Source: a bacterium | GTDB taxonomy: Bacteria > Patescibacteriota > Minisyncoccia > Phycocordibacterales > UBA6065 | Direction of reading: 5' to 3' | NCBI GenBank assembly: GCA_030680695.1 | Contig: JAUXUT010000149.1 | Coordinates: 302,933-354,999 of the forward strand | Length of the DNA: 52,067 nucleotides | Shown: positions 1 to 52,067 of the stretch, one piece after another | Layout: each line of letters opens with the position of its first letter | Position numbering within the stretch: position 1 is the stretch's first letter | Position numbers and translations under genes: made by a program | Notes under the pieces: generated by a model | Told to the model about the DNA's origin: nothing | Databases searched by the model: none | The model's input: the letters and a program-made list of their open reading frames with translations, nothing else

Positions 1-186
1 AAGCTTCTTGCGGGACTCGTCGAGAGCATCCTGATCGCGATCGATGCCGATCAAGAAAATATTTTTCTCGCGGCGCAACGCCTCAGTGCTGTGACCTGCC
101 CTTCCGAGCGTGCCGTCGACGAGAACCTCGCCTTCCTTAAGCTCGAGTCCGTCTATTGTTTCCTTTAAAAGTACTGATTCGTGCAT
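1..186 (-). CDS. rsmH: 16S rRNA m4C1402 methyltransferase RsmH, 5' part (truncated by window edge)
   Basis: Manual translation MHESVLLKETIDGLELKEGEVLVDGTLGRAGHS...IGIDRDQDAL; H-SVLL-E and DGTLG-GHS motifs; directly downstream of mraZ. Confidence 0.93.
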   Translation of the reverse strand, partial: MHESVLLKETIDGLELKEGEVLVDGTLGRAGHSTEALRREKNIFLIGIDRDQDALDESRKKL

Positions 187-207
187 AGAAGGTGTGCGGC
201 TTGGCGA

Positions 208-642
208 TTAGATGATGCCGACCTGCCCGAGCTTCTCGGCCAGAGCACCCGCCTTGCCTGCCACGCCCTTCTTGTATGCATCCCATGCTTTCTCATTCCA
301 GAGCTCGACACGGGTCTGCACTCCGACCACCGCCACCTTTCCTTTGAGACCTGCGAACTTCTGCAAGGATTCAGGGATAAGGATCCTGCCAATCGAGTCG
401 AGCTCCGCTTCTTGCGCAAGACCGAACATGTATCGGCTGAACCCTCGGTTGTCTGCCTGGCCGAGCGAATTCTCACCAAGCTTGCCGGAAACCTTCTCCC
501 ACTCCTTCGACGTGAATATGAAAAGACAGCTATCGAGGCCAGGGGCCACGACCATCTTTTTGCCGATCTTCTCCCTGAACTTAACTGGGAGAGAGATGCG
601 GTTCTTGTCGTCTAGCGAGTGGATGTATTCTCCGATGAGCAC
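208..642 (-). CDS. mraZ: Division/cell wall cluster transcriptional repressor MraZ (probable GTG start at 642)
   Basis: (M)LIGEYIHSLDDKNRISLP...LDSIGRILIP...VGVQTRVELW, two SpoVT/AbrB-type repeats; mraZ-rsmH order. Confidence 0.95.
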   Translation of the reverse strand: MLIGEYIHSLDDKNRISLPVKFREKIGKKMVVAPGLDSCLFIFTSKEWEKVSGKLGENSLGQADNRGFSRYMFGLAQEAELDSIGRILIPESLQKFAGLKGKVAVVGVQTRVELWNEKAWDAYKKGVAGKAGALAEKLGQVGII

Positions 643-806
643 GTTAGCTTTCGATGAGCCGAAGCGTTGGCGCAAGCCTTTGCATTCGGTGCTCGCCTTT
701 CCACGTGGACGAGCTCGCGCAACTTCAACCCTTTCACCTGCGTCATCTTCACTTCGTACCGCCTGTCTTTCGATTCAACTGCGTATACAGTTTCGATTAT
801 TCGCAT
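612..806 (-). CDS. Possible small upstream ORF (64 aa) in the mraZ leader
   Basis: ATG-started ORF filling the gap between the mraZ promoter region and the mraZ start; no SD and no recognised family. Confidence 0.25.
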   Translation of the reverse strand: MRIIETVYAVESKDRRYEVKMTQVKGLKLRELVHVERRAPNAKACANASAHRKLTCSSENTSTR

Positions 807-849
807 GGGTCTCGTGGGTTTTTATCGTTGGGCGAGCTTTCCCTGCTCA

Positions 850-916
850 CCCACTTTTTCCCACTTATCATATATTGTATCCCACCGCGTTCCACTCGTA
901 TACACGGTTATCCACA
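850..916 (-). promoter_or_regulatory. MraZ-box direct repeats overlapping the mraZ promoter
   Basis: (C/T)CCAC pentamers on + at 850, 860, 881, 891, 911 (TACAC at 901), i.e. GTGG(G/A) on - with ~10-nt period; -10-like TACAAT at 874-879 (-). Confidence 0.7.
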
Positions 917-949
917 TTGAAACACATTAAAACTCGATACAGACGTATG

Positions 950-978
950 AAAAAGCCGCACCTTACGGTGCGGCCTTT
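950..978 (-). terminator. Intrinsic terminator after lysS
   Basis: 8-bp stem GCCGCACC/GGTGCGGC with 4-nt loop followed by T5 on the - strand. Confidence 0.85.
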
Positions 979-993
979 CGTTACCTTGCATCC

Positions 994-2475
994 TTACGCG
1001 CGCGGGCGCATCGTTGGGAAAAGAATCACCTCCTTGATGTTCTTTGTGCCGGTGAGAAGCATGGCTAGGCGATCCATGCCGATACCGACGCCTCCTGCGG
1101 GTGGCATGCCGTATTCGAGTGCCTCGACGAATTCAAGATCGTTTGGCTGGGCCTCCTTGTCCCCTTTCTTTGCATTGTCCTCTTCTTTTGAAAATCGTTC
1201 ACGCTGGTCTATTGGGTCATTCAATTCAGAAAACGCCTTTACGAGTTCCATGCCGCCGACGACAAGCTGAAACACATCAACGACTGATGGGTCTTTCTCG
1301 CTTTTCTTGGCAAGTGGGAGCATGTCCACTGGATAATCGGTGATGAAAGTTGGCTCGACGATGTTCACGCGAGATGCCTTCTTGTAAATATTGTCTACGA
1401 TGCGGTCTTTTGAATCGCCGTCTTCAACTTTGATGCCCATTTTCTTGGCCTTGGCTTCTGCAGTTGCGCGATCAACGGTGACTGGGTCGAAACCAGCGTC
1501 CTTTTGTACGAGGTCGCGGTATGAAATGCGATTGAATGGTTTTGAAAAATCTATGTCCCCTTCCTCGGATTTAACGACTGGCGAGTTGAGAACGGATTTA
1601 ACCACGTCACGAATCATCGCCTCGACGAAATCCATCTGCTTTGCGGCGGTGGAAAAAGCCTCGTAAAACTCGAGCATGGTGAACTCGGGGTTGTGGGTGA
1701 CGTCTATGCCTTCGTTACGGAAATTACGGCCGATTTCGTAGACCTTTGGGAAACCGCCGATAAGAAGCTTCTTTAGATACAGTTCAGGGGCGATGCGCAA
1801 AAAAAGATCTATATCAAGGGCATTGTGATGAGTCTTGAAAGGGGCCGCGTTGGTGCCACCTGCCAATGGTTGAAGCTGGGGTGTTTCCACCTCGAGATAT
1901 CCGGCCTTGTCTAGGACTGACCTGAACGCGGTAATCATGCGCGATCGAATCATAAATCGTTCGCGGACTTCGGCCGACATAAGGGTATCGAGGAAGCGGT
2001 TCCTGAATCGTTCTTCGACATCCTGAAGACCGCTCCATTTCTCGGGAAGTGGGCGCAAAGTTTTGGCGAGCATGGTCCACGATTTTACAAGAACACTGTT
2101 CTCGCCTTTCTGAGTGGTGAAAAGTTCGCCTTTAACCGAAATAATGTCGCCGATATCGGCAACGTCGGAAAACAGTTTAAACGAAGTCTCGTCCATGGAG
2201 TCCTTCTTGAACACGGCCTGAAAAGTTGAAGGACTGCCTTGCATGGTTCCGTCGAAAAGCGGCACGAAAAGTATGGCGCCTTGTCCACGCACCGCCATGA
2301 CGCGTCCAGCAAGGGCGACTTCTTTGCCAGTCTTCGCGAGTGTTTCGAAATCTGTCCTGACCGTGGCCAGGTCGAAATCATGTTCTGTCTCGATCGGATA
2401 CGGATTCATGCCCGCAGCCTTGAGGATGCCGAGCTTCTTTAGTCGTGCTTCTCGTATTTCGTCGAGTGATGCCAT
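994..2475 (-). CDS. lysS: Lysine--tRNA ligase (class II)
   Basis: OB-fold N-terminus (AGRVMAVR), LFLRIAPELYLK, FRNEG...HNPEFTMLEFY, YGMPPAGGVGIGMDRL. Confidence 0.98.
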   Translation of the reverse strand: MASLDEIREARLKKLGILKAAGMNPYPIETEHDFDLATVRTDFETLAKTGKEVALAGRVMAVRGQGAILFVPLFDGTMQGSPSTFQAVFKKDSMDETSFKLFSDVADIGDIISVKGELFTTQKGENSVLVKSWTMLAKTLRPLPEKWSGLQDVEERFRNRFLDTLMSAEVRERFMIRSRMITAFRSVLDKAGYLEVETPQLQPLAGGTNAAPFKTHHNALDIDLFLRIAPELYLKKLLIGGFPKVYEIGRNFRNEGIDVTHNPEFTMLEFYEAFSTAAKQMDFVEAMIRDVVKSVLNSPVVKSEEGDIDFSKPFNRISYRDLVQKDAGFDPVTVDRATAEAKAKKMGIKVEDGDSKDRIVDNIYKKASRVNIVEPTFITDYPVDMLPLAKKSEKDPSVVDVFQLVVGGMELVKAFSELNDPIDQRERFSKEEDNAKKGDKEAQPNDLEFVEALEYGMPPAGGVGIGMDRLAMLLTGTKNIKEVILFPTMRPRA

Positions 2476-2491
2476 TATTTATTGTATGGAG

Positions 2492-2956
2492 CTATGAAAC
2501 CGAGACTATCTTGTAGGTAGTCTCACCCTTTGGAGTGCTGACCGTGATGGACTGGCCCTTGCTCTTGCCGAGTAGCTGAGAGCCGAGCGGAGAAAGATTC
2601 GATATCTTGCCCTCTGCGGCATTCGCCTCGTCTGAACCAACAACCTTATATTTGGTCTTGTCCTTGGTTCCCGCCTTTTCGATGGTAACTTCAGATCCCA
2701 TGGTGACGTTGTCGCCGTGCAATTCGTGCACTATTTCAGCAGTCTTCAACGTATTCTCGATAATGGCGATACGATCCTCGACCATAGCCTGAGATTCACG
2801 GGCCTCTTGATATTCGGTGTTCTCAGAAAGGTCGCCGAGGGCGCGAGCATATTCGAGATTCTGTGCGACCTCTTTTCGTTTGACGGTCTTGAGTTCACGA
2901 AGCTCGATTTCGAGTTCGTTGTATTTCTGCTGGGTAAGGTATTTGTGGGTTTCCAT
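2492..2956 (-). CDS. greA: Transcription elongation factor GreA
   Basis: GDLSENTEY acidic tip and ISNLSPLGSQLLGK C-terminal motif. Confidence 0.96.
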   Translation of the reverse strand: METHKYLTQQKYNELEIELRELKTVKRKEVAQNLEYARALGDLSENTEYQEARESQAMVEDRIAIIENTLKTAEIVHELHGDNVTMGSEVTIEKAGTKDKTKYKVVGSDEANAAEGKISNLSPLGSQLLGKSKGQSITVSTPKGETTYKIVSVS

Positions 2957-3014
2957 ACGGCGTATTTGGTTACGTCTGATTACGACTGATGGCGGGCATC
3001 ATACCATGAAACAC

Positions 3015-4706
3015 CTACTTAAGGTAGGGCGAGTCGGTTTTGTGCATCCATTCAAAAAGCTCACGCATAACAAGGGTTGATCCATAAATATTCGCACGTG
3101 GGCCTCGTTCCATTATAACAACGAAGGCATATTTTGGGTTCTCGTATGGAAAGAACCCAGTCACCCATGAGTTCACAAAGGCCTTGGTCACACCGAGCTC
3201 TGCGGTACCTGTCTTGGCGGCCGCCTTCACATATGGAAGGTTGAGACCGGACGCCGTCCCTGATATCGCTGTCTTCCTCATGCCTTCGCGGATTATCTGA
3301 AGGTTGTTCTGGTCGACAGGTACGGTCGTCGTAACCACTGGTGCCGAAGTGGTCGAGGTTTTTAATATGGTCGGCTCGATCATGAGTCCATCATTTGCGA
3401 TGGAAGCCACGGCCTTGAGCATCTGAAGCGGCGTCACCTGGAATCCGTACTGACCGATTGACGTGAAATAGGTATCGCCAATGCGCCATGGATCGCCGGG
3501 GAAAACTCGTTCCTTCCATGAAGGCGACGGCACAACGCCATTCGGTCCTTTGAAGAATCCGGTCTCGACATTTTTCTGGCCGATACCAAAAAGCGAGAAA
3601 TACTGATTAAGCCGATCAATGCCGAGTCCTTTCTGTCCCTCGAATCCGCCACCGATGACATAAAAATACACGTTCGATGACACAGCGATTGCGTCACGCA
3701 TGGTGACGGGGCCGTGCGCCTTCCAATCCATGAACAAGGTCTTCCTTGTATAGTCATAAGGATGCGGAATACTGATTGAGCCCGTACTGACGATGACTTT
3801 GTTCGGGTCGATGACATCCTCTTCCAGTGCGGCGAGCGCAACAAACGGCTTCACGATCGAACCTGGTGTATACAATCCGGAAAGAAACCTGTTGAGAAAA
3901 GGTTTTGTTGAGTCAGACAAGTATCGAGAAATCTCGCGCGAGTCGTCGCCTTCCGTCATGACCGAACTCTTGTATTCTGGGTAGCTCGTGATGGCGATAA
4001 CCTCGCCCGTGTGCACATCCATGATTGCCCCTGCCCCGCCTGTAAATCCAACCTTTCCGGCGAGGGCTTCGATTGATTTATAAAGTTGCGCCTCGACCAC
4101 CGCATCAATAGAAAGCGTCAGGTTTGCGCCGTCTTTGGCCGGACGAATCGTTGATTCCGCATCAACCCTGCCCAAGGCATCGACACCAAGGATTTTCAGC
4201 CCGTGCGTTCCTTGTAATTCACTGTTGAATTGCTGTTCGATACCGGCCATGCCTTCATATGAAGTTCTGTAGTAATAACCCTGCCTGTCCTTGGCGGGAT
4301 ATTTGAGGTACCCGAGCACATGAGCAAAACCTTCTTGATCAATATATCTGCGCGAAGCAAAGTCTGGTTCTTCCTCGTTCACTGCATTCCATGCGAGCCG
4401 TAGCCCGTTCCTGTCGTATATCGCGCCGCGCTCGGCGAATACGATAGTCTGTCGAGCCATATTGCTTTCGCTCATCTTGGCGTATTGCTCGCCGTCTTTT
4501 ATCTGCAACGCCCACGCCTTTCCCGCGAGCACAATCATAAGCACTCCGAATACCGATGCGAGCACAATCATCGTCGCAACTGGTATCGGTTTTTCCATAC
4601 GTCCTTCAAACTGGAACGTATCGAAATCCGGCAGGTTTTGCGAATCGATGAATATCTCGTCCGGGTCGATGTGGACGTCTTTATTCTTGCGTCGGCCTCT
4701 GAACAT
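3015..4706 (-). CDS. mrdA: Penicillin-binding protein 2 (class B transpeptidase)
   Basis: N-terminal TM anchor, RGAIYDRNG dimerisation motif, PGSIVKP (SxxK), SSN (SxN), KTGTAE; follows mreBCD. Confidence 0.92.
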   Translation of the reverse strand: MFRGRRKNKDVHIDPDEIFIDSQNLPDFDTFQFEGRMEKPIPVATMIVLASVFGVLMIVLAGKAWALQIKDGEQYAKMSESNMARQTIVFAERGAIYDRNGLRLAWNAVNEEEPDFASRRYIDQEGFAHVLGYLKYPAKDRQGYYYRTSYEGMAGIEQQFNSELQGTHGLKILGVDALGRVDAESTIRPAKDGANLTLSIDAVVEAQLYKSIEALAGKVGFTGGAGAIMDVHTGEVIAITSYPEYKSSVMTEGDDSREISRYLSDSTKPFLNRFLSGLYTPGSIVKPFVALAALEEDVIDPNKVIVSTGSISIPHPYDYTRKTLFMDWKAHGPVTMRDAIAVSSNVYFYVIGGGFEGQKGLGIDRLNQYFSLFGIGQKNVETGFFKGPNGVVPSPSWKERVFPGDPWRIGDTYFTSIGQYGFQVTPLQMLKAVASIANDGLMIEPTILKTSTTSAPVVTTTVPVDQNNLQIIREGMRKTAISGTASGLNLPYVKAAAKTGTAELGVTKAFVNSWVTGFFPYENPKYAFVVIMERGPRANIYGSTLVMRELFEWMHKTDSPYLK

Positions 4707-4725
4707 AGTGAGAGTGTATCACGCG

Positions 4726-4980
4726 CTAGCGTTGCCAAGCGAGCCTGTCGCGAACCACACTGGCGACCGCGAATACAATGACCGAACCCACAAGGAATGC
4801 GTGTGTCCAACCATAGAATCCCCAATACGAACCATACAAGACGTCGGCGACGAGTCCCCAGAGCACGCCTTCAAAAAAGCGTCCAACAACGAAGAATGCG
4901 GCGACAAGAACAATCGCAAAAAGCCACCACGGGAGGAAAAGGACTGATACAAGTAGTGCGATGTTGAATGCGATGCGCAT
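4726..4980 (-). CDS. Small membrane protein at the MreD position (84 aa)
   Basis: Hydrophobic, ~3 TM segments, GLVADVLYG motif resembling MreD; lies between mreC and mrdA. Confidence 0.65.
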   Translation of the reverse strand: MRIAFNIALLVSVLFLPWWLFAIVLVAAFFVVGRFFEGVLWGLVADVLYGSYWGFYGWTHAFLVGSVIVFAVASVVRDRLAWQR

Positions 4981-4997
4981 GGATTGATGGTGGATGG

Positions 4998-5795
4998 TTA
5001 ACGTGCGGCGTCTACTTCGACGTATCGGAGTTCTTGCATATTGAACGGTGCGCGGAAATATATCGCCTGTATGGAATCAGTTGCGCCCACGGAAATGTGT
5101 TCAACCACGCCAAAAATATTCACACGCAATTGTGGGGCGACGATTATATCTCCAACAGCGACTTCGATGTCCGTAGGAAGACGCGCGATGAAATTGCCTC
5201 CCCCACGACCGACTGCCTGGGCCGCTACTTTCTTGTCTCCGATAAGTACTGGTGTTTCTCGGCCTGGCGTAGAGTACAGACTTGTCTTGGACGACGCGCC
5301 AGTTACTTCGGATATATCTCCGACTAATATCGAACCGTTGATGTATACGCGCTGACCCACAGCAATTCCGTCATCTGATCCAACATCGAGGGTAAGAGTG
5401 TCATATGCGGATACCGGTGGGCGCGACAATACGACGCCAAGCACCCCGCTCGAACGTGATTCCCTGCCAAGCGCGGTCTTGAGCGCCTCGTTCTCGTCTC
5501 GCAAAGTCTGCAAAAGAAAGGCGTCTGCTTCGCGCGATCGGACCTCGTCTCGCAAAGATGCGTTTTCTCGGACCAGGGCGAGCTTGGACGAAACGATGCG
5601 CGCCATGCGGCCAAAAATACCAATCACGGCGTCTTCGGACTTCCAGGCTGTAGATGCGACCGGGCTTAGAAGTCGAGGATAAAAAGATGGAAATATGAAA
5701 TCAATGGAAACGAGCGCGACTATAGCGAGGATGATCGCGATGGTCACTGCTCTGCCCTTCTTTTCGCCGACGTTACTGCGCCTTAGGTAGGTCAT
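4998..5795 (-). CDS. mreC: Rod shape-determining protein MreC
   Basis: TM anchor, coiled coil (LVRENASLRDE...LRDENEALK), then beta domain (LTLDVGSDDGI, GDIIV); follows mreB. Confidence 0.9.
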   Translation of the reverse strand: MTYLRRSNVGEKKGRAVTIAIILAIVALVSIDFIFPSFYPRLLSPVASTAWKSEDAVIGIFGRMARIVSSKLALVRENASLRDEVRSREADAFLLQTLRDENEALKTALGRESRSSGVLGVVLSRPPVSAYDTLTLDVGSDDGIAVGQRVYINGSILVGDISEVTGASSKTSLYSTPGRETPVLIGDKKVAAQAVGRGGGNFIARLPTDIEVAVGDIIVAPQLRVNIFGVVEHISVGATDSIQAIYFRAPFNMQELRYVEVDAAR

Positions 5796-6837
5796 CTTCG
5801 CTTTGGATGAGGATATCTCGATACCTTTCGATGTCTTCGAGGATAATGCCGGTGCCGCGAGCGACAGCGGTGAGAGGGTCTTCGGCGATGTGGACTGGGA
5901 TTTTTACGAGCTCCTCGATGAGGTTGTCGAGGCCGCGAATCATGGCGCCACCACCGACAAGATATATGCCGCGATGCATGACGTCAGCGAGGATTTCAGG
6001 CGGAGCGGTCTCGAGAACTTCTTTGACTGAATCGACGAGCGTGTCGATTGATGGACCGATGGCTTCACGGATATCCGCGTCCGTGAGCACCACTTCGCGA
6101 GGCAAGCCTGTAACGAGGTCACGGCCACGGATTGGCGCTTCGTGTGGCTTCTCGCCCGCGACGACGACGCCGATTGCGATTTTTATATCTTCAGCAGTCT
6201 TCTCGCCGATGAGTATTTTGAATTCGTTGCGGACGTATGAAATGATGTCGTCGTTCAAACGGTCTCCGGCGACCTTGAGCGACTTCGACCTGACGACACC
6301 GCCGAGCGAAATCATGGCGATATCTGTCGTTCCTCCACCGATGTCAACAACCATGTTACCTGCAGGCTCGTGAATCGGGAGCTTGATGCCGATCGCGGCG
6401 GCCATTGGTTGCTCGACGATGTGTACCTCGCGCGCGCCGGCATTTTTTGTCGCATCACGGACGGCGCGCGCCTCAACGTTAGTCACTCCCGAAGGAATAC
6501 CGACAATCACGCGTGGGCCGAAAAACTTCTTGGAATCCTTCTGGGACTTGTTGAGGAGATAAACGAGCATTTCTTCTGCCACCTCGAAGTCCGAAATCAC
6601 ACCTTCGACGAGAGGACGCACCGCCTGGATATGGGCTGGCGTCCTGCCGAGCATGTCCTTGGCCTGGCCACCGACCGCCACAACACGGCCAGTCTTCTGG
6701 TTCACAGCCACGACGGAAGGCTCGTTTATAACGATGCCTTGGCCCTTCATATATACAAGCGTATTAGCCGTGCCGAGATCGATGCCGATATCGTGCGAGA
6801 AGGCCGCATAAAGCTTGTTTAGGAGTCCTTTTGACAT
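5773..6837 (-). CDS. mreB: Rod shape-determining protein MreB (operonic copy)
   Basis: IGIDLGTANT, MVVDIGGGTTD, GIYLVGGGA actin-fold motifs. Confidence 0.97.
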   Translation of the reverse strand: MSKGLLNKLYAAFSHDIGIDLGTANTLVYMKGQGIVINEPSVVAVNQKTGRVVAVGGQAKDMLGRTPAHIQAVRPLVEGVISDFEVAEEMLVYLLNKSQKDSKKFFGPRVIVGIPSGVTNVEARAVRDATKNAGAREVHIVEQPMAAAIGIKLPIHEPAGNMVVDIGGGTTDIAMISLGGVVRSKSLKVAGDRLNDDIISYVRNEFKILIGEKTAEDIKIAIGVVVAGEKPHEAPIRGRDLVTGLPREVVLTDADIREAIGPSIDTLVDSVKEVLETAPPEILADVMHRGIYLVGGGAMIRGLDNLIEELVKIPVHIAEDPLTAVARGTGIILEDIERYRDILIQSEDDLPKAQ

Positions 6838-6853
6838 GTTTTGAACACTATCA

Positions 6854-8089
6854 CTACAGCGTTTTTATCGCCACCATCTTGACTTGTCCCGTCTTGCGGT
6901 CCTTCTCCTCGACAGAATCTTCGGCGAGCGTCTTCTCGGAAATAATGTATCGTGTTGGTATGCCAATAAGGTCCGAATCAGCGAACTTTTCACCCGCGCG
7001 CGCATCGCGATCGTCATAAAGAACTTCTATGCCTTTGGCGACGAGCTTTTCGTACAAAGCGTCTGCAGCCACTTTCACTTTGCCTGCCTTGTCGTCAAGG
7101 GCGATGAGATGCACAGCGAACGGCGCGACGGATTCTGGCCAGACGATACCTTTGTCGTCAGCAAGAGTCTCGACGATGGCGCCCATGACGCGACCGGGAC
7201 CAATGCCATACGATCCCATGACCACAGGTTTTGGCTTGCCATCTTCAGCAACATATGTGAGTTCGAAGGCATCAGAGAATCGCGTGCCAAGAGAAAATAT
7301 ATTTCCCACCTCGACGGCTTTTTTCTCGACGAGTTTGGATCGGTCGAGGCCGAGGTCCTTGAGCACCGCGTCGTCGAGAACTTCCTTGTTCACAGCGATT
7401 TTCTTTTCCTCGTCCACATAAATGAGATCTTCGCCGGCGTCCGTCACTGTCTGGAACTCGTGGGAAAATTTAGAAAACGAGCCACCAGTCGCAAACGTCA
7501 CATATGTCCTGTCGCCGAGGCCGAGCCTCTCGAAAACGCGCACATACGCCGCCTTGGCCTTTTCATAAAAATCAGCGTGCTCTGCCTCGTCTTTCGAAAA
7601 CGAGTAGAGATCCTTCATAAGAAATTCGCGGCCGCGCATGATGCCGGACTTTGCCCGTTCCTCGTTTCGGAACTTGGTCTGGAACTGGTACACCGCCGCA
7701 GGCAAATTGCGATACGAAGAAATGAAATCCTTCATGAGCGCGGTCAAAGGTTCTTCGTGCGTGAAGGCAAGACCAGCCTCGGAACCATTTCTGAGTTTTG
7801 TTTTGAACCAGTTGTCTACGACTGCGTCAGACCATCGTCCGGTTTTTTCCCAGGTCGCCTTGTCCTGAAGCGCGGTGAGCGAAACTTCCTGTCCGCCGAT
7901 GGCGTTCATTTCCTCGCGAATTACGTCGACGATTTTGTTCATGACGCGCAGGCCGAGAGGCAGATACGCATAAACGCCCGCCATCTCCTTGTATATGTAT
8001 CCGCCGCGAATCAGAAGCTGCGCATTTTTGGCGACTTCGTCTTTTGGGGCTTCTTTGCGGGTCTTGGTGAAAAGTTTGCTTTGGCGCAT
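6854..8089 (-). CDS. proS: Proline--tRNA ligase, short bacterial type without INS editing domain
   Basis: MRQSKLF...LPLGLRV, FQTKFRNEERAKSGIMRGREFLMKDLYSF, VEVGNIF-LG, MGSYGIGPGR; 411 aa. Confidence 0.96.
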   Translation of the reverse strand: MRQSKLFTKTRKEAPKDEVAKNAQLLIRGGYIYKEMAGVYAYLPLGLRVMNKIVDVIREEMNAIGGQEVSLTALQDKATWEKTGRWSDAVVDNWFKTKLRNGSEAGLAFTHEEPLTALMKDFISSYRNLPAAVYQFQTKFRNEERAKSGIMRGREFLMKDLYSFSKDEAEHADFYEKAKAAYVRVFERLGLGDRTYVTFATGGSFSKFSHEFQTVTDAGEDLIYVDEEKKIAVNKEVLDDAVLKDLGLDRSKLVEKKAVEVGNIFSLGTRFSDAFELTYVAEDGKPKPVVMGSYGIGPGRVMGAIVETLADDKGIVWPESVAPFAVHLIALDDKAGKVKVAADALYEKLVAKGIEVLYDDRDARAGEKFADSDLIGIPTRYIISEKTLAEDSVEEKDRKTGQVKMVAIKTL

Positions 8090-8166
8090 CGGGTTTTGTC
8101 GCGTAGACGTAAATTATGGCTTGGTTGCTCAATGATAGCCTATCTGGCCGTATTTGTAAGGGGGAC

Positions 8167-8240
8167 TTGCTTTTTTTAGTGAAAGGTGATATAATAGATA
8201 GAACAGCGTTAGTAAAGCCTCCCTTCCCGGGAGGTTTTTA
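8167..8240 (+). ncRNA. Candidate very short transcript: sigma70 promoter plus intrinsic terminator, divergent from proS
   Basis: TTGCTT(8167)-17 nt-TATAAT(8190); hairpin 8214-8238 whose G-U pair and T tract fit the + strand; no ORF follows. Confidence 0.4.
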
Positions 8241-8259
8241 TATACTCATTTTTCATTTG

Positions 8260-8295
8260 TGGAGTATTTGATGAAAAACGCATCAAATACTCCAT
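8260..8295. repeat. Inverted repeat, copy 1 of a dispersed 30-bp element
   Basis: TGGAGTATTTGATG-AAAAACG-CATCAAATACTCCA (14-bp arms); 28/30 identical to 40233-40262. Confidence 0.8.
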
Positions 8296-8355
8296 CATTC
8301 GAAAAAATCGAGAATGGACCCCCGCCCGCCGTGCCGTGCCGTGCGGCAGAAACCG

Positions 8356-9456
8356 CTATATAAGCTTCGCGATGTCTTTGTATGTCACAAAGAGCATAAA
8401 CAAGATGAGCAAGCCGAAGCCGAGAACATTGAGCGTGTTGGCAACGACCGGCTTGATTGGTCTCCTCGAGATAGCTTCGATGGCCACGAAAAGAATACGT
8501 CCTCCGTCGAGGGCCGGGAACGGAATGAGGTTGAGAACCGCCAAGTTCATGGATATGAAAGCCGTGAACGAAAGGAGATATATGAAGCCGAGCGAGCTGG
8601 CGTCGCCAACCAGACGCGCGATTCCGACAGGACCTGCAACTTGTGACAAATCGGCCTCGCCCATGAACGCATCCCTGATGAGTCCGTACAAATTCGCGGC
8701 GATGCCGACGAACATATCAACCGTGAGCTTGCCTCCTTCCCAGATTGCAAGGTGGATCGGCAGTTTGACCTTGCCGGCAAGGTCCATGGCAATGCCAATG
8801 GCAAAGTTCGACGTCGAAGAAACTTGTTCTGGCGTCACTGTGAGGGCGAGCGGCGCCCCGTTGCGCAATACTTCAAGGCCGAGCGCCGATCCGTCCGAAG
8901 AACGAACAGCACTTTGGACTTCCTCGACTGTGGCGACGACCGAAGTTGCGGCACTGCCAGATTTGATACCGATGAATGAGTCGCCAGGCATGATTCCGGC
9001 GCGCGCTGCAGGTGATCCCTCGAGAACTTCGATAACCATCACATGCTTGTCTATGACGTACTTGGAAGAATTATCCGAAACAGACGTGGTCATGCCCGAA
9101 AGATATGCGATGGAAAACAAGGCCCATGCGAATACGATGTTGAATATCACACCCGAAGCCAGGATGAGCGCCTGCTTCCATCGGGCGATATTTGAAAAAC
9201 TGCGTGGATCCTTGGCGCCGTTCGCCGCAGCCGGATCTTCATCTGGATTCTCGCCAAATATTTTTACGTATCCGCCGAATGGGATGAGGTTAAAAGAGTA
9301 CAGCGTCTCGCCCACTTTTTTCTTGAACAAGCGCGGCGGAAAACCGATAGCGAACTCGTCAACGCGCACGCCGAATCTCTTGGCTGCAAGAAAATGGCCG
9401 AGCTCGTGAACAAACACGAGGACCGAGAGGATAACGAGAAAAAGTATGACGGACAT
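8356..9456 (-). CDS. rseP: Intramembrane zinc metalloprotease RseP (M50, PDZ)
   Basis: HELGH, PFGGYV, PDZ segment (GSPAARAGIMPGD), NLIPFPALDGG. Confidence 0.96.
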   Translation of the reverse strand: MSVILFLVILSVLVFVHELGHFLAAKRFGVRVDEFAIGFPPRLFKKKVGETLYSFNLIPFGGYVKIFGENPDEDPAAANGAKDPRSFSNIARWKQALILASGVIFNIVFAWALFSIAYLSGMTTSVSDNSSKYVIDKHVMVIEVLEGSPAARAGIMPGDSFIGIKSGSAATSVVATVEEVQSAVRSSDGSALGLEVLRNGAPLALTVTPEQVSSTSNFAIGIAMDLAGKVKLPIHLAIWEGGKLTVDMFVGIAANLYGLIRDAFMGEADLSQVAGPVGIARLVGDASSLGFIYLLSFTAFISMNLAVLNLIPFPALDGGRILFVAIEAISRRPIKPVVANTLNVLGFGLLILFMLFVTYKDIAKLI

Positions 9457-9461
9457 AGTTG

Positions 9462-10013
9462 TTATCCAAGTATCTCCTTTTCCTTCTTAACGAGCATCTC
9501 TGCAAGACGCTTGTTCGATTCATCAACGAGCTTCTGGGCATCTGCCTTGAAGCGGAACTTCTCGTCCTCGCCCATGCCGCCTTCCTTTTCCTTATTGTCT
9601 ATGTCTGCGTTTACCTCATCGCGATGCTTCCTTACCTGAATCTTGGCCTGTTCAAGTTTTTCTTTGGCCATTTTCACAATTTCCTGGCGGCGCTCACCGG
9701 TCAAATCTGGGAACGAGACGCGAATGCCCTTGTCATCAACCGCGACAGAGAGGCCGAGGTTTGCGACGATGATGGACTTTTCAATGGCCTTGATAAGACC
9801 TTGATCCCACGGCGCGATGCGAATGGTTCGAGCATCTTCGTTCGCAATGCTCGCCACCTGATTGATAGCCATATCAGACCCGTATGCGTCAACGCGCACA
9901 CTGTCGAGTATCGAAGGGTTGGCGCGGTTAGTTCGAATGGTGCTGAGCTCCTTTTGAAGCCAAGTTTCCGTGCTCGCAAGATTAGCTTTGATGGCGGTGA
10001 AGTTGTATTGCAT
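9462..10013 (-). CDS. frr: Ribosome recycling factor
   Basis: IRTNRANPSILDSV-VDAYG, IRVSFPDLTGERR motifs; 183 aa. Confidence 0.97.
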   Translation of the reverse strand: MQYNFTAIKANLASTETWLQKELSTIRTNRANPSILDSVRVDAYGSDMAINQVASIANEDARTIRIAPWDQGLIKAIEKSIIVANLGLSVAVDDKGIRVSFPDLTGERRQEIVKMAKEKLEQAKIQVRKHRDEVNADIDNKEKEGGMGEDEKFRFKADAQKLVDESNKRLAEMLVKKEKEILG

Positions 10014-10035
10014 ATAGTGATATTAACATCCGGGC

Positions 10036-10710
10036 CTACCCTAAGTCTAATAATGCCGCACGTTCAAGAACGAGCTTAACCGACGGAGCACGGTCTTTGA
10101 GATATGCCGACAGACCCACGATTTCTTTCACAGCATGGGCTCGCACCGGTCCGGCTTTTTCGAGGCTATCGCCGCGCAGTTCTGTAATAAGCGAGGCGAG
10201 GAAACCTTCGGCTTTGGCTTTGTCCTTCTCTTCTATAATGCCAGCCACTGCCGCAAGACGATCCTTTGGCGACATCTTTACGAAAGCTTTCGCGTCTATG
10301 CTGAGCGCCGCGTCACCCGTCAATCCCGCCGATTCATGCGCAATGATGACCATGCGAGATCGCAGAGTTGGCAAAAGGATGCGCCGCGTCGGGGCGATGA
10401 CAAAAAAATGCGTGCCAGTGGTCGGCTCTTCAAAAACTTTTAGAAGCGAATTCTGCGCCTCGTTGGTAATCGCACCCGTAGAAACTATGAATACCTTGCG
10501 ATCGCCCATGACCGGACGCATGGATTGCATGTCTTGCAGGGCGCGTCCTTCGTCAATGCCGAATGACTCGTATATCGCATAATGCACGTCCGGATGTCCG
10601 GCACGCACAATACCAAGTCCTTCTGACAAGAATGCATCAAGCGAAGCGAGCACGGCTTCCCGCTCGCCTTCGATGAAATATGCGTGATGGAGGGCCTTCG
10701 GATCAAACAT
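10036..10710 (-). CDS. holB: DNA polymerase III delta-prime-like subunit (probable start MFDPKALHHAY at 10710)
   Basis: HHAY, AQNSLLKVFEEP, ILLPTLRSR clamp-loader motifs; extended -10 TGcTATACT 6 nt before the ATG. Confidence 0.85.
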   Translation of the reverse strand: MFDPKALHHAYFIEGEREAVLASLDAFLSEGLGIVRAGHPDVHYAIYESFGIDEGRALQDMQSMRPVMGDRKVFIVSTGAITNEAQNSLLKVFEEPTTGTHFFVIAPTRRILLPTLRSRMVIIAHESAGLTGDAALSIDAKAFVKMSPKDRLAAVAGIIEEKDKAKAEGFLASLITELRGDSLEKAGPVRAHAVKEIVGLSAYLKDRAPSVKLVLERAALLDLG

Positions 10711-10725
10711 GTGTTGAGTATAGCA

Positions 10726-10938
10726 AAATAAAAGGCCACATCTGGAAGATGCAGCCTCAGGAGCTACGGTGCGCCATTTTGTTGGATGTCGGCTTGCGCC
10801 AACACGGGCGACATATGTAAATCGTTGCTGGATCCCGAATCTGAGCGATCGATCCCCGAGAAAACCCGTTTCGCCGACAAGGTGTCGAACGCTGAAGAAC
10901 TCCCGTATTGAGATTACTCTGCGTTCACATCTTGTCAA
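10726..10938 (-). ncRNA. Candidate structured ncRNA (RNA2, ~150 nt) with own promoter and terminator
   Basis: TTGACA(10938-33)-16 nt-TAATCT(10916-11); ends pair (CGGGAGUU 10905-898 / AGCUCCUG 10765-58); GCAA-capped hairpin; terminator 10735-10755 plus T tract. Confidence 0.6.
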
Positions 10939-10977
10939 ACACCCTCCTTATCATTTATCCAAGCTCGTCATTTCCAT

Positions 10978-11234
10978 AAAAAAGGCGCGATCCGTAGATC
11001 GCGCCATTCGGCACCCCTTGCGGGGCACCTAACACCTCGAGTAACGTCCCTGGACGTAGCTACTCGATTTTTTCCGAATCTGTATTACCGCAAGCGCCGC
11101 GCCTGGCTTGACGTCTAAGCGTAGCAGGGAGGGTGTACCAGACTGAGGTTGAGCTGCCCGAAGGCTAGCGACTAACCGGGGACAAAGACCGAAGTGCTGG
11201 TATTGGATATTACTCAGTGCCCAATATTTGTCAA
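10978..11234 (-). ncRNA. Candidate 6S-like RNA (RNA1, ~170-nt rod) with promoter, GNRA hairpin and terminator
   Basis: TTGACA(11234-29)-16 nt-TAATAT(11212-07); ~26-bp interrupted closing stem, central bubble, inner stem; terminator GGCGCGATC-TACG-GATCGCGCC-T6. Confidence 0.6.
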
Positions 11235-12248
11235 CTACCTCTTGGACATGATCGTCTTCTTGTAGACGTCGAGATGATCAAGGGCGATGCCGGTTCCCTT
11301 GGCAACGCAGTAAAGAGGATCTTCGGCGAGAATTGCCTTTACACCCGTGCGGCGGAATACAAGTTCTGGAAGATTGCGGAGCATGGATGATCCGCCGGTC
11401 ATAATGATACCGTGGTCGATGATGTCTGATGCAAGTTCAGGCGGAGTTTCCTGAAGTACGTCTTTGATGGCCTTAATCATGTCACGCAATTCCTTGCCGA
11501 TAGCCTTCACAACTTCGTTGGTCTTGATTTCGGTCGAGCGTGGCAGACCAGACAAAAAGTCGCGGCCTTTAATAATCATGACAAGCTCTTCTTCGAGGGG
11601 CACAGCCGAACCAATCTGTATTTTTATATCTTCTGCAGTCTTGTCACCAATGGCGAGATTAAAAGTTTTCTTGATGTAATCAGCGATCGCCGCATCAATG
11701 CGATTGCCCGCGCATTTTACGGATGTTGATGCGACAATGCCTCCAAGAGAAATCACAGCGACGTCGGTCGTTCCTCCACCGATGTCAACGACCATGTGTC
11801 CTTGCGCCTCTTGAATCGGAATTCCTGCGCCGATGGCGGCGAGAATCGGCTCCTTCACGACATATGCGGACTTGGCACCTGCCTTCACAGCCGCCTCGAC
11901 AACGGCGCGACGTTCAGTCGATGTGATGCCTGCAGGAACAGACACGAGGACTTCAGGCTTCCAGATGTTCCACTTGCCCAAGGCCTTGTCTATGAAATAT
12001 CTGAGCATCGCTTCGGTCACGCGGTAATCCGCGATAACGCCGTCCTTCATCGGTCGATACGCAATAATCGATTCCGGCGTACGGCCGATCATCTGTTTTG
12101 CCTCGACGCCTACGGCGAGAACCCTGTTGTCCTGTTCGGATACGGCTACAACCGACGGCTCGTTTAAGATAATCCCCTTGCCAGGAATAAACACGAGCGT
12201 ATTAGCCGTGCCGAGGTCTATACCGAGTTTTTTCGCGAATAAGGCCAT
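11235..12248 (-). CDS. mreB: Second MreB-family actin homolog (stand-alone)
   Basis: LGIDLGTANT, RPMKDGVIADY, MVVDIGGGTTD, GIIMTGGSS. Confidence 0.95.
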   Translation of the reverse strand: MALFAKKLGIDLGTANTLVFIPGKGIILNEPSVVAVSEQDNRVLAVGVEAKQMIGRTPESIIAYRPMKDGVIADYRVTEAMLRYFIDKALGKWNIWKPEVLVSVPAGITSTERRAVVEAAVKAGAKSAYVVKEPILAAIGAGIPIQEAQGHMVVDIGGGTTDVAVISLGGIVASTSVKCAGNRIDAAIADYIKKTFNLAIGDKTAEDIKIQIGSAVPLEEELVMIIKGRDFLSGLPRSTEIKTNEVVKAIGKELRDMIKAIKDVLQETPPELASDIIDHGIIMTGGSSMLRNLPELVFRRTGVKAILAEDPLYCVAKGTGIALDHLDVYKKTIMSKR

Positions 12249-12342
12249 GGTTTTGCGTTGGGTCTGGTTTAGCGCCCTAACTATACGCTTTTATGGCGTT
12301 TTGGCGATAGTTGACACAACTTCGCGTTGGCAGTAGAAATGT

Positions 12343-12732
12343 ATGGAAACCCCGTACGATTTTATGAGAAAGATACTCGGTTATGTGAGCTACATCACGG
12401 CTGAGGCGGACGAAGCGGTACTTGCCCTTGGGTGCACGCAGGAAGAACGTAGGATGAAATTTATGGCGTTCTACCGGGGCCTCCTTATCGAGGTTCCGAA
12501 CTTCGCGAGCTACGTGAAGGCCCTTCCATCAGTTTGCACAATGGACGAACGCTTGCGATTGATGGTGAACCTCTGGGCTGCCCTCGAACATGAAAAACTC
12601 GACGGGCACAGTGAAATCATGAGTTCAATTCTTGGTATGCAAGCATGCCACGAAGCGAGTCTTGTGAAGTTCGTCCAAGGTAAACCGAAAACTATCCGGC
12701 GCTGCCTCGAATATCTAGAGCTCCTGTTCTAG
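12343..12732 (+). CDS. Hypothetical protein (129 aa)
   Basis: Intergenic ORF divergent from mreB2 and followed by a terminator; no motif recognised. Confidence 0.65.
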   Translation: METPYDFMRKILGYVSYITAEADEAVLALGCTQEERRMKFMAFYRGLLIEVPNFASYVKALPSVCTMDERLRLMVNLWAALEHEKLDGHSEIMSSILGMQACHEASLVKFVQGKPKTIRRCLEYLELLF

Positions 12733-12776
12733 GCTCGCTGGGATTTGTCACCGTCCGCCTCGCCCCACCACTCAAG

Positions 12777-12807
12777 ACCGCCTTCCCTTACGGGTTGGCG
12801 GTTTTTT
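12777..12807 (+). terminator. Intrinsic terminator
   Basis: ACCGCC..CCC-TTAC-GGG..GGCGGT stem followed by a T run. Confidence 0.75.
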
Positions 12808-12834
12808 CATAGCGTATATGCTATACTTCCCGAC

Positions 12835-14391
12835 ATGAAAACGCCCACCAAAGCCTTGACCTCTATCGGCTCGATGATTACCCATCTGCGTGAAGACAGG
12901 CGCATGACCCAAGGCGAGCTTGGCAAGAAAATAGGCACGACCCAGTCTGCTATCGCCCGTATCGAAAAGGGCGAGCAGAACCTCTCGACCGAAACTCTGG
13001 CGAAAATTAGCGCGGCCCTCGGTCAGGAAATCGTTTCCCTCGCCCGCGGTGGCACGGTCAATTTCCGCATCAAGGGCGGCCATCCTCTTTCTGGCACGAT
13101 CAAAGTCCGCACTTCCAAAAACGGCGCTGTGGGCGTGATGTGCGCCTCGCTCATGAACAAGGGAACGACTGTCATCAAGAACGCACCAAAAATCGAAGAG
13201 GTGAATCGCATCATCGAAGTCTTCGAATCAATCGGCGTGAAAGTCGAGTGGCGCGGAGACCGCGGACAGGACCTCGCCATTACCCCACCGGCAACCTTTG
13301 CAATGAAATCTATTGCATATGATTCGGCGGCCAAAACAAGGAGCGTGGTAATGATGCTCGGCTCGCTCATACATCGCATGACAAAGTTTGATCTGCCTCA
13401 GGCGTCCGGTTGCCGTCTCGGCTCGCGCACAATCCAGCCGTATGTGTTCGCTCTCGAAAAGCTTGGTGTTTCTATCAAAACCTCATCGAAATATTACGAG
13501 GTATCGCACAAAGGCCTGAAGAAAAATCGAGAAATCATCATGTACGAGGCCGGTGATACTGTGACCGAAGCCGTGCTCATGGCGGCGGCACTTATCCCGG
13601 GCACAACTACGATCAAATTCGCCTCGGCCAATTACCAGGTCCAAGATGTCTGTTTTTATCTCGAACTTCTCGGTGCAAAAATTGATGGCATTGGTACCTC
13701 GACCATGGTAGTCCACGGCATCGACCCAAAAACACTTGGCAAGGACGGTTTGAAAAAAGATGTCGAGTATTCCCTTTCCGAAGACCCGATCGAGGCCATG
13801 TCTCTTATCACGGCAGCAATCATCACCAAGTCATCTATCACGATCGAGCGATGCCCGATTGATTTCCTTGAATTGGAATTGCTCAAGCTCGAAAAGATGG
13901 GATTCAAATATAAATTCCTCAAACGATACAAGGCCGACAACGGCAGAACGAACCTTGTGGACATCAAGACATTTTCGTCAAAGCTCAAAGCCCTCGACGA
14001 GAAAATCCACGCCCAACCATATCCTGGCATCAACATGGACAACTTGCCGTTCTTTGCGGTCATTGCAACTCAGGCCGAAGGACAGACATTTATTCACGAC
14101 TGGGTGTACGAGGAACGCGCTATTTATTATAAAGAACTCGACAAGCTGCGCGCGGAAACAATTCTCGCTGATCCGCATCGCTTTTATGTGAAGGGTCCGA
14201 CCAAGCTCAAAGCGACCGAGGTCGTCTGCCCTCCTGCCTTGCGTCCGTCTGTCATTATCATGCTTGGTATGCTCGCGGCCGAAGGCACATCCGTATTGCG
14301 CAACGTGTACAACATCAATCGCGGATACGAAGACCTCGCCAATCGTCTCAATTCCATCGGCGCAAAAATCGAAACCTTCCGCGATCTTTAA
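12835..14391 (+). CDS. murA: UDP-N-acetylglucosamine 1-carboxyvinyltransferase with N-terminal XRE-type HTH domain
   Basis: LREDRRMTQGELGKKIGTTQSAIARIEKGEQNLS (HTH_3), then SKN, GCRLGSR (catalytic Cys loop), PYPG and E-LANRLNSIGAKI; start set at MKTPT using the -10 7 nt upstream. Confidence 0.93.
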   Translation: MKTPTKALTSIGSMITHLREDRRMTQGELGKKIGTTQSAIARIEKGEQNLSTETLAKISAALGQEIVSLARGGTVNFRIKGGHPLSGTIKVRTSKNGAVGVMCASLMNKGTTVIKNAPKIEEVNRIIEVFESIGVKVEWRGDRGQDLAITPPATFAMKSIAYDSAAKTRSVVMMLGSLIHRMTKFDLPQASGCRLGSRTIQPYVFALEKLGVSIKTSSKYYEVSHKGLKKNREIIMYEAGDTVTEAVLMAAALIPGTTTIKFASANYQVQDVCFYLELLGAKIDGIGTSTMVVHGIDPKTLGKDGLKKDVEYSLSEDPIEAMSLITAAIITKSSITIERCPIDFLELELLKLEKMGFKYKFLKRYKADNGRTNLVDIKTFSSKLKALDEKIHAQPYPGINMDNLPFFAVIATQAEGQTFIHDWVYEERAIYYKELDKLRAETILADPHRFYVKGPTKLKATEVVCPPALRPSVIIMLGMLAAEGTSVLRNVYNINRGYEDLANRLNSIGAKIETFRDL

Positions 14392-14490
14392 TCGCGCACA
14401 TGCATATAGTCATGTCTAGGTAATACCGACTACGTTCACGCGTAATATAGGGTAAGGGGCGGACATCCGCCTCCCTAAGCGACAAACCCT

Positions 14491-14646
14491 ATGAAAGAAC
14501 TAATCCCTTCGCCTATCCAGAACGACCTATACAGGCTTGTCATCCTCCACGATTCATTCGGCCGTATCCTCCATCAGCACACAATCCGCCTGCCCGCGCC
14601 GGAAATCGATATATCAGAAACCTCGAAGCCGGAGGACGGCGCCTAG
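14491..14646 (+). CDS. Possible small protein (51 aa, MKELIPSPIQNDLYRLVILHDSFGRILHQH...)
   Basis: Manually read ATG..TAG ORF filling the murA-yciF gap; below the ORF-track cutoff. Confidence 0.4.
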   Translation: MKELIPSPIQNDLYRLVILHDSFGRILHQHTIRLPAPEIDISETSKPEDGA

Positions 14647-14675
14647 AGGTCTCCTTACCATTAACGCCACCAATA

Positions 14676-15173
14676 ATGAGAACCACTAACCTGCGCGACC
14701 TGCTCGCGCTCAAATTAGGCGCACTCTATGACATCGAACTGCAGATTATCGAAGCGCTCCCGAAAATGATTGAAAAAGCGAGCGACGAAGACCTCAAATC
14801 TTCCTTGCGCGAACACCTCCAAGAAACGCGGGTGCAAGCCAAGCGCCTCGAAGAGGCATTCGAAGAGATCGACGAGAAGGCCGATAAAGTCAAAGTAGAA
14901 GGTATTCGAGGCATCATCAAAGACGCCGAGTGGAACATGAAGCACGCCGACACGCCTGAAACGCTCGATGCGGCGATTATCGCGTCGGCAAGTTATGTCG
15001 AGCACTATGAAATCGCCGGGTATACCACGGCCGTTGCTTGGGCAGACACATTGGGATACTACACCGTGTCCGAACTGCTCACACAGACGCTCAAAGAAGA
15101 GCATCATGCAGACGCCGTCCTCCAGGAAGCCGCCTATTCAAAGATAAACCAGAGGGCGACCGAGATGGTATAG
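14676..15173 (+). CDS. Ferritin-like DUF892/YciF family stress protein
   Basis: LYDIELQI..ALPKM, HLQET..QAKRLE, GIRGII, VEHYEIAGY, TLKEEHHAD di-iron-type motifs. Confidence 0.9.
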   Translation: MRTTNLRDLLALKLGALYDIELQIIEALPKMIEKASDEDLKSSLREHLQETRVQAKRLEEAFEEIDEKADKVKVEGIRGIIKDAEWNMKHADTPETLDAAIIASASYVEHYEIAGYTTAVAWADTLGYYTVSELLTQTLKEEHHADAVLQEAAYSKINQRATEMV

Positions 15174-15203
15174 GTGACGCCGTAAAAGCGGTATACTGAA
15201 TAT

Positions 15204-17114
15204 GTGCATCTCATCAAGGCCATACCTATCGTCCGCGGCGTCGGAGCTGACCTATTAAGCTATTGGACCCCTGGAGCCGCGCCATTAGGCGCGGTTATCC
15301 GCGTTCCCTTGCGCAAGCGGACCGTAGGCGCGCTCGTCATATCGTCACAGCCAGCAGCCGAAGCCAAGGCTGAAATAAAATCAGCAGATTTTGAAGTTAA
15401 GAAAGTTGAGAAGACCGAGGCTCGCCAGCTCGTTTCGCCTGAATTTTTCCAGGCGGCCGAGGAAAGCGCGCGATACCACGCGGCATCTGTCGGCAGTACC
15501 TTGTTTGAATTACTGCCCGCATCAATTCTTGCTGATTACGAGAAACTGCCAGAAGCCAAACCAGCCGGCAAGCGTCGCCTGTCGCACCACGAACCGTACG
15601 TCCTTCAAAAAGGTGATGACGACCGATACGGTCACTACAAGAGCCTCGTCCGCGAGCGCTTCGCCCGCAAAGAATCGGTATTCATGATGATGCCGACCGC
15701 CGAAGACATCAAAAAGGCCTTCTCGTATTTCGAGAAAGGTATCGAAACGTACACATACATATTCCACAGCGGCTTGTCCAAAGGAGAAGTTTCAAAGCGA
15801 TGGAAGGCCTGCGTCGAAGATCCTCACCCTGTCGTGATCGTGGCGACCGGCGGTTTCCTGGCCATCCCACGCGCCGATATCGGCCTCGTCATCGTCGAGC
15901 GAGAAAATTCCCGCGCCTACAAACTCCCTTCCCGACCGTTCCTCGACCTGCGATACGTGGCAGAACGATTTGCACGAGCCAAGGGTGCAGACCTCATCTT
16001 CGGGGACTCAAACCTGCGTGTCGAAACATTGTGGCGCGAAGAAGAAGGCGCCCTCGTGGACTATGCCCCGCTATCCATGCGTTCGCTATCGACATCGCGC
16101 GACGAACTTGTGGATATGAAGAAATACAAGGACGCCGGCAAGGAATTCCGCGTCCTTTCTGACGAACTATTGTCTGTCGTCGCCAAAAATCGCGAGGAGA
16201 GCGGCCACATGTTCGTGCTTTCGGGCCGCAAAGGACTCGCCCCGCACACCGTCTGTGCAGATTGCGAAACAGTTCTGCTCTGCGACAAATGTTCAGACGT
16301 GCCGCTCGTCCTGCATTCCAAAAAAGGTGGCGATCCGGCGAGCGACGATAATCGGTTCTATCTGTGTAATCGATGCGGCAAGCGATTCGATGCGCACACA
16401 GTATGTCGTGCCTGCGGCAGTTGGCGATTGCGCACTCTCGGCATCGGAACGGAACGTGTCGCACATGAAATTTCTGTCGCTATTCCAGACGCCAAGGTTT
16501 TCTTGCTCGACAAAACAACGGCGAGCACGCACAAGAAGGCCCTTGAAATAGCCGAAAAATGGTACGCATCGCCAGGTGGTATCCTCGTCGGCACCGAACT
16601 GGCCCTTTTGTACGTCGATCGCGAAATAGACTACTCGGCCGTGGCGTCTATCGATTCGCTTTTTTCCTTGCCAGACTTCCGCATACACGAGAAAGCCTTT
16701 TCCATGATTATTCGGATGCGGACCATGGCGAGAAAGCAATTCATATTGCAGACGAGGAGCCCCGAGATACCGGCGATCGCATTCGGCGCCAAAGGCAACA
16801 TCATCGACTTCTATCGCCAAGAAATTGATGCCCGCCGTTCTGCAGATTTTCCGCCGTTCACAACTTTCATCAAAGTGTCGTACGCCGGAGACAAACCTGA
16901 CGTCATGGTCGCGATGGACGACCTCAAGGTAAAGCTCGCCGGATATGAAGTAGACATCTTCCCTGCCTTCATCGCCACTGTGCGCGGGGACTTTGTTATG
17001 CACGCCTTGGTCAAACTGAGGGCGGGTGCATGGCCGAACGACGACCTTCTCGACCGTCTGCGCGCCTTGCCACCCTCATACGCGGTCAATGTGGATCCCG
17101 ACACGATATTGTAA
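15204..17114 (+). CDS. priA: Primosomal protein N' (PriA), helicase motifs degenerate
   Basis: 3'BD-like N-terminus (VIRVPLRKR), four CxxC pairs (CADC, CDKC, CNRC, CRAC), GIGTERV, ILVGTE, ILQTRSPE, FPPF; no Walker A or DExH. Confidence 0.88.
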   Translation: MHLIKAIPIVRGVGADLLSYWTPGAAPLGAVIRVPLRKRTVGALVISSQPAAEAKAEIKSADFEVKKVEKTEARQLVSPEFFQAAEESARYHAASVGSTLFELLPASILADYEKLPEAKPAGKRRLSHHEPYVLQKGDDDRYGHYKSLVRERFARKESVFMMMPTAEDIKKAFSYFEKGIETYTYIFHSGLSKGEVSKRWKACVEDPHPVVIVATGGFLAIPRADIGLVIVERENSRAYKLPSRPFLDLRYVAERFARAKGADLIFGDSNLRVETLWREEEGALVDYAPLSMRSLSTSRDELVDMKKYKDAGKEFRVLSDELLSVVAKNREESGHMFVLSGRKGLAPHTVCADCETVLLCDKCSDVPLVLHSKKGGDPASDDNRFYLCNRCGKRFDAHTVCRACGSWRLRTLGIGTERVAHEISVAIPDAKVFLLDKTTASTHKKALEIAEKWYASPGGILVGTELALLYVDREIDYSAVASIDSLFSLPDFRIHEKAFSMIIRMRTMARKQFILQTRSPEIPAIAFGAKGNIIDFYRQEIDARRSADFPPFTTFIKVSYAGDKPDVMVAMDDLKVKLAGYEVDIFPAFIATVRGDFVMHALVKLRAGAWPNDDLLDRLRALPPSYAVNVDPDTIL

Positions 17115-17157
17115 AAACCATCCAAAATGGCGAGCACTGGCGCCGTATTTGTGCCTA

Positions 17158-17253
17158 TTGACTTTTAGACATAGAGTATGGTATAATAGACAGATGATGG
17201 GGTATTGAAATAGGACCGAGAATGATTCCGTTCTTTGTCCCCGACAATGCCCC
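17158..17253 (+). promoter_or_regulatory. Promoter and fully folded 5' UTR hairpin
   Basis: TTGACT-18 nt-TATAAT with TG; GGGGUAUUG(17199-207)/CAAUGCCCC(17245-253) stem ends at -1 of the ATG. Confidence 0.55.
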
Positions 17254-17544
17254 ATGAAAAAGATGATTAGAAAGATTGTTGCGTTCTTCGAAAGGCGCCG
17301 TATGGCCATCAATATCTTGGCCCTGCGCAAACAAGCCAGGATTCAAGAGAGGCTCGTCGACAAGTTCGAGGATGACATCAACATCCTCCGAAGCCGAATC
17401 GCACAACGCCCCGATTACGCTCCGTCGAAACAACAGCTTCAGAAGGAGCTCGACGCCCGTGAGGCAGATGCGCGGGTCACCCGCGAAACTGCCGATGCCC
17501 TCCGCAATCAAGCCTCGAAGGAATGGAATGATCTGTTCGCCTAA
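17254..17544 (+). CDS. Hypothetical coiled-coil protein (96 aa)
   Basis: Own promoter and terminator; heptad-like charged composition. Confidence 0.75.
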   Translation: MKKMIRKIVAFFERRRMAINILALRKQARIQERLVDKFEDDINILRSRIAQRPDYAPSKQQLQKELDAREADARVTRETADALRNQASKEWNDLFA

Positions 17545-17566
17545 CATTCCTCACAAGACAGTTTCA

Positions 17567-17594
17567 GGGCCGCGACTTCGTCGCGGCCCTTTTC
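17567..17594 (+). terminator. Intrinsic terminator
   Basis: GGGCCGCGAC/GTCGCGGCCC stem plus T tract. Confidence 0.85.
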
Positions 17595-17677
17595 TTTCCC
17601 TCTTTTTGCCTTCTTTGCCTTTTTCGCGCTTTTCTATAGACTGAAGCAATACGCATAGCCGCCGCGTTCAAACTAAT

Positions 17678-18274
17678 ATGGTCCCTATTCTCCAAAAAGA
17701 CGCCCCTGTCCTCCGTGAAATCGCCAAGCCAGTCACCAAAGACATGTTCGGTACGCCAGAGCTCACCAAAATCCTACGCGACATGTCCGAAGCCCTCGCC
17801 TCACAAGACGACGGCGTAGCCATCGCCGCGCCGCAAATCGGTGTGTCTTTGCGCATCTTCGCGGTCGCTGGCGATGTGTTCGAGCTCATGAGGGAAGCAT
17901 CAGGCGACGCTGATGATGCTGGCGATGATAGCCGTGGTGGCGACGCGGATGGAACAAGTGATAAAAAAGCCGGTAGCAAGCGCAGCAAAAAACGCCCAGC
18001 AGACATCGTCTTCATAAACCCGAAAATTGTAAAGCTGTCCCGCGATAAAGAAGTCATGGAGGAAGGCTGTCTGTCGGTGCGGCCGCTCTATGGAAATACC
18101 GTGCGATCAAAAAAGGCCCGCATACGTGCACAGGATGCCAACGGTAAAGAATTCGAGCTCGGCGGCACCGGACTTCTTGCCCAAATATTCCAACATGAAA
18201 CAGACCACCTCGAAGGCGTTCTTTTCATAGACCACGCTACTGACCTGCGCGATATGAATGAAGAGAAAAAATGA
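17678..18274 (+). CDS. def: Peptide deformylase
   Basis: GVAIAAPQ, EGCLS, QHETDHLEG; paired with fmt. Confidence 0.95.
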   Translation: MVPILQKDAPVLREIAKPVTKDMFGTPELTKILRDMSEALASQDDGVAIAAPQIGVSLRIFAVAGDVFELMREASGDADDAGDDSRGGDADGTSDKKAGSKRSKKRPADIVFINPKIVKLSRDKEVMEEGCLSVRPLYGNTVRSKKARIRAQDANGKEFELGGTGLLAQIFQHETDHLEGVLFIDHATDLRDMNEEKK

Positions 18275-19191
18275 AAAACCCCGTATCAAACGCAAAGATA
18301 GCCTTTTGGGGAACTCCGGACTTTGCGGTGTTGGTTCTCGCCGCGCTTGAAAAGCGCGGAATCCTGCCAGATCTCGTAGTCTGCGCGCCTGACGCTCCGA
18401 AAGGCCGCAAACTCGTCGTGACTCCCCCACCAACGAAAGTCTGGGCTATCGAACGAGGAATTCCTTTCATTCAACCGACCGAAATCAAAAGTGCAGAATT
18501 CGCGCAGACGCTCGCCTCTTTATGCCCAGACAAGGGTCCGAGTGCAAACAATCCGAGCGGAGATCGCCGTTGGGACCTCTTCATTGTGGCGGCATACGGA
18601 AAAATCATCCCCGAACACATCCTCTATGCTCCTGTACGCAAGACAATCAATGTTCATCCATCGATGCTGCCTCTGTTGCGCGGATCGTCGCCTTTGCAGT
18701 CCGCAATACTTGCCGATATGCGCGACACCGGCACGACCATCATGCTTCTCGACAAAGAAATGGACCATGGTCCGCTGCTCGCCCAAAAACAAGCAACGTT
18801 CACAGAGTGGCCCGTCGACACCGAAACTCTGGGGCGAATACTGGCCCAAGACGGCGGTGATTTAATCGCAGACATCCTGCCATATATACTCGACGGTAGC
18901 GCCCACGCCACCGAACAAGATCATTCCAAGGCGACATACACAAAAAAAATAACAAAGGAAGACGGTCTCATTAACCTTGCCGAAGACGGGTATGATAACT
19001 GGCTCAAATTCAATGTATACAAGGGCTGGCCAGGCAGTTTCTTTTTCATCGACAAAGACGGCAAACAAATACGTGTCTCAATAACCGACGCGGCATACGC
19101 CGACGGTGTATTCTCGCCTCTCAAAGCAGTGCCGGAAGGCAAAAGCGAGATGGCTTGGGACGAATTCGAACGCGGCTACAGCAATCGTTAG
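18271..19191 (+). CDS. fmt: Methionyl-tRNA formyltransferase
   Basis: FWGTPDFA, VAAYGKI, INVHPSMLP..RGSSPLQ, MDHGP; ATGA overlap with def. Confidence 0.95.
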   Translation: MKNPVSNAKIAFWGTPDFAVLVLAALEKRGILPDLVVCAPDAPKGRKLVVTPPPTKVWAIERGIPFIQPTEIKSAEFAQTLASLCPDKGPSANNPSGDRRWDLFIVAAYGKIIPEHILYAPVRKTINVHPSMLPLLRGSSPLQSAILADMRDTGTTIMLLDKEMDHGPLLAQKQATFTEWPVDTETLGRILAQDGGDLIADILPYILDGSAHATEQDHSKATYTKKITKEDGLINLAEDGYDNWLKFNVYKGWPGSFFFIDKDGKQIRVSITDAAYADGVFSPLKAVPEGKSEMAWDEFERGYSNR

Positions 19192-19366
19192 ATGCCTTTC
19201 GCCTCGTCTACAAGATCCTTAAGTTCAAGTGGTACCGTCCTGTGACTTATCGCCTCGGCATTTTTCTGTGTCGTCTGAACAAAATAATACAGACTGCCAA
19301 CAAAGAGCAGGCATGCCCCACAAAACGTCAGTACTCTTTTTGGTAATGTCTGATCTTTCATAATTA

Positions 19367-19747
19367 TTATTTACCCCCCATCCACGGCAGGCCCTTTAGC
19401 ATCTGTTTGAGGCGTAGGCCGTTTCTCCTTACGAAATCTAGTTTCTTGGATTTGGTCGAGCATAGGGATTCGACGAGTTCGTCTTTGGCGGCGATAAGGG
19501 CAACGAAGAGGTCCTCTTTCTCAGCTTCAGCACGCAAATTACCGACTTTGGAATGCAGATTTATCTCGGCACGGAATATGTCTCCGGAACGATGGTGATT
19601 GGTTGTCCTGCCCACTTCGATATCAACAAGAACGCTTTCATCAGCGGGGTCAGTAAACTTCTCGATGGCTGCGACTACTTTGTCTATTGCTTCGTCTATC
19701 GACGGGTCTAGAGAGAGTCCGGTGGCTTTTACAGTTTTTTTGATCAT
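19367..19747 (-). CDS. hpf: Ribosome hibernation promoting factor (HPF/RaiA family)
   Basis: KATGLSLDPSI, FRAEINL, LRAEAEKEDLFVALIAAKDEL pattern. Confidence 0.85.
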   Translation of the reverse strand: MIKKTVKATGLSLDPSIDEAIDKVVAAIEKFTDPADESVLVDIEVGRTTNHHRSGDIFRAEINLHSKVGNLRAEAEKEDLFVALIAAKDELVESLCSTKSKKLDFVRRNGLRLKQMLKGLPWMGGK

Positions 19748-19922
19748 CGGTTTTATGCTTACTATTCATTATACGATATATACGGCCAGAGGCGAGATGC
19801 CTTTCATGTTTTAGTGTGAAATGAAAAGCGATTAGCATCGTACTTGGTATACGAGGGGCCTCTACAAAGCAGCTACCTCGCGGACAAATCTGCCCCACAT
19901 TACCCTTAACCAAAAGAAGCCT

Positions 19923-20579
19923 ATGGACAAAAGACCCATAACCTGGGCCTTTGGCGGCTTTCTCGCCCTCGCCCTTGTGGCGTCCGGCGCAGGCCTCGCA
20001 AACGCCCAGACGATGCTCAACCCTGATGGTAGTGTGAGCGACCAAAACAACCAGACCACAGGCCAAACCACCACCCAAACTGGGACGAGTACAGACGCGA
20101 TGAATACAGAAAACTTAACCCAGCCGGTGGTATTCACCATATCTGACCTGACCATTGGATCGACTGGTCAGGAAGTGGTTCTGCTCCAGGGATTCCTGTC
20201 CGAGCTCGGATTCCTCGTCATGCCGATAGGTGTCCCTATGGGATACTTCGGCGAACTCACAGGCGAACTCACAGCTGATGCCCTTGCTCGATACCAAACA
20301 TCTGTCGGAGTGCCTGCCACTGGGTATTTTGGACCGCTTACGAGGATAGCCGTGGCCGCGCAGTTCTATCAAAACGGCTGGATCGAGTTCTTCGTCAACA
20401 GCACCAGTACCTCCCCTAACACATCTTCTGGGGCCATGTCTTCAGAAGTGTCGTGGTGGTATAACTCTGTCGATAACACCTGGAACTACACTGTGACCGA
20501 TTACGGAACGACCACCAATGACATGCAGGACCAAACCATACCGAGCACCGTGATAGACGATACTGCGGATAATAACTAA
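19923..20579 (+). CDS. Secreted peptidoglycan-binding-domain protein
   Basis: Signal peptide, Thr/Gln-rich spacer, LTIGSTGQEV..LQGFL...GYFG..T..AL..YQ....GYFGPLT (PG_binding_1-like). Confidence 0.85.
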   Translation: MDKRPITWAFGGFLALALVASGAGLANAQTMLNPDGSVSDQNNQTTGQTTTQTGTSTDAMNTENLTQPVVFTISDLTIGSTGQEVVLLQGFLSELGFLVMPIGVPMGYFGELTGELTADALARYQTSVGVPATGYFGPLTRIAVAAQFYQNGWIEFFVNSTSTSPNTSSGAMSSEVSWWYNSVDNTWNYTVTDYGTTTNDMQDQTIPSTVIDDTADNN

Positions 20580-20605
20580 TCTCCGATTATCTGAAAACCT
20601 CTAAC

Positions 20606-20634
20606 GGAAAAGCGCCCCCTTGGGGCGCTTTTCC
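20606..20634. terminator. Bidirectional terminator
   Basis: 13-bp perfect stem GGAAAAGCGCCCC/GGGGCGCTTTTCC between convergent genes. Confidence 0.8.
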
Positions 20635-20703
20635 ATTGATTGTATATACGTGTATAGAAGTACATCCGCATATCCAGACGTGGATACTGCGTGGCCGTGA
20701 CAA

Positions 20704-21102
20704 CTATACGCCCCTCGCAAAAAGGATACGGTACTGTCCCCTGCACTGCCAGAGGAAGTAAAGATTGATGACAAGAAGAACATCCGCCATGAGCGAACCC
20801 ATTGTAAAGAGTCCGCCATCGAGGAAGTAATGGAAGCCGACGATACAAACCGTTATCGGCAGTATGAGAATCGCGGCAAGGGCCGTCCTGCCAGAGATGA
20901 TCGATATCGCCGCAAGAGCGAACACAATCGCGATGATCCAGTTGATATACCCTGTCGCCATAAGCGCATCAATGAAAGCAAAGGCCTCCGGCGTGTTATA
21001 CAGGTCGGGTGTCGGAGGCGAGAATGCGCCAAGAACACCAAGTATCGGACTGATCATGATAAGGACGAGGACAATCTTGAGGGTGGTGTTTAAGATTTTC
21101 AT
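20704..21102 (-). CDS. DoxX-like membrane protein
   Basis: Four hydrophobic segments; FIDALMATGY and LPITVCIVGFH pattern typical of DoxX-family proteins. Confidence 0.7.
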   Translation of the reverse strand: MKILNTTLKIVLVLIMISPILGVLGAFSPPTPDLYNTPEAFAFIDALMATGYINWIIAIVFALAAISIISGRTALAAILILPITVCIVGFHYFLDGGLFTMGSLMADVLLVINLYFLWQCRGQYRILFARGV

Positions 21103-21138
21103 ATGCGTTAAAAATATTGCCCTTATATACTAACAAAT

Positions 21139-21164
21139 AAAAGGCCCGCATCGCTGCGGGCCTT
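21139..21164 (-). terminator. Intrinsic terminator
   Basis: GGCCCGCA/TGCGGGCC stem with T4 on the - strand. Confidence 0.7.
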
Positions 21165-21184
21165 GGGATAACATTCAGGGCGAG

Positions 21185-21439
21185 TCAGGCATCAGTGATC
21201 GGCCGATTTCTCCGCCAGCTCTGGTAGGTCACTACCCACCAAGCTGATGTCAAAAGAATTGTGAAGACCACCGACACGTAAAGACCGAGCGTCCAGAGGG
21301 TTGGGATGTAGATGGTGAGAACCATGGACGTCACAAACCCTGTCATAAATGCTGGCTTCTCCTTCGCCCTGATAGTCGGGATGAGAGAGATGAAGAAGAA
21401 CAACTGCCCGAAAGTAAACACTACATCTTGCCAAAGCAC
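21185..21439 (-). CDS. Small 3-TM membrane protein, possibly SemiSWEET/PQ-loop fold
   Basis: 84 aa, three hydrophobic helices, Pro after TM1 (SLIPTI); promoter TTGACT-17-TATCAT upstream. Confidence 0.6.
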   Translation of the reverse strand: MLWQDVVFTFGQLFFFISLIPTIRAKEKPAFMTGFVTSMVLTIYIPTLWTLGLYVSVVFTILLTSAWWVVTYQSWRRNRPITDA

Positions 21440-21552
21440 GGGGACCTCCTTGGTTGAGAGTTCATTTCCATGAATACAAAAGCATATTTCTGTCTATGCT
21501 GCAAAATTGCTACTACCTCTATGATAGCATTTTATTGTACAAAAGTCAAGTG

Positions 21553-21624
21553 CTCCGGGAGCAGGGATCGAACCTGCGACCAATCGCTTAACAGGCGACT
21601 GCTCTACCGCTGAGCTATCCCGGA
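21553..21624 (-). tRNA. tRNA-Asn(GTT)
   Basis: Cloverleaf with acceptor TCCGGGA/TCCCGGA, anticodon loop CT-GTT-AA, GTTCGATC T arm; CCA not encoded. Confidence 0.97.
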
Positions 21625-21663
21625 ATTCCGCTATCATAGCAGATTCAAGCTATAATGGAAGAT

Positions 21664-22269
21664 ATGGCCGAGCCGACACGTACCAACAAGGAAATCGACG
21701 CAGAACTCGTCAAAAGGGCGCTCGCTGAAAGCGAAGAGTTCGGCAGGCTCATCGAGAAATATCAGGAACCCATGCGCCGATATGTGCGCCGAATTGCCCG
21801 CCCCACCCCAGACGAGCTCGACATACTTCTCCAAGACATCTTTATCAAGGTGTACGAGAATCTGAACGACTTCGACCAAGACCTGCCGTTCTCGTCATGG
21901 ATATACCGCATCGCCCACAACGAAGCCATAGATCATCTGCGTCGCGGAAAAAGGTTTGGGGCATCGCTCGACTCCCCTGCCTATGACAGTGAAAATCTGA
22001 CCCTGGCCGAAACCATGCCAGACGGCACTGACATTGCATCGGAAACGGACATGCAGTACCAGAAAAAAGCTATCGAGGCTCTGCTTGACGAGCTCGAACC
22101 GAAATACCGGTCGGTGCTCGTTCTTAAGTTCCTGGAAGAGCGCGGATATGAAGAAATATCAGACATTTTAAGAAAACCCCCCGGTACGGTGGCCACCCTC
22201 ATCCACCGGGCCAAAAAAGAATTCCGGAGGTTGGCCGATGAAAGAGGGATAGACGTCAAAAACATATGA
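21664..22269 (+). CDS. ECF sigma-70 family RNA polymerase sigma factor (alternative start 21655)
   Basis: DILLQDIFIKVYENL..F, FSSWIYRIAHNEAID (region 2); YEEISDILRKPPGTVATLIHRAK (region 4). Confidence 0.92.
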   Translation: MAEPTRTNKEIDAELVKRALAESEEFGRLIEKYQEPMRRYVRRIARPTPDELDILLQDIFIKVYENLNDFDQDLPFSSWIYRIAHNEAIDHLRRGKRFGASLDSPAYDSENLTLAETMPDGTDIASETDMQYQKKAIEALLDELEPKYRSVLVLKFLEERGYEEISDILRKPPGTVATLIHRAKKEFRRLADERGIDVKNI

Positions 22270-22964
22270 AGACCATGACATTAGAAAAACAGATTCTCGC
22301 GCGAATACGCAAAGACAAGGTCAAGCCGAAGGCCCGAGGCTGGTTCCTCGCGCGTGACACGGCAATCTGGTCACTCCTTCTTGTCTTCGTGGCCGCCCTT
22401 GGCCTCTCCTTCGGTATGGTCATCTTCGCTGTGTTTTCGACGGACGTAATGCTCCTCAACAAGCTCGGACTGACCGCATTCGAGAAAATCGCTTCAGCAG
22501 TGCCATACTTCTGGATCCTGGCGACACTAGTCGTGGGACTCGGGTCATATGCCGTATACCGCAGCACTCGCCACGGATATCGTTTGGGCACAATGAGGTT
22601 CCTTGCAGGGGCTTGCCTGCTCGCCGTCGGCGCTGGCGCCCTCGTATACGCCTTGCGCATCGCCGAATATGTCGACACAGTCGCATCCCAAAACGTTCCT
22701 CTGTACAACGTGGTTGTGCCAATCAATGCGGGCAGCTGGTTCGATCCTGACAACGGGCTCCTATCAGGAACAATGCGCGCCCGAGAATCCGAAAAGGAAT
22801 TCACACTCCGCGACAGAGACCTCGTGATCTGGACCGTGGATTCGTCGGCGCTCGACATATACGAAGATCCGCGCTTCCAGTCAGGTGAGCGCGTGAAAAT
22901 CATCGGCGAACGTACGGGTCCCGATACTTTCAAAGCAACAGAGATTATGCCGTGGCGAGACTAG
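22266..22964 (+). CDS. Membrane protein coupled to the ECF sigma; putative anti-sigma factor
   Basis: ATGA overlap with the sigma gene; short cytoplasmic N-terminus, three TM helices, extracytoplasmic OB-like (DUF5666-like) tail. Confidence 0.7.
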   Translation: MKTMTLEKQILARIRKDKVKPKARGWFLARDTAIWSLLLVFVAALGLSFGMVIFAVFSTDVMLLNKLGLTAFEKIASAVPYFWILATLVVGLGSYAVYRSTRHGYRLGTMRFLAGACLLAVGAGALVYALRIAEYVDTVASQNVPLYNVVVPINAGSWFDPDNGLLSGTMRARESEKEFTLRDRDLVIWTVDSSALDIYEDPRFQSGERVKIIGERTGPDTFKATEIMPWRD

Positions 22965-23614
22965 GCCACTGTCATCGCGTTCTCGACATGATATTCGCCA
23001 TGTTCACCTATCGATACGCGGCGCAATTCCTTAAGCGTCGCAACCGTGCCCAGTCTCTTCCCTAACTCTTCAGCCAAACTGCGCACGTATGTGCCGCTCG
23101 ATACGTCAAAACTGGCACGGACAACATTGGTCGCCGCATCATATCCATAAAACAAGGCATTGCGCACGACCATGTGTCGCACAGGCTGCTCTACAGCTAT
23201 ACCTTCACGGGCGTACTTATACAAAGGTTTGCCGTCTTTCTTGATGGCAGAATATAAAGACACGGCCAAGTCATGCTCGCCCTTCATCGCGAGCACCGCG
23301 TCGCGCACGGCGCTTTCAACGAGCGGAGGCACAGGCTTTTCGTCCACGACCTTGCCGTCGAGGTCCCCGCTGTCAGTTGCGATACCAAGCAGTATCTCGG
23401 CGTCGTATACTTTCGGCAATCCCACGAGCGCTGTGAGTTTCTTTGTACCTTCGTTCACACCGATAATCAAAAGACCTGTGGCACGCGGATCGAGAGTCCC
23501 CGCATGGCCCATCTTTCGTATGCCCAGGCGTTTACGCAAGACCCGAATGACGTCAAAAGATGTCATCCCAGCTGGCTTGTCTATAAGTATGAGCCCGTCC
23601 TGTGTCTTTGCCAT
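22961..23614 (-). CDS. truB: tRNA pseudouridine(55) synthase TruB, no PUA domain
   Basis: IDKPAGMTSFDV, KMGHAGTLDPRATG, SSGTYVRSLA, LRRVSIG; 217 aa. Confidence 0.96.
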   Translation of the reverse strand: MAKTQDGLILIDKPAGMTSFDVIRVLRKRLGIRKMGHAGTLDPRATGLLIIGVNEGTKKLTALVGLPKVYDAEILLGIATDSGDLDGKVVDEKPVPPLVESAVRDAVLAMKGEHDLAVSLYSAIKKDGKPLYKYAREGIAVEQPVRHMVVRNALFYGYDAATNVVRASFDVSSGTYVRSLAEELGKRLGTVATLKELRRVSIGEHGEYHVENAMTVA

Positions 23615-23623
23615 GTCGCCAGA

Positions 23624-24820
23624 CTATCGCTTCACCACGCGATACACAACCCCTGCATGGTCATCCGAAATGAATATCGTTCCACCGGGCATTGCCTTTA
23701 TATCCACAGGCCTTCCGACCTTGGTCCCGTCAGGACGCAGCCATCCGGTGATGAAGTCTTCTACGCCTTGATAAGCGCCGTGCGCGTCAAGCTTCATGCG
23801 CACAATTTTGTATCCGGTCGGCACACTGCGATTCCATGATCCGTGATATGCGACAAGCGCGTCGTACCACATATTCTCATCCCAACCTTCTTCCGGTACG
23901 AATGCGAAACCGAGAGGCGCCGAATGAGCCGGTATGTCTATGTGTGAACCAATTTCAAACGGCTCCATGCATGGATTGCGTATATAAGTCTTTTTGTCGA
24001 ACGCTGTGTCGTGAATATTCTTGCCGTAACAAATCGGCCAACCGTAATTTGCACCTTCCTTGAGTATATTGATTTCATCCGGTGGAATATCATCACCAAG
24101 TCCGTCGCGCCCCATTTCAGTCACCCACATGTCGCCTGTCACTGGGTGTGTGACGATGAAAACCGCGTTGCGCAATCCGCTCGCGAATTCGCTCATTTCG
24201 CCCGTCTTCACATCGTATGCAAGCACTTTGGCGCGACGCGAATCTGATTCGTCGCAGACATTGCAAGACGAACCGATTGAAACAAGGAGCGTATCGTGGT
24301 CCGGATACGGCATGAATGCGATAGATCGCGTGAAATGCGTGCCAGTACTGCCCCTGGGAAGCTCCAAAAGCTTCGTCCTGTTGGTTGCCTTCATGGTCGC
24401 GGCATCGTAGTCGAAAACGTACAACCCATCCGTTTCAGCGACATAAAGGACGCATTCCGTGTCACACCTGAAAGCCAAACCGTGCGGCAAGGTGAGTCCA
24501 GAGGCAACAATCGTTTTTATCTCGGCCTTGCCATCACCATCTCTGTCAACAATCGCCGTTATTGTGCCTTTCGAAGGCTGGCTCACCAAAATCTCACCAG
24601 ATGGCCCGAATTCCATGACGCGTGCATCTGCAATACCATCCGCGTATACAGACATTGTAAAGCCAGCTGGCAATGTGAATCCTTCGAGCAATCCTTCAAT
24701 CTCGACCAATTCCCCACCGTCGCCAGGAACCTTAATCGGCCCGTATTTCTCATACCCAATTGCCGCCGCGATTGCGATAACGAGCAAAAGACATCCGATA
24801 ATAATGAGCGATTTCTTCAT
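23624..24820 (-). CDS. PQQ-dependent sugar dehydrogenase (GSDH beta-propeller family)
   Basis: Signal anchor; HFTRSIAF, SIGSSCN, GLRNAV, NYGWP, HSAPLG, GRPVD, ISDDHAG. Confidence 0.9.
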   Translation of the reverse strand: MKKSLIIIGCLLLVIAIAAAIGYEKYGPIKVPGDGGELVEIEGLLEGFTLPAGFTMSVYADGIADARVMEFGPSGEILVSQPSKGTITAIVDRDGDGKAEIKTIVASGLTLPHGLAFRCDTECVLYVAETDGLYVFDYDAATMKATNRTKLLELPRGSTGTHFTRSIAFMPYPDHDTLLVSIGSSCNVCDESDSRRAKVLAYDVKTGEMSEFASGLRNAVFIVTHPVTGDMWVTEMGRDGLGDDIPPDEINILKEGANYGWPICYGKNIHDTAFDKKTYIRNPCMEPFEIGSHIDIPAHSAPLGFAFVPEEGWDENMWYDALVAYHGSWNRSVPTGYKIVRMKLDAHGAYQGVEDFITGWLRPDGTKVGRPVDIKAMPGGTIFISDDHAGVVYRVVKR

Positions 24821-24832
24821 AGTTAATAATGA

Positions 24833-25477
24833 TTAGCGAGCTACGATATCAGCCGAGATTTTCACTTCGTCATCAACAGAAGCGACGAATGGCACACTTG
24901 GGATAACCAAGCCGTAATCCGATCGGGACACAACGGTAGTGGCGGTACCGATGACCGTACCGTTCACAATTGCGGCATCAATACTGAATGTGGCAGGCTT
25001 TGTAACCCCGGCGATAGTGAGATTTCCAGACACAGTAAACTTTTGGGCAGTCGACGCGAGAGGACGAGCAGGGCCTTGGACAGACGTCGGCTCAAAAACG
25101 ATGAATTCGTTGGCCGCGGCTTCGGACCTGAGGATGGCGCGTGCAATTGCACCATCACGTCTATCGTTGTCGGTCTTGAAGGTTCGCGCGTTTATTCTGA
25201 TTGTACCGAGCGATACCGAGTCCGCATCGACGGTTATTGTTCCAGCAATCTGCGTCGTGGTACCGACCGCCGTAAATGGTGATCCATTAAGAATCTCACC
25301 GACCTCGAACTTGACCATTGATTCGCTCGCAACGATATTGTACGTCCCAGCGATGCTTGATGTCGCATTAAAGTCAGTGATGTCTTGGCTCGGGGCCGAA
25401 GGAGCACGGGTGACATACAAGTACGCGCCAATTGCGAGGACTGCAATGACAAGGACAGTGATGAGTGTCTTATTCAT
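24833..25477 (-). CDS. YceI family polyisoprenoid-binding protein
   Basis: Signal anchor; ES-VKF, TDNDRRD, GNLTIAGVTKP, RSDYG, VDDEVKI. Confidence 0.88.
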   Translation of the reverse strand: MNKTLITVLVIAVLAIGAYLYVTRAPSAPSQDITDFNATSSIAGTYNIVASESMVKFEVGEILNGSPFTAVGTTTQIAGTITVDADSVSLGTIRINARTFKTDNDRRDGAIARAILRSEAAANEFIVFEPTSVQGPARPLASTAQKFTVSGNLTIAGVTKPATFSIDAAIVNGTVIGTATTVVSRSDYGLVIPSVPFVASVDDEVKISADIVAR

Positions 25478-25480
25478 GGA

Positions 25481-25885
25481 TTATTGGATTATGCGCAAGT
25501 AATGAGAAGATGATTCACACGGTACGATGTCGCCACGAGATGTCATACTGCCCCTGGCTTCAACAGTCATGCCTTCCTTAATGGTCGAAACATCGACAAT
25601 GGCATCGCGCGCCGCACACAGCATGATGCCCATCGAAGGAACGGCGATAATTTCTTCAACCCCGTCAGAACCCCTGACCATTATGACGTATGGTCCGTCG
25701 AACATTGCTTGTTCAAGGTCCACCACAGTCACAACACCACGGACTTCGATGCTATTCACTGGAGCGTTTTGATTCAAACCTCCGTTTTCAACAGATGAAT
25801 CATCGAGTCCGGCTGTCCTCAATACCGCATACACAGCAAGTGCCAAAATGGCGACTACTACAATGATGGTGATCGATTTTTTCAT
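25481..25885 (-). CDS. Hypothetical membrane-anchored protein (134 aa)
   Basis: N-terminal TM helix followed by a beta-rich domain; first gene of the operon with yceI and GSDH. Confidence 0.75.
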   Translation of the reverse strand: MKKSITIIVVVAILALAVYAVLRTAGLDDSSVENGGLNQNAPVNSIEVRGVVTVVDLEQAMFDGPYVIMVRGSDGVEEIIAVPSMGIMLCAARDAIVDVSTIKEGMTVEARGSMTSRGDIVPCESSSHYLRIIQ

Positions 25886-26044
25886 ATTGTTAATTACATT
25901 ATTCCGTGCCCTTACTATATCACGCTGACTACGGCCTGAAATAAAGGCCTTTCGGTGCCGTCGCCAGATATGAGCATCCTGATACGACCAACCGCTTGAT
26001 CCCGGACCGTCTACCGATTTAAACCGCTTAACGATGCCACTTAC

Positions 26045-27868
26045 ATGAAAAATAAATCAATATCAATCTTTTCGCATGTCTCAAAGAAGATAGCGGCGGT
26101 TGTGATATGCCTCGGTCTCATCGTGGCATCATCGCCCGCTCTCGCAACTCAAGTTGAAGCAGCCGCTTCTGATTGGACCGTCAAAGGCGTAAGCATAACC
26201 TCGCAATGGTCGGGTGATTTTGCGAGCGAAGGCTTCAAACAATCAGTGCAAAATGCCAAGGATATGGGCGTGAACTATATAACGCTTGTAATTCCGTATG
26301 TCCAAAGCAACGCATATTCATCGGACGTTGGTAATCATCCGAACACACCGTCAGACGAAACTCTGATTTCTGCAATCCAATATATCCACGGCCTCGGGCT
26401 CAAGGTTGCACTCAAGCCGCACCTGGAGGAATGGGGAGGAAACTGGCGCGGCAACATCCAGGCAAGCGACCGTGGTGAATGGTACAACCGTTACGGAACG
26501 ATGCTCAACCATCTCGGCGACATCGGTAAGAACCACGGTGTTGAGATGATTGTAGCTGGAACCGAACTTATCGGAATGGCGTCATCATATGTGTCTAATG
26601 ACAACACCGAACAGTGGCGTGCGATGATATCAGCGCTCCGAACTCGATATCCCGGCCTCGTGACATACAGCGCCAACTGGGGACACGGTCAGACCTATGT
26701 GAATGAATTCGAGTACATCAAGTTCTGGGATGCTTTGGATTTCATCGGAATCTCGGCATACTTCCCTCACCCAAACTCTGATGGCTCGGCATCTTCGCTC
26801 GTCGAATCATGGAGACGCATAGACCAGAACCAGATTTCGGCACTCCAATCGACCTACAACAAACCTGTCCTCTTCAGCGAAGTCGGATTCAAAAGTATGG
26901 ATGGTGCGCATCAGCAACCATGGGATTCTGGAAGGTACGCCCCTTACAACGGTTGGGCACAGCAACAGGCCTATGAAGGGCTCTTCCAATACTGGAACAC
27001 CCGTTCATATTTCTCAGGTCTGATGATATGGGACTGGCACAGCGACCCGAATCATGGCGGTGAAGGCAACATAGACTACAGCCCTCACAACAAACCAGCT
27101 GAGGGAACGATCCACACATGGTTCACCCAAGGTGGTGGAAGTAATGGAGGAGGTGACAACGGAGGCGGAGATAATGGTGGCGGCACCAATCCCCCACCTG
27201 ACCCAACTGGAGAGTTCGGTGCATCATCGACAGGTGCGTCGAACGTCTGGTCAGGTCAAGAAACAACTATCCCTGTTGTTGTAACGAGCTCCGGTGACGC
27301 CAAGAACGTAATCGCTGATATCGAGATCTATGATGCGAATGACAATAAGATCTTCCAGCGCTTTTTCGAAGGCCAAGATATATCCCAGACGAGCTCCAAG
27401 ACCTATAACGTACAGTGGATTCCATCGACAGATGGCTCGTACACAGTAAAAGTGGGAATATTCAAGTATGACTGGAGCCACACCTATTATTGGAACAACA
27501 GTGTGACTACGATCGCGGTCGGGTCAGTCGTAGACCCTGATCCTGACCCAGATCCAGATCCTCAGACATTCGAAACCAACATCTGGTGGCCAACGGATGG
27601 CGCGAACGTGTCGGGTATCCAGCCTTTCAAAGCCATGATTGAAGGCAAGGATGTGAGCGAATACGAGATGTATTGGCAAGTGGACGGTAACGGATTAGTA
27701 CAAATGTACAACAGCGACGTCGACTACCCACACAAGGAATTCATGGTAGACCTGTCGAGCTGGACTTGGAAAGGCAGTGGCCCATACACGGTAAACTTCG
27801 TATCGAAAGACCATGAAGGTAGCGTGATATCAGAAAAAGCAGTAGATATCTGGGTTATTACCTGGTAG
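26045..27868 (+). CDS. Secreted modular glycoside hydrolase, GH113-like TIM barrel plus two C-terminal beta domains
   Basis: Signal peptide; KVALKPH, AGTEL (acid/base), TYSANW, DFIGISAYFP, FSEVGF (nucleophile); G/N- and PD-rich linkers. Confidence 0.85.
   Translation: MKNKSISIFSHVSKKIAAVVICLGLIVASSPALATQVEAAASDWTVKGVSITSQWSGDFASEGFKQSVQNAKDMGVNYITLVIPYVQSNAYSSDVGNHPNTPSDETLISAIQYIHGLGLKVALKPHLEEWGGNWRGNIQASDRGEWYNRYGTMLNHLGDIGKNHGVEMIVAGTELIGMASSYVSNDNTEQWRAMISALRTRYPGLVTYSANWGHGQTYVNEFEYIKFWDALDFIGISAYFPHPNSDGSASSLVESWRRIDQNQISALQSTYNKPVLFSEVGFKSMDGAHQQPWDSGRYAPYNGWAQQQAYEGLFQYWNTRSYFSGLMIWDWHSDPNHGGEGNIDYSPHNKPAEGTIHTWFTQGGGSNGGGDNGGGDNGGGTNPPPDPTGEFGASSTGASNVWSGQETTIPVVVTSSGDAKNVIADIEIYDANDNKIFQRFFEGQDISQTSSKTYNVQWIPSTDGSYTVKVGIFKYDWSHTYYWNNSVTTIAVGSVVDPDPDPDPDPQTFETNIWWPTDGANVSGIQPFKAMIEGKDVSEYEMYWQVDGNGLVQMYNSDVDYPHKEFMVDLSSWTWKGSGPYTVNFVSKDHEGSVISEKAVDIWVITW
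27130..27200 (+). repeat. Low-complexity GGG-x-N linker
   Basis: Encodes GGGSNGGGDNGGGDNGGGTNPPPDP. Confidence 0.8.
27535..27562 (+). repeat. (Asp-Pro)n linker
   Basis: GACCCTGATCCTGACCCAGATCCAGATCC encodes DPDPDPDPDP. Confidence 0.8.
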
Positions 27869-27885
27869 AGAACCTGGATTTCGTG

Positions 27886-27917
27886 AAAATCGGCGAGCAT
27901 ATAGCTCGCCGATTTTT
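27886..27917. terminator. Bidirectional terminator
   Basis: AAAA-TCGGCGAGC-ATATA-GCTCGCCGA-TTTTT between convergent genes. Confidence 0.85.
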
Positions 27918-27919
27918 AT

Positions 27920-28420
27920 TTAAGAAATCGAGAAAAACCTCCACATCTGATTCTGGTATGCTTTCTCGCCTCTGTCATTCACAAAATCCAGAAGGCTTTC
28001 AAGTTCACGTACTTCAAAAGGATACTGCTTGAAGCCCATCTTTTCTTGGCATATATATCTGCCTTCGTCGTCTTTCTCGACCAGAAATGAATGTGCCATC
28101 TCCCCCGTTTCGGCATCCAAAATCTGCCCGACATATGTCTTGCCGGGCTTAATATCTCTGTCTGCTAGAATTCGTAGTGCGTCAGAATCTTTTATTAAAA
28201 CAAAATCTTTATCTGACAAAGATTTAGCCATATCCCCATACATAAAATCCTTCCCTTCGAGCTTCATTATGTGCGGATCAGACACCATGTCATCCCATGA
28301 CATGCGCCCAAGTGTGAAAAGAACGAATTTATGGCAATTCACATTCGGAATTTTATCAACAGCAACAGGTGGGACTGTGTTCCATGTCCCATCAAATGAT
28401 TTTCTGAGATATTCAATCAT
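27920..28420 (-). CDS. Hypothetical protein, possible Cys-His (papain-like) hydrolase
   Basis: NCHKF...AHSFL...EKMG pattern; AT-richer than flanking genes. Confidence 0.7.
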   Translation of the reverse strand: MIEYLRKSFDGTWNTVPPVAVDKIPNVNCHKFVLFTLGRMSWDDMVSDPHIMKLEGKDFMYGDMAKSLSDKDFVLIKDSDALRILADRDIKPGKTYVGQILDAETGEMAHSFLVEKDDEGRYICQEKMGFKQYPFEVRELESLLDFVNDRGEKAYQNQMWRFFSIS

Positions 28421-28429
28421 AATTAGTCA

Positions 28430-29458
28430 TTATCCTTTAAGCTCACAGACGATAATTTTTGGTCTTAAATAGCCGTTGGCATTCGTTATGAATTTCAGTT
28501 GCAGTGTTCGAACAATTCTGAAACATGATTTCATTAAAATGGATTCGATAAGTTCGTACTGGCTCGTATAAACTACCAACCTGCCGTCTGGTTCCAATTT
28601 GTCTTCACAGTATTCGACGAAAGCTTTATAGAGTTTTTGTAGATCCTCATCCTTGGATATCATCATCCCGAACGGAAGGTCGGATGCTATCGCGTCGAAC
28701 TTGCCGAAATCAGGCTTGTCGAATATATCAGCCTCTTTTATCTGAATTTTCTTGATTAAACCAGCCTTCTTGACGTTCTGGATCGAAAGCGACAGATGCT
28801 TCTTGTCATTATCAAAACCGACAAGCCTTTCAAGGTTGGGAAACACCTGCCCCGCCTCGATCGGCAATGTGCCACTGCCGGAGAATACGTTCAGATAGGA
28901 TTTCGCGGTTTCCAGATTGCAGAAAGAATTGACCGTATAAGCAATCGTCGGGTCCATGGCGCCGCTCATGTTCACAACTCTGTAATCCCTCACCGATAAT
29001 GGTCGAGGGGTGACTTGGACGCCGATCTCCCAGACATCTTCGTTCTTTATGATATGAATTTTCAGATCCGCATCTTCTTTTTCTTCCAATCCATACGTAT
29101 CGTGAACATATTTGGAGATGCCTTTCACTTCACGAGATTCGGAACCAGCGCAGTTAATCCTGAAACTTTTAAAATGTTCCTTGTCGTTCTTGATGACGAT
29201 ATCAATCAAGCCTCCAAGAAGTGATTTGTGGTTCGAGATGTGTGTTGGATGGAGCTTGCCGCCTTGCCGGACCACGTATGCCCGAGCGACACTTTTTAGA
29301 TGCTTAACCTCAGGGATGATTTCCTCTGAAAACGCTACGAACAATGATTCGTCCGATTCTTCGAGAATCTCGAAACCTGTTCGTTCAAGCTCTTCCAAAA
29401 CCACAGACCTAAGGCCTGTTATATGTGACAACTTGATTTTAAATTCTGATTCGTTCAT
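28430..29458 (-). CDS. THUMP-like plus SAM-dependent RNA methyltransferase (UPF0020/Trm11/RlmL-like)
   Basis: RPLSVRDYR, FSGSGTLPIEA (motif I), GFDND, SDLPFG (motif IV). Confidence 0.85.
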   Translation of the reverse strand: MNESEFKIKLSHITGLRSVVLEELERTGFEILEESDESLFVAFSEEIIPEVKHLKSVARAYVVRQGGKLHPTHISNHKSLLGGLIDIVIKNDKEHFKSFRINCAGSESREVKGISKYVHDTYGLEEKEDADLKIHIIKNEDVWEIGVQVTPRPLSVRDYRVVNMSGAMDPTIAYTVNSFCNLETAKSYLNVFSGSGTLPIEAGQVFPNLERLVGFDNDKKHLSLSIQNVKKAGLIKKIQIKEADIFDKPDFGKFDAIASDLPFGMMISKDEDLQKLYKAFVEYCEDKLEPDGRLVVYTSQYELIESILMKSCFRIVRTLQLKFITNANGYLRPKIIVCELKG

Positions 29459-29488
29459 ATATCTAAATACAGACCTAATTTAAAGTTG

Positions 29489-29559
29489 TTGCCGGACTTG
29501 GAATCGAACCAAGATTCTAGGCTTCAAAGGCCCATGTCCTACCATTAGACGATCCGGCA
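29489..29559 (-). tRNA. tRNA-Gln(TTG)
   Basis: Acceptor TGCCGGA/TCCGGCA (U1-A72), anticodon loop CT-TTG-AA, GTTCGATT T arm; CCA not encoded. Confidence 0.96.
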
Positions 29560-29588
29560 ATATTCGCGCGTTTCTGCGCTACCTAAAC

Positions 29589-30650
29589 CTACTTCCCTGC
29601 CTCAATACAGTCAACCACAGCGAGCTCGAGCGGCAACTCACGAATGCCTGCGATTCCGATGTAATCATACGCACCAAGGAGTGTGCGTATGAGTTTGGAA
29701 TCGGCGTGGCCTTTCGCGCTCGTAGACAAAGCCTTGGCGAACTCCATGTCCTCGTCGGATGCTTGTTGGAGCGCATCCGACGAGGCGCCGATTTTTACCA
29801 TGAGGGCGAGGCGAGCGAGAGATAAAGATAGCTCGAGAAAAAGTTTTGGATCAAAAGATTTCTTACGGACTTCTGCGATGGCCTTGAATGCTGCGGCGGC
29901 GTCTTTTTCTGCCAGCGCGCCAACATACGCACGAACGAGTTCTGATTTTGGCGAGCCGGTCGCTTCTTCGACGTCTTCGCGCGAGATTTTCTTGTCGCCA
30001 GACTTCCCGCCTTTGCCGCCCTGGCCGCCCAATCCAGCGACGACTCGTTCCAATGTTCCCAAAGTGTCGCGGAACGATCCATCGCCGACCAACGCCACGA
30101 GTTCTGCGGCTACTGGTTCAATGACGATGCCCTCTTTTTTGGCCACGGCCATAATAGTGTCCTTAAGGATGTCTGCAGTCGGGCGCTTGAACTCGAACAC
30201 CTGACAACGCGAAACTATAGTTTCCGGTAATTTGTGTACCTCGGTCGTGGCAAGGATGAATATAACGTGGCGCGGCGGTTCTTCGAGTGTTTTAAGAAGC
30301 GCGTTGAAGGCCTCCTTCGTAAGCATGTGCACCTCATCAATGATATAAACCTTGAACTTGGATTCGAATGGCAAGATGGCCACGGCATCGCGGAGAGCGC
30401 GCACGTCATCGATACCGCGGTTAGAAGCCGCGTCTATCTCGTATATATCGTTTGGTGTGGTGCCAACAGCCTTTGCGAAAATGCGCGCAATTGAAGTTTT
30501 GCCGATACCGCGCGATCCAGCAAAAAGATATGCATGCGCGACGGCACCATTATCAATAGCGCCTTTGAGGGCCTTTACGACCGAATCCTGGCCGATAACT
30601 TCCGTAAACGACTGTGGGCGATATTTCCTGTACAGGACTTCGTGGGACAT
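29589..30650 (-). CDS. dnaX: DNA polymerase III subunit gamma/tau (start MSHEVLY at 30650)
   Basis: LYRKYRPQSF, HAYLFAGSRGIGKTS, EIDAASNRGID, IIDEVHML, FNALLKTLEEPP, SRC; 353 aa. Confidence 0.96.
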   Translation of the reverse strand: MSHEVLYRKYRPQSFTEVIGQDSVVKALKGAIDNGAVAHAYLFAGSRGIGKTSIARIFAKAVGTTPNDIYEIDAASNRGIDDVRALRDAVAILPFESKFKVYIIDEVHMLTKEAFNALLKTLEEPPRHVIFILATTEVHKLPETIVSRCQVFEFKRPTADILKDTIMAVAKKEGIVIEPVAAELVALVGDGSFRDTLGTLERVVAGLGGQGGKGGKSGDKKISREDVEEATGSPKSELVRAYVGALAEKDAAAAFKAIAEVRKKSFDPKLFLELSLSLARLALMVKIGASSDALQQASDEDMEFAKALSTSAKGHADSKLIRTLLGAYDYIGIAGIRELPLELAVVDCIEAGK

Positions 30651-30684
30651 GCGCAAAGTATACCAGAATAATGCGTACGAGAAT

Positions 30685-30712
30685 AAAAAAAGCGGCCACA
30701 TGTGTGGCCGCT
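30685..30712 (-). terminator. Intrinsic terminator
   Basis: GCGGCCAC/GTGGCCGC stem plus T7 on the - strand. Confidence 0.85.
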
Positions 30713-30732
30713 TCGTAAAGAGCGCGCAGTAA

Positions 30733-31137
30733 TCAGGTTTCCGTCGGAGTGACGGTGACCCGATACCGCCGAATGAAACGCTTGCAGGCGCAAGTATGGG
30801 GTCGCAATGACCCCGGCTTTTCGGGACGTTCTGCAGTATCGCCGATGTCATCTGACCGCAGCGTCCGTTGACGCGGTCGTTCGCCCACCCAGCCACGGTA
30901 TTCCCGGAAACTAACCCCGTCCTTGCCGGCCATTTGGCGGCAACGGATCAGGGTGCCGTGCGGGACTTCCCACAGATGCCGAACCACCGAACGACCACCG
31001 GAATCGATGCATGCCATCGAAGGGTGTTCAGTGATCGCGACGCCGTTCTCGTTCTTCTCGTTCACCAGGGCGTTGTGCAGTTTTTCGCCGCCGGTGTTTT
31101 CGATATAATGAACCATTTTCCTGACTTGGTCACTCAT
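30733..31137 (-). CDS. Hypothetical protein (134 aa)
   Basis: Strong SD (AGGAGG) 5 nt before the ATG; no family recognised; 3' third overlaps a structured RNA-like region. Confidence 0.65.
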   Translation of the reverse strand: MSDQVRKMVHYIENTGGEKLHNALVNEKNENGVAITEHPSMACIDSGGRSVVRHLWEVPHGTLIRCRQMAGKDGVSFREYRGWVGERPRQRTLRSDDIGDTAERPEKPGSLRPHTCACKRFIRRYRVTVTPTET

Positions 31138-31214
31138 GGTGATCCTCCTTTTTGTTGAGCTGAGATTCTCGTGTTCATGTTCACCCTACCTTCCGTCTTG
31201 GACTTTGTCCAGAC

Positions 31215-31436
31215 AAAAGAAAACCCGTCGTTTGCACGGCGGGTGTTCCGGAACCTAGCATAGGTGTTATAGTCGCGATCTCAGAAGATCGGGCGCGTCA
31301 ACTAAGCTTGCACCTGCTAAGTCTCCAGACATCATCTTCGGGTCATGATGGGAGGGGTGGTAACCCCGTTGATGTGAATGTGCTGGGTTTGGACCAGCTT
31401 CATCTACCAGTATAGCATACTGTACGGATTTGTCAA
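31215..31436 (-). promoter_or_regulatory. Structured leader or ncRNA (RNA3): promoter, short uORF, long hairpin, terminator
   Basis: TTGACA(31436-31)-16-TGcTATACT(31414-09); ATG at 31403; hairpin 31250-31326; GCAA-capped terminator 31224-31243 plus TTTTCTTTT. Confidence 0.6.
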
Positions 31437-31488
31437 TACCATAACAGGGTATCCAGACAAACCCGCCATTATACGGCCTAAATAAGCC

Positions 31489-32148
31489 TTATTTTTGACC
31501 CCCTCTCCATTTTTCTATCTCGGCATGGTTGCCGGACAGCAATATTTTCGGTACGCGGTATTTCTTGCCTTTGTATGCGACTATTTCAGGCCTGGTATAG
31601 ACATCAGGGCTTGCAACGCGCTCTTCTTCGCGAGAATCGAAACTGCCGAGCACGCCTTCTACCTGCCGCGCGATGCAATCAATCATAACCATGGCTGGCA
31701 ACTCGCCTCCGGTGAGTACATATGGGCCGACGGATACGTCTTCCATCTTGAACATCTTCTTTACGCGCGCATCTATGCCTTCATAACGACCGCAGACGAA
31801 AATTATGTGATCGTATTTTTTTGCCGCGGATTTCGCGTATGAAGTGTCGAACTGAACGCCGCTCGGGCTGAAGAAAACAATCTTTATGTGTGGCTTTTTG
31901 GTACCCCTCCCTTTTGCTGCCTTCACTGCCTTCTCAATCGCACGAGCGACTGGCGCAGCCTGGATGACCATGCCTGGGCCGCCGCCGTATGCCTTGCGGT
32001 CTATGCGATCCCATTTGTCCTCGGCAAAATCGCGTGGGTTATAGAGCTTTACCTTGACCTTCTTGTCTTCGATGGCGCGCTTCAAAATAGACTCGCCGAG
32101 GTACGAATCGAAAGCGCCAGGAAACAAAGTTACGACGTGGAATGTCAT
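31489..32148 (-). CDS. trmD: tRNA (guanine-N1)-methyltransferase
   Basis: TLFP, YGGGPGMV, CGRYEGIDAR, SVGPYVLTGGELPA, YTRP, LLSGNHAEI. Confidence 0.97.
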   Translation of the reverse strand: MTFHVVTLFPGAFDSYLGESILKRAIEDKKVKVKLYNPRDFAEDKWDRIDRKAYGGGPGMVIQAAPVARAIEKAVKAAKGRGTKKPHIKIVFFSPSGVQFDTSYAKSAAKKYDHIIFVCGRYEGIDARVKKMFKMEDVSVGPYVLTGGELPAMVMIDCIARQVEGVLGSFDSREEERVASPDVYTRPEIVAYKGKKYRVPKILLSGNHAEIEKWRGGQK

Positions 32149-32207
32149 ACGGGCTACATTACCGCAAAATGGGCAAAAAGCGAGGCCAAGGGCCTAGGCC
32201 TAGACGT

Positions 32208-32600
32208 CTAGGCAAGGACGGTCTTCATGAGATCGGCCGAACGTGGATCGCCCCAAGACGATGAATAATCTATTAGTTCTTTGGCCATGGTGCTCGGAAT
32301 CGGCAGTCCGTCGCGTAATTCGGCGAGCACTTCCATATCACCTTCACGGAAACTCGACATGAATGCCTGTCGTACTGTCTCGTCCATCATGTCTCGTTCG
32401 ATATCGAAAGCGATGCTTATCTCGCGGGCGTTGTAAATGTCGCCTTTTTTGAGAAATGAGATGATTGCTTGGCGAGCGACTTCGAGGATTTCGACTTCGG
32501 TGACCAGATCGATTTCGCCCATCTTTTTGCGCAACACTGCGGCGCGGGCAATGTCCCCTTTCAGAAGCGCCTTGGCGATAGCATCAATGGATTGAGTCAT
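32208..32600 (-). CDS. Hypothetical helical-repeat protein (130 aa)
   Basis: Three xxGD(I/M) units (LLKGDI, LKKGDI, FREGDM) about 35 aa apart. Confidence 0.7.
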   Translation of the reverse strand: MTQSIDAIAKALLKGDIARAAVLRKKMGEIDLVTEVEILEVARQAIISFLKKGDIYNAREISIAFDIERDMMDETVRQAFMSSFREGDMEVLAELRDGLPIPSTMAKELIDYSSSWGDPRSADLMKTVLA

Positions 32601-32661
32601 GTTTTGTTAATGTCAGATAAACATTATATGAAAAAATACCACGTAAAGACATGTAGATAAC

Positions 32662-32690
32662 ACAGAAGGCCGCATCGCGCGGCCTTCTGT
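32662..32690. terminator. 12-bp perfect hairpin after khpA (terminator-like, no U tract)
   Basis: ACAGAAGGCCGC-ATCGC-GCGGCCTTCTGT. Confidence 0.55.
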
Positions 32691-32703
32691 CAAATGAGTC
32701 GGA

Positions 32704-33015
32704 CTATAGATCGAGATCAGCGAGCGACTCGTCGACTGTTTTCACAGCCTTCTGATCTTTGGATGGTGAGCCTGCTGGTTCGCTGATTTTGAGGTTCACG
32801 CGCGAGTTGTTCTTCATGCCAACAATGCGCAAGAGCGTTCGGATAGCCTTGGCGGTGTTGCCCTCGCGACCGATTATTTTGCCCATGTCCGCGGGGTTCA
32901 CGTCGAGGGTGAGCAATACGCCCATCTCGTCGACGGTGCGGTTTATTTTCACGTCATCAGGATTATCTACAAGGGACTTTATCAACATGTCCAGAAATTG
33001 TGCGTCTTTTTCCAT
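32704..33015 (-). CDS. khpA: KH-domain RNA-binding protein KhpA
   Basis: LVDNPDDV, DMGKIIGREGNTAKAIRTLL; follows rpsP. Confidence 0.92.
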   Translation of the reverse strand: MEKDAQFLDMLIKSLVDNPDDVKINRTVDEMGVLLTLDVNPADMGKIIGREGNTAKAIRTLLRIVGMKNNSRVNLKISEPAGSPSKDQKAVKTVDESLADLDL

Positions 33016-33110
33016 GAGTTTTTTCGTTATCGGAAGTAAGGTGGGACGGTATATGTTCCCTACCTTTTATCATACCATGTCGTATCGATGTCGCCAGAAA
33101 TCCAGCACAG

Positions 33111-33139
33111 AAAAAACAGCCCGCAAAGGGCTGTTTTTT
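33111..33139. terminator. Terminator after rpsP
   Basis: A6-CAGCCC-GCAAA-GGGCTG-T6. Confidence 0.8.
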
Positions 33140-33149
33140 CGAGGCTTCA

Positions 33150-33545
33150 TTAAGCCTTCGGAGCTTCAACCGGAGCCTCGGCCGGAGCTGCTTCGGGAGC
33201 GGCTGGTGCATCTGCCTTTGGTGCTTCAGCCTTTGGTGCCTCTGCAACTGGCGCTGGGGCCTCTTTCTTTGGAGCGGTCCTCTTTGGGAGGGCGTTTACC
33301 TTCTTGCCTGGGATAACCTTCTTGTCTATGAGCCAGTTATGAACAGTGTCTGAAAGCTTTGCACCGTGGCCCATCCAATGTTTAACGCGGTCGCCGTTGA
33401 CTTCCTTCACATTTTTCACTGGGTCGTAAGTTCCGAGAACCTCGAGAAACTTGCCCGATTTGGTCGAGTTTTTTGAGTCCGTCAAAACGAGACGGAAGGT
33501 TGGAATATTCACGCGTCCTACGCGCTGAAGTCGAATTTTTAGCAT
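33150..33545 (-). CDS. rpsP: 30S ribosomal protein S16 with Ala/Pro/Glu/Lys-rich tail
   Basis: MLKIRLQRVGR..P-FRLV, GKFLEVLGTYDP, GAKLSDTV; -10 TATCAT 7 nt upstream. Confidence 0.96.
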   Translation of the reverse strand: MLKIRLQRVGRVNIPTFRLVLTDSKNSTKSGKFLEVLGTYDPVKNVKEVNGDRVKHWMGHGAKLSDTVHNWLIDKKVIPGKKVNALPKRTAPKKEAPAPVAEAPKAEAPKADAPAAPEAAPAEAPVEAPKA

Positions 33546-33622
33546 GGGCCGTATGATAGCAAAATCAAGGGAAAACGTCAATAACATGGCTGTTTTCGCT
33601 TTATTTGTTATAGTAGAGACCA

Positions 33623-35572
33623 ATGACCCCAAAGAAACACTCCGATCCGGCCAAGACCTTTACCGGCATCATATCCATCAATTCCAAAGGCACGGGATTC
33701 GTCGAACACGGCGAGCTCGATGAGGATGTAGAAATCGCTAATACAGACCTTGCCACTGCACTCCATGGCGACGAAGTTGTGGTTGAGCTTTTGCCTAAAA
33801 TGAACAAGAACCGTAAGACCGGCAAGGTCTTGAAGGTCAACGCGCGCGCGAAGATGAAATTCGTCGGCCGAATCGAGGAAGAAAGCAATATGCTTTTCCT
33901 CGTACCAGACGACAAACGCCTCTATCGAGATATTGTCATGTCCCCTGCCGATGCCCAGGCCAACGGACAAAGTGCCAAGCAAGGCGACAAAGCATACGTC
34001 GAAATCGTATCGTGGGACGACCCGACGAAATCGCCACGCGGAAAACTTATCGAAGTAGTCGGGCGTCATGGCGACCATAACGCAGAAATGCGCGGCATCG
34101 TATTGGAACGCGGACTTGCCTACGACTATCCTCTCCCTGTCGTACGCGAAGCCGAAGAAATCGGCAAGAACAAGACCATAAGCGCCGAAGAGCGCTCCAA
34201 GCGCCGCGATTTCAGCCTCGTTCCAACCTTCACTATTGACCCCGTGGACGCCAAAGACTTCGACGATGCAATATCGTTCAAGCCCCTGCCAGACGGCACG
34301 TATGAAATCGGCGTACACATCGCAGACGTGTCCCATTACGTGCGAGAAGGCACCGCCCTTGACCAAGAAGCCCGTAAGCGTGGCCTTTCCGTATACCTCG
34401 TTGACCGCACGATCCCGATGCTCCCAGAAGTCCTTTCAAACGACGTCTGCTCGCTCAATCCAAAAGAAGACAAATGCACATTCTCGGCGGTCTTTATGAT
34501 GAACGACAAAGGCGACGTCCTCGACCGATGGTTTGGCAAGACAATCATCAATTCGTGGCGCAGATTCACGTACGAGGAAGCCCAGGAAGTGCTCGATAAC
34601 ACGCGAGACGAATACACGAAAGAGCTCAAGAAACTTAACGAGATAGCCAAAAAACTCCGCGCCAAGAAAGAAGCAGAGGGCGCGATTGATTTCGAACAGG
34701 ACGAAGTAAAATTCCAGCTCGACGAGACAGGCAGGCCTATACGCGTTTTCAAGAAATCTCGCAAAGACATCCACAAACTCGTCGAGGAATTCATGCTCCT
34801 CGCCAACCGCGAAGTTGCCCATTTCATGTGGAAGGCTAACGAAAAAAATAAGGGCGCCTTCCTATACCGCATCCACGATACACCAGTCAAGGAAAAAATC
34901 GACGACCTCGCCATGTTTGTGCGCGCGCTCGGCTTTGACTTGCCCGTCACCAAAAAAGGCGTCGCGGTGAAAGACCTGAAGGCTCTCTTCGACCAGATAT
35001 CCGGTACAGAATCAGAACCACTCATTAAAACCGCCGCCATCCGTTCCATGGCCAAGGCCGTATACTCAACCCAAAACATCGGTCACTACGGCCTGGCGTT
35101 CGAGTACTACACTCACTTCACTTCCCCAATCCGACGATATGCAGACCTCGTCGTGCATCGCTTCCTGCAACGCGAACTGACCGAAGGCAAAATACCTTCA
35201 GGCGAGATATCGAAGTTCCAGAAAATTGCCGAGGACAATTCCGAAAAGGAAATCAAAGCGTCCGAAGCCGAACGTGCATCCATCAAATACAAGCAGGTTG
35301 AGTACATGTCCGAAAGGATCGGCCAGGAGTTCGATGGCACGATCACAGGCGTCACCGAATGGGGCATATATGTTGAAGACAAGGAAACAAAATGCGAAGG
35401 TATGGCCCGCCTCGTCACACTCAAAGGCGACTATTACATTTTCGACGCAAAGAAATATGCGATCATCGGCGAGAAGACAAAGAAAAAATATGCCCTTGGT
35501 GATACGGTCAAGTTTAAGGTTGCGGCCGCAGACCTCGAACGACGAACTCTCGACTACGAGGTACTGTCATAG
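33623..35572 (+). CDS. rnr: Ribonuclease R
   Basis: CSD domains, TIDPVDAKDFDDA, LVEEFMLLAN, YTHFTSPIRRYADL, C-terminal S1; lacks the N-terminal HTH. Confidence 0.96.
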   Translation: MTPKKHSDPAKTFTGIISINSKGTGFVEHGELDEDVEIANTDLATALHGDEVVVELLPKMNKNRKTGKVLKVNARAKMKFVGRIEEESNMLFLVPDDKRLYRDIVMSPADAQANGQSAKQGDKAYVEIVSWDDPTKSPRGKLIEVVGRHGDHNAEMRGIVLERGLAYDYPLPVVREAEEIGKNKTISAEERSKRRDFSLVPTFTIDPVDAKDFDDAISFKPLPDGTYEIGVHIADVSHYVREGTALDQEARKRGLSVYLVDRTIPMLPEVLSNDVCSLNPKEDKCTFSAVFMMNDKGDVLDRWFGKTIINSWRRFTYEEAQEVLDNTRDEYTKELKKLNEIAKKLRAKKEAEGAIDFEQDEVKFQLDETGRPIRVFKKSRKDIHKLVEEFMLLANREVAHFMWKANEKNKGAFLYRIHDTPVKEKIDDLAMFVRALGFDLPVTKKGVAVKDLKALFDQISGTESEPLIKTAAIRSMAKAVYSTQNIGHYGLAFEYYTHFTSPIRRYADLVVHRFLQRELTEGKIPSGEISKFQKIAEDNSEKEIKASEAERASIKYKQVEYMSERIGQEFDGTITGVTEWGIYVEDKETKCEGMARLVTLKGDYYIFDAKKYAIIGEKTKKKYALGDTVKFKVAAADLERRTLDYEVLS

Positions 35573-35584
35573 AAATTATGTAAG

Positions 35585-35608
35585 AAAAAGCCCGACTCGG
35601 TCGGGCTT
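35585..35608. terminator. Terminator hairpin
   Basis: A5-GCCCGAC-TCG-GTCGGGC-TT; U tract on the - strand. Confidence 0.7.
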
Positions 35609-35625
35609 GCTGGAAAATGAATCGT

Positions 35626-35841
35626 TCAACGTCTGCGCGACGCTGAACCACGATGGCCGCAAAGCGACCGCCAATCAATATCATGCCCGTAAAGGGGCGA
35701 TGAGAAATCGCGGCTTTGCGATTCAGTGAACGCTGACGCGGTGGGCGTGGTCTGGGTGCTGACTTCCGACGATACTGCCGAAGGCGACGATGTCGTCGCG
35801 ACCGGGGTGGTCGAGGTACTGTTTTGACTTGTCGAACTCAT
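35626..35841 (-). CDS. Possible Ser/Thr-rich small ORF or gene remnant
   Basis: MSSTSQNSTSTTPVATTSSPS... fills the smc-rnr gap; C-terminus looks atypical. Confidence 0.3.
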   Translation of the reverse strand: MSSTSQNSTSTTPVATTSSPSAVSSEVSTQTTPTASAFTESQSRDFSSPLYGHDIDWRSLCGHRGSASRRR

Positions 35842-35924
35842 AGTTGGTAAACCGACGGGGGTTGAGATGACGAGACGGAACTGGCTCCCTATACTTTTAC
35901 CATGCCCCAGCAATATGTAAAGCT

Positions 35925-38189
35925 TTATTTCGCCACCACCAAAGCTTCGTTGAAGGCGATTGAGAGGAGCTTGGAGAAGCCTTCCTTGCCCATGGTAACG
36001 CCGTACAAAACGCCCGCACGCGACATTGTTTCGCGATTGTGGGTGATAACAATGAGTTGAGAATGCTTGGAAAGATTCTCGACCATGTCGCCATATTTTT
36101 TCGAGTTAGCTTCGTCGAGTGCGGCGTCGGTCTCGTCTAGAATGATAAATGGCGGCGGATTGACCTGAGATATCGCGAACAAAAGCGCGATGGATGTGAG
36201 GGCTCGTTCGCCTCCCGAAAGCATCTCAAGTGATTTAACCTTCTTTCTCGGCAAATTCACCTCGATTCCGACACCGAGTTCTGTTTCCTCTTCCTCTGGC
36301 ACATTACCGTCCTCGCCGAGGCCAGTTTCGATGCCCATCTCGGCAAGTTCTTCGGCCGAAGGACCGCGTTTACGCTTCTTCTCTTCTACAACGGAAAGAG
36401 ATGCTTCACCACCACCGAACATAAGCGAGAAGAATATCTTGAACTGCTTGTTTATTTTTTCAATTCCTTCACTGAACAAAGTGTCGAGCTTGTCTTCAAG
36501 GTCTTTGATAAGAGTGTCGAGCGACTCTGCAGACTTTTCGAGGTCAAGAATCTCACGGGCGAGGAATTCGTCACGCTCCGAGGTGTCTTTGAACTCTTTC
36601 ATGACGTCACCAGCCGAAAGGCCACCATTGTCTTCAAGGCGAATCTTTATCTTTTCTATATCTTTACGCCTTGCTTCTTGCATATGACGATCTTCAGCTG
36701 GATATTCGGTGGTATCGGTCTCGTACAGATACGCGTCGCGGCCGATGAGAATAGCACCCTCTTCCAACTCACGTTTAAAATCTTCTTTTTCGAGACGGAG
36801 TTTGTCTTCTCGAACACGCAAAATACCCAGTGTGCCACGCACCTGGTTCTGGTCGGCCATAATTCGGAACATGGCCTTTTCAGCATCGCGTGAACTATCT
36901 TTCTCTTTCTCTATGTCCTTCTGGAGGGCGATGTACGCAGCTGAAAGGTCGGCAAGCGCAGCTTCCCTCTCCTTGCTCTCACCTTCCGCCTCGGTCTTCT
37001 GCAGCCGTATCTGGGCAAGCTCTTTTTCGATGTCGGCGGCGCGGCTTTCAGCACGGGCGTTTTTATTGGAATCGAGGAAACCCTTTACCATAGCGCGGAT
37101 TTTGGACACTGCACCCATAAAATCCGCTTCATCGAGAAGAACGTCTACTTTGGCGAGCAGATCTTTGACTTTGGAGTACTCGACTATGGCGGCCTCTGTT
37201 GATGCGGCGGACTTCTCGCGGACAAGCATCTTTTCGAGGGACGAAAGCTCGCCTTCCATGCGGCCGACTGATCGGACGAGTTCATCACGAGCTTCGCGGG
37301 CCTGCTTTAGTTTCGACTCGAGCTCGATAAGTTCGCCTGATTTTGCGTCCTTGTGCGTCGAGGCTTCGAGAACTTGTTTTGCGGAGGCGAGCTCTTTTTC
37401 GAGTCGATCAAGGTCGGCCTTTGGGCCCTTCGATTCAGCTTCGATGGCAGCCTCGGTGTCGGATAGATATCTTGATTCTTTTTTTAGATATTCTTTATAC
37501 AGCTTTGCCAGTTCTTCGCGCAGAGCGATTGTTTTCTCGACTTTCTCGACCTGCTTTTTAAGAAATTTGAGGTGAGGTGCGATTTCTTTGCGGAGCGATT
37601 CCACCTTTTCCATATTCTCGCGCGTTCGTTCGAGTTTTCGCTCGCTTTCCTCGCGTTTGTATTGATAGATTTTGAGACCGAGAGCGTCTTCGATCATTTC
37701 GCGGCGCTCGCGGATGTTGGCGTTCAATATTCGGTCTGCCTCGCCCTGTGAAATCATGTGGTGACCGGACGAACCGATGTGGGCGCCGGCAAGAAGCTCG
37801 ACAATATCACGCAGGCGCACAGCCGAACCATTAACAAAATATTCGGACAAAGAATCTCTGTGAATAACTCGTTCGATCGCAACTTCGTCGAAGTCTATGT
37901 TGAGGAGGCGCTTGCCACCGGCCTTTGGTGAGTTGTCAAAAACGAGTTTGACCGATGCGCGATTGCCCCGCGACATTGAATCACCGCCGTTGAATATCAA
38001 ATCCTCGGTGCGCTTGCCGCGCATCGATTTCATGGACTGTTCACCAAGTACAAATCGAAAAGCCTCGGCAACGTTGGACTTACCTGATCCATTCGGACCA
38101 ACCACGGCCGTTACAGGCGCGTTAAATTCTAGATTGCTCTTTTTGGCGAAAGACTTGAAGCCGGAAAGTTCGAGGGATTTGAGATACAT
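35925..38189 (-). CDS. smc: SMC-family ATPase, short (754 aa), no recognisable hinge
   Basis: GFKSF, VVGPNGSGKSN, ISQG (Q loop), LSGGE, ILDETDAALD, VITH; SMC-type N-terminus DLIFNG; next to rnc. Confidence 0.9.
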   Translation of the reverse strand: MYLKSLELSGFKSFAKKSNLEFNAPVTAVVGPNGSGKSNVAEAFRFVLGEQSMKSMRGKRTEDLIFNGGDSMSRGNRASVKLVFDNSPKAGGKRLLNIDFDEVAIERVIHRDSLSEYFVNGSAVRLRDIVELLAGAHIGSSGHHMISQGEADRILNANIRERREMIEDALGLKIYQYKREESERKLERTRENMEKVESLRKEIAPHLKFLKKQVEKVEKTIALREELAKLYKEYLKKESRYLSDTEAAIEAESKGPKADLDRLEKELASAKQVLEASTHKDAKSGELIELESKLKQAREARDELVRSVGRMEGELSSLEKMLVREKSAASTEAAIVEYSKVKDLLAKVDVLLDEADFMGAVSKIRAMVKGFLDSNKNARAESRAADIEKELAQIRLQKTEAEGESKEREAALADLSAAYIALQKDIEKEKDSSRDAEKAMFRIMADQNQVRGTLGILRVREDKLRLEKEDFKRELEEGAILIGRDAYLYETDTTEYPAEDRHMQEARRKDIEKIKIRLEDNGGLSAGDVMKEFKDTSERDEFLAREILDLEKSAESLDTLIKDLEDKLDTLFSEGIEKINKQFKIFFSLMFGGGEASLSVVEEKKRKRGPSAEELAEMGIETGLGEDGNVPEEEETELGVGIEVNLPRKKVKSLEMLSGGERALTSIALLFAISQVNPPPFIILDETDAALDEANSKKYGDMVENLSKHSQLIVITHNRETMSRAGVLYGVTMGKEGFSKLLSIAFNEALVVAK

Positions 38190-38237
38190 AAGGCAGAAAT
38201 GCCCTGTAAATATAACATATCCCGCAAAAACGTGGTC

Positions 38238-38936
38238 CTACACCACCCATCCCTTGGCCTCGAGCGCTCGCACGGCCGCGTTCTGCTCGGCTTCTTGCTT
38301 GGACTTGCCGTCGCCTATGGCAATTTGTTCTTTGTTTATGAAAACACCTACGGTGAACGATTTGTCGTGGTCGGGGCCGGATTCGCGGATTAATTTGTAT
38401 GCCGGAGTTACGCCAGTTTTTTCCTGGGCCTTTTCTTGAAAATTAGATTTCGCATCCACGAGATTGCCGCGGGAAATCATCTTGTCGGCGAATACAAAAA
38501 TGTGCTTTTCGATGAAAGACTTGGCGGAACCGTATCCTTGGTCAAGATAGATGGCTCCGATCACAGCCTCGAAAGTATTGGCGAGGATATACTGGCGCGC
38601 GCGTCCTGTGTCCTTGGCCTCGCCCTTCGAAAGGAGCAGATAATCGTTCATAGCAAGGTTCTGAGCCACTTCAGACAACGTGATTGAGTTCACCAAAGCC
38701 GAACGGTATGTCGTGAGCTCACCTTCTGGCTTGCCTGGATAAGTCGCGTACAAAAAGTCCGTCACAACGAGTTCAAGTACCGCGTCGCCGAGAAATTCCA
38801 AACGCTCGTTATGGGCGAGGCGCGAATTTTTATTCTCGTTTATATACGAGCGATGAGTGAAGGCCTGCTTGAGGAGCGACTTGTCCTTGAACAAAAGCCC
38901 TGCGCTCTCTTCGAATTTTGCGAAATTGATCTCCAT
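38238..38936 (-). CDS. rnc: Ribonuclease III
   Basis: NERLEFLGDAVL signature; dsRBD (AKSNFQE...GKSKQEAEQNAA). Confidence 0.98.
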   Translation of the reverse strand: MEINFAKFEESAGLLFKDKSLLKQAFTHRSYINENKNSRLAHNERLEFLGDAVLELVVTDFLYATYPGKPEGELTTYRSALVNSITLSEVAQNLAMNDYLLLSKGEAKDTGRARQYILANTFEAVIGAIYLDQGYGSAKSFIEKHIFVFADKMISRGNLVDAKSNFQEKAQEKTGVTPAYKLIRESGPDHDKSFTVGVFINKEQIAIGDGKSKQEAEQNAAVRALEAKGWVV

Positions 38937-38937
38937 C

Positions 38938-39846
38938 CTACTTCTTCGGGATAAGCTTCACCGCCTTGGTCATGAGCGGAATCATGTCGTCATAAAAATT
39001 GAGGCCCTCGAGCTCTTCAAGCTTGAACCACGCTGCTTTGTCCAGGCCTCCGGACTGTTTAAGTGTGAGAGGACCGTACTCGGCCTTGGCGAGAAGATAT
39101 GTCACCTGCTTTCGCATCTTGCCTTTCTCTGGATGGGTGGCCACATATTCGTTGGCGTCTATCTGCTTGCCAATTTCAACATCAAGGCCGATTTCTTCCT
39201 TAACCTTGCGCCTGGTGCCTTCTTTCACTTCCTCGCCATCAAGGAGCGTACCTTTGGACAATGTCCATCGGCCGAAAACGTCATGGACAAGCGCGAGATA
39301 TATCTGGCCTTCATGTCGTGCGTACACGACTGCGCCACCGAGCTTTACGATTGGCATCTTCTCGAGCGGGATGTTGAACTTGTCGTCTTTTTTCTTGGAT
39401 ACGGCGTCCTTGCCTGGCTCGCCCATTTCTTTGTACACCGATCCGAGCACGCCGTTTACGAACTTGCCGGAATTCTCGCCACCGAAAGACTTGGCGAGTT
39501 CAATTGCTTCGTTGATAGCGACCTTGGCCGGGACTTCTTCGCGGTCAGCGAAAAGGAGCTCATAAAGCCCTAGGCGCAGGATATTGCGGTCGACATTGGA
39601 AATCTTGTCGAGAGGCCAGTCAGGGGCGGCCTTGACGATGATGGTGTCGAGTTCCGGGCGTTTCTTGGTTACGCCTTCGGCGAGGTCTTGCATGAAGGAA
39701 AGTTCAGCGGCGCCAGGCGAGAATTGTGCGAATTCTGCGGCGTTACGGGCAATGGCGGACTCGAGCGAGCCGTCCTTTTTATCGCGGAAATCCCACTCAA
39801 AGAGTGATTGGAGGACTACCGAACGTGCAAGGTGCCTGTTTGCCAT
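38938..39846 (-). CDS. nusB: Transcription antitermination factor NusB fused to a C-terminal Nudix domain
   Basis: RHLARSVVLQSLF, VDRNILRLG, INEAIELAK-FG, FVNGVLG; then KGTLLDGE..RRKVKEEIGL. Confidence 0.92.
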   Translation of the reverse strand: MANRHLARSVVLQSLFEWDFRDKKDGSLESAIARNAAEFAQFSPGAAELSFMQDLAEGVTKKRPELDTIIVKAAPDWPLDKISNVDRNILRLGLYELLFADREEVPAKVAINEAIELAKSFGGENSGKFVNGVLGSVYKEMGEPGKDAVSKKKDDKFNIPLEKMPIVKLGGAVVYARHEGQIYLALVHDVFGRWTLSKGTLLDGEEVKEGTRRKVKEEIGLDVEIGKQIDANEYVATHPEKGKMRKQVTYLLAKAEYGPLTLKQSGGLDKAAWFKLEELEGLNFYDDMIPLMTKAVKLIPKK

Positions 39847-39928
39847 GTAATGTGCTTAATCTCTAATTCCTGACTCTTACAATCATTATTATATCAGATT
39901 GTATGGAGCCAGACATCAAAGCTCAAGC

Positions 39929-40144
39929 TTATCGGGCGGCCTTTGCCTTCTTGGCCTTTTTCGCGGCCCTCTTCTCGACGTCGATAACGACGATGCCTTT
40001 GTACATACCCGTAAGCGCGCTTGCGCGGTGGCGGAGATGTATTGTGCCCGTCTTGCTGTCGGTCGAGAGCGCAGGGTTTTTAAGCGCGTGATGAGAGCGC
40101 CTGTTTCCCGTATGAGCCCGCGTGTGTCGCATTCGTACTACCAT
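39929..40144 (-). CDS. rpmF: 50S ribosomal protein L32 (Cys-free form)
   Basis: MVVRMRHTRAHTGNRRSHHAL...HLRHR...GMYKG; -10 TATAGT 7 nt upstream. Confidence 0.9.
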   Translation of the reverse strand: MVVRMRHTRAHTGNRRSHHALKNPALSTDSKTGTIHLRHRASALTGMYKGIVVIDVEKRAAKKAKKAKAAR

Positions 40145-40232
40145 GGCGGACACTATAGCAGATTCGGCACAAAAGGCAAGAAATGATGTTGCGAGAAGGC
40201 GGATCACTATGAACTTTTTCTAAGGGTGGCAC

Positions 40233-40262
40233 ATTTGATGAAAAATGCATCAAATATTCCAT
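40233..40262. repeat. Inverted repeat, copy 2 of the dispersed 30-bp element
   Basis: ATTTGATG-AAAAATG-CATCAAAT-ATTCCAT; 28/30 identical to 8266-8295. Confidence 0.8.
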
Positions 40263-40282
40263 AGTGCAAAAAACATACACTG

Positions 40283-40912
40283 CTACCCCCTGACAACCAC
40301 AGCGGTGCCTGTGACCTTAGACAAGAAACTGCGGCGATGTATGGGTGTCAGACCATGTTTGCGAATGGCGAGGAGGTGCGCCGCGGTTCCATACCCCTTG
40401 TGGGCGTCAAAGCCGTATTGTGGATAGACCTTGGCTTGTTCTTCCATATACCGATCGCGCATAACCTTGGCGAATATAGATGCAGCCGCGATGACCGGAA
40501 CTTTCTCGTCTCCTTTTATGATTGTTTCCTGCAAAACGAATTTTTTTGGTGCCCGAAGCGACCCGTCAAGAAATACCTGCGTTATTTGTGGGTCGAGGGC
40601 TTCGGCTGCATGTAAGGTGTCGAGACATTCGTGAATTGCGCGTTCGATAGCCCACGGCAGTCCCATACTGTCGATTTTATCGGCAGGCACCTCGACATAG
40701 GAGAAGTTCATCGTACCCACCGCCTTCATGGCGGACAATTTGTGGAACCACTCCGCGCGCTTCTGTGGCGAAAGCTTTTTTGAATCCTTGATTCCTTCGA
40801 GATGGCCATAATCAAAACCATGTGCCACGACACATGCGCAAAATGCAATCGGACCAGCCAAAGGCCCGCGCCCAACCTCGTCTATCCCTACGATATGAGT
40901 CACATTTATCAC
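40283..40912 (-). CDS. rnhB: Ribonuclease HII
   Basis: GIDEVGRGPLAGP, IKDSKKL, FLDG, KGDE, IAAASIFAKVMRD, HKGYGT, HRRSF. Confidence 0.97.
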   Translation of the reverse strand: MINVTHIVGIDEVGRGPLAGPIAFCACVVAHGFDYGHLEGIKDSKKLSPQKRAEWFHKLSAMKAVGTMNFSYVEVPADKIDSMGLPWAIERAIHECLDTLHAAEALDPQITQVFLDGSLRAPKKFVLQETIIKGDEKVPVIAAASIFAKVMRDRYMEEQAKVYPQYGFDAHKGYGTAAHLLAIRKHGLTPIHRRSFLSKVTGTAVVVRG

Positions 40913-40972
40913 AGTTGAATTATCTCATACGTACGACTGATTTAGGCCCAAATATGGCCATTTCCTCGCCTA

Positions 40973-41058
40973 TTGACTTTTACTACTAAAGGGAGTATAA
41001 TTAGGTATAAGGTTAATACTCTCCCTTTGGTCCACCCGCCACAACGGCGGGCTTTTTT
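40973..41058 (+). ncRNA. Candidate ~50-nt transcript: promoter plus terminator
   Basis: TTGACT(40973)-17-TATAAT(40996); CCCGCC-ACAAC-GGCGGG-C-T6 at 41035-41058. Confidence 0.45.
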
Positions 41059-41092
41059 ATGCCAAATATTTTGTACAAGGGATTATGAGCGG

Positions 41093-41206
41093 GCACCCCG
41101 CACGGATAGCTCCTTCGGGGACTCTCGGAGCGCGATGAGCGCGAGAGGGAGCGCCCGTTCAGCAGAACGGGACGCGTGCCCCGAGAGAGCTATCCGTGGG
41201 GAGTGC
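41093..41206. other. GC-rich Y-shaped (three-way junction) palindromic element
   Basis: 12-bp perfect arm 41101-12/41187-98, 6-bp arm 41115-20/41179-84, two inner hairpins. Confidence 0.75.
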
Positions 41207-41225
41207 TTTCCTTTATAATCTCTTT

Positions 41226-44200
41226 ATGTCGCGCTTTATCCATCTCCACACCCACAGCCACTATTCCCTGCTCAATGCCCTGCCAAAGGTGTCTGACCTT
41301 GTGGATGCGGCCAAGGCTGATGGTGCCCCTGCCATCGCTCTTACTGATAATGGTAACTTGTACGGCGCCATCGAATTTTGGAAAGAGGCCAAAAAAGCTG
41401 GCATCAAACCGATTATCGGCGTAGATTTTTATGTCGCCGCCCGTGGCCGCACGGACAAGCAATCTGGTATCGACACGCGCCGTACGCGATTGATTTTGCT
41501 CGCCAAAACTGAACAAGGTTACAAGAACCTTATCCAACTTGTCACCAAGGCGTACCTTGAAGGTTTTTATTACAAGCCGCGCATAGACCGCGAGCTTCTT
41601 GAACTGCACAAAGAAGGCATCATCGCTATTGGTTCGGCTTTCAATGGCCCGATTACTCTCGCCCTTCAAGGAAACGACATCGCCAAGGCGACTGAAATTG
41701 CGACGGCCCACAAGACTATATTCGGTGACGATTTCTATCTTGAAATCACCCATCATCCTGACATCGACGGGCACGACACATTGATGGCGCGCACCAAGGA
41801 CGTCGCCAAGAAGGCAGGCGTTCCCCTCGTCGCTGGTGGCAATGTTTATTACATAAATCCAGAAGACAAGCAGGCCCAGCAGACCTTGATGCTCGTTAAC
41901 TCGTCTGGCGACGACCGCATCAATGACGACGATATGGCGGACTTCTCGTTCATATCTGATGCAACAGCGCAGGAATTCTTTCGTGATACGCCTGAAGCCA
42001 TCGCCAATACGGAAAAAATCGCGAACGACATCACATTTGAAATGACCTTGGGTGTATGGGCCTTTCCGGAATTTAAGCTCCCACCAGGCGTCACGCCGGC
42101 TGATGCTTGGCGCAAAGTTGTGTTTGATGGCTTCGCCTTGCGTAAGGTTGAGAAAACACCCGAAGCCATTGCTCGTGTTGAGTACGAGTTGAAAGTCATA
42201 AAAGACAAGGGTTATGAGCCGTACTTTCTCATCGTGGCGGACCTTCTCCGATACGCCCGTGAAAACGGCATTCTTTCCAACATCCGAGGATCAGTTTCTG
42301 GTTCTATGGTCACGTATCTTTCTGGTATCACGAACATCGACCCGATGGTTTACGAAATTCCGTTCGAACGATTCCTGAACCCTGACCGACCTTCCGCGCC
42401 CGACATCGACATGGACTTTGCCGACGACCGCCGAGACGAGGTGATCGAATACACGCGAAAGATGTATGGCCATGACAAGGTGGCCCAAATCGGGACGTTC
42501 GGAACCATGGCTGCCAAGGGATCGGTACGAGACGTCACCCGCGCCCTGGGATATTCGGTAGAAATGGGTAACAAATTGTCTGCCCTCATCCCGATGGGCT
42601 CACAAGGATTCCCTATGACTATCAATCATGCCCTTGAAACTGTTCCCGAATTCGCCGAACTGTACAAGCAAGATCGCGATGTTCGCCGCATCATAGACCT
42701 CGCCAAAAAAATCGAAGGTTGTGCTCGCCAAATGGGAGTCCATGCCGCGGGAATCGTAATCTCACCGACCGAGCTCACGAACTTCACCCCGCTTCAATTC
42801 GACCCAAAAAGCACTGGGGATGGCACGGGCAAAATCATCACTCAGTACGATATGTATTCGATTGACGAGAACGGCGCCGGCCTTCTCAAATTCGACTTTC
42901 TTGGCTTGAAAAACCTTTCTATTATCGCGGACACGCTCAAGCTCATCGACAAAAACTACGGCGTGAAAATCGACCTAGACCTCATGCCGGTCGATGACAA
43001 GAAGACTTTCGAAATGCTCGCCCGTGGTGAAACCGCGGATTTGTTCCAGTTGAACGGCGAAGGCATGACCAAACATCTGAAAGACCTTAAACCGACAACC
43101 ATCCACGACATCAACGCGATGGTGGCTTTGTACCGACCGGGCCCGATCCAGTTCATCCCGCAATATATTGAACGCAAGCACAATCACGACCTCATCACAT
43201 ATCTCGACCCTGCATTGAAACCGATTTTGGAAAAGACGTATGGAATTCTCGTTTACCAAGACGACCTCCTCATGATGGCCAACAAGCTCGCTGGATATTC
43301 ATGGGGCGAGGTGGACAAGTTCCGAAAAGCCGTCGGAAAGAAAATCCCTGAAGAAATGGCGGCCCAAAAAGAAAAGTTCATCAAGGGATGCATAGAACAT
43401 TCCAAATGGCCAGAAAAGAAAGCTAAAGAGATTTGGAAATGGATCGAGCCATTCGCAGCGTACGGATTCAACAAGGCCCATTCAGTGTCATACGGCCGTG
43501 TGGCGTATCAAACCGCGTATCTCAAAGCGAACTACACCGTTGAATACATGGCTTCTGTTCTTACACATGAATCTGGCGAAGTGGAGAAAGTCGCCGAATC
43601 CGTCGCTGAATGTAAACGCATGGGACTTGCTGTCCTGCCTCCATCTGTGAACGAGTCATACGAGATGTTCACGGCTCTGAAAGGCACACCTGACCGCATC
43701 AGATTCGGATTGAGCTCGATCAAAAACTTCGGCGACGGCATTGCAAAAGCCATCATTGACGAACGTGAAAGTGGCGGAAGGTACAAATCATTGTCGGATT
43801 TTCTTACGCGCGTGAAGGACAAGAATCTTAACAAGAAGTCGCTCGAATCGCTCATCAAAGCTGGTGCCATGGATGAATTTGCCGACCGCACTGCCATGAT
43901 TGGCAACATTGACCGCTTGCTCGCATACAGCAAAGAAAAAGCCAAGAACGGCGGCGCGCAGGATTCCCTGTTCGGAGGCATGGCCGGGGCCGAAGAAATC
44001 CGCCTCGAAGCAGTCGCGCCGGTAACCAAGGCAGAACGCTTGCTTTGGGAAAAGGAGCTGCTCGGATTGTATATTTCTGGCCATCCTTTGGACAGATATC
44101 GCGAGGCATTAGAAAAACGCCCGATCAACATCGCCAAGTTGCGAGCCAAAGCCATGGCGGAAGTCGCCGCAGGCAAGGAATTGAGCGAGCAAATGTACGT

Positions 44201-44435
44201 CGTCGGATGCATTATCGAAGATGTGCGCCAGATAATGACCAAGAAAAACGAACCGATGGCATTCATCCGTGTCGCGGACTTGTCTGGAACAATGGAAACA
44301 GTTGCCTTCCCTCGCACATTCGCACGATATAAGAGCATGATTACCCCAGACAAATGCGTGGCGTTGAAAGCGAAGGTGAGCGAGCGCAACGGCGAGATAT
44401 CCCTTCTTGCTGAGGATTTTCACGCTCTCTCGTAA
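41226..44435 (+). CDS. dnaE: DNA polymerase III subunit alpha
   Basis: PHP (HLHTHSHYS, ALTDNGN), RGSVSGS, FERFLNPDR..PDIDMD, HAAG, YGFNKAHS, OB fold; no intein-sized insertion (1069 aa). Confidence 0.98.
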   Translation: MSRFIHLHTHSHYSLLNALPKVSDLVDAAKADGAPAIALTDNGNLYGAIEFWKEAKKAGIKPIIGVDFYVAARGRTDKQSGIDTRRTRLILLAKTEQGYKNLIQLVTKAYLEGFYYKPRIDRELLELHKEGIIAIGSAFNGPITLALQGNDIAKATEIATAHKTIFGDDFYLEITHHPDIDGHDTLMARTKDVAKKAGVPLVAGGNVYYINPEDKQAQQTLMLVNSSGDDRINDDDMADFSFISDATAQEFFRDTPEAIANTEKIANDITFEMTLGVWAFPEFKLPPGVTPADAWRKVVFDGFALRKVEKTPEAIARVEYELKVIKDKGYEPYFLIVADLLRYARENGILSNIRGSVSGSMVTYLSGITNIDPMVYEIPFERFLNPDRPSAPDIDMDFADDRRDEVIEYTRKMYGHDKVAQIGTFGTMAAKGSVRDVTRALGYSVEMGNKLSALIPMGSQGFPMTINHALETVPEFAELYKQDRDVRRIIDLAKKIEGCARQMGVHAAGIVISPTELTNFTPLQFDPKSTGDGTGKIITQYDMYSIDENGAGLLKFDFLGLKNLSIIADTLKLIDKNYGVKIDLDLMPVDDKKTFEMLARGETADLFQLNGEGMTKHLKDLKPTTIHDINAMVALYRPGPIQFIPQYIERKHNHDLITYLDPALKPILEKTYGILVYQDDLLMMANKLAGYSWGEVDKFRKAVGKKIPEEMAAQKEKFIKGCIEHSKWPEKKAKEIWKWIEPFAAYGFNKAHSVSYGRVAYQTAYLKANYTVEYMASVLTHESGEVEKVAESVAECKRMGLAVLPPSVNESYEMFTALKGTPDRIRFGLSSIKNFGDGIAKAIIDERESGGRYKSLSDFLTRVKDKNLNKKSLESLIKAGAMDEFADRTAMIGNIDRLLAYSKEKAKNGGAQDSLFGGMAGAEEIRLEAVAPVTKAERLLWEKELLGLYISGHPLDRYREALEKRPINIAKLRAKAMAEVAAGKELSEQMYVVGCIIEDVRQIMTKKNEPMAFIRVADLSGTMETVAFPRTFARYKSMITPDKCVALKAKVSERNGEISLLAEDFHALS

Positions 44436-44460
44436 AAACCGCGGCGTACGCCGCGGTTTT
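44435..44460. terminator. Bidirectional terminator
   Basis: Perfect palindrome AAAACCGCGGCG-TA-CGCCGCGGTTTT between convergent genes. Confidence 0.85.
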
Positions 44461-44471
44461 TATTTGCGAAT

Positions 44472-44960
44472 CTAAACGCGAACTGGTTCGCCGATTCCTT
44501 CATCGTCTTTGTCGTCGGCACCACCGGACCATTCCGACTCTGCTGATCCTGTGCCACCGACTTGCTTGAGGAGCCCATCGTCTCGACGCTTGGATGATCG
44601 ATCCACTTGATCTATACGTCTATGGAGTCTATTGGCTTCGAACCTTATGGTGAAATCCAAACCACCCTTGACCTTGTTAATTTTATCGTTAAGCATATCG
44701 AAATTTTCGTCGACACGATTGTCGATACCGTTCAACCTGCTGTCTATCCCGTCAAACCGTTTATCCATTGAATCAAATCTCTTGTCTATCGCATCGAACC
44801 GTTTGTCTATCCCGTCAAACCTTTTGTCCATCGAATTAAATCTATCGCCTATCGCTTTGAATCTGTCACTGAACTCCCCGAAAGTCTCATTAAGAATCTC
44901 CCGCAGTATACTAACCGTAACAACGTCAGTTTCTTTCATCGCCATCATATGAATAAGCAT
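44472..44960 (-). CDS. Heptad-repeat coiled-coil protein (exact start uncertain, MLIH/MAMK)
   Basis: (DKRFDxI/M) repeated; 21-nt period at about 44708-44868. Confidence 0.75.
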   Translation of the reverse strand: MLIHMMAMKETDVVTVSILREILNETFGEFSDRFKAIGDRFNSMDKRFDGIDKRFDAIDKRFDSMDKRFDGIDSRLNGIDNRVDENFDMLNDKINKVKGGLDFTIRFEANRLHRRIDQVDRSSKRRDDGLLKQVGGTGSAESEWSGGADDKDDEGIGEPVRV

Positions 44961-45067
44961 TATCGATTGATAATCCTATACCGTGTTCTCTGCGCGGCAA
45001 CGGATAGTGCGCAGGCGTCGCGTTAAAATGTAAGGATATTCTATCATCCGGTAGGTGCGCGCGAAGA

Positions 45068-45278
45068 TTTACAGGTCGCGGCGCATGTCGTATACTGGCC
45101 ATATCAGAGATTGCCTGGACCACCGATCCAGGGCGAGCCGAAAGGCTCGGCCGAGCCCAGCTCGCCTAATCTGAACAGAAGGTTAAACAGAGAGTTAGAA
45201 ATCTAGGTGGAACCGCGGCCGCCCGCCCTAGCAAGCACATGACGAAAGTCGTGCGCTCGCTAGGGCGCTTTAATTTTT
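45068..45278 (+). promoter_or_regulatory. Promoter and T-box riboswitch (transcription attenuator) upstream of thrS
   Basis: TTTACA-17-TATACT; AGGTGGAACCGCG T-box; antiterminator CUAGG-[UGGAACC]-GCGG/CCGC-CCUAG; competing terminator CGCCCUAGC/GCUAGGGCG plus TTTAATTTTT; ACC (Thr) at 45122-24. Confidence 0.85.
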
Positions 45279-45299
45279 ATCACCATTACAAAAACCGCC

Positions 45300-47039
45300 A
45301 TGTCATCACTCGCAGAAAAACGTCACTCGTTCGCCCATCTCCTCGCCGCAGCCGTCGAGAAAATGTATCCAGGCACCAAAAACACCATCGGTCCGGCCAT
45401 CGACAACGGCTTCTATTATGACTTTGAATTCGCTCCGGATGCAAAGCCGTCAGATAAAGATTTCCTAAAAATTGAGAAAGAGATGCGAAAGCTTCTTCCC
45501 CACTGGAAAGGCTTCGAGAAAATGGTCGTCACAGCCGAAGAGGCCCGCGCGCGATTCGCAGGCAATCCTTACAAACTTGAACTTATCGAGGAAATCGCAA
45601 ACAAAGGCGAGGAAATAACTCTGTATAAGTCAGGTGATTTTATTGACCTTTGCCGCGGTGGTCATGCAGAACCAAAAGACATGGACCCAACATCGTTCAA
45701 GCTTGACCGCATCGCTGGTGCATATTGGCGCGGCGACGAATCCAAGTCGATGCTCACCCGAATCTATGGCTTGGCTTTCGAAACAAAATCTGATCTCGAC
45801 GCATACGAGGCGCAAATCGCGGAAGCCAAGAAACGAGACCACAAAATCCTCGGCCCCGCCCTCGACCTCTTCACCTTCTCGGACCTCGTAGGCGCCGGAC
45901 TTCCCCTTTGGACACCGAAGGGCACAATCGTCCGCAACCTCCTCGATCAATTCGTTTGGTCACTACGTTCAATGCGAGAATACGAGCGCGTCGAAATCCC
46001 ACACATCACCAAGAAAGATCTGTACATAAAATCCGGCCATTGGGAAAAATATCAAAACGACCTGTTCAAGATAAAGACCCGCGAAGGTCATGAATTCGCC
46101 ATGAAGCCGATGAACTGTCCGCACCACACTCAGATATATGACCGCAAACAATGGAGTTACCGTGAATTACCACAGCGATATGCGAATACGACCACGTGTT
46201 ACCGCGACGAGCAGACTGGCGAACTTTCCGGCCTTTCTCGTGTGCGCGCCTTCGCCCAAGACGACGCCCATGTTTTCTGCCGTATGCAGGATGTGAAGGC
46301 TGAATTCCTAAAAATCTGGGATATCGTGCACGAATTTTATCCAGCGTTCGGCCTCGACCTCAAGGTGCGCTTCTCTCATCGTGATCCATCCACTCCAGAC
46401 AAATACCTCGGCGACGCGTCGCGATGGGATGTTGCAGAAGGCTTCCTCAAGGAAATCATTGACGAGAAAAAAGCAGAGTTCATGGACGGCCCTGGCGAAG
46501 CAGCATTTTACGGCCCAAAGCTCGACTTCATGGCCAAGGATTCCATCGGACGAGAATGGCAAGTGGCGACAATACAACTCGACATGGTCATGCCTGAACG
46601 CTTCGGCCTCACTTGTGTAAACGAGAAAGGCGAGAAAGAAGGCATCGTTATGATTCACGCCGCAATCATGGGATCAATCGAACGCTTCCTGTCGCTCCTT
46701 ATCGAACATACTGGTGGCGCCTTCCCTCTCTGGCTCTCGCCAGTGCAGGTCAAAGTCGTGCCTGTGCGAGAAACGAATGAGGCCGCGGCGAGCGCCGCAG
46801 GCAAAGTCCTCGCCGCGGCCGGCCTGCGCGTAGACACAGACCTCGGCCCAGCAGGATTTGGCAAGAAAGTGCGCGAGGCAAAAGATATGAAGGTGCCATA
46901 CACCGTCATCATCGGCGACAAAGATATGGAAAAAGGTGTCGTCACCCTAGAGTCTCGCGATAAGGGCAAGGTTGGCGAGTTCCCAATCGAAGAAGTTGCG
47001 GACATGCTCGCAAAAGAATCGGCATCGAAGGCCAGATAG
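45300..47039 (+). CDS. thrS: Threonine--tRNA ligase (no N-terminal TGS domain)
   Basis: HSFAHLLA, DLCRGGH, KRDHK, KPMNCPHH, YRDEQTGELSGLSRVR, AFYGPK, GSIERF. Confidence 0.98.
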   Translation: MSSLAEKRHSFAHLLAAAVEKMYPGTKNTIGPAIDNGFYYDFEFAPDAKPSDKDFLKIEKEMRKLLPHWKGFEKMVVTAEEARARFAGNPYKLELIEEIANKGEEITLYKSGDFIDLCRGGHAEPKDMDPTSFKLDRIAGAYWRGDESKSMLTRIYGLAFETKSDLDAYEAQIAEAKKRDHKILGPALDLFTFSDLVGAGLPLWTPKGTIVRNLLDQFVWSLRSMREYERVEIPHITKKDLYIKSGHWEKYQNDLFKIKTREGHEFAMKPMNCPHHTQIYDRKQWSYRELPQRYANTTTCYRDEQTGELSGLSRVRAFAQDDAHVFCRMQDVKAEFLKIWDIVHEFYPAFGLDLKVRFSHRDPSTPDKYLGDASRWDVAEGFLKEIIDEKKAEFMDGPGEAAFYGPKLDFMAKDSIGREWQVATIQLDMVMPERFGLTCVNEKGEKEGIVMIHAAIMGSIERFLSLLIEHTGGAFPLWLSPVQVKVVPVRETNEAAASAAGKVLAAAGLRVDTDLGPAGFGKKVREAKDMKVPYTVIIGDKDMEKGVVTLESRDKGKVGEFPIEEVADMLAKESASKAR

Positions 47040-47067
47040 CTCGGCACGCAAGATATAAAGGCGTAAT

Positions 47068-47096
47068 AAAAAGCCGGACCACATGGGTCCGGCTTT
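47068..47096. terminator. Bidirectional terminator
   Basis: A5-GCCGGACC-ACATG-GGTCCGGC-TTT. Confidence 0.8.
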
Positions 47097-47109
47097 GCAA
47101 AGAAAATCC

Positions 47110-47286
47110 TTAATAGTTCTTTTTGACGAGCCGTTCGACCTTGTCGATTAGCTCCATGTCGGTGAGGTTCAGGTCCTTGCGGATTTGATCCATCTCCAAC
47201 AAATTATCTCGAGTGGCTTCCCCTCGGGCCTTGATGGCCGCGAGTTCGCCGTACCTCAAGATAACTTGGTCATCTTTAGCGCTCAT
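47110..47286 (-). CDS. Small hypothetical protein (58 aa, MSAKDDQVILRYGELAAIK...KKNY)
   Basis: Manually read; AGGAGG SD and ATGA overlap with the upstream ORF; below the ORF-track cutoff. Confidence 0.75.
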   Translation of the reverse strand: MSAKDDQVILRYGELAAIKARGEATRDNLLEMDQIRKDLNLTDMELIDKVERLVKKNY

Positions 47287-47714
47287 GTCGCACCTCCTTC
47301 AGACTCACGTCTGATGTATTCGAAGGCGATTGTAAGCGCGAAGCGTCCGAGCGCGGCCCTGTCCTCGCCGATGAGGTTCCGCCAGCTTCCCTTTTCAGGG
47401 TTACCGGAACGGAGCATCATGCGGCACAGGATATTCACGCTTCCAATGAAGCTGTCGTGAATATTGCCACGCACATCTTCGATAGCTTGGCGTTCGCCTT
47501 GCTCATCGAAGATGCCTGCCGTGGCCGTCACGATCCGCTGGAAGCGGCAGACGGACTCGGCATAACGGAGCGCATCGTTGACCATGTTTTCAAAAAGCTC
47601 TTTCAGGATCGGCGTGTCGCATTGGGCCTCGAGGGCTTTGAGCGGCACAATGATCTTGAACCTCTCTCCGGACCTGGCCAGATCGGCCTTGTCCTGTGGC
47701 TGTAAGTGGTGCAT
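47283..47714 (-). CDS. Hypothetical helical protein, DUF3232-like
   Basis: R..IHDSFI.SVNIL.R and DR..LG.FA pattern recalled from DUF3232; promoter TTGACA-16-TATAAT at 47761-47734. Confidence 0.7.
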   Translation of the reverse strand: MHHLQPQDKADLARSGERFKIIVPLKALEAQCDTPILKELFENMVNDALRYAESVCRFQRIVTATAGIFDEQGERQAIEDVRGNIHDSFIGSVNILCRMMLRSGNPEKGSWRNLIGEDRAALGRFALTIAFEYIRRESEGGAT

Positions 47715-47776
47715 CAGTAAAGGTATTTATCTAATTATAGCAAATCCACAGCATTTGTCAAGTCCTTTTCAGCACC

Positions 47777-47800
47777 AATAAAACCGCCCTGTGGGACGGC
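47777..47800 (-). terminator. Probable terminator after gyrB
   Basis: Imperfect GC stem (CCGCCC/GGACGG) followed by TTTTATT on the - strand. Confidence 0.5.
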
Positions 47801-47834
47801 CTTGTTGAGCCATTTTAAACCGTGTTGAGCCGTA

Positions 47835-49898
47835 TTATACGTCGATTGTCGCCTTGTGGGCATTCGACTGGATGAAGGCCTTCCTCGACGGCACATCTGT
47901 ACCCATAAGCATGTCGAATATCTTGTCGGCGTCCTGGGCGTCTTCGATGGTGACGCGTTTTAGCATGCGGCGAGCAGGATCCATGGTCGTTTCCCAGAGT
48001 TCGTCGGCGTTCATTTCTCCGAGACCCTTGTATCGTTGAACGTGGGTCTTGACGGTCTTCTTGCCCTTCCCTGCCGCTTCTTCTTCGGCTTCTTCTTGAG
48101 CCTCGGCTGCCTCGTCAATTGGCTCTTCGGATTCGAGAGGAATCTCGTCCTTGCCTAACACCTTGGTTTTCTCGTCCTCAGTGTAGAAATACATGACTTC
48201 CTTGCCGCGCTTGACCTTGTACAGTGGTGGCTGGGCGATGTAAATATATCCGCCGTCTATGATTGGCTTGAAGTATCGATAAAGCAGAGTAAGGATGAGG
48301 GTGCGGATGTGGGCGCCGTCGACGTCTGCGTCGGTCGCGATGATTACCTTGTGATATCGGAGTTTCGAGAGATCGAAAGTCTCACCTATCGCCGTGCCCA
48401 TGGCGACGACGAGATTTTTAATCTGTTCAGATGCAAGCATACGATCGAGGCGAGCACGTTCAATGTTGAGAATCTTTCCTCGCAATGGAAGAACGGCCTG
48501 GGTTTTTCGGTTGCGTCCGGTTTTGGCGGTACCACCTGCAGAGTCTCCCTCTACGATGAAGACTTCGGATTCAGATGCGTCGGACGATTCACAGTCGGCA
48601 AGCTTGCCTGGGAGCGTCATGCCTTCGAGTGCACCCTTGCGCAAGATCGAATCCTTGGCGGCCTTGGCGGCCTTGCGAGCCTTCATGGCGAGGATGGCCT
48701 TGTTGATCATGGCCTTGGCATCGTCTGGGTTTTCCTCGAGGAAAGCCTGGAAAGCCTCGCCGAAGACGGTCGCGACCGCACCTTGTGCCTCGACCGATCC
48801 GAGCTTGGCCTTGGTCTGGCCTTCGAACTGGATTTCGCGAAGCTTTACGGATATAACCGCGGTGAGACCTTCGAGCACGTCATCGCCTGTGAATGTGTCG
48901 TCTTCCTTGCCGTTGCCGTTCTTTTTGGCGTACGAGTTGAGCGTCCTGGTAAGCGCGGTTTTGAAACCGGTAACATGAGTTCCGCCCTCGTTGTTATAGA
49001 TGTTGTTTGCAAATGGCAGGATGCGAGAAGAAATGTCGTCTACATACTGGAGAGCGACTTCGACGGATTCCACGCCTTCGGCCTTTTTCTCGATATAGAA
49101 AATGTTCTTGTGAACTGGCTTCTGGATCGAGTTTGTAAAGCGCACGAGGCTGATGAGACCACCTTCGAAATAGAAGCTTTCCGAAGGAACATCGAGTCCG
49201 AGTTCACGGAAATAGAAAACATCATCGGTATCAATCGAGCCTTTGTATTCGCGAGCGTCTATGACTGATATGCGCAAGCCACGAACAAGATATGCCTGTT
49301 GGCGCATATGGTTGACGATGCGCTTGAAATCGAATACCTGTTGGCCGAATATCGCCGTGTCAGGCTGGAAAGTGATTATGGTTCCGTGATCTTTGGACGG
49401 GCCGATTTTTTTGACGGAAGCTTTTTTCTTGCCTTGAGAATATTCCTGAACGTATTTGCCGCCGTCGCGATGGACTTCGGCTTTGGTGTATATGGAAAGC
49501 GCGTTCACGACCGATGCGCCCACGCCGTGGAGACCGCCAGATACCTTGTATCCGGAATCTTCGCCACCGAACTTGCCTCCAGCATGGAGAACAGTCATGA
49601 CGACTTCGAGCGCTGACTGTTTGGTCTTCGGATGGACGTCAACAGGGATACCGCGACCGTTGTCGGTCACTCGCACAATCTCACCTGGCATGAAAGTTAT
49701 CTCGATATCGTCAGCGTGGCCGCCCATGGCCTCGTCACGCGAGTTGTCGAAAATTTCGGTAATAAGGTGATGGAAGCCGTCGGGACCAGTGGTTCCGATG
49801 TACATTCCAGGGCGCTTGCGCACAGGTTCGAGACCTTCTAGAACTTGGATGGATTCTGCTCCATATGAACCTTTTTTCACCTTCTCTTCCTTGGCCAT
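47835..49898 (-). CDS. gyrB: DNA gyrase subunit B (start MAKEEK at 49898)
   Basis: LEPVRKRPGMYIG, DNGRGIP, GGLHGVGASVVNALS, VEGDSAGG, TDADVDG, QRYKGLGEMN. Confidence 0.97.
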   Translation of the reverse strand: MAKEEKVKKGSYGAESIQVLEGLEPVRKRPGMYIGTTGPDGFHHLITEIFDNSRDEAMGGHADDIEITFMPGEIVRVTDNGRGIPVDVHPKTKQSALEVVMTVLHAGGKFGGEDSGYKVSGGLHGVGASVVNALSIYTKAEVHRDGGKYVQEYSQGKKKASVKKIGPSKDHGTIITFQPDTAIFGQQVFDFKRIVNHMRQQAYLVRGLRISVIDAREYKGSIDTDDVFYFRELGLDVPSESFYFEGGLISLVRFTNSIQKPVHKNIFYIEKKAEGVESVEVALQYVDDISSRILPFANNIYNNEGGTHVTGFKTALTRTLNSYAKKNGNGKEDDTFTGDDVLEGLTAVISVKLREIQFEGQTKAKLGSVEAQGAVATVFGEAFQAFLEENPDDAKAMINKAILAMKARKAAKAAKDSILRKGALEGMTLPGKLADCESSDASESEVFIVEGDSAGGTAKTGRNRKTQAVLPLRGKILNIERARLDRMLASEQIKNLVVAMGTAIGETFDLSKLRYHKVIIATDADVDGAHIRTLILTLLYRYFKPIIDGGYIYIAQPPLYKVKRGKEVMYFYTEDEKTKVLGKDEIPLESEEPIDEAAEAQEEAEEEAAGKGKKTVKTHVQRYKGLGEMNADELWETTMDPARRMLKRVTIEDAQDADKIFDMLMGTDVPSRKAFIQSNAHKATIDV

Positions 49899-50008
49899 TC
49901 GTTTGGGTATTTCTAATAAATAAAACGCTTTGTTGAGCCTTTTCTGATACAAACAGTATAGCATTTTTGAGGCCAAAAATCCTCTTGACGCAAGTCGAAA
50001 TCGCGTGT

Positions 50009-51151
50009 CTACCTGACGACCGCGCCAAGCTCTGCCTTGGTCTTATCCTGGATCTTGTCGTGTATGACGTTCACCTCCTCGTTGGTGAGGGTCTTTTCCA
50101 ACGATCGATATGTGATACGGAACGTGTGGCTTATTTTACCCTCGCCGAACTTCTTGGGATTCTCGAAAGAATCGATGAGCTTGAGCTCTTCGATGAGGTT
50201 GCCGGCGCAATCGCGGGCGATTTCGTAATAATTATTGAGGCTTGTCGCCTTGTCCACGACGAAGGAAATATCGCGCACGACTGGCGGGTATTTTGAAACT
50301 TCCTTGAACCTGCTATCGAGGTCTTTGAACTGGCTCGTGATGCGCGGATCCTCGGACCAAAGTATGCGTATGTCAGGAATGGCCATCTTGACCATAGCAA
50401 GGCGGTCGCCGAAGCCGAAAGCCCATCCGTTGTATACCTCGGGGTCGATGCCGAAATTCTTGAGTACCTGCGGATGAACGAGACCTGCGCCGTTCACTTC
50501 CATCCAGTCACCGTTGAACATGATGTCCATCTCGACCGACGGGTCCGTAAATGGGAACGAGTCCACAAGGAACTTATGTTCGATGGTGTCACCGAAAATG
50601 GACTTGGCCATATCTTTTTGTACCTCCTCGAGGTCGGCGAGAGTAATTACCTTCTTGTCCTTCTTACAGATATACAAGGCGTCAATTTGATGGAAAGCCG
50701 GGAAGTGGTGGCGGTCTATCTCGTCTTTACGGAATACGATACCTGGCGAGAGCGCCATAACCTCCCCTTCTTTCTCCAAACGCTCCAGTACGTCCTTGTC
50801 GCGCAGATAGAACGACCACATGACGGTCATCTGGGTGCGCAACACATGTGTATCGTCCACGTAATAGGTATCGTTCTCGCGGCGGCTCGGGTGGTCCTTC
50901 GGCGTGTTGAGTAAATCGAAGTTTTGATCGACCGTCACAATGCGCGGGAATTCGACGATATCAAAGTCCTTAAAACGAGGAAGTGCCAGAACCTGATCAA
51001 ACAGAATCTTGACCGGTGAATTAGGCTTTTTGGTGAGGTCAGGCAGGGCCAGGAGGCGCTTTAAACGCTCTGCTTTGACGTCCGTGCGTCCTTGTAGACC
51101 TGCAATGAGCTCGGCTTCCTTGGGGTCATTTATAACTATATGGTGGCGCAT
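50009..51151 (-). CDS. pheS: Single-chain (mitochondrial-type) phenylalanine--tRNA ligase: alpha catalytic domain plus FDX-ACB
   Basis: NFD-L..P-DHPSR, FRKDEIDRHH-P-FHQ, FPFTDPS-E, GWAFG; C-terminal YPPVVRDISF...TYRSLEKTLTNEEVN anticodon-binding domain. Confidence 0.93.
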   Translation of the reverse strand: MRHHIVINDPKEAELIAGLQGRTDVKAERLKRLLALPDLTKKPNSPVKILFDQVLALPRFKDFDIVEFPRIVTVDQNFDLLNTPKDHPSRRENDTYYVDDTHVLRTQMTVMWSFYLRDKDVLERLEKEGEVMALSPGIVFRKDEIDRHHFPAFHQIDALYICKKDKKVITLADLEEVQKDMAKSIFGDTIEHKFLVDSFPFTDPSVEMDIMFNGDWMEVNGAGLVHPQVLKNFGIDPEVYNGWAFGFGDRLAMVKMAIPDIRILWSEDPRITSQFKDLDSRFKEVSKYPPVVRDISFVVDKATSLNNYYEIARDCAGNLIEELKLIDSFENPKKFGEGKISHTFRITYRSLEKTLTNEEVNVIHDKIQDKTKAELGAVVR

Positions 51152-51287
51152 ATGACGTAATGGGTGAATGCCAAATACTGTAGCAGAATATTGAATCCTT
51201 CACCACTTAAATATCATGGATTAATGCCCTGTAAGCGATACACGAAGTCCACGGCACTAGATAAGAGGAGTTTATTAGCTAATCTCT

Positions 51288-51662
51288 ATGTCTATGAGAA
51301 ACTCATTGAGGCTCAAGGCTGTGGCTGTGTCACTCGCATTCTGTGCGGCTGTCGCATTCTCAGTATCTTCGATATCCGCCTATTCTGGCGGTCCGAACGT
51401 GTTCACAGGCCCAGACCTTACAATTGGATCGACGGGAACCTATGTAGCCGAGCTACAAGGCCTTCTCACCGAGCTTGGTTATCTTTCTGTGCCTACCGGT
51501 GTGCCATTTGGATACTTCGGATCACTGACTCAAGGCGCACTCGGCCGGTATCAGGCTGCGCTCGGCGTGTCGCCAACGGCTGGATACTTTGGACCGCTCA
51601 CCAAGTCGGCTATGTCCAACGCATTCTCGTCCCGTGGTTGGGTCACGCTCCTATATCGATAA
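51288..51662 (+). CDS. Secreted peptidoglycan-binding-domain protein
   Basis: Signal peptide plus LTIGSTG.YV.ELQ...GYFGSLT..AL.RYQ...GYFGPLT; paralog of 19923-20579. Confidence 0.85.
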   Translation: MSMRNSLRLKAVAVSLAFCAAVAFSVSSISAYSGGPNVFTGPDLTIGSTGTYVAELQGLLTELGYLSVPTGVPFGYFGSLTQGALGRYQAALGVSPTAGYFGPLTKSAMSNAFSSRGWVTLLYR

Positions 51663-51692
51663 AACTGACGAAAAACGTAAATCGAGTAGAGA

Positions 51693-51715
51693 AAAATCCC
51701 CGTCATGGGGATTTT
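51693..51715. terminator. Bidirectional terminator
   Basis: AAAATCCCC-GTCAT-GGGGATTTT. Confidence 0.75.
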
Positions 51716-51724
51716 CCGTATCTG

Positions 51725-51797
51725 AGCCACCCCCCGGGCTTGAACCGGGCACCTACTGTTTACAAAACAGTTGCTCTACCAGATGAGCTAGGGTGGC
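51725..51797 (-). tRNA. tRNA-Thr(TGT)
   Basis: Acceptor GCCACCC/GGGTGGC, anticodon loop TT-TGT-AA, GTTCAAG T arm; discriminator U73; CCA not encoded. Confidence 0.96.
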
Positions 51798-51814
51798 CTA
51801 TAATTTATCCTTTT

Positions 51815-52067
51815 CTATTCTACCTTTGTTTCCTGTTCTTGTGTCCCATCCTCGCGCGGTCTCGGAGCCTCATCGGTAGTCTCGCCTTCCGCACCATCCT
51901 TCGCCTCCTTAATCTGTTTAACGTAGAACGATGGAGCGCCAGCCTTGGACAAGTCTTCCTTCCTCTGTGAGGCCTTCTCGACAAGAGAAGATGATACTTC
52001 GTATGTCTTGTCAGAGAGGCGCACAAAGAGACGTCCTATGAACACAAAGAGGCTGTGCATAAAGAGA
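51815..52067 (-). CDS. Hypothetical protein, 3' part (frame stays open to the window edge)
   Basis: No in-frame stop upstream of 52060; hydrophobic stretch followed by an acidic tail. Confidence 0.6.
   Translation of the reverse strand, partial: LFMHSLFVFIGRLFVRLSDKTYEVSSSLVEKASQRKEDLSKAGAPSFYVKQIKEAKDGAEGETTDEAPRPREDGTQEQETKVE

What the first reader, a model, noticed from the sequence alone, without database searches (positions are those of the whole stretch)
10726..10938. Unassigned ~150-nt structured RNA with own promoter and terminator (RNA2)
Seen: TTGACA-16-TAATCT, paired ends, alternative internal helices (UGUCGGC/GCCGACA versus a GCAA-capped hairpin), and a terminator. The holB -10 lies just downstream, so it is probably a stand-alone RNA. 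The apex UCAG-N11-AGCAAC matches the spacing of SRP RNA helix 8, but the apical GNRA stem does not pair. It shares CAGAUUCGG with RNA1. Inference: a divergent SRP RNA, a second 6S-like RNA, or a new class.
Basis: partly seen in the sequence, partly recalled or inferred. Interest (0 to 1): 0.7.

Follow-up and report, generated by a model that had tools for sequence, protein, structure and literature searches.

The report
Orphan small-RNA-like unit before holB
Between the mreB and holB genes of an uncultured groundwater Paceibacterota (CPR) bacterium lies a roughly 180-base stretch with a good promoter and terminator that probably makes a small RNA, but it is not SRP or 6S RNA, shows no sign of a selected fold, and is missing from every relative examined, so it is an ordinary lineage-specific candidate.

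Summary
These are TTGACA-16-TAATCT (10938-10911), an intrinsic terminator (10758-10732 plus U tract), the holB -10 just downstream, the 9-mer shared with RNA1, and UCAG-N11-AGCAAC.

The promoter signal exceeds chance. That pattern occurs 4 times in the window against 0.75 expected, and two of the four head RNA1 and RNA2.

The "structured RNA" claim does not hold:
- The RNA body folds no better than shuffled sequence (z -0.47).
- The SRP-like spacing motif occurs at chance frequency.
- Rfam gives no SRP or 6S match even at E<=10 on 231 nt.

No homologue was found. The nearest relatives (HolB 77-79%, MreB 94-96% identical) have either a 19-50 nt mreB-holB gap or an unrelated insert. A covariance model of RNA2 finds only itself. 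Probe 18-22-mers hit only by chance, and the source metagenome holds one copy. No reading frame looks coding.

Best reading: a young, lineage-specific, stand-alone sRNA-type transcription unit inserted upstream of the ancestral mreB terminator, function unknown. No RNA data exist. The whole-genome tools (genome search, the fetch from genomes) were closed, so I could not check whether a canonical SRP RNA lies elsewhere in the genome.

The parts
10933..10938 (-). -35 hexamer TTGACA of the RNA2 unit
   Evidence: pattern match at 10911-10938. It is one of only 4 such promoter patterns in the window (0.75 expected).
10911..10916 (-). -10 hexamer TAATCT, 16 nt after the -35. It is preceded by GAG, as in the RNA1 promoter (GAGTAATAT) and in L004 (GAGTAATAT).
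   Evidence: It matches TATAAT at only 3 of 6 positions but keeps T1, A2 and T6.
10904..10906 (-). Predicted transcription start (a purine 5-7 nt after the -10)
   Evidence: Inference from the promoter geometry. No RNA data exist.
10759..10906 (-). RNA2 body, about 148 nt. Closing stem GGGAGUU/AGCUCCU, small hairpin GACACCUUGUC, a weakly paired central arm carrying UCAGAUUCGGGAUCCAGCAAC, and the GCAA hairpin.
   Evidence: MFE -45.8 kcal/mol, z -0.47 against shuffles, so not distinguishable from random sequence.
10786..10805 (-). 8-bp hairpin GUGUUGGC-GCAA-GCCGACAU, the only well-formed internal helix
   Evidence: The 20-mer probe found only three unrelated chance matches in genome contigs.
10824..10844 (-). 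UCAG-N11-AGCAAC 'SRP-like' apex, including the 9-mer CAGAUUCGG (10843-10835) shared with RNA1
   Evidence: The motif is at chance frequency, the apex is unpaired in the fold, and there is no Rfam SRP hit.
10725..10758 (-). Intrinsic terminator: 12-pair stem, UCC loop, UUUUAUUUU tail. It sits where relatives have the terminator hairpin in front of the holB -10.
   Evidence: The hairpin contributes about -18 kcal/mol (minus). Positional conservation is seen.
10708..10725 (-). holB promoter and start: TGCTATACT (10725-10717), 6-nt spacer, ATG (10710-10708). This predicts a leaderless holB mRNA.
   Evidence: The same TGnTATACT-N6-8-ATG arrangement is found in about 20 related loci.
10976..11234 (-). 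Neighbouring RNA1 unit (TTGACA-16-TAATAT, about 225 nt, own terminator at 11005-10984). It starts directly after the mreB stop codon.
   Evidence: (fold z -3.07). It is not similar to RNA2 (z 0.63).

Best explanation
RNA2 is a lineage-specific, single-copy, stand-alone transcription unit of the bacterial small-RNA type.

Proposed mechanism:
- A sigma-70-type promoter (TTGACA-16-TAATCT) starts transcription at about 10906-10904 on the minus strand.
- The intrinsic terminator at 10758-10725 ends the transcript after about 175-180 nt.
- The unit lies in DNA that this lineage gained between the mreB stop codon and the ancestral terminator hairpin that precedes the leaderless holB promoter.

Shown: the signals, their excess over chance, the absence of the insert in relatives, and the failure of all SRP, 6S and coding tests.

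Inferred: that the unit is transcribed. If the RNA does anything, it most likely acts in trans by base pairing through its poorly structured central part, not as a conserved structured housekeeping RNA. It is not a leader of holB. The terminator does not compete with any upstream helix, and holB has no Shine-Dalgarno sequence, so it depends on its own leaderless promoter.
For: Promoter pattern: 4 in the window against 0.75 expected, and two of them head RNA1 and RNA2. The other two stand before an mRNA leader and a gene, so this is the genome's working promoter type.

A strong terminator lies about 150 nt downstream on the same strand.

Gene callers placed no gene in the 524-nt gap.

No frame looks coding:
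- The holB N-terminal extension scores -0.26 per codon.
- The SD-ATG-TGA frame scores -0.41.
- The minus-strand 38-aa frame scores -0.19.
- The plus-strand 87-aa ORF scores -0.35.
- The plus-strand 41-aa ORF scores +0.18, which 33% of stop-free out-of-frame chunks match.
- There are no Pfam hits.
- HMMER against 1.84 billion proteins gave only repeat-driven hits upstream of the ORF's Met.

Relatives: the mreB-holB gap is 19-64 nt in six lineages, and other lineages hold unrelated inserts. The holB promoter and start are conserved, so holB is independent of RNA2.

There is a single copy in the source metagenome at >=80% likeness.
Against: There is no expression data. No RNA run holds the stretch.

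The -10 matches the consensus at only 3 of 6 positions and fails the stricter scan.

The terminator may simply be the inherited mreB terminator. The 'unit' could then be a fortuitous promoter in inserted DNA.

The fold is not better than random. No target signal was seen among the window's roughly 50 gene starts: the best duplex is -61.6 kcal/mol against a shuffle median of about -62.5. No conservation exists to argue for function.
Confidence: 0.5

Rival explanations
1. Non-functional spacer. The 524 nt are leftover inserted or decayed DNA at a junction that often takes up foreign pieces. The TTGACA-16-TAATCT is a fortuitous or relic promoter, the terminator is the inherited mreB terminator, and any transcript is neutral noise.
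For: The insert is absent from the closest relatives, and the junction holds unrelated inserts in other lineages, including a mazF gene (L008) and a pilin-like gene (L029). The fold is not better than shuffles. No homologue exists anywhere. The terminator position is ancestral.
Against: Two perfect -35 hexamers with correct spacing and orientation, each followed by a terminator, within one 524-nt gap are unlikely by chance. Small CPR genomes rarely keep 0.5 kb of junk. No remnant of a coding frame was detected.
Confidence: 0.3
3. Divergent SRP (4.5S) RNA or a second 6S RNA.
For: UCAG-N11-AGCAAC has the spacing recalled for E. coli 4.5S helix 8 (UCAG-N11-AGCAGC, from memory). The length of about 150-180 nt and the paired ends are compatible with 6S. 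No SRP or 6S RNA was detected elsewhere in the window.
Against: There is no hit to any SRP or 6S model even at E<=10 on 231 nt. The motif is at chance frequency. No GNRA loop is closed by a stem, and the arm below it is asymmetric and weakly paired. The fold is multibranched, not rod plus bubble. An essential housekeeping RNA would not be missing from this position in relatives 94-96% identical in MreB without any sequence trace.
Confidence: 0.03
4. A small protein gene or pseudogene. Candidates are the plus-strand 41-aa ORF (10786-10911), the plus-strand 87-aa ORF (10769-11032) with AGGAG 5 nt upstream, the minus-strand SD-ATG-TGA frame that runs open to the terminator, or an N-terminal extension of holB from the TTG at 10938.
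For: The open frames exist. AAGGAGG lies just upstream of the TTG at 10938 and the ATG at 10930. The 41-aa ORF has a gene-like codon score of +0.18.
Against: Codon scores of the other frames run from -0.26 to -0.41. The +0.18 is matched by 33% of non-coding stop-free chunks. There are no Pfam or real HMMER homologues, no plus-strand promoter, and no gene call in the gap. More than 100 HolB homologues are 213-226 aa and start at MF(D/S)..LHHA, and L009 leaves only 36 nt upstream.
Confidence: 0.05

Closest known systems
Species- or genus-restricted intergenic sRNA genes of bacteria (own sigma-70 promoter plus Rho-independent terminator, 50-300 nt, trans-acting base-pairing regulators)
   Same: Intergenic position, own promoter, own intrinsic terminator, about 180 nt, no coding frame, very narrow phylogenetic distribution.
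   Different: No expression evidence, no identified seed or target, and no known RNA chaperone context in Paceibacterota. Function is wholly inferred.
Bacterial small SRP RNA (4.5S, Rfam RF00169)
   Same: A UCAG-N11-AGCA(A/G)C string near the middle of the molecule, and paired 5' and 3' ends.
   Different: No covariance-model match, no closed GNRA tetraloop, no symmetric or asymmetric loop pair, a weak helix below the apex, and no conservation in close relatives.
6S RNA (Rfam RF00013), including two-copy cases such as Bacillus 6S-1/6S-2
   Same: Size range, closing stem, and a position next to a second RNA gene (RNA1) that another reader called 6S-like.
   Different: The predicted fold is a three-branch junction, not a rod with a central bubble. 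There is no model match, no similarity to RNA1, and no orthologue in relatives.

Membership tests
Bacterial small SRP RNA (RF00169 / RF01854) | Scores against the family covariance model | tested here: not met
   No SRP family appears at E<=10 on 901 nt or on 231 nt. None appears at E<=1 in the whole window.
Bacterial small SRP RNA (RF00169 / RF01854) | Helix 8 apex: a GNRA tetraloop closed by a short stem above the conserved symmetric and asymmetric internal loops (definition from established knowledge of 4.5S RNA) | tested here: not met
   UUC-GGGA-UCC cannot pair. The MFE leaves the apex open. The spacing string alone occurs at chance frequency.
Bacterial small SRP RNA (RF00169 / RF01854) | Universal, conserved single-copy gene in related genomes | tested here: not met
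   No trace at this locus in L009, L010, L021 or L022-25, and R1 finds nothing.
6S RNA (RF00013) | Scores against the family covariance model | tested here: not met
   No 6S hit at E<=10.
6S RNA (RF00013) | Long irregular rod with a large central bubble flanked by a closing stem and a terminal stem | tested here: not met
   The MFE and the centroid are multibranch, with three hairpins inside a 7-bp closing stem. The ensemble is diffuse (MFE frequency 0.006).
6S RNA (RF00013) | Binds the RNA polymerase holoenzyme and templates pRNA | not testable with these tools
   Needs biochemistry.
Stand-alone bacterial sRNA gene | Own promoter and own Rho-independent terminator in an intergenic region, with no coding frame | tested here: met
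Stand-alone bacterial sRNA gene | Discrete transcript detected | not testable with these tools
   No RNA run holds the stretch.
Conserved structured ncRNA (any class) | Homologues with covarying base pairs, or a fold more stable than shuffles | tested here: not met
   No homologues. Fold z -0.47.

The most novel reading that the evidence does not exclude
The mreB-holB junction of Paceibacterota may be a hotspot where unrelated 'promoter - 100-250-nt RNA - terminator' cassettes are repeatedly gained and replaced. Examples are the window's RNA1 and RNA2 and the inserts in L010, L031, L005, L003 and L029. RNA2 would then be one member of a fast-turnover pool of lineage-specific small RNAs, possibly mobile or conflict-related, in ultra-small bacteria that otherwise keep intergenic DNA minimal.
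Probability: 0.12. Interest if true: 0.55.

Novelty: new member of a known kind. Interest (0 to 1): 0.17.

Why it matters
If RNA2 is transcribed, it would be one of very few candidate regulatory sRNAs in Paceibacterota (CPR), a group with no experimentally defined riboregulators. On present evidence, however, it is an orphan with no conservation, no fold signal and no target, so it teaches little.

The more useful results are negative and contextual:
- The SRP and 6S readings can be dropped.
- holB in this clade is a conserved leaderless gene behind a fixed terminator-promoter module.
- The site just upstream of that module takes up different inserts in different lineages.

Tried and rejected
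1. Rfam at the gathering threshold on the window, at E<=10 on 901 nt and 231 nt, at E<=1 on the whole window, and on 11 relatives' loci. Nothing relevant. The RAGATH-25 hit (14.6 bits against a gathering score of 49, with broken pairs) is noise.
3. Synteny-based homologue hunt through HolB and MreB relatives in genome contigs, metagenome contigs and the protein collection. No RNA2-like sequence was found by BLAST, by local alignment against shuffles, or by the covariance model. An apparent L011 resemblance and an L031 z of 2.8 disappeared on testing. The L031 signal came from the shared terminator tail and holB promoter.
4. Exact 18-22-mer probes in genome contigs and viral contigs. Only chance matches, with no flanking similarity.
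5. Phage and plasmid BLAST of the whole gap. Chance-level 25-30-nt hits only.
6. Sequencing runs. Only the source groundwater DNA run holds the stretch, and there is no RNA. Read laying at 80% likeness shows one contig, with no variants and no paralogues.
7. Coding rivals. Rejected.
8. Trans-target scan against the window's gene starts. No better than shuffled RNA2. A full-window scan timed out.
9. holB attenuator reading. Rejected because no RNA2 segment competes with the terminator stem and holB has its own conserved leaderless promoter.
10. MITE or repeat reading. Rejected because the unit is single-copy with no terminal inverted repeats.
11. Literature searches for CPR SRP, 6S or ncRNA work. 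Nothing applicable.

Full report
WHAT IS THERE

The finding lies on the minus strand, in the 524-nt gap between mreB (11235-12248) and a short HolB/delta-prime gene (10036-10710). frr and rseP follow holB. The organism is an uncultured groundwater Paceibacterota/Parcubacteria bacterium (record titles of the relatives; run metadata). Its contig is 649 kb. A second public assembly carries the identical 5.7 kb.

The gap holds two tandem units.
- RNA1 has TTGACA-16-TAATAT at 11234-11207 and a terminator at 11005-10984.
- RNA2 is the finding. It has TTGACA at 10938-10933, a 16-nt spacer, TAATCT at 10916-10911, a body of about 148 nt, and a terminator (stem 10758-10732, then UUUUAUUUU).

Directly after the U tract comes TGCTATACT (10725-10717), then 6 nt, then the holB ATG at 10710.

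CHECK OF THE OBSERVATION

The promoter signal exceeds chance. TTGACA-N16-18-TAnnnT occurs four times in 52 kb on both strands, against 0.75 expected, and none of 100 shuffles reaches four. Two of the four are RNA1 and RNA2. The other two sit in front of an mRNA leader and a gene. The -10 is weak, however (3 of 6 positions), and the stricter scan does not list it.

The terminator is strong: 12 pairs, contributing about -18 kcal/mol.

The structure claim fails. The RNA body folds at -45.8 kcal/mol against -44.1 +/- 3.7 for dinucleotide shuffles, which gives z -0.47. The MFE makes up 0.6% of the ensemble. With the terminator included z is -1.87, and the opposite strand gives z -0.97. RNA1, by contrast, gives z -3.07.

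The other motifs carry no weight either.
- The 'SRP spacing' string UCAG-N11-AGCA occurs twice in the window against 1.37 expected.
- The 9-mer shared with RNA1 occurs four times against 0.61 expected. The other two copies are in the rpmF promoter spacer and inside a 1079-aa gene on the same strand as the gene's own message, so it defines no common target.

KNOWN FAMILIES

Rfam 15 gives nothing for this stretch at the gathering threshold. It also gives nothing at E<=10 on 901 nt or on 231 nt. In particular, no SRP and no 6S model appears. The only entries are noise, such as RAGATH-25 at 14.6 bits against a gathering score of 49.

No SRP or 6S match exists anywhere in the window at E<=1.

By hand, UUC-GGGA-UCC cannot form the closed GNRA stem-loop of helix 8. 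The arm below it is asymmetric and barely paired. The fold is a three-way junction rather than the 6S rod with a central bubble.

CODING RIVALS

The 300-aa ORF from the TTG at 10938 is a chance extension of holB.
- Its extra 76 codons score -0.26 per codon, against +0.24 for holB and +0.31 for real genes.
- More than 100 HolB homologues are 213-226 aa.
- All start at MF(D/S)..LHHA behind the same -10.
- In L009 only 36 nt separate mreB from holB.

The remaining frames fare no better.
- The AAGGAGG-ATG-TGA frame that stays open up to the terminator scores -0.41 and has an Arg/Cys-rich, Glu-free composition.
- The plus-strand 87-aa ORF scores -0.35.
- The plus-strand 41-aa ORF scores +0.18, but a third of stop-free non-coding chunks do as well. 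It has no Shine-Dalgarno sequence, no promoter and no Pfam hit.
- In a full HMMER pass over 1.84 billion proteins, the only hits were RCC1-type repeat proteins. They matched residues upstream of the ORF's Met through many repeats, which is an additive artefact.
- Gene callers left the gap empty.

RELATIVES

I collected the mreB-holB neighbourhood from 8 genome loci, 8 metagenome loci and 13 loci fetched from the contigs that encode HolB or MreB homologues.

The gap lengths are 19, 36, 39, 50, 63 and 64 nt in six lineages. They are 135, 158, 238, 242 and 253 nt in five others, and 524 nt here. Two lineages carry an inserted gene: 543 nt (mazF) and 1154 nt (pilin-like).

The closest relatives show three different states.
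- L009 (HolB 78% identical) has no insert.
- L021 (MreB 94%) has no insert.
- L010 (HolB 77%, MreB 96%) has one promoter-RNA-terminator module of unrelated sequence.
- L011 (HolB 79%) is cut 81 nt upstream of holB, and what remains is not similar to RNA2.

RNA2 matches none of the inserts. This holds for BLAST, for local alignment against shuffles and for a covariance model built from RNA2, which finds only itself in 136 kb. RNA1 and RNA2 are also unrelated to each other.

Exact probes of 18-22 nt hit only unrelated sequences without flank similarity. Three were run against the 185,579-species genome collection and two against the viral collection. Phage and plasmid BLAST was empty.

In the source metagenome a single contig covers the stretch at >=80% likeness, so RNA2 is not a repeat or a MITE.

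What is conserved everywhere is the module 'hairpin - U tract - TG(n)TATACT - 6-8 nt - ATG'. The RNA2 terminator therefore occupies the ancestral position of the terminator in front of the leaderless holB promoter. The novelty in this lineage is the DNA inserted upstream of it.

MECHANISM

The best-supported reading is a young, lineage-specific, stand-alone sRNA-type unit. Transcription would start about 10906-10904 and end at the inherited terminator, giving about 175-180 nt.

It is unlikely to regulate holB in cis, for three reasons.
- No RNA2 segment competes with the terminator stem.
- holB keeps its own promoter.
- holB has no Shine-Dalgarno sequence that a long read-through leader could use.

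If the RNA is functional, trans base pairing is the default expectation. A duplex scan against the window's gene starts was no better than shuffled RNA2, though.

The main rival is that the unit is neutral: inserted DNA with a fortuitous promoter. Expression cannot be judged, because no RNA run holds the stretch.

VERDICT

The signals are real, but the structure is not supported.
A stand-alone unit is plausible. SRP and 6S are rejected, and a new class is unsupported.
- It is an ordinary orphan sRNA candidate of low interest.
- The mildly interesting side result is the variable-insert site in front of a conserved leaderless holB module.

Noticed in passing
window 10708-10725 (-); also L001-L031 just upstream of holB: holB appears to be a conserved leaderless gene. 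An extended -10 (TGnTATACT) ends 6-8 nt before the ATG in about 20 Paceibacterota loci, and a terminator hairpin plus U tract always lies immediately upstream. These HolB proteins are short (213-226 aa) and begin only 8 residues before the HHA(Y) motif.
   Followed up: partly
window 40125-40175 (-): rpmF (L32, MVVRMRHTRAHTGNR...) shows the same leaderless layout: TGCTATAGT, 7 nt, ATG. One of the four CAGATTCGG/CCGAATCTG copies lies in its promoter spacer.
   Followed up: no
window 10976-11234 (-): RNA1 starts with TTGACA directly after the mreB stop codon, so mreB transcripts must run into it. It folds significantly better than shuffles (z -3.07), ends in a GCAA hairpin plus terminator, and has no Rfam match. 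In L005, L010 and L029 a -35-like TTGACA/TCGACA/TTGACT also follows the mreB stop closely, but the downstream sequences are unrelated.
   Followed up: partly
window 11035-11076 (+): On the plus strand the RNA1 hairpin CTCGAGTAACGTCC-CTG-GGACGTAGCTACTCGA is followed by TTTTTT, so it would also act as a terminator for plus-strand transcription. An 87-aa plus-strand ORF (10769-11032) with AGGAG 5 nt upstream ends just before it, but that ORF's codon score is non-coding (-0.35).
   Followed up: partly
window 10939-10947 and 11128-11136: GGAGGGUGU (an SD-like sequence between RNA1 and RNA2) is perfectly complementary to ACACCCUCC inside RNA1, 180 nt away. This would matter only if the RNA1 terminator is read through.
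   Followed up: no
L008 941-1485; L029 346-1501 and 2163-2600: Other lineages carry a PemK/MazF toxin gene (L008) or a pilin-like N_methyl/Laminin_G_3 gene (L029) at the same mreB-holB junction. The L008 toxin gene is annotated in NCBI as one 380-aa protein fused to HolB. L029 also has a 437-nt gene-free, hairpin-rich gap between holB and frr.
   Followed up: no
window 10741-10785 (+ frame): The plus-strand translation RCSLRSYGAPFCW resembles the RCC1-type repeat core CALRxDGSPVCW (8 of 12 identical). This produced spurious E-values of 1e-5 to 1e-12 through repeat summation. It is most likely chance.
   Followed up: partly
window 12745-14391 (+); L009, L012, L022: The HTH_3-MurA (EPSP_synthase fold) fusion gene divergent from mreB is conserved in the relatives' loci (518-550 aa products with the same Pfam pair).
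   Followed up: no

What the first reader, a model, noticed from the sequence alone, without database searches (positions are those of the whole stretch)
10978..11234. 6S-like rod RNA tandem to RNA2 (RNA1)
Seen on the - strand: AGCACUUCGG/UCGAGGUGUU, GUCCCCGG/CCAGGGAC and UAGUCGCU/AGUAGCUA form a long closing stem, followed by a central bubble with small hairpins on both sides and an inner stem. A GCAA hairpin with tandem G-U pairs confirms the strand, and a perfect terminator follows. Known: this is the 6S RNA architecture. Two identically built promoter-RNA-terminator units side by side form an ncRNA island between mreB2 and holB.
Basis: partly seen in the sequence, partly recalled or inferred. 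Interest (0 to 1): 0.65.

Follow-up and report, generated by a model that had tools for sequence, protein, structure and literature searches.

The report
Rare structured RNA gene after mreB
Between the mreB and holB genes of an uncultured groundwater Paceibacteria (CPR) bacterium lies a real, evolutionarily selected gene for a folded RNA of about 220 bases that is shared with only two other species; it resembles 6S RNA only in outline, and its function is unknown.

Summary

Thermodynamic support is weak: z = -0.4 for the core and -2.1 with the 3' hairpins. Comparative support is good. Two other species of the genus (G013, G021) carry a homologous RNA in the same mreB-holB spacer. Synonymous sites between these species are near saturation. 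The three RNAs share a UUCG/CUCG-capped hairpin, a 5-bp helix, an invariant 4x4 internal loop (GUAC/AAUA) and a 3-bp helix. All 33 base-pair cells pair, and four pairs show compensatory changes. The closing stem adds two more.

The 6S reading is not established. No Rfam model matches. The family occurs in 3 of about 40 genus-level loci. A conserved hairpin fills the 5' bubble strand that 6S RNA keeps open as a template. However, Rfam also fails to find SRP RNA in this order, so the negative model result is weak evidence.

The spacer repeatedly holds different promoter-RNA-terminator units behind a positionally conserved promoter. No RNA-seq data exist.

Verdict: a new, narrow structured-sRNA family of unknown function.

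The parts
11207..11234 (-). RNA1 promoter: -35 TTGACA (11234-11229), 16-nt spacer, -10 TAATAT (11212-11207). It starts at the base after the mreB stop codon (11237-11235).
   Evidence: 10 of 12 matches. It is paralogous to the RNA2 promoter and this type is unique in the genome. A promoter-like site at the same position recurs in relatives.
10978..11200 (-). Predicted RNA1 primary transcript, about 220 nt. The start is inferred 7 nt after the -10 element; the end is the terminator U-tract.
   Evidence: No ORF of 20 aa or more on this strand in 11040-11200. No RNA-seq available.
11189..11198 (-). P1 5' strand, AGCACUUCGG.
   Evidence: MFE fold. Eight aligned pairs with the G013 copy: six identical, two changed on both sides, none broken.
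11031..11040 (-). P1 3' strand, UCGAGGUGUU.
11166..11184 (-). 5' strands of P2 (UGUCCC.GG) and P3 (GU.GCUA). Predicted only.
   Evidence: Not supported by the homologues.
11045..11062 (-). 3' strands of P3 (UAGC.AC) and P2 (CC.GGGACG). Predicted only.
11156..11165 (-). H1 hairpin GCC-UUCG-GGC. It can extend to 11169-11153, which competes with P3.
   Evidence: Alignment A3. Three pairs, 100% paired, with one compensatory and one wobble change.
11139..11144 (-). P5 5' strand, AGUCUG.
11135..11138 (-). Invariant internal-loop strand GUAC.
   Evidence: Identical in all three species.
11132..11134 (-). P6 5' strand, ACC.
   Evidence: All three pairs vary between species and all stay paired (two change on both sides, one on one side).
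11090..11131 (-). Variable distal hairpin of the inner arm.
   Evidence: Not alignable between species, but each copy folds as a hairpin.
11087..11089 (-). P6 3' strand, GGU.
11083..11086 (-). Invariant internal-loop strand AAUA.
11077..11082 (-). P5 3' strand, CAGAUU.
11063..11076 (-).
   Evidence: Not conserved in sequence across the homologues.
11010..11029 (-). GCAA-capped hairpin GGUGCCCC-GCAA-GGGGUGCC with tandem U-G/G-U pairs. It shares CCCGCAAGGGG with the terminator hairpin of the G013 copy.
10978..11005 (-). Intrinsic terminator: 9-bp stem with 7 G-C pairs, UACG loop, U6.
10725..10938 (-). Neighbouring RNA2 unit: promoter TTGACA (10938-10933), 16-nt spacer, TAATCT (10916-10911); ORF-less body; terminator at 10758-10732. 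Its body is not significantly similar to RNA1.
10708..10722 (-). holB's own -10 element TATACT (10722-10717), six bases before the ATG (10710-10708). This indicates a leaderless holB mRNA that does not depend on the RNA units.
   Evidence: TATACT is conserved at the same place in 9 of the 10 unit-bearing spacers analysed (sequences).

Best explanation
RNA1 is an independently transcribed, structured non-coding RNA of about 220 nt. It belongs to an uncatalogued and very narrowly distributed family: this genome plus two other species of the same Paceibacteria genus, always in the mreB-holB spacer.

Shown:
- A strong sigma-70-type promoter directly after the mreB stop, no ORF, and an intrinsic terminator.
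- A conserved core made of the 5'/3' closing stem P1, a UUCG-capped hairpin H1, a short linker, and an arm. In the arm, helices P5 and P6 (both supported by compensatory changes) flank an invariant 4x4 internal loop (GUAC opposite AAUA) and lead to a variable distal hairpin.

Inferred:
- The invariant loop, held between covarying helices, is a specific docking site for a partner, most likely a protein but possibly another RNA or a tertiary contact.
- The closing stem and 3' hairpins mainly protect the ends.
- The RNA therefore probably acts in trans as a small, dispensable regulatory or sequestering RNA, not as a housekeeping RNA.

The slot it occupies carries a positionally conserved promoter behind which different RNA bodies are found in different species. 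RNA1 is thus one of several alternative 'cassettes'.
For: - Promoter, terminator and lack of ORF.
- Homologues only in G013 and G021, at the same locus: the motif was seen, and model R1 scored 83-87 bits for the three source copies (which match by construction), with nothing else credible in 29 genus and family genomes or in 127 further loci.
- Structure: 11 pairs in H1, P5 and P6 are 100% paired, with 4 pairs changed on both sides. Slid controls give at most 1 such pair and 12-39% paired. P1 has 2 further compensatory changes and none broken.
- Selection: four-fold degenerate sites of the adjacent mreB are only 27-38% identical among the three species. The spacers are otherwise unalignable, yet 14 loop and helix bases are invariant.
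- Strand specificity: there are 7-13 G-U pairs per fold, and the sense strand is 7-22 kcal/mol more stable than the antisense strand.
- Dispensability and cassette slot: the closest relatives (HolB 77-78% identical) have a 36-nt spacer or a different RNA. Ten of 26 genus and family spacers hold a promoter, 130-260 ORF-less nt, and a terminator.
Against: - There is no expression data of any kind.
- Only three sequences exist, so the covariation statistics are thin, and I hand-picked the helices after seeing the motif.
- Core folding energy is not better than shuffled sequence (z = -0.43).
- No partner has been identified. The trans-acting, partner-binding mechanism is pure inference.
- P2, P3 and the junction are not consistently foldable across the three homologues.
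Confidence: 0.6

Rival explanations
1. RNA1 is a divergent 6S-type RNA. Under this reading the closing stem, open centre and apical arm mimic an open promoter, the RNA sequesters sigma-70 RNA polymerase holoenzyme, and it is released by pRNA synthesis.
For: - Size and outline fit: about 25 interrupted base pairs of closing stem, a 20-nt/14-nt central region, and an apical arm of about 20 bp. This matches the definition in PMC8876501.
- No recognisable 6S RNA exists in this genome or in 61 relatives, so the niche is unfilled.
- Rfam models perform poorly in this order, since SRP RNA is also undetected. A negative model result is therefore weak evidence.
- The 3' junction strands of the G021 and G013 copies contain UACAAU and UACAUU, which resemble a -10 element.
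- Ms1 shows that 6S-like RNAs can escape sequence models (PMC9130861).
Against: - No RF00013 match even at E<=10 on 651 nt.
- The 5' bubble strand next to the closing stem, where the pRNA template and start site lie in 6S RNAs, is occupied by a conserved, covarying UUCG hairpin.
- The own copy lacks a -10-like hexamer in the 3' strand.
- The rod is not conserved: the G013 copy has a ~65-nt extra branch.
- The family is present in 3 of about 40 loci and absent from the nearest relatives, unlike a global transcription regulator.
- The most conserved element is an internal loop inside the apical arm, which has no 6S counterpart that I know of.
Confidence: 0.1
2. RNA1 is a cis-acting leader (riboswitch- or attenuator-like). 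Under this reading the upstream promoter drives a sensor domain whose fold decides whether transcription stops at the terminator or reads through into holB (and, in this genome, RNA2).
For: - The architecture resembles an aptamer: P1 closes a junction that carries a hairpin and an arm with an invariant internal loop, followed directly by a terminator.
- In G013 the sequence GUCUCCC occurs both in the 3' strand of the closing stem and in the 5' strand of the terminator. This would allow an alternative pairing (by eye).
Against: - holB has its own conserved -10 element, TATACT, six bases before its ATG. It is therefore leaderless and independent of the unit.
- No conserved antiterminator alternative exists in the own copy or in G021.
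- In this genome a second hairpin, a separate terminator and a whole second unit lie between RNA1 and holB.
- Riboswitch cores are normally widely conserved, whereas this one is in 3 species.
- No Rfam riboswitch matches.
Confidence: 0.12
3. RNA1 has no function of its own. Under this reading it is a transcribed spacer or a decaying remnant (for example of a duplicated or mobile sequence), and its fold is incidental.
For: - Core stability is no better than shuffled sequence.
- Distribution is patchy, and the slot holds many unrelated bodies or none.
- The RNA is clearly dispensable in the genus.
Against: - Synonymous sites are near saturation between the three carriers. Even so, a 14-base loop-and-helix core is invariant, and every change in the flanking helices keeps the pair.
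- The G-U pairs make the fold strand-specific, so it is not a DNA palindrome.
- There is a single copy per genome, so it is not a repeat.
Confidence: 0.1
4. RNA1 is a trans-antisense regulator of dnaJ mRNA. Under this reading the two strands of its conserved P5/loop/P6 region pair with two sites in dnaJ.
For: The own dnaJ (C134:235135-236031, + strand) contains AGGGUGUACCA and GAAUCUGUAUU. These are exact 11-mer complements of RNA1 positions around GUAC and AAUA, 331 nt apart. Given the way I searched, the chance of this is roughly 1e-3.
Against: The same dnaJ sites in G021 (GGUGUUCCG, GAAUCAAUUUUC) and G013 (GGCGCGCCG, GAAUCUAUAUUC) do not match their own RNA copies. No other complement of 10 nt or more exists there. 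The candidate seeds are also base-paired inside the RNA.
Confidence: 0.03

Closest known systems
6S RNA (Rfam RF00013; E. coli SsrS, B. subtilis 6S-1/6S-2)
   Same: About 200 nt and ORF-less. The 5' and 3' ends form a long interrupted closing stem, the centre is less structured, and there is an apical arm (definition in PMC8876501). Two units in tandem recall the 6S-1/6S-2 pair.
   Different: - No covariance-model match.
- A conserved hairpin sits in the 5' bubble strand, where 6S RNA is open and templates pRNA.
- No conserved -10-like 3' strand.
- The rod is not conserved among homologues.
- The family is in 3 species only.
- Its best-conserved feature is a 4x4 internal loop in the apical arm.
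- RNA polymerase binding is untested.
Ms1 RNA of Actinobacteria (6S-like, binds RNA polymerase core; PMC4191392, PMC9130861)
   Same: A 6S-like fold that sequence and covariance models of 6S do not detect. It was recognised through synteny, not sequence.
   Different: Ms1 is conserved across most Actinobacteria at a syntenic locus and is highly expressed. RNA1 is confined to three species, and nothing is known about its expression or binding.
Lineage-restricted intergenic sRNA genes with their own sigma-70 promoter and Rho-independent terminator
   Same: Own promoter, own terminator, no ORF, narrow phylogenetic range, dispensable.
   Different: RNA1 is longer and far more structured than typical base-pairing sRNAs. 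Its conserved part is a helix-embedded internal loop, not a single-stranded seed. CPR bacteria are not known to use Hfq-type sRNA regulation (my own knowledge).
Variable 'cassette' loci flanked by conserved genes (for example surface-glycan or hsdS swap sites)
   Same: The flanks are conserved (mreB end plus promoter; terminator plus holB promoter), while the inserts are alternative and unrelated. The same insert type recurs in species that are not nearest relatives.
   Different: Here the cassettes are non-coding RNAs of 130-260 nt. No recombination machinery or repeats are evident, and very fast divergence instead of swapping is not excluded.

Membership tests
6S RNA (RF00013) | Match to the family covariance model at or above the gathering score (46.4 bits). 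| tested here: not met
   No match at gathering on the window, none at E<=10 on 10650-11300, and none in the whole genome at E<=10. Caveat: Rfam also misses SRP RNA in this order.
6S RNA (RF00013) | Rod: closing stem and apical stem flanking a central bubble, conserved across homologues. | tested here: inconclusive
   Present in the MFE of the own copy. The G013 copy has an extra ~65-nt branch, and the G021 fold with P1 is 4 kcal/mol above its MFE.
6S RNA (RF00013) | Open, unstructured 5' central-bubble strand that serves as the pRNA template next to the closing stem (PMC8876501). | tested here: not met
   This position holds hairpin H1 (GCC-UUCG-GGC), conserved with a compensatory change in all three species.
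6S RNA (RF00013) | A -10-like element in the 3' central-bubble strand. | tested here: inconclusive
   UACAAU (G021) and UACAUU (G013) lie just 3' of the inner arm. The own copy reads CGGAAAAAAUCGAG, with no such hexamer.
6S RNA (RF00013) | Binds sigma-70 holoenzyme and templates pRNA. | not testable with these tools
6S RNA (RF00013) | Broadly conserved within a lineage as a housekeeping regulator. | tested here: not met
   Model R1 finds it in 3 of 29 genus and family genomes and in none of 127 further loci. It is absent from the closest relatives.
SRP RNA (RF00169 / RF01854) | Covariance-model match and the domain IV motif (UCAGG ... GNAR ... AGCAG). | tested here: not met
   No match on the spacer or in the genome. 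The motif is absent from RNA1 (pattern scan). The distribution in 3 species is incompatible with a universal RNA.
Any other Rfam 15 family (including Ms1, riboswitches, Y RNA, OLE, raiA) | Consistent covariance-model match in the three homologues. | tested here: not met
   Only scattered chance hits on terminator hairpins. No family is shared by the three loci.
Riboswitch / transcription attenuator | Conserved mutually exclusive terminator and antiterminator pairing that controls a downstream gene lacking its own promoter. | tested here: not met
   holB keeps its own -10 TATACT six bases before the ATG in the unit-bearing spacers. An alternative pairing is seen by eye only in G013, not in the own or G021 copies.
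Stand-alone structured sRNA gene | Own promoter, own intrinsic terminator, no ORF. | tested here: met
Stand-alone structured sRNA gene | Structure maintained by compensatory change in diverged species. | tested here: met
   with near-saturated synonymous sites as the yardstick. Only three sequences are available.
Stand-alone structured sRNA gene | A discrete transcript is detected. | not testable with these tools
   Only the source DNA metagenome holds the sequence.

The most novel reading that the evidence does not exclude
The mreB-holB spacer of this Paceibacteria genus may be a dedicated 'RNA cassette slot'. A positionally conserved promoter directly after mreB, and a conserved terminator/holB-promoter junction, frame alternative, unrelated, highly structured RNAs whose 5' and 3' ends pair. 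These RNAs would be exchanged or replaced between species. The RNA1 type recurs in three species that are not each other's nearest relatives, and the G021 copy looks chimeric. Within this picture, RNA1-type RNAs could be the CPR functional counterpart of 6S/Ms1-type RNA-polymerase-binding RNAs, which are otherwise undetectable in the order.
Probability: 0.12. Interest if true: 0.7.

Novelty: new member of a known kind. Interest (0 to 1): 0.36.

Why it matters
CPR/Patescibacteria have tiny genomes and almost no described regulatory RNAs. Standard RNA models perform poorly on them: here neither 6S nor SRP RNA is detected in dozens of genomes. A structured RNA with clear covariation, an invariant internal loop and a defined promoter and terminator is a concrete, testable entry point into RNA-based regulation in these uncultured bacteria.

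The same spacer holds different RNAs behind a conserved promoter in different species. This hints at fast turnover or exchange of RNA genes, which would be of wider interest for how new non-coding RNAs arise.

As it stands, though, this is one more orphan sRNA family with three members and no known function.

Tried and rejected
- **Rfam, all 4227 families.** Searched on the window, on the spacer, and on both homologous spacers. Nothing consistent.
- **RF00013 (6S).** No match in the own genome or in 61 relatives.
- **BLAST of the spacer.** No homologues in 61 relatives. All-against-all BLAST of spacers found only L011~L014.
- **Exact motif CTGGTAC-N(35-65)-AATACAG in 301 genomes of the order.** Hits were at about chance level: 45 genomes hit, roughly twice the reversed-pattern control, most looking like coding sequence (not checked individually), and none with flanking complementarity.
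- **Model R1.** Searched 29 genus and family genomes and 127 further loci. The only extra hit, G017 at E = 0.004, lies inside a 523-aa ORF and lacks the motif, so it is a false positive.
- **More relatives.** One metagenome scan, one genome scan, two protein searches and nine contig look-ups gave no new RNA1-type copy.
- **RNA-seq evidence.** None is available.
- **dnaJ antisense-target idea.** Two 11-mer complements exist in the own genome, but they are not conserved in G013 or G021. Rejected.
- **rRNA-site mimicry.** No second copy of the loop with complementary flanks exists anywhere in the genome.
- **RNA1 and RNA2 as duplicates.** The promoters are paralogous. The bodies are not significantly similar: 24 of 300 shuffles scored as high.
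- **A motif shared by all ten spacer RNAs.** Only the holB -10 element and the terminator U-tracts are shared.
- **Unifying the own, G013 and G021 copies with the G015 and G008 units.** Their 5' and 3' ends look alike by eye, and MAFFT aligns them weakly. I could not establish homology.
- **SRP RNA identity for RNA1 or RNA2.** Rejected: no model hit and no domain IV motif.

Full report
**What is there**

On the - strand the mreB gene ends at 11235. The very next base starts TTGACA, followed by a 16-nt spacer and TAATAT (11234-11207; 10 of 12 consensus matches). About 7 nt further on, an ORF-less stretch begins (no ORF of 20 aa or more on this strand between 11040 and 11200). It ends in a GCAA-capped hairpin (11029-11010) and a strong intrinsic terminator (11005-10984 plus U6).

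- P1, AGCACUUCGG/UCGAGGUGUU.
- P2, UGUCCC.GG/CC.GGGACG.
- A small GCC-UUCG-GGC hairpin.
- An inner arm.
- An A-rich 3' strand.

A second unit of the same build follows at 10938-10725, and then holB. Stability alone is unimpressive: z = -2.13 with the 3' hairpins and -0.43 for the core.

**Organism and context**

The window is G000:C134 of a 1.24-Mb, 93%-complete genome. Relatives are small (0.4-1.5 Mb) and their records are titled Candidatus Paceibacterota, Taylorbacteria or Parcubacteria. The mreB-then-holB order is conserved across the order. holB carries its own -10 element, TGnTATACT, six bases before its ATG in the unit-bearing spacers. It is therefore leaderless and independent of whatever lies upstream.

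**Homologues**

BLAST found nothing. Reading the syntenic spacers showed that G013 (L015) and G021 (L016) share CUGGUAC ... AAUACAG with RNA1.

MAFFT alignments anchored on these motifs (A2 and A3) give a common core:
- Hairpin H1 with a UUCG or CUCG loop.
- A linker of 8-12 nt.
- P5, 5 bp.
- An invariant 4x4 internal loop, GUAC opposite AAUA.
- P6, 3 bp.
- A variable distal hairpin.

On this structure all 33 cells pair. Four of 11 pairs change on both sides, whereas slid controls give at most one such pair and only 12-39% pairing. All three P6 pairs differ between species and all stay paired.

P1 is also shared with G013: of eight aligned pairs, six are identical, two are compensatory, and none is broken. 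The own GCAA hairpin shares CCCGCAAGGGG with the G013 terminator.

Four-fold degenerate sites of the adjacent mreB are only 27-38% identical among the three carriers. Even the closest relatives I could find reach no more than 46-49%. Neutral sequence is thus essentially randomised, and the conserved core must be under selection. The fold is strand-specific: there are 7-13 G-U pairs, and the sense strand is 7-22 kcal/mol more stable than the antisense strand.

P2, P3 and the junction are not consistently foldable. G013 has an extra branch of about 65 nt, and the G021 fold that includes P1 is 4 kcal/mol above its MFE.

**Distribution**

I built covariance model R1 from the core. The three source loci score 83-87 bits (they match by construction). 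It finds nothing else credible in 29 genus and family genomes. The G017 hit (E = 0.004) lies inside a 523-aa ORF and lacks the motif. R1 also finds nothing in 127 further loci from metagenomes, GTDB genomes and Logan/JGI contigs.

The exact motif in 301 genomes of the order occurs at about chance level. The genome has one copy only.

The closest relatives I could find (HolB 77-79% identical) differ at this site:
- L176 has a 36-nt spacer.
- L177 has a different RNA.
- L178 has too little upstream sequence on its contig to tell.

G007, whose HolB is 85% identical to that of G013, has a similar promoter but a different RNA body. RNA1 is therefore a rare, dispensable element with a patchy distribution.

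**The slot**

Of 26 genus and family spacers, 10 have the following arrangement:
- A promoter-like site within 40 nt of the mreB stop.
- 130-260 ORF-less nucleotides.
- A terminator about 25 nt before holB.

L177 and L182 add two more. In most of the units folded, the 5' and 3' ends are predicted to pair, and five (L035, L022, L011u2, L014, L011u1) fold well below shuffled controls (z -2.7 to -5.1). Their bodies share nothing detectable apart from L011~L014 and the RNA1 trio. The outer part of the G021 copy resembles L011/L014 by eye, which suggests a chimera, but I could not prove this.

In this genome the RNA1 and RNA2 promoters are paralogues: no shuffle out of 1000 reached the observed similarity, and this promoter type is unique in the genome. 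The two bodies are not significantly alike.

**Is it 6S?**

Against:
- No RF00013 match at any threshold.
- A conserved, covarying hairpin sits exactly where 6S RNAs keep an open 5' bubble strand that templates pRNA (definition in PMC8876501).
- No conserved -10-like 3' strand. It is present in G013 and G021 but absent here.
- The rod is not conserved.
- Three carriers among about 40 loci.

For:
- The outline of this copy fits.
- No 6S RNA is detectable in 61 relatives.
- Rfam models are clearly insensitive here, because bacterial SRP RNA is not found in this genome or, above cut-off, in 37 relatives.
- Ms1 shows that 6S-like RNAs can escape sequence models (PMC9130861).

I put the 6S-like function at about 10%.

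**Other readings tested**

*Antisense regulation of dnaJ.* The own dnaJ holds two exact 11-mer complements of the conserved strands. The G013 and G021 dnaJ genes do not match their own RNAs, so this is a coincidence.

*Leader or attenuator of holB.* This is unlikely because holB has its own conserved leaderless promoter and no conserved antiterminator exists.

*Neutral spacer.* The covariation contradicts this.

**Conclusion**

RNA1 is a real, selected, structured sRNA gene of a new three-member family. Its best-conserved element is a helix-embedded 4x4 loop, which probably docks a partner. The 6S label is a resemblance, not a membership. No expression data exist, and function remains inferred.

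Noticed in passing
whole genome G000 and relatives G001-G042; G003:C1:198079-198179 (L175 1501-1601): Neither bacterial SRP RNA model (RF00169, RF01854) finds anything in this 93%-complete genome. RF00169 finds no hit above cut-off in 37 relatives. The only hit is a 20.5-bit full-length match in G003 carrying UCAGG..GGCA..AGCAG. SRP RNA in this order is either very divergent or missing, and Rfam negatives here carry little weight.
   Followed up: partly
window 10725-11234 and syntenic spacers in L005, L010, L011, L014, L015, L016, L022, L035, L036, L177, L182: The mreB-holB spacer repeatedly holds a promoter directly after the mreB stop, an ORF-less structured RNA of 130-260 nt whose ends pair, and a terminator abutting the holB promoter. 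The RNA bodies are mostly unrelated between species, even between species whose HolB is 85% identical (G013 versus G007).
   Followed up: partly
window 10708-10722 (-) and the same position in relatives: holB has a conserved extended -10 element (TGnTATACT) six bases before its ATG. This implies a leaderless mRNA.
   Followed up: partly
window 10711-10938 (-): The holB reading frame stays open upstream through the whole RNA2 unit to a TTG at 10938 (300 aa versus 224 aa). The same kind of N-terminal over-extension was called in a relative (P0004, 248 aa, L177). Gene callers can therefore swallow these RNA units.
   Followed up: no
G000:C134:235135-236031 (+), outside the window: The own DnaJ (299 aa) and those of G008, G015 and G021 lack the Cys-rich zinc-finger domain. 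G013 and G005 keep it (369-370 aa).
   Followed up: no
L013 (G009) spacer, 137 nt: The whole mreB-holB spacer is one giant hairpin with a perfect 22-bp terminal stem (AAAGAAAAGCGAAAUAGGUGUU / AACACCUAUUUCGCUUUUCUUU) and no promoter. It looks like a bidirectional terminator or a miniature inverted-repeat element.
   Followed up: no
L181 671-1477, L021, L183 1111-1467, L184 866-1201: In some relatives protein genes sit in the same slot. One is a prepilin-like N_methyl + Laminin_G_3 protein of 268 aa; others are small ORFs of 111-118 aa without Pfam hits.
   Followed up: no
L016 (G021) spacer, first 40 nt after mreB: This copy has a strong hairpin, GAGAGGCCGGUUCGCGAAGCGAACCGGCCUCUC, between the mreB stop and the RNA promoter. 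mreB therefore has its own terminator here, unlike in the window.
   Followed up: no

What the first reader, a model, noticed from the sequence alone, without database searches (positions are those of the whole stretch)
31215..31436. Attenuator-like leader: leaderless uORF, long hairpin, terminator, then an SD-led orphan gene
Seen: a consensus promoter whose start falls at an ATG opening a ~20-codon peptide (MKLVQTQHIHINGVTTPP...), short hairpins, a ~77-nt interrupted stem (31250-31326) and a GCAA-capped terminator ~80 nt before the ORF at 31137. Known: Pro-Pro motifs stall ribosomes in leader peptides. Inference: a ribosome-sensing attenuator or a stand-alone ~190-nt sRNA. With the downstream fold, this forms a compact RNA-rich module of unknown function.
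Basis: partly seen in the sequence, partly recalled or inferred. Interest (0 to 1): 0.65.

Follow-up and report, generated by a model that had tools for sequence, protein, structure and literature searches.

The report
Orphan small RNA gene, not attenuator
The flagged stretch is most likely a self-contained gene for a small RNA of about 190 nt, with its own strong promoter and terminator, that was inserted between trmD and a small conserved gene in one groundwater Patescibacteria genome; it is not a regulatory leader of that gene, and its function is unknown.

Summary
There is a near-consensus promoter (TTGACA-16-TGcTATACT), an ATG six bases after the -10, a 23-codon ORF, three short hairpins, an 82-nt interrupted hairpin and a GCAA-capped intrinsic terminator 76 nt before orf134.

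The attenuator reading fails three tests:
- orf134 has its own promoter (T[GA]GACAAA-N15-GTAGnnT), conserved in 7 loci. In the window it lies downstream of the terminator.
- The nearest relatives keep trmD-orf-dnaX with only an 80-86 nt gap, so they have no leader.
- No antiterminator can form. Terminator pairing probability is about 1.0 even with a modelled ribosome on the ORF.

The ATG spacing (5 nt) occurs at chance frequency in this genome; real leaderless genes here use 6 nt.

The unit is best read as a stand-alone, lineage-specific sRNA gene, flanked by an exact 10-nt direct repeat. It matches no Rfam family, phage or plasmid, and no homologue was found in the family genomes or fetched loci. 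It also fails a covariance model of a previously undescribed RNA family that I found directly upstream of leaderless dnaX in sister species. No expression data exist.

Side finding: the whole order appears to lack SRP GTPases (Ffh and FtsY).

The parts
31452..31461 (-). Left copy of the exact 10-nt direct repeat TTTGTCTGGA, the upstream boundary of the inserted unit
   Evidence: the repeat finder family D3; coordinates verified
31409..31436 (-). Sigma-70-type promoter: TTGACA, 16-nt spacer, TG-extended TATACT
   Evidence: Promoter scan, 11 of 12 positions plus TG; one of 27 such promoters on the 649-kb contig
31332..31403 (-). 23-codon ORF (MKLVQTQHIHINGVTTPPIMTRR*) whose ATG lies 5 nt after the -10; translation is doubtful
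   Evidence: Translation. Spacing 5 is at background frequency, whereas at spacing 6 22 of 24 ATGs open ORFs of at least 60 aa. No homologue was found to test conservation.
31330..31398 (-). Three short hairpins, H1 31398-31382, H2 31367-31354 (GGGGU/ACCCC followed by UCC, which forms a CCUCC anti-SD-like string) and H3 31350-31330, plus a 14-nt unpaired stretch ACAUUCACAUCAAC
   Evidence: MFE and centroid folds
31248..31329 (-). 82-nt interrupted hairpin H4, starting with the middle copy of TGTCTGGA
   Evidence: MFE and centroid folds; 8-mer repeat
31213..31244 (-). Intrinsic terminator: 9-bp stem with one C-A mismatch, GCAA loop, U-tract UUUUCUUUUGU
   Evidence: Fold; stem pairing probabilities 0.88-1.0, and the hairpin is retained under every modelled ribosome occupancy
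31208..31217 (-). Right copy of the direct repeat TTTGTCTGGA; it overlaps the end of the U-tract and the start of the orf134 -35
   Evidence: the repeat finder family D3
31183..31211 (-). orf134's own promoter: -35 TGGACA (31211-31206), 17-nt spacer, -10 TAGGGT (31188-31183). This is not part of the RNA; it shows that the ORF is a separate transcription unit.
   Evidence: T.GACAAA and GTAG..T are invariant at fixed spacing in 7 homologous loci, while the distance to the ATG varies from 48 to 81 nt
30733..31137 (-). orf134: an SD-led gene for a small protein with a conserved N-terminal domain of about 90 aa (beta-alpha-beta-beta-alpha-beta), found immediately upstream of dnaX in every homologous locus long enough to show the downstream gene. 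Context only, not part of the RNA.
   Evidence: Homologues P0002-P0010; synteny; AlphaFold model with pLDDT 88-95 over residues 11-90; no Pfam hit and no significant PDB fold match

Best explanation
The stretch 31461-31208 (minus strand) is a self-contained transcription unit inserted between the trmD stop codon and the promoter of orf134. A near-consensus sigma-70 promoter with an extended -10 starts transcription at about A31403 or G31404. The transcript of about 190 nt folds into three short hairpins and one 82-nt interrupted hairpin, and ends at a canonical intrinsic terminator. orf134 is then transcribed separately from its own weaker, conserved promoter, whose -35 abuts the terminator's U-tract. 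Shown by sequence analysis: the promoter, the terminator, the unusually stable fold, the absence of the unit in the nearest relatives, the flanking direct repeat, and the lack of any antiterminator. Inferred: that the product works as a non-coding RNA, either base-pairing in trans or binding a protein, and that it is one more instance of the fast-evolving promoter-RNA-terminator units that recur next to the leaderless dnaX gene in these Patescibacteria. Any readthrough into orf134 would be constitutive, not regulated.
For: - Promoter matches 11 of 12 positions plus TG.
- The terminator forms with probability about 1.0.
- Fold z = -3.8 and -3.4.
- No ORF of 40 aa or more starts within 150 nt of the promoter. 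It is one of only 2 of 27 full-consensus promoters on the contig with that property and a terminator within 250 nt.
- The nearest homologous loci, L037 (ORF 65% identical) and L038/L039 (59%), have trmD-orf gaps of 80-86 nt with no such unit. L040 has a pilin-like gene at the same junction.
- orf134's own promoter motif is conserved in 7 loci and lies downstream of the terminator.
- An exact 10-nt direct repeat flanks the unit, 244 nt apart.
- L041, L047 and L051 also carry promoter/non-coding/terminator units that abut the same ORF promoter.
- Most genus members carry an RNA gene directly upstream of dnaX.
- Earlier scan notes describe the same kind of slot in other genomes.
Against: - There are no expression data: no RNA run holds the locus, and the DNA runs show only the same strain.
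- No homologue was found by BLAST or nhmmer, by covariance model R1, in Rfam, in phages or plasmids, or in the scan's own index. Structure therefore cannot be supported by covariation and function cannot be inferred.
- The fold is equally good on the opposite strand.
- No antisense target stands out.
- The whole-genome model search is insensitive: it missed known members of the other family. The negative result in relatives is therefore weaker than it looks.
Confidence: 0.62

Rival explanations
1. Leaderless mRNA for a 23-residue micropeptide, or a dual-function RNA. Transcription starts at the A of the ATG, ribosomes initiate without a leader, and the structured remainder acts as a 3' UTR or has its own RNA function.
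For: Leaderless initiation is routine in this genome. Of 24 ATGs lying 6 nt after an extended -10, 22 open ORFs of at least 60 aa, and dnaX is leaderless in every relative. The unit has TGcTATACT-N5-ATG and a 23-codon open frame. Earlier scan notes report tiny-ORF units in the same kind of slot in other genomes.
Against: Spacing 5 is at background frequency: 4 seen against about 2 expected, and only 1 of the 4 opens a long ORF. A 23-codon frame is expected by chance about one time in three (my estimate). The peptide is neither hydrophobic nor otherwise notable. The frame is buried in three hairpins. There are no homologues to test for coding constraint.
Confidence: 0.13
2. A diverged, displaced member of the RNA family that sits directly upstream of leaderless dnaX in sister species. 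In this genome it would have moved from orf-RNA-dnaX to RNA-orf-dnaX.
For: The size is similar, it has its own promoter and terminator, and it lies within 1 kb of dnaX. This genome has no recognisable member of that family on its main contig. L047 also carries its non-coding unit upstream of the ORF and shares an 18-mer with the downstream unit of L050. By eye, the order of elements is similar: a G-rich hairpin ending in CCCUCCC, a pyrimidine-rich linker, and GUUGA...CGCC. Family members are barely detectable to one another by sequence.
Against: Family model R2 with all filters off gives the target nothing beyond its terminator (-1.1 bits), whereas true members score 15.6-32.3 bits. The closest relatives have no RNA at either position. 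The flanking direct repeat points to a new insertion rather than a rearrangement.
Confidence: 0.1
3. A footprint of an insertion or duplication event, or a small mobile cassette, that happens to carry promoter-like and terminator-like signals. It may be transcribed but would have no selected function.
For: It is a singleton. It is flanked by a 10-nt direct repeat. TGTCTGGA occurs three times at spacings of 128 and 116 nt (p about 0.004). Pairing is mostly Watson-Crick and the fold is equally good on either strand. The same junction holds a different insert in L040.
Against: A promoter matching 11 of 12 positions plus TG, a correctly placed canonical terminator and a fold z of -3.8 occurring together in a genome with little non-coding DNA is hard to get by accident. 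There are no terminal inverted repeats at the boundaries, no other copy in the genome, and no phage or plasmid match.
Confidence: 0.1
4. One reading: a ribosome-sensing transcription attenuator. Stalling at Pro-Pro in the leader peptide would decide whether the terminator forms, and so control orf134.
For: The ORF ends exactly at the foot of the long hairpin, and a terminator follows 76 nt before orf134. The strong upstream promoter could add to orf134 expression by readthrough.
Against: There is no antiterminator. Forcing the terminator's 5' arm to pair upstream costs about 10 kcal/mol and gives only a 3-bp helix, and the terminator persists with nt 1-60, 1-74 or 1-87 occupied. A conserved ORF promoter lies between the terminator and the ORF. 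The leader is absent from all homologous loci. The ATG position is at chance level.
Confidence: 0.05

Closest known systems
Orphan promoter-RNA-terminator units beside leaderless dnaX in other Patescibacteria
   Same: It is a self-contained unit with a strong sigma-70 promoter, a well-folding ORF-poor transcript and an intrinsic terminator. It has no Rfam family, and it recurs by position but not by sequence. It sits close to a leaderless dnaX.
   Different: Here the unit lies one gene further away, upstream of orf134, which is itself tied to dnaX. Its upstream neighbour is trmD rather than dus. It carries flanking direct repeats.
SRP RNA gene (ffs/scr; Rfam RF00169, RF01854), which lies upstream of dnaX in Bacillus and many other bacteria (my own knowledge)
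   Same: It is a small structured RNA gene with its own promoter and terminator in the dnaX neighbourhood.
   Different: Neither SRP model matches, even at permissive thresholds. There is no GNRA-capped domain IV motif. The genome has no Ffh or FtsY for such an RNA to bind.
Leader-peptide transcription attenuators (trpL, hisL and pheL type)
   Same: A short ORF is followed by hairpins and an intrinsic terminator upstream of a gene.
   Different: There is no terminator/antiterminator alternative, no run of regulatory codons, a separate promoter for the downstream gene, and no co-conservation with that gene.
Dual-function sRNAs that encode a small peptide (SgrS/SgrT, RNAIII/hld, SR1/SR1P)
   Same: A structured sRNA of about 200 nt that contains a short ORF.
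   Different: There is no evidence that the ORF is translated or conserved, and no identified base-pairing target.
6S RNA (Rfam RF00013)
   Same: It is about 190 nt long, highly structured and independently transcribed.
   Different: The 6S model does not match. The architecture is four separate hairpins, not a single rod with a large central bubble.
The dnaX-upstream RNA family of this genus
   Same: Same neighbourhood, similar size, own promoter and terminator, and a C-rich CCCUCC string after a G-rich hairpin.
   Different: It fails the covariance model. Its promoter type differs (TTGACA/TATACT against TTGCAAA...GGGTGTAnnnT). It lies upstream of orf134, not adjacent to dnaX.

Membership tests
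Ribosome-mediated transcription attenuator (leader-peptide type) | Mutually exclusive terminator and antiterminator structures | tested here: not met
   The terminator stem has pairing probability 0.88-1.0. The forced alternative costs about 10 kcal/mol and gives only a 3-bp helix. The terminator persists with nt 1-60, 1-74 or 1-87 held single-stranded.
Ribosome-mediated transcription attenuator (leader-peptide type) | The regulated gene is transcribed only from the leader's promoter, with no promoter between terminator and gene | tested here: not met
   A T[GA]GACAAA-N15-GTAGnnT promoter motif, conserved in 7 loci, lies at 31211-31183, downstream of the terminator. This rests on sequence conservation only; no transcription start was mapped.
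Ribosome-mediated transcription attenuator (leader-peptide type) | The leader is conserved together with the regulated gene | tested here: not met
   No similar leader was found at any locus fetched for the nine orf134 homologues. The nearest relatives have an 80-86 nt gap.
Ribosome-mediated transcription attenuator (leader-peptide type) | A translated leader peptide with regulatory or stalling codons | tested here: inconclusive
   A 23-codon ORF with one Pro-Pro exists, but its start spacing and length are at chance level. Translation cannot be tested with these tools.
Stand-alone bacterial sRNA gene | Own promoter and own intrinsic terminator bracketing a short transcript that has no long ORF | tested here: met
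Stand-alone bacterial sRNA gene | A discrete transcript is detected | not testable with these tools
   No RNA run holds the locus.
Stand-alone bacterial sRNA gene | Structure supported by covariation in homologues | tested here: not met
   No homologue was found, so covariation cannot be assessed. The only support is thermodynamic (z = -3.8).
Bacterial SRP RNA (RF00169 / RF01854) | Match to the covariance model, including the Ffh-binding domain IV | tested here: not met
   No hit at E <= 10 in the region, and none in the genome.
Bacterial SRP RNA (RF00169 / RF01854) | The partner protein Ffh is encoded in the genome | tested here: not met
   PF02978 and PF00448 are absent. The motif scan and tblastn are negative.
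6S RNA (RF00013) | Match to the covariance model, or a rod with a central bubble | tested here: not met
   No hit. The fold is four separate hairpins.
dnaX-upstream RNA family of the genus (model R2) | Score comparable to true members (15.6-32.3 bits) against the family model | tested here: not met
   With filters off, the target matches only through its terminator, at -1.1 bits. The model was seeded from a single sequence, so its sensitivity is limited.
Leaderless small-protein gene of this lineage | ATG at the lineage's preferred distance after the extended -10 (6 nt dominant; also seen at 7-8) | tested here: not met
   The spacing is 5 nt. That class holds 4 cases against about 2 expected by chance, and 1 of the 4 opens a long ORF. 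At spacing 6, 22 of 24 open long ORFs.

The most novel reading that the evidence does not exclude
The neighbourhood of the leaderless dnaX gene in this Patescibacteria order may be a dedicated exchange slot for self-contained RNA cassettes (strong promoter, structured RNA, terminator). The window's unit would then be a recent insertion caught with its junction duplications still intact: the 10-nt TTTGTCTGGA repeat at both ends and a third TGTCTGGA in the middle. That would point to an unrecognised site-specific mechanism that moves or builds small RNA genes.
Probability: 0.12. Interest if true: 0.7.

Novelty: new member of a known kind. Interest (0 to 1): 0.3.

Why it matters
On its own this is one more orphan small RNA gene of unknown function in an uncultured bacterium, so its impact is modest. 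It corrects a tempting misreading: a short ORF, hairpins and a terminator do not make an attenuator. It also shows how to tell the difference from sequence alone, using three checks: a conserved promoter downstream of the terminator, empty sites in relatives, and the absence of an antiterminator.

The context matters more than the unit. These very small genomes keep several strongly promoted, well-folding RNAs of unknown role around dnaX. At least one of them forms a real family with compensatory base changes. And the whole order seems to live without the SRP targeting GTPases, which are normally considered universal. Each of these points can be tested and would bear on how CPR bacteria organise gene expression and membrane-protein targeting.

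Tried and rejected
- **SRP RNA.** The position upstream of dnaX suggested it. Rejected: the Rfam models find nothing and the genome lacks Ffh and FtsY.
- **6S RNA.** Rejected.
- **Any other Rfam family.** Only chance-level hits.
- **Homologue search.** The family BLAST gave only a 32-nt promoter match in G008. Nothing came from nhmmer or blastn against dnaX-upstream regions and the own genome, from the gaps of orf134-homologue loci, from covariance model R1 on 29 genomes, 36 loci and the whole main contig, from phages and plasmids, or from the scan index.
- **G008 RNA.** A 385-nt RNA there has a near-identical promoter, but the RNA cores are unrelated (z = 1.65). RNA1 and RNA2 of this window are also unrelated to the target.
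- **Protein-anchored retrieval.** Scans of metagenome contigs and genome contigs found nothing that tblastn confirmed.
- **Sequencing runs.** Only DNA runs of the same strain exist, and there are no RNA runs.
- **Antisense targets.** The best complement is a 13-mer inside a coding region (E = 2.8). In the duplex ranking of 1,397 gene starts, orf134 is 857th and trmD 923rd. That duplex measure is crude.
- **Whole-genome search with R2.** It recovered only the seed genome, so that route is insensitive.
- **Fold search of orf134.** No significant PDB match, and no Pfam hit.
- **Literature.** No paper in the held library covers CPR sRNAs near dnaX or SRP loss in CPR.

Full report
**1. What is there**

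The window comes from a 649-kb contig of a 1.24-Mb groundwater Patescibacteria (CPR) assembly. On the minus strand the gene order is rpsP, a KH-domain gene, a 130-aa ORF, trmD (32148-31489), the flagged region, orf134 (31137-30733), dnaX (30650-29589) and tRNA-Gln.

- -35 TTGACA at 31436-31431, a 16-nt spacer carrying TG, and -10 TATACT at 31414-31409.
- An ATG at 31403, opening a 23-codon frame (MKLVQTQHIHINGVTTPPIMTRR*) that ends at 31332.
- Hairpins H1-H3, then an 82-nt interrupted hairpin at 31329-31248.
- A 9-bp, GCAA-capped terminator at 31244-31223 with a U-tract ending near 31213, which is 76 nt before the SD-led orf134.

The 194-nt transcript folds at -65.6 kcal/mol (z = -3.8, 0 of 200 shuffles as good). 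Without the terminator z = -3.4.

**2. Not a known RNA**

Rfam gives only tRNAs in the window at gathering thresholds and only noise at permissive thresholds. The position upstream of dnaX suggested SRP RNA. Neither SRP model nor the 6S model hits anywhere in the genome.

**3. orf134 is a real gene with its own promoter**

orf134 has nine homologues at 30-65% identity, with a conserved N-terminal domain of about 90 aa. The model of that domain is confident: beta-alpha-beta-beta-alpha-beta, block-mean pLDDT 88-95. There is no Pfam hit and no significant PDB match.

The homologue lies immediately upstream of dnaX in every fetched locus long enough to show the downstream gene. The upstream neighbour varies: trmD, trmD plus a pilin-like gene, or dus.

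Seven loci share an invariant T.GACAAA and GTAG..T separated by a fixed spacing. This amounts to a -35-like TGGACA, 17 nt, and a TAnnnT -10. Its distance to the ATG varies from 48 to 81 nt, which is how a promoter behaves. In the window the motif occupies 31211-31183, downstream of the RNA's terminator.

**4. The unit is an insertion**

In the closest loci (L037, ORF 65% identical; L038/L039, 59%), the trmD stop codon is followed within 2-15 nt by the ORF promoter, and the whole gap is 80-86 nt. In L040 the same junction holds a 183-aa pilin-like gene.

The window's extra DNA is bracketed by an exact 10-nt direct repeat, TTTGTCTGGA, at 31461-31452 and 31217-31208, 244 nt apart. An imperfect 12-nt repeat lies next to each copy. 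TGTCTGGA occurs a third time at 31331, at the foot of the long hairpin. Only 19 of 5,000 dinucleotide shuffles give any 8-mer three or more times. I could not explain the middle copy.

**5. The attenuator reading fails on its own terms**

With ViennaRNA, the terminator stem has pairing probability 0.88-1.0. It persists when nt 1-60, 1-74 or 1-87 are held single-stranded to mimic a ribosome. Forcing its 5' arm to pair upstream costs about 10 kcal/mol and yields only a 3-bp helix. So there is no antiterminator.

Combined with the intervening promoter (section 3) and the absence of the leader in relatives (section 4), three defining features of an attenuator are not met.

**6. The leaderless ORF**

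Leaderless genes are common here. dnaX has TGnTATACT-N6/7-ATG with no SD in every relative. On the contig, 22 of 24 ATGs lying exactly 6 nt after an extended -10 open ORFs of at least 60 aa.

The flagged ATG, however, is 5 nt after the -10. With 131 such -10 motifs, about 2 ATGs are expected at any fixed spacing by chance. Spacing 5 has 4, and only one of them opens a long ORF. A 23-codon frame is not unusual either. Translation is possible but is not indicated by the sequence.

**7. Search for relatives of the RNA**

All of the following were negative:
- BLAST across 29 family genomes gave only a 32-nt promoter match in G008.
- nhmmer and blastn against all dnaX-upstream regions and the own genome.
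- The gaps of all orf134-homologue loci.
- A covariance model of the target, R1, searched in the family genomes, the fetched loci and the entire main contig.
- Phages and plasmids.
- The scan's own index.

Caveat: the whole-genome model search is insensitive, because it missed known members of another family.

No RNA-seq run holds the locus. The DNA runs show only the same strain. No antisense target stands out.

The fold is as good on the opposite strand, with few G-U pairs. The strand call therefore rests on the promoter and the terminator alone.

**8. Context: what relatives carry**

L041, L047 and L051 each have a different promoter/non-coding/terminator unit that abuts the same ORF promoter.

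Independently, most genus members carry an RNA gene of about 200-250 nt directly upstream of the leaderless dnaX promoter. Its elements, in order:
- its own promoter (TTGCAAA...GGGTGTAnnnT);
- a long G-rich hairpin whose 3' strand ends in CCCUCCC;
- a pyrimidine-rich linker;
- GUUGUUGAU...UUACGCC;
- a terminator.

Rfam has no match to this RNA. A model seeded from L014 (R2) recovers it in L010, L012, L013, L016, L017/L052/L053, L021 and L023 at E from 5e-8 to 6e-3. On the model-fitted alignment, 92% of cells pair against 45-56% in slid controls, and 41 of 53 pairs change on both sides.

The target RNA does not match R2 even with filters off (-1.1 bits, terminator only). The best hit in the interval is a weak 5.1 bits (E = 0.04) at 30689-30836, directly upstream of dnaX and overlapping the non-conserved tail of orf134. 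The main contig has no other member.

Earlier notes of this scan (AI-written, unchecked) describe the same kind of slot beside leaderless dnaX in other Patescibacteria. That agrees with what I found independently.

**9. Verdict**

The attenuator interpretation is not supported. The stand-alone sRNA alternative is the best reading (confidence about 0.6). The minor rivals are a leaderless micropeptide mRNA, a diverged displaced member of the dnaX-upstream family, and a functionless insertion footprint.

The unit itself is of modest interest. The more notable results are side findings: an undescribed RNA family with compensatory base changes upstream of dnaX, a conserved small protein tied to dnaX, and an apparent order-wide absence of SRP GTPases. 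For the last, 120 of 121 genomes from 118 genera have no match, and the single hit is a 41-residue P-loop fragment.

Noticed in passing
Whole genome G000; 29 family genomes; 121 genomes of the order: No SRP54-type GTPase domain (Ffh or FtsY) was found in any of the 29 family genomes or in 120 of 121 genomes from 118 genera of the order; the one hit is a 41-residue P-loop piece in a 941-aa ORF. Controls were positive 14 of 14. For the own genome, the M-domain HMM, motif scans, a tblastn with E. coli Ffh and the SRP RNA models were also negative. No paper on this was found in the held library. It needs a full-sensitivity check, because the genome search uses a loose pre-filter.
   Followed up: partly
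L014:1312-1475 (+), L010:2716-2539 (-), L016:1322-1464, L017:1613-1452 (-), L021:2740-2554 (-), L023:1229-1364, L012:2735-2579 (-), L013:1264-1458, L052:538-699, L053:620-782: An undescribed structured RNA family of about 200-250 nt lies directly upstream of the leaderless dnaX promoter in many species of the genus. It has its own promoter (TTGCAAA...GGGTGTAnnnT), a long G-rich hairpin (GGGAGGGCGG...CCGCCCUCCC, which pairs an SD-like strand with an anti-SD-like strand), the motifs GUUGUUGAU and UUACGCC, and a terminator. Rfam has no hit. Model R2 recovers it. On the model-fitted alignment, 92% of cells are paired and 41 of 53 pairs have compensatory changes.
   Followed up: partly
window 30689-30836 (-): The best match of family model R2 in the trmD-dnaX interval is weak (5.1 bits, E = 0.04 for 921 nt). 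It lies at the family's canonical place directly upstream of dnaX and overlaps the 3' tail of orf134, which is not conserved among orf134 homologues. It may be a decayed remnant of the family RNA that the ORF now reads through.
   Followed up: partly
window 30733-31137 (-) and homologues P0002-P0010: orf134 belongs to an unannotated small-protein family of 122-136 aa. Its conserved N-domain (YYIENLG...CLDR.G..I.RNL.EVP...F..Y...P.EY) has a beta-alpha-beta-beta-alpha-beta fold. It lies immediately upstream of dnaX in every fetched locus long enough to show the downstream gene. There is no Pfam hit and no significant PDB match.
   Followed up: partly
window 30650 (dnaX start) and contig-wide: dnaX is leaderless (TGnTATACT, 6-7 nt, ATG, no SD) in the window and in every relative checked. 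On the contig, 22 of 24 ATGs lying exactly 6 nt after an extended -10 open ORFs of at least 60 aa. These leaderless-gene promoters mostly lack a -35, whereas the RNA-type units have TTGACA.
   Followed up: yes
window 31459, 31331, 31215 (minus-strand starts): TGTCTGGA occurs three times at spacings of 128 and 116 nt: at both flanks of the unit and at the foot of the long hairpin. Only 19 of 5,000 shuffles give any 8-mer three or more times. This is unexplained; it could reflect serial junction duplications, a recombination core or a protein-binding site.
   Followed up: partly
L002 1530-1118 (-), genome G008: A non-coding, well-folding unit of about 385 nt (z = -3.65) lies between a D-Ala-D-Ala carboxypeptidase-like gene and ftsW/rodA. 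Its promoter is nearly identical to the target's (TTGACA...CAGTATGCTATACTGGTA) and its terminator tail is similar, but the RNA body is unrelated and Rfam has no hit.
   Followed up: partly
G000 contig C134, about 555011-554770 (-), outside the window: A second unit of the type full-consensus promoter, no ORF, terminator: about 245 nt with MFE -106.6 kcal/mol. It is one of only two such units among the 27 full-consensus promoters on the contig.
   Followed up: no
window about 11205-11030 and 10905-10735 (-): Two tandem ORF-free units downstream of an unannotated ORF, each with a TTGACA-type promoter and a strong terminator. They are unrelated in sequence to the target RNA and have no Rfam hit at gathering thresholds. 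Other findings of this scan already flag them.
   Followed up: no
L047 about 2800-2930, and L012 (minus strand) about 350-420 nt upstream of dnaX: Another shared non-coding motif, CCTRATTGCTACCGTTA...GAAATGRTAGTG, appears in two distant loci next to the dnaX region. An 18-mer, AA(T/G)GATAGTGTTGGT(G/T)AC, links the L047 upstream unit to the L050 downstream unit. It may be a further RNA family.
   Followed up: no
window 32208-32600 (-), and L040 1231-1623: The rpsP-KH-trmD operon has no recognisable rimM. In its place is a 130-aa ORF with no Pfam hit, which is also present as a 130-aa gene at the same place in L040.
   Followed up: no

What the first reader, a model, noticed from the sequence alone, without database searches (positions are those of the whole stretch)
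45103..45278. Atypical T-box riboswitch: transcriptional, Thr-specific, apparent ultrashort Stem I
Seen: a textbook antiterminator (5-bp and 4-bp helices around the UGGAACC bulge) mutually exclusive with a terminator, upstream of thrS. The only ACC upstream of the T-box sits in the 7-nt apical loop of a 6-bp hairpin (CCUGGA-CCACCGA-UCCAGG), followed by a GAAA-capped stem. No long Stem I with distal T-loops is evident. The bulge N=A predicts a U73 discriminator, and the tRNA-Thr gene at 51725 has U73. Known: apical-specifier ultrashort Stem I is described for translational ileS T-boxes of Actinobacteria. Inference: a new combination of architecture, amino acid, mechanism and lineage.
Basis: partly seen in the sequence, partly recalled or inferred. 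Interest (0 to 1): 0.8.

Follow-up and report, generated by a model that had tools for sequence, protein, structure and literature searches.

The report
Minimal threonine T-box leader of thrS
The leader of the threonyl-tRNA synthetase gene in this groundwater Patescibacteria (CPR) bacterium is a genuine tRNA-sensing T-box transcription switch, but a stripped-down one: it shows its threonine codon in the end loop of a 6-bp hairpin and has no recognisable copy of the parts that the four described T-box classes use to grip the tRNA.

Summary
Window 45103-45278 is the promoter-to-terminator leader of thrS (45300-47039). It has a T-box antiterminator (A1 5 bp, bulge UGGAACC, A2 4 bp) that excludes an 18-bp terminator plus U-tract.

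Upstream lies a 6-bp hairpin with ACC (45122-45124) in a 7-nt apical loop.

I fetched about 28 distinct T-box thrS leaders from other Patescibacteria. In 16 of them the hairpin stem covaries at all 6 pairs while A-C-C stays invariant.

A conserved promoter ends 7 nt before the structure, so a long Stem I cannot exist.

- A covarying helix P1 closes Stem I and variable arms into a 3- or 4-way junction.
- Stem III is vestigial here.
- The tRNA-Thr in the window has anticodon UGU, not the GGU that ACC needs.

Rfam RF00230 scores the window at only 18.5 bits, against a threshold of 93.

Most likely mechanism: uncharged tRNA-Thr(GGU) pairs with the loop codon and with UGGA, and this stabilises the antiterminator. 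That is inferred, not shown.

The papers I could search describe apical specifiers only in translational ileS T-boxes that need Stem II. I judge this a new variant of a known kind. Other agents of this scan have already seen the same design in other CPR genomes.

The parts
45068..45096 (+). Sigma-70-type promoter, TTTACA-17 nt-TATACT. The inferred transcription start is about 45103.
   Evidence: 10 of 12 positions match; a TAnnnT -10 box lies 6-12 nt before P1 in all 13 core leaders, and several also show a TTGAC-like -35.
45104..45108 (+). P1 5' strand (UCAGA). It pairs with 45170-45174.
   Evidence: helix 1 has changes on both sides at 5 of 5 pairs and 93.8% of cells paired. The two inner pairs are nearly invariant.
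45109..45113 (+). Conserved junction strand GAUUG (family consensus GAUYG).
   Evidence: G, A, U and the final G are invariant in 13 leaders.
45114..45132 (+). Ultrashort Stem I: a 6-bp stem with the 7-nt apical loop CCACCGA. The specifier ACC is at 45122-45124.
   Evidence: 6 of 6 pairs covary and A-C-C is invariant. The family loop consensus is CUACCAA.
45133..45166 (+). Variable arm(s). One fold has two hairpins (45134-45149 with a GAAA loop, and 45149-45166). The other is a single 11-bp arm with a 5x2 internal loop.
   Evidence: the two folds are nearly isoenergetic (-18.6 against -17.7 kcal/mol); this region differs in length and shape in every relative.
45167..45169 (+). Conserved junction strand UAA. 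With the preceding CC it matches the family consensus CC-Y-A-A.
   Evidence: the two A are invariant.
45170..45174 (+). P1 3' strand (UCUGA).
45175..45202 (+). Purine-rich linker. It holds at most a vestigial Stem III (UUAA 45183-45186 with UUAG 45195-45198), flanked by GAAGG and AAAU.
   Evidence: the Rfam alignment marks non-standard pairs here and the MFE fold does not form this stem; eight relatives keep a real Stem III (about 4-9 bp by eye) flanked by RRAGCG and AAU.
45203..45231 (+). Antiterminator: A1 (45203-45207 with 45227-45231), T-box bulge UGGAACC (45208-45214), A2 (45215-45218 with 45223-45226) and loop CCGC.
   Evidence: 4 of 5 A1 pairs covary, the bulge is invariant, and the energy is -8.4 kcal/mol.
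45224..45278 (+). Intrinsic terminator: an 18-bp interrupted stem (45224-45267) with a GAAA loop, then C-UUUAAUUUUU.
   Evidence: RNAalifold recovers it with compensatory changes at most pairs.
45300..47039 (+). thrS, threonine--tRNA ligase, 579 aa.
   Evidence: TIGR00418 scores 611.5 bits against a cut-off of 383.65.
51725..51797 (-). tRNA-Thr(UGU) with U73 and no encoded CCA. It is not the ACC-matching isoacceptor, but it shows that this organism's tRNA-Thr carries U73.

Best explanation
This is a working transcription-attenuating T-box riboswitch that reads tRNA-Thr.

Transcription starts at about 45103. The first 72 nt fold into a junction closed by P1. One arm of that junction is a 6-bp hairpin that displays the Thr codon ACC on the 3' side of a 7-nt loop, followed by a purine and an A.

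Uncharged tRNA-Thr(GGU) pairs its anticodon with that loop. Its free 3'-UCCA end pairs with UGGA in the T-box bulge. Together these contacts hold the weak antiterminator (A1 and A2) long enough for RNA polymerase to pass the U-tract, and thrS is transcribed. Charged tRNA cannot dock its 3' end, so the much more stable terminator forms.

The tRNA is apparently held by only these two base-pairing contacts. I found no elbow platform, no K-turn and no Stem II S-turn or pseudoknot.

Shown here: all helices, their mutual exclusion, their covariation, the invariant ACC and UGGAACC, the promoter position and the gene identity.

Inferred: tRNA binding, which isoacceptor binds, discrimination of charged from uncharged tRNA, and that no hidden third contact exists.
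For: - Antiterminator and terminator geometry and energies.
- On a MAFFT alignment of 13 full leaders, P1, Stem I, A1 and A2 give 96.2% of cells paired against 75.6% in shuffles. 16 of 20 pairs change on both sides (0 of 500 shuffles reach this). Slid controls reach at most 44%.
- Stem I alone in 16 leaders: 6 of 6 pairs covary, and ACC plus the A two positions after it are invariant.
- The terminator covaries.
- A covariance model built from the 13 leaders finds 13 further non-training thrS leaders. All lie upstream of thrS on the sense strand, and nothing else in the 52-kb window matches.
- The promoter directly abuts P1.
- UGGA matches U73. The window's tRNA-Thr has U73, as do 5 of 5 Patescibacteria tRNA-Thr(GGU) genes fetched elsewhere.
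- ACC follows the T-box 'C rule' described in PMC7583486.
Against: - There is no experiment and no RNA data. Only DNA runs hold this sequence.
The only tRNA-Thr in the window is UGU.
- PMC7583486 and PMC10482949 report that a truncated Stem I barely binds tRNA without Stem II, and that transcriptional T-boxes need the elbow contact for speed. A two-contact design is therefore unproven.
- In the window loop, the position that would be U33 in an anticodon loop is C.
- Stem III, described as indispensable in canonical T-boxes, is vestigial here.
- The basal pair of A2 is G-C, not the canonical G.U.
- A small residual hairpin (45254-45267) next to the U-tract could still cause some termination in the ON state.
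- U73 is common in bacterial tRNA-Thr(GGU): 104 of 111 non-CPR genes in my sample have it. The discriminator match is therefore weak evidence.
Confidence: 0.85

Rival explanations
1. It is a T-box, but not a truly minimal one. The variable arm(s) at 45133-45166, or the conserved junction purines (GA of GAUYG, AA of CYAA), act as a cryptic substitute for Stem II. They would dock on the codon-anticodon helix, so three contacts hold the tRNA, much as in class III.
For: - The window arm can form an 11-bp helix with a purine-containing 5x2 internal loop, nearly isoenergetic with the two-hairpin fold.
- Many relatives have A-rich loops (GAAA, AAA, AAAU, CAAAA) on the small hairpin just before CYAA.
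- Rfam aligns these hairpins to the Stem II and IIA positions of its model in L018.
- The junction purines are invariant.
Against: - The arms vary in number, in stem length (about 3 to 12 bp) and in loop sequence between relatives.
- No S-turn or F-box consensus is conserved.
- Some relatives (L130, L032) have only the specifier hairpin and an A-rich linker.
- By simple geometry (my inference), the junction purines lie 6 bp below the loop and should not reach it.
Confidence: 0.25
2. It is a decaying or non-switching leader. The T-box remnant no longer responds to tRNA, and the terminator acts only as a constitutive brake on thrS.
For: - Stem III is vestigial.
- The A2 basal pair is G-C.
- There is a residual hairpin beside the U-tract.
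- By my count, only about 20 of 69 related genome-collection thrS loci with enough upstream sequence carry the element, so it is clearly lost often.
Against: - The specifier ACC, the bulge UGGAACC and the junction strands are invariant.
- Every helix shows compensatory changes across 13-16 diverged leaders whose ThrS is 60-82% identical. That is purifying selection on the whole switch.
- The nearest relatives (L001, L002, L045, L078) share the Stem III-less form, so that form is maintained.
Confidence: 0.04
3. The hairpin is a protein operator, for example for ThrRS autoregulation as in Escherichia coli thrS, or the switch controls translation rather than transcription.
For: E. coli ThrRS binds anticodon-arm-like hairpins in its own leader (established knowledge, not tested here). 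The hairpin has an anticodon-arm-like 7-nt loop.
Against: - The loop carries the codon ACC, not the anticodon GGU or UGU that ThrRS reads.
- A complete T-box bulge and antiterminator would be unexplained.
- The terminator plus U-tract is conserved. The start codon is 21 nt beyond the U-tract, and I see no Shine-Dalgarno sequence inside the helices.
Confidence: 0.03

Closest known systems
Class III translational ileS T-boxes of Actinobacteria (Nocardia farcinica, Mycobacterium tuberculosis and M. smegmatis; Sherwood 2015, PMC7583486, PMC10482949)
   Same: - Short Stem I with no elbow-binding double T-loop.
- Specifier mounted in the apical loop.
- The same T-box bulge and A1/A2 core.
   Different: - Class III uses a 5-6-nt loop; here it is 7 nt.
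- Class III has a K-turn, and needs a Stem II S-turn and a IIA/B pseudoknot. None is recognisable here.
- Class III sequesters the Shine-Dalgarno sequence; here there is an intrinsic terminator.
- Class III serves Ile/ileS in Actinobacteria; this serves Thr/thrS in Patescibacteria.
- Here Stem I sits inside a P1-closed junction.
Class II glyQS T-boxes (Bacillus subtilis, Geobacillus kaustophilus)
   Same: - Transcription attenuation.
- No Stem II domain: a single-stranded linker joins the decoding domain to the discriminator domain.
- A G+C-rich codon-anticodon pairing (GGC:GCC there, ACC:GGU here).
   Different: - glyQS has a long Stem I with a K-turn, an internal specifier loop and the distal double T-loop that stacks on the tRNA elbow. 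None of these is present here.
- glyQS keeps Stem III.
Class I canonical T-boxes, Rfam RF00230 (for example Bacillus subtilis thrS and tyrS)
   Same: - The same regulated gene and amino acid.
- The same T-box sequence, the same antiterminator/terminator logic and the same C-ending specifier.
   Different: - About 75 nt of Stem I are missing in the Rfam alignment.
- No Stem II or IIA/B.
- 18.5 bits against a gathering score of 93. Relatives reach at most 45 bits.
Loop-loop complexes between tRNAs with complementary anticodons (classical biophysics, recalled from memory, not tested here)
   Same: Two 7-nt loops pairing through three stacked bases. This gives a precedent for useful affinity without other contacts.
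   Different: - Those are tRNA-tRNA pairs with U33 U-turns and modified bases.
- The window loop has C at the U33-like position.
- No measurement exists for this RNA.

Membership tests
T-box riboswitch (broad family) | T-box sequence with a 7-nt bulge UGGNACC between helices A1 and A2. | tested here: met
   AGGUGGAACCGCGG lies at 45205-45218, with A1 of 5 bp and A2 of 4 bp. The bulge is invariant and A1 covaries in 13 leaders.
T-box riboswitch (broad family) | An alternative, mutually exclusive terminator (or sequestrator) helix. | tested here: met
   The terminator at 45224-45267 reuses 45224-45231. It is about 24 kcal/mol more stable than the antiterminator state and covaries.
T-box riboswitch (broad family) | A specifier codon that matches the amino acid of the regulated gene, followed by a purine. 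| tested here: met
   ACC then G then A in the window. The consensus is ACC-A-A, invariant in 16 leaders upstream of thrS.
T-box riboswitch (broad family) | The N of UGGN is complementary to the tRNA discriminator base. | tested here: met
   N is A. The window's tRNA-Thr(UGU) has U73, and 5 of 5 Patescibacteria tRNA-Thr(GGU) genes have U73. The cognate GGU gene of this genome was not seen.
T-box riboswitch (broad family) | tRNA-dependent, charge-sensitive switching. | not testable with these tools
   This needs in vitro transcription or binding assays. No RNA runs are available.
Rfam RF00230 / class I | Reaches the curated gathering score. | tested here: not met
   18.5 bits against 93 for the window. 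Relatives reach at most 45.4 bits.
Rfam RF00230 / classes I and II | Long Stem I with an AG bulge and distal loop (interdigitated double T-loop) for the tRNA elbow. | tested here: not met
   The promoter ends 7 nt before P1. Only 100 nt lie between the inferred start and A1. Rfam needs a 75-nt deletion in Stem I to align.
Classes I-IV | K-turn (GA motif) at the base of Stem I. | tested here: not met
   The junction strands are GAUYG and CC-Y-A-A. By inspection, no register gives a 3-nt bulge followed by tandem G.A/A.G next to a covarying helix. This was consensus inspection only, with no 3D test.
Classes I, III and IV | Stem II with an S-turn, plus a IIA/B pseudoknot with an F-box. | tested here: inconclusive
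   No conserved Stem II, S-turn or F-box appears in 13 leaders, and the arms are variable. The window can still form one long arm with a 5x2 loop, and Rfam loosely aligns L018 hairpins to the II/IIA positions.
Canonical discriminator domain | Stem III flanked by 5'-RRRxG and AA-3'. | tested here: inconclusive
   The flanks are present (GAAGG ... AAAU), but the stem has at most 4 weak pairs in the window and in L001, L002, L045 and L078. A real Stem III exists in 8 other core leaders.
Canonical discriminator domain | G.U wobble as the basal pair of A2. | tested here: not met
   G45215-C45226 in the window. Across the core leaders the pair is G-C in 9 of 13, G.U in 3 of 13 and other in 1.
Class III (translational, ultrashort Stem I) | Specifier in a 5-6-nt apical loop of a short Stem I. 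| tested here: not met
   The specifier is apical and the stem is short, but the loop has 7 nt in the core leaders and 9 nt in some relatives.
Class III (translational, ultrashort Stem I) | Regulates by Shine-Dalgarno sequestration. | tested here: not met
   A conserved intrinsic terminator with a U-tract is present. I see no Shine-Dalgarno sequence in the helices.

The most novel reading that the evidence does not exclude
Patescibacteria carry a fifth architectural class of T-box. It is a transcriptional switch whose whole decoding module is a short hairpin that presents the codon from an anticodon-loop-like 7-nt loop, set in a P1-closed junction. It captures tRNA with only the codon-anticodon contact and the UGGN-NCCA contact. 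It has no elbow platform, K-turn or Stem II, and in this subclade no real Stem III. If so, the elements now called essential for transcriptional T-boxes are dispensable, at least in slow-growing cells with tiny genomes.
Probability: 0.55. Interest if true: 0.8.

Novelty: new variant of a known kind. Interest (0 to 1): 0.7.

Why it matters
Current T-box reviews (PMC7583486, PMC10482949) make three statements:
- tRNA binding is always reinforced by the elbow-binding double T-loop, by the Stem II S-turn, or by both.
- Transcriptional T-boxes need the elbow contact to bind tRNA in time.
- Apical-loop specifiers belong to translational ileS leaders.

This leader and its relatives combine an apical-loop specifier with a terminator and show neither reinforcement.

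If the leader works as inferred, it would matter in four ways:
- It would be a natural test of how little RNA suffices to read both the identity and the charge of a tRNA.
- It would be a compact part for engineering (about 130 nt from P1 to the antiterminator).
- It would show that reduced-genome CPR bacteria, which import their amino acids, still regulate an aminoacyl-tRNA synthetase by tRNA charging.
- It would expose a blind spot in annotation, because RF00230 misses the whole group.

Tried and rejected
- Walking outwards with the look-up of encoding contigs failed. The only contig on record ends 4.9 kb beyond the window start.
- RNA evidence: only three DNA runs from groundwater metagenomes hold the stretch.
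- A first tRNA-Thr(GGU) pattern had a spacing error and found nothing. The corrected pattern worked.
- K-turn: I tried every register of AGAGAUUG against CCUAAUCUGA. None gives a bulge plus tandem G.A next to the covarying pairs, so I rejected it.
- Alternative pairing of GAUU (45109-45112) with AAUC (45168-45171): rejected, because it overlaps P1. P1 (UCAGA/UCUGA) is the one that covaries, for example CUCGA/UCGAG in L018 and L049 and AGGA/UCCU in L003.
- Canonical long Stem I: rejected because of the promoter position.
- Other T-boxes in the window: GGUGGUACC at 48537 (-) lies inside gyrB and GGUGGCACC at 1861 (-) lies inside lysS. Both are chance matches.
- Literature: no held paper combines T-box with Patescibacteria, CPR, Parcubacteria or Saccharibacteria. 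Sherwood 2015 itself is not held, so its content is taken from the reviews.

Full report
**1. What is in the sequence**

The stretch 45103-45278 lies between a divergent 162-aa ORF (44472-44960, -) and thrS (45300-47039, +). The thrS product carries the class II core and the anticodon-binding domain. It matches the thrS equivalog TIGR00418 at 611.5 bits against a cut-off of 383.65.

A sigma-70-type promoter, TTTACA-17-TATACT (10 of 12 positions), ends at 45096. The transcript therefore starts at about 45103.

From there the RNA reads as follows:
- P1 5' strand UCAGA (45104-45108).
- Junction strand GAUUG (45109-45113).
- Stem I: CCUGGA, loop CCACCGA, UCCAGG (45114-45132), with ACC at 45122-45124.
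- A G+C-rich variable segment (45133-45166).
- Junction strand UAA (45167-45169).
- P1 3' strand UCUGA (45170-45174).
- A 28-nt purine-rich linker (45175-45202).
- The antiterminator: A1 CUAGG with CCUAG, bulge UGGAACC, A2 GCGG with CCGC, loop CCGC (45203-45231).
- An 18-bp interrupted terminator (45224-45267) followed by C-UUUAAUUUUU.

The terminator reuses the 3' strands of A2 and A1. The antiterminator alone is worth -8.4 kcal/mol, and the terminator state is about 24 kcal/mol lower than the antiterminator state. Termination is therefore the default. The whole leader folds with a z-score of -5.0.

**2. Standard annotation misses it**

At gathering thresholds Rfam finds only three tRNAs in the window. 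With permissive settings RF00230 aligns at 18.5 bits (threshold 93, E 0.048). It matches the T-box and antiterminator region well but deletes 75 model positions of Stem I. Fourteen related leaders score at most 45.4 bits.

**3. Relatives**

The ThrS protein retrieved 76 loci from species-representative genomes and 80 from metagenomes. All the close ones are Patescibacteria/CPR MAGs. The run that holds the window is a groundwater metagenome.

About 20 of 69 genome loci with enough upstream sequence (my count), plus further metagenome loci, carry GGUGGAACC upstream of thrS. Counting duplicates once, that gives about 28 distinct leaders (also my count).

Thirteen of them, including the window, share the full layout: -10 box, P1, GAUYG, a 6-bp stem with loop CUACCAA, variable arm(s), CC-Y-AA, P1', linker, AAU, A1, UGGAACC, A2, terminator. 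Others are simpler still. They have a 4-5-bp hairpin with loop CCACCAA, ACUAACCAA or ACUCACCAA, an A-rich linker, Stem III and the antiterminator.

**4. Covariation**

- On a gap-free MAFFT alignment of 16 Stem I hairpins, all 6 pairs show changes on both sides. 95.8% of cells pair, against 62.6% in shuffles (0 of 500) and 26-50% when the partner is slid. A, C, C and the A two positions later are invariant, and the base after ACC is always a purine.
- On a MAFFT alignment of 13 whole leaders, P1, Stem I, A1 and A2 give 96.2% paired cells against 75.6% in shuffles. 16 of 20 pairs change on both sides (0 of 500), and slid controls reach at most 44%.
- RNAalifold independently recovers Stem I and the terminator, with compensatory changes at most pairs.
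It is supported by UCAGA/UCUGA changing to CUCGA/UCGAG, AGGA/UCCU and GCUGA/UUAGC. Its two inner pairs are nearly invariant, so they are less well tested.
- A covariance model built from the 13 leaders finds 13 further non-training leaders at 14-47 bits. Every one is upstream of thrS on the sense strand, and there is no second site in the 52-kb window.

**5. No long Stem I**

In 13 of 13 core leaders a TAnnnT -10 hexamer ends 6-12 nt before P1, often with a TTGAC-like -35. Only 100 nt separate the inferred start from A1. A canonical Stem I is therefore excluded by position, not merely unseen.

**6. What else is missing or altered**

- No register of the conserved junction strands gives a K-turn.
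- The segment between Stem I and P1' varies between relatives. It can be a 3-bp hairpin preceded by 7 unpaired bases, or a 10-12-bp hairpin, or both together. In the window two folds are nearly isoenergetic.
- No S-turn or F-box consensus is conserved.
- Eight core relatives keep a real Stem III with RRAGCG and AAU flanks. The window and its nearest relatives (L001, L002, L045, L078) have at most four weak A-U or G.U pairs there.
- The basal pair of A2, a G.U in canonical T-boxes, is G-C here and in 9 of 13 core leaders.

**7. The tRNA**

The bulge UGGA predicts U73. The tRNA-Thr gene at 51725-51797 (-) has U73 and no encoded CCA. However, its anticodon is UGU, which mismatches the C of ACC.

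A pattern scan of species genomes returned five Patescibacteria tRNA-Thr(GGU) genes, and all five have U73. So do 104 of 111 non-CPR genes in the same sample. The match is therefore consistent but not discriminating.

**8. Mechanism**

The best-supported reading is the ordinary T-box logic on a reduced scaffold. Uncharged tRNA-Thr(GGU) pairs with ACC in the apical loop and with UGGA in the bulge. This stabilises the antiterminator and lets RNA polymerase read into thrS.

The consensus loop C-U-ACC-A-A has the size and flanks of an anticodon loop, so the decoding contact would be a loop-loop complex with two G-C pairs. That part is inference. The window's own loop is C-C-ACC-G-A, with C at the U-turn position.

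The main rival is that the variable arms or the junction purines supply a hidden third contact. Conservation argues against this, but it cannot be excluded without experiments.

**9. Comparison with what is known**

PMC10482949 defines four T-box classes:
- Class I: long Stem I with Stem II; transcriptional.
- Class II: glyQS type, long Stem I without Stem II; transcriptional.
- Class III: short Stem I with a 5-6-nt apical specifier loop, requiring Stem II; translational; ileS.
- Class IV: intermediate Stem I; translational.

That paper states that binding is reinforced by the double T-loop, by the S-turn, or by both. PMC7583486 adds that transcriptional T-boxes generally need the long Stem I for kinetic reasons, and that a truncated Stem I barely binds tRNA without Stem II.

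The present leader takes the apical specifier of class III, the terminator and linker of class II, and neither reinforcement. It also has a P1-closed junction that none of the four classes has.

TBDB applied its class II (translational) model only to Actinobacteria and to sequences already detected by its class I model, RF00230 (PMC7778990), so it would probably miss these leaders. No held paper links T-boxes to CPR lineages. Sherwood 2015 is not held.

**10. Earlier notes of this scan**

I consulted the scan's earlier notes after forming my own reading. Other agents report the same design before thrS in many other CPR genomes, and a similar aspS leader in this genome. These are unchecked AI notes and do not count as independent support. 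They agree with what I derived here. They also mean that this window is one more member of a group the scan already knows.

**11. Verdict**

It is a real T-box of an apparently undescribed architectural variant. Function is inferred from conservation only.

Noticed in passing
window 45120-45124 and 45206-45210: The specifier loop CCACC is exactly complementary to GGUGG of the T-box/A1 region. In relatives CUACC would pair with one G.U. Intramolecular loop-to-T-box pairing could compete with tRNA. This may simply follow from ACC being the complement of the GGU inside the T-box consensus.
   Followed up: partly
window 45254-45267: When the antiterminator is formed, the freed 3' half of the terminator can still make a 5-bp hairpin (CGCUC-GCUA-GGGCG) right before the U-tract. 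Most relatives leave these bases unpaired. This copy may leak termination in the ON state.
   Followed up: partly
window 45133-45166: This segment looks like a near-duplicated hairpin (CGAGCC-GAAA-GGCUCG, then CGAGC-CCA-GCUCG). It has two nearly isoenergetic folds, giving either a 4-way or a 3-way junction.
   Followed up: partly
alignment A2 columns 11 and 71 (window 45112 and 45167): The Y of GAUYG and the Y of CC-Y-AA change together: U with U in 10 of 13 leaders, C with C in L018 and L031, which do not share a P1 sequence, and U with A in L033. This hints at a non-Watson-Crick contact in the junction.
   Followed up: no
window 994-2475 (-), about 6854-8089 (-), and 8089-8356 (-): lysS follows greA with no leader. 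proS has a 267-nt upstream gap with a promoter-like site and two hairpins, one of them terminator-like, but no T-box motif. Of the aminoacyl-tRNA synthetase genes I examined in the window, only thrS has a T-box.
   Followed up: partly
window 45300-47039: ThrS has 579 aa and Pfam finds no TGS domain. The protein seems to start at the editing-domain region. All the CPR relatives align from residues 1-8, so this short form is shared.
   Followed up: no
L044:1160-1302, L133:555-624, L095:455-641, L054 about 1259-1310: Some odd relatives. L044 has loop CGUAACGAU, possibly an ACG specifier. L133 has no clear ACC loop. L095 carries a 62-nt insertion at the Stem III position. L054 has two candidate hairpins, one of which (CUACCAA) lies inside its likely promoter spacer.
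   Followed up: partly
L040 and L048: One MAG (MFD04780.bin.2.113) carries two thrS copies that are 74-78% identical to the window's gene. Neither has a T-box by motif or by model R1. The element is patchy even among close relatives.
   Followed up: no
window 51690-51724 (-): The tRNA-Thr(UGU) gene has no encoded CCA. About 10 nt after it comes a hairpin (AAAAUCCCC-AUGAC-GGGGAUUUU) that runs straight into UUCU and looks like its terminator.
   Followed up: no
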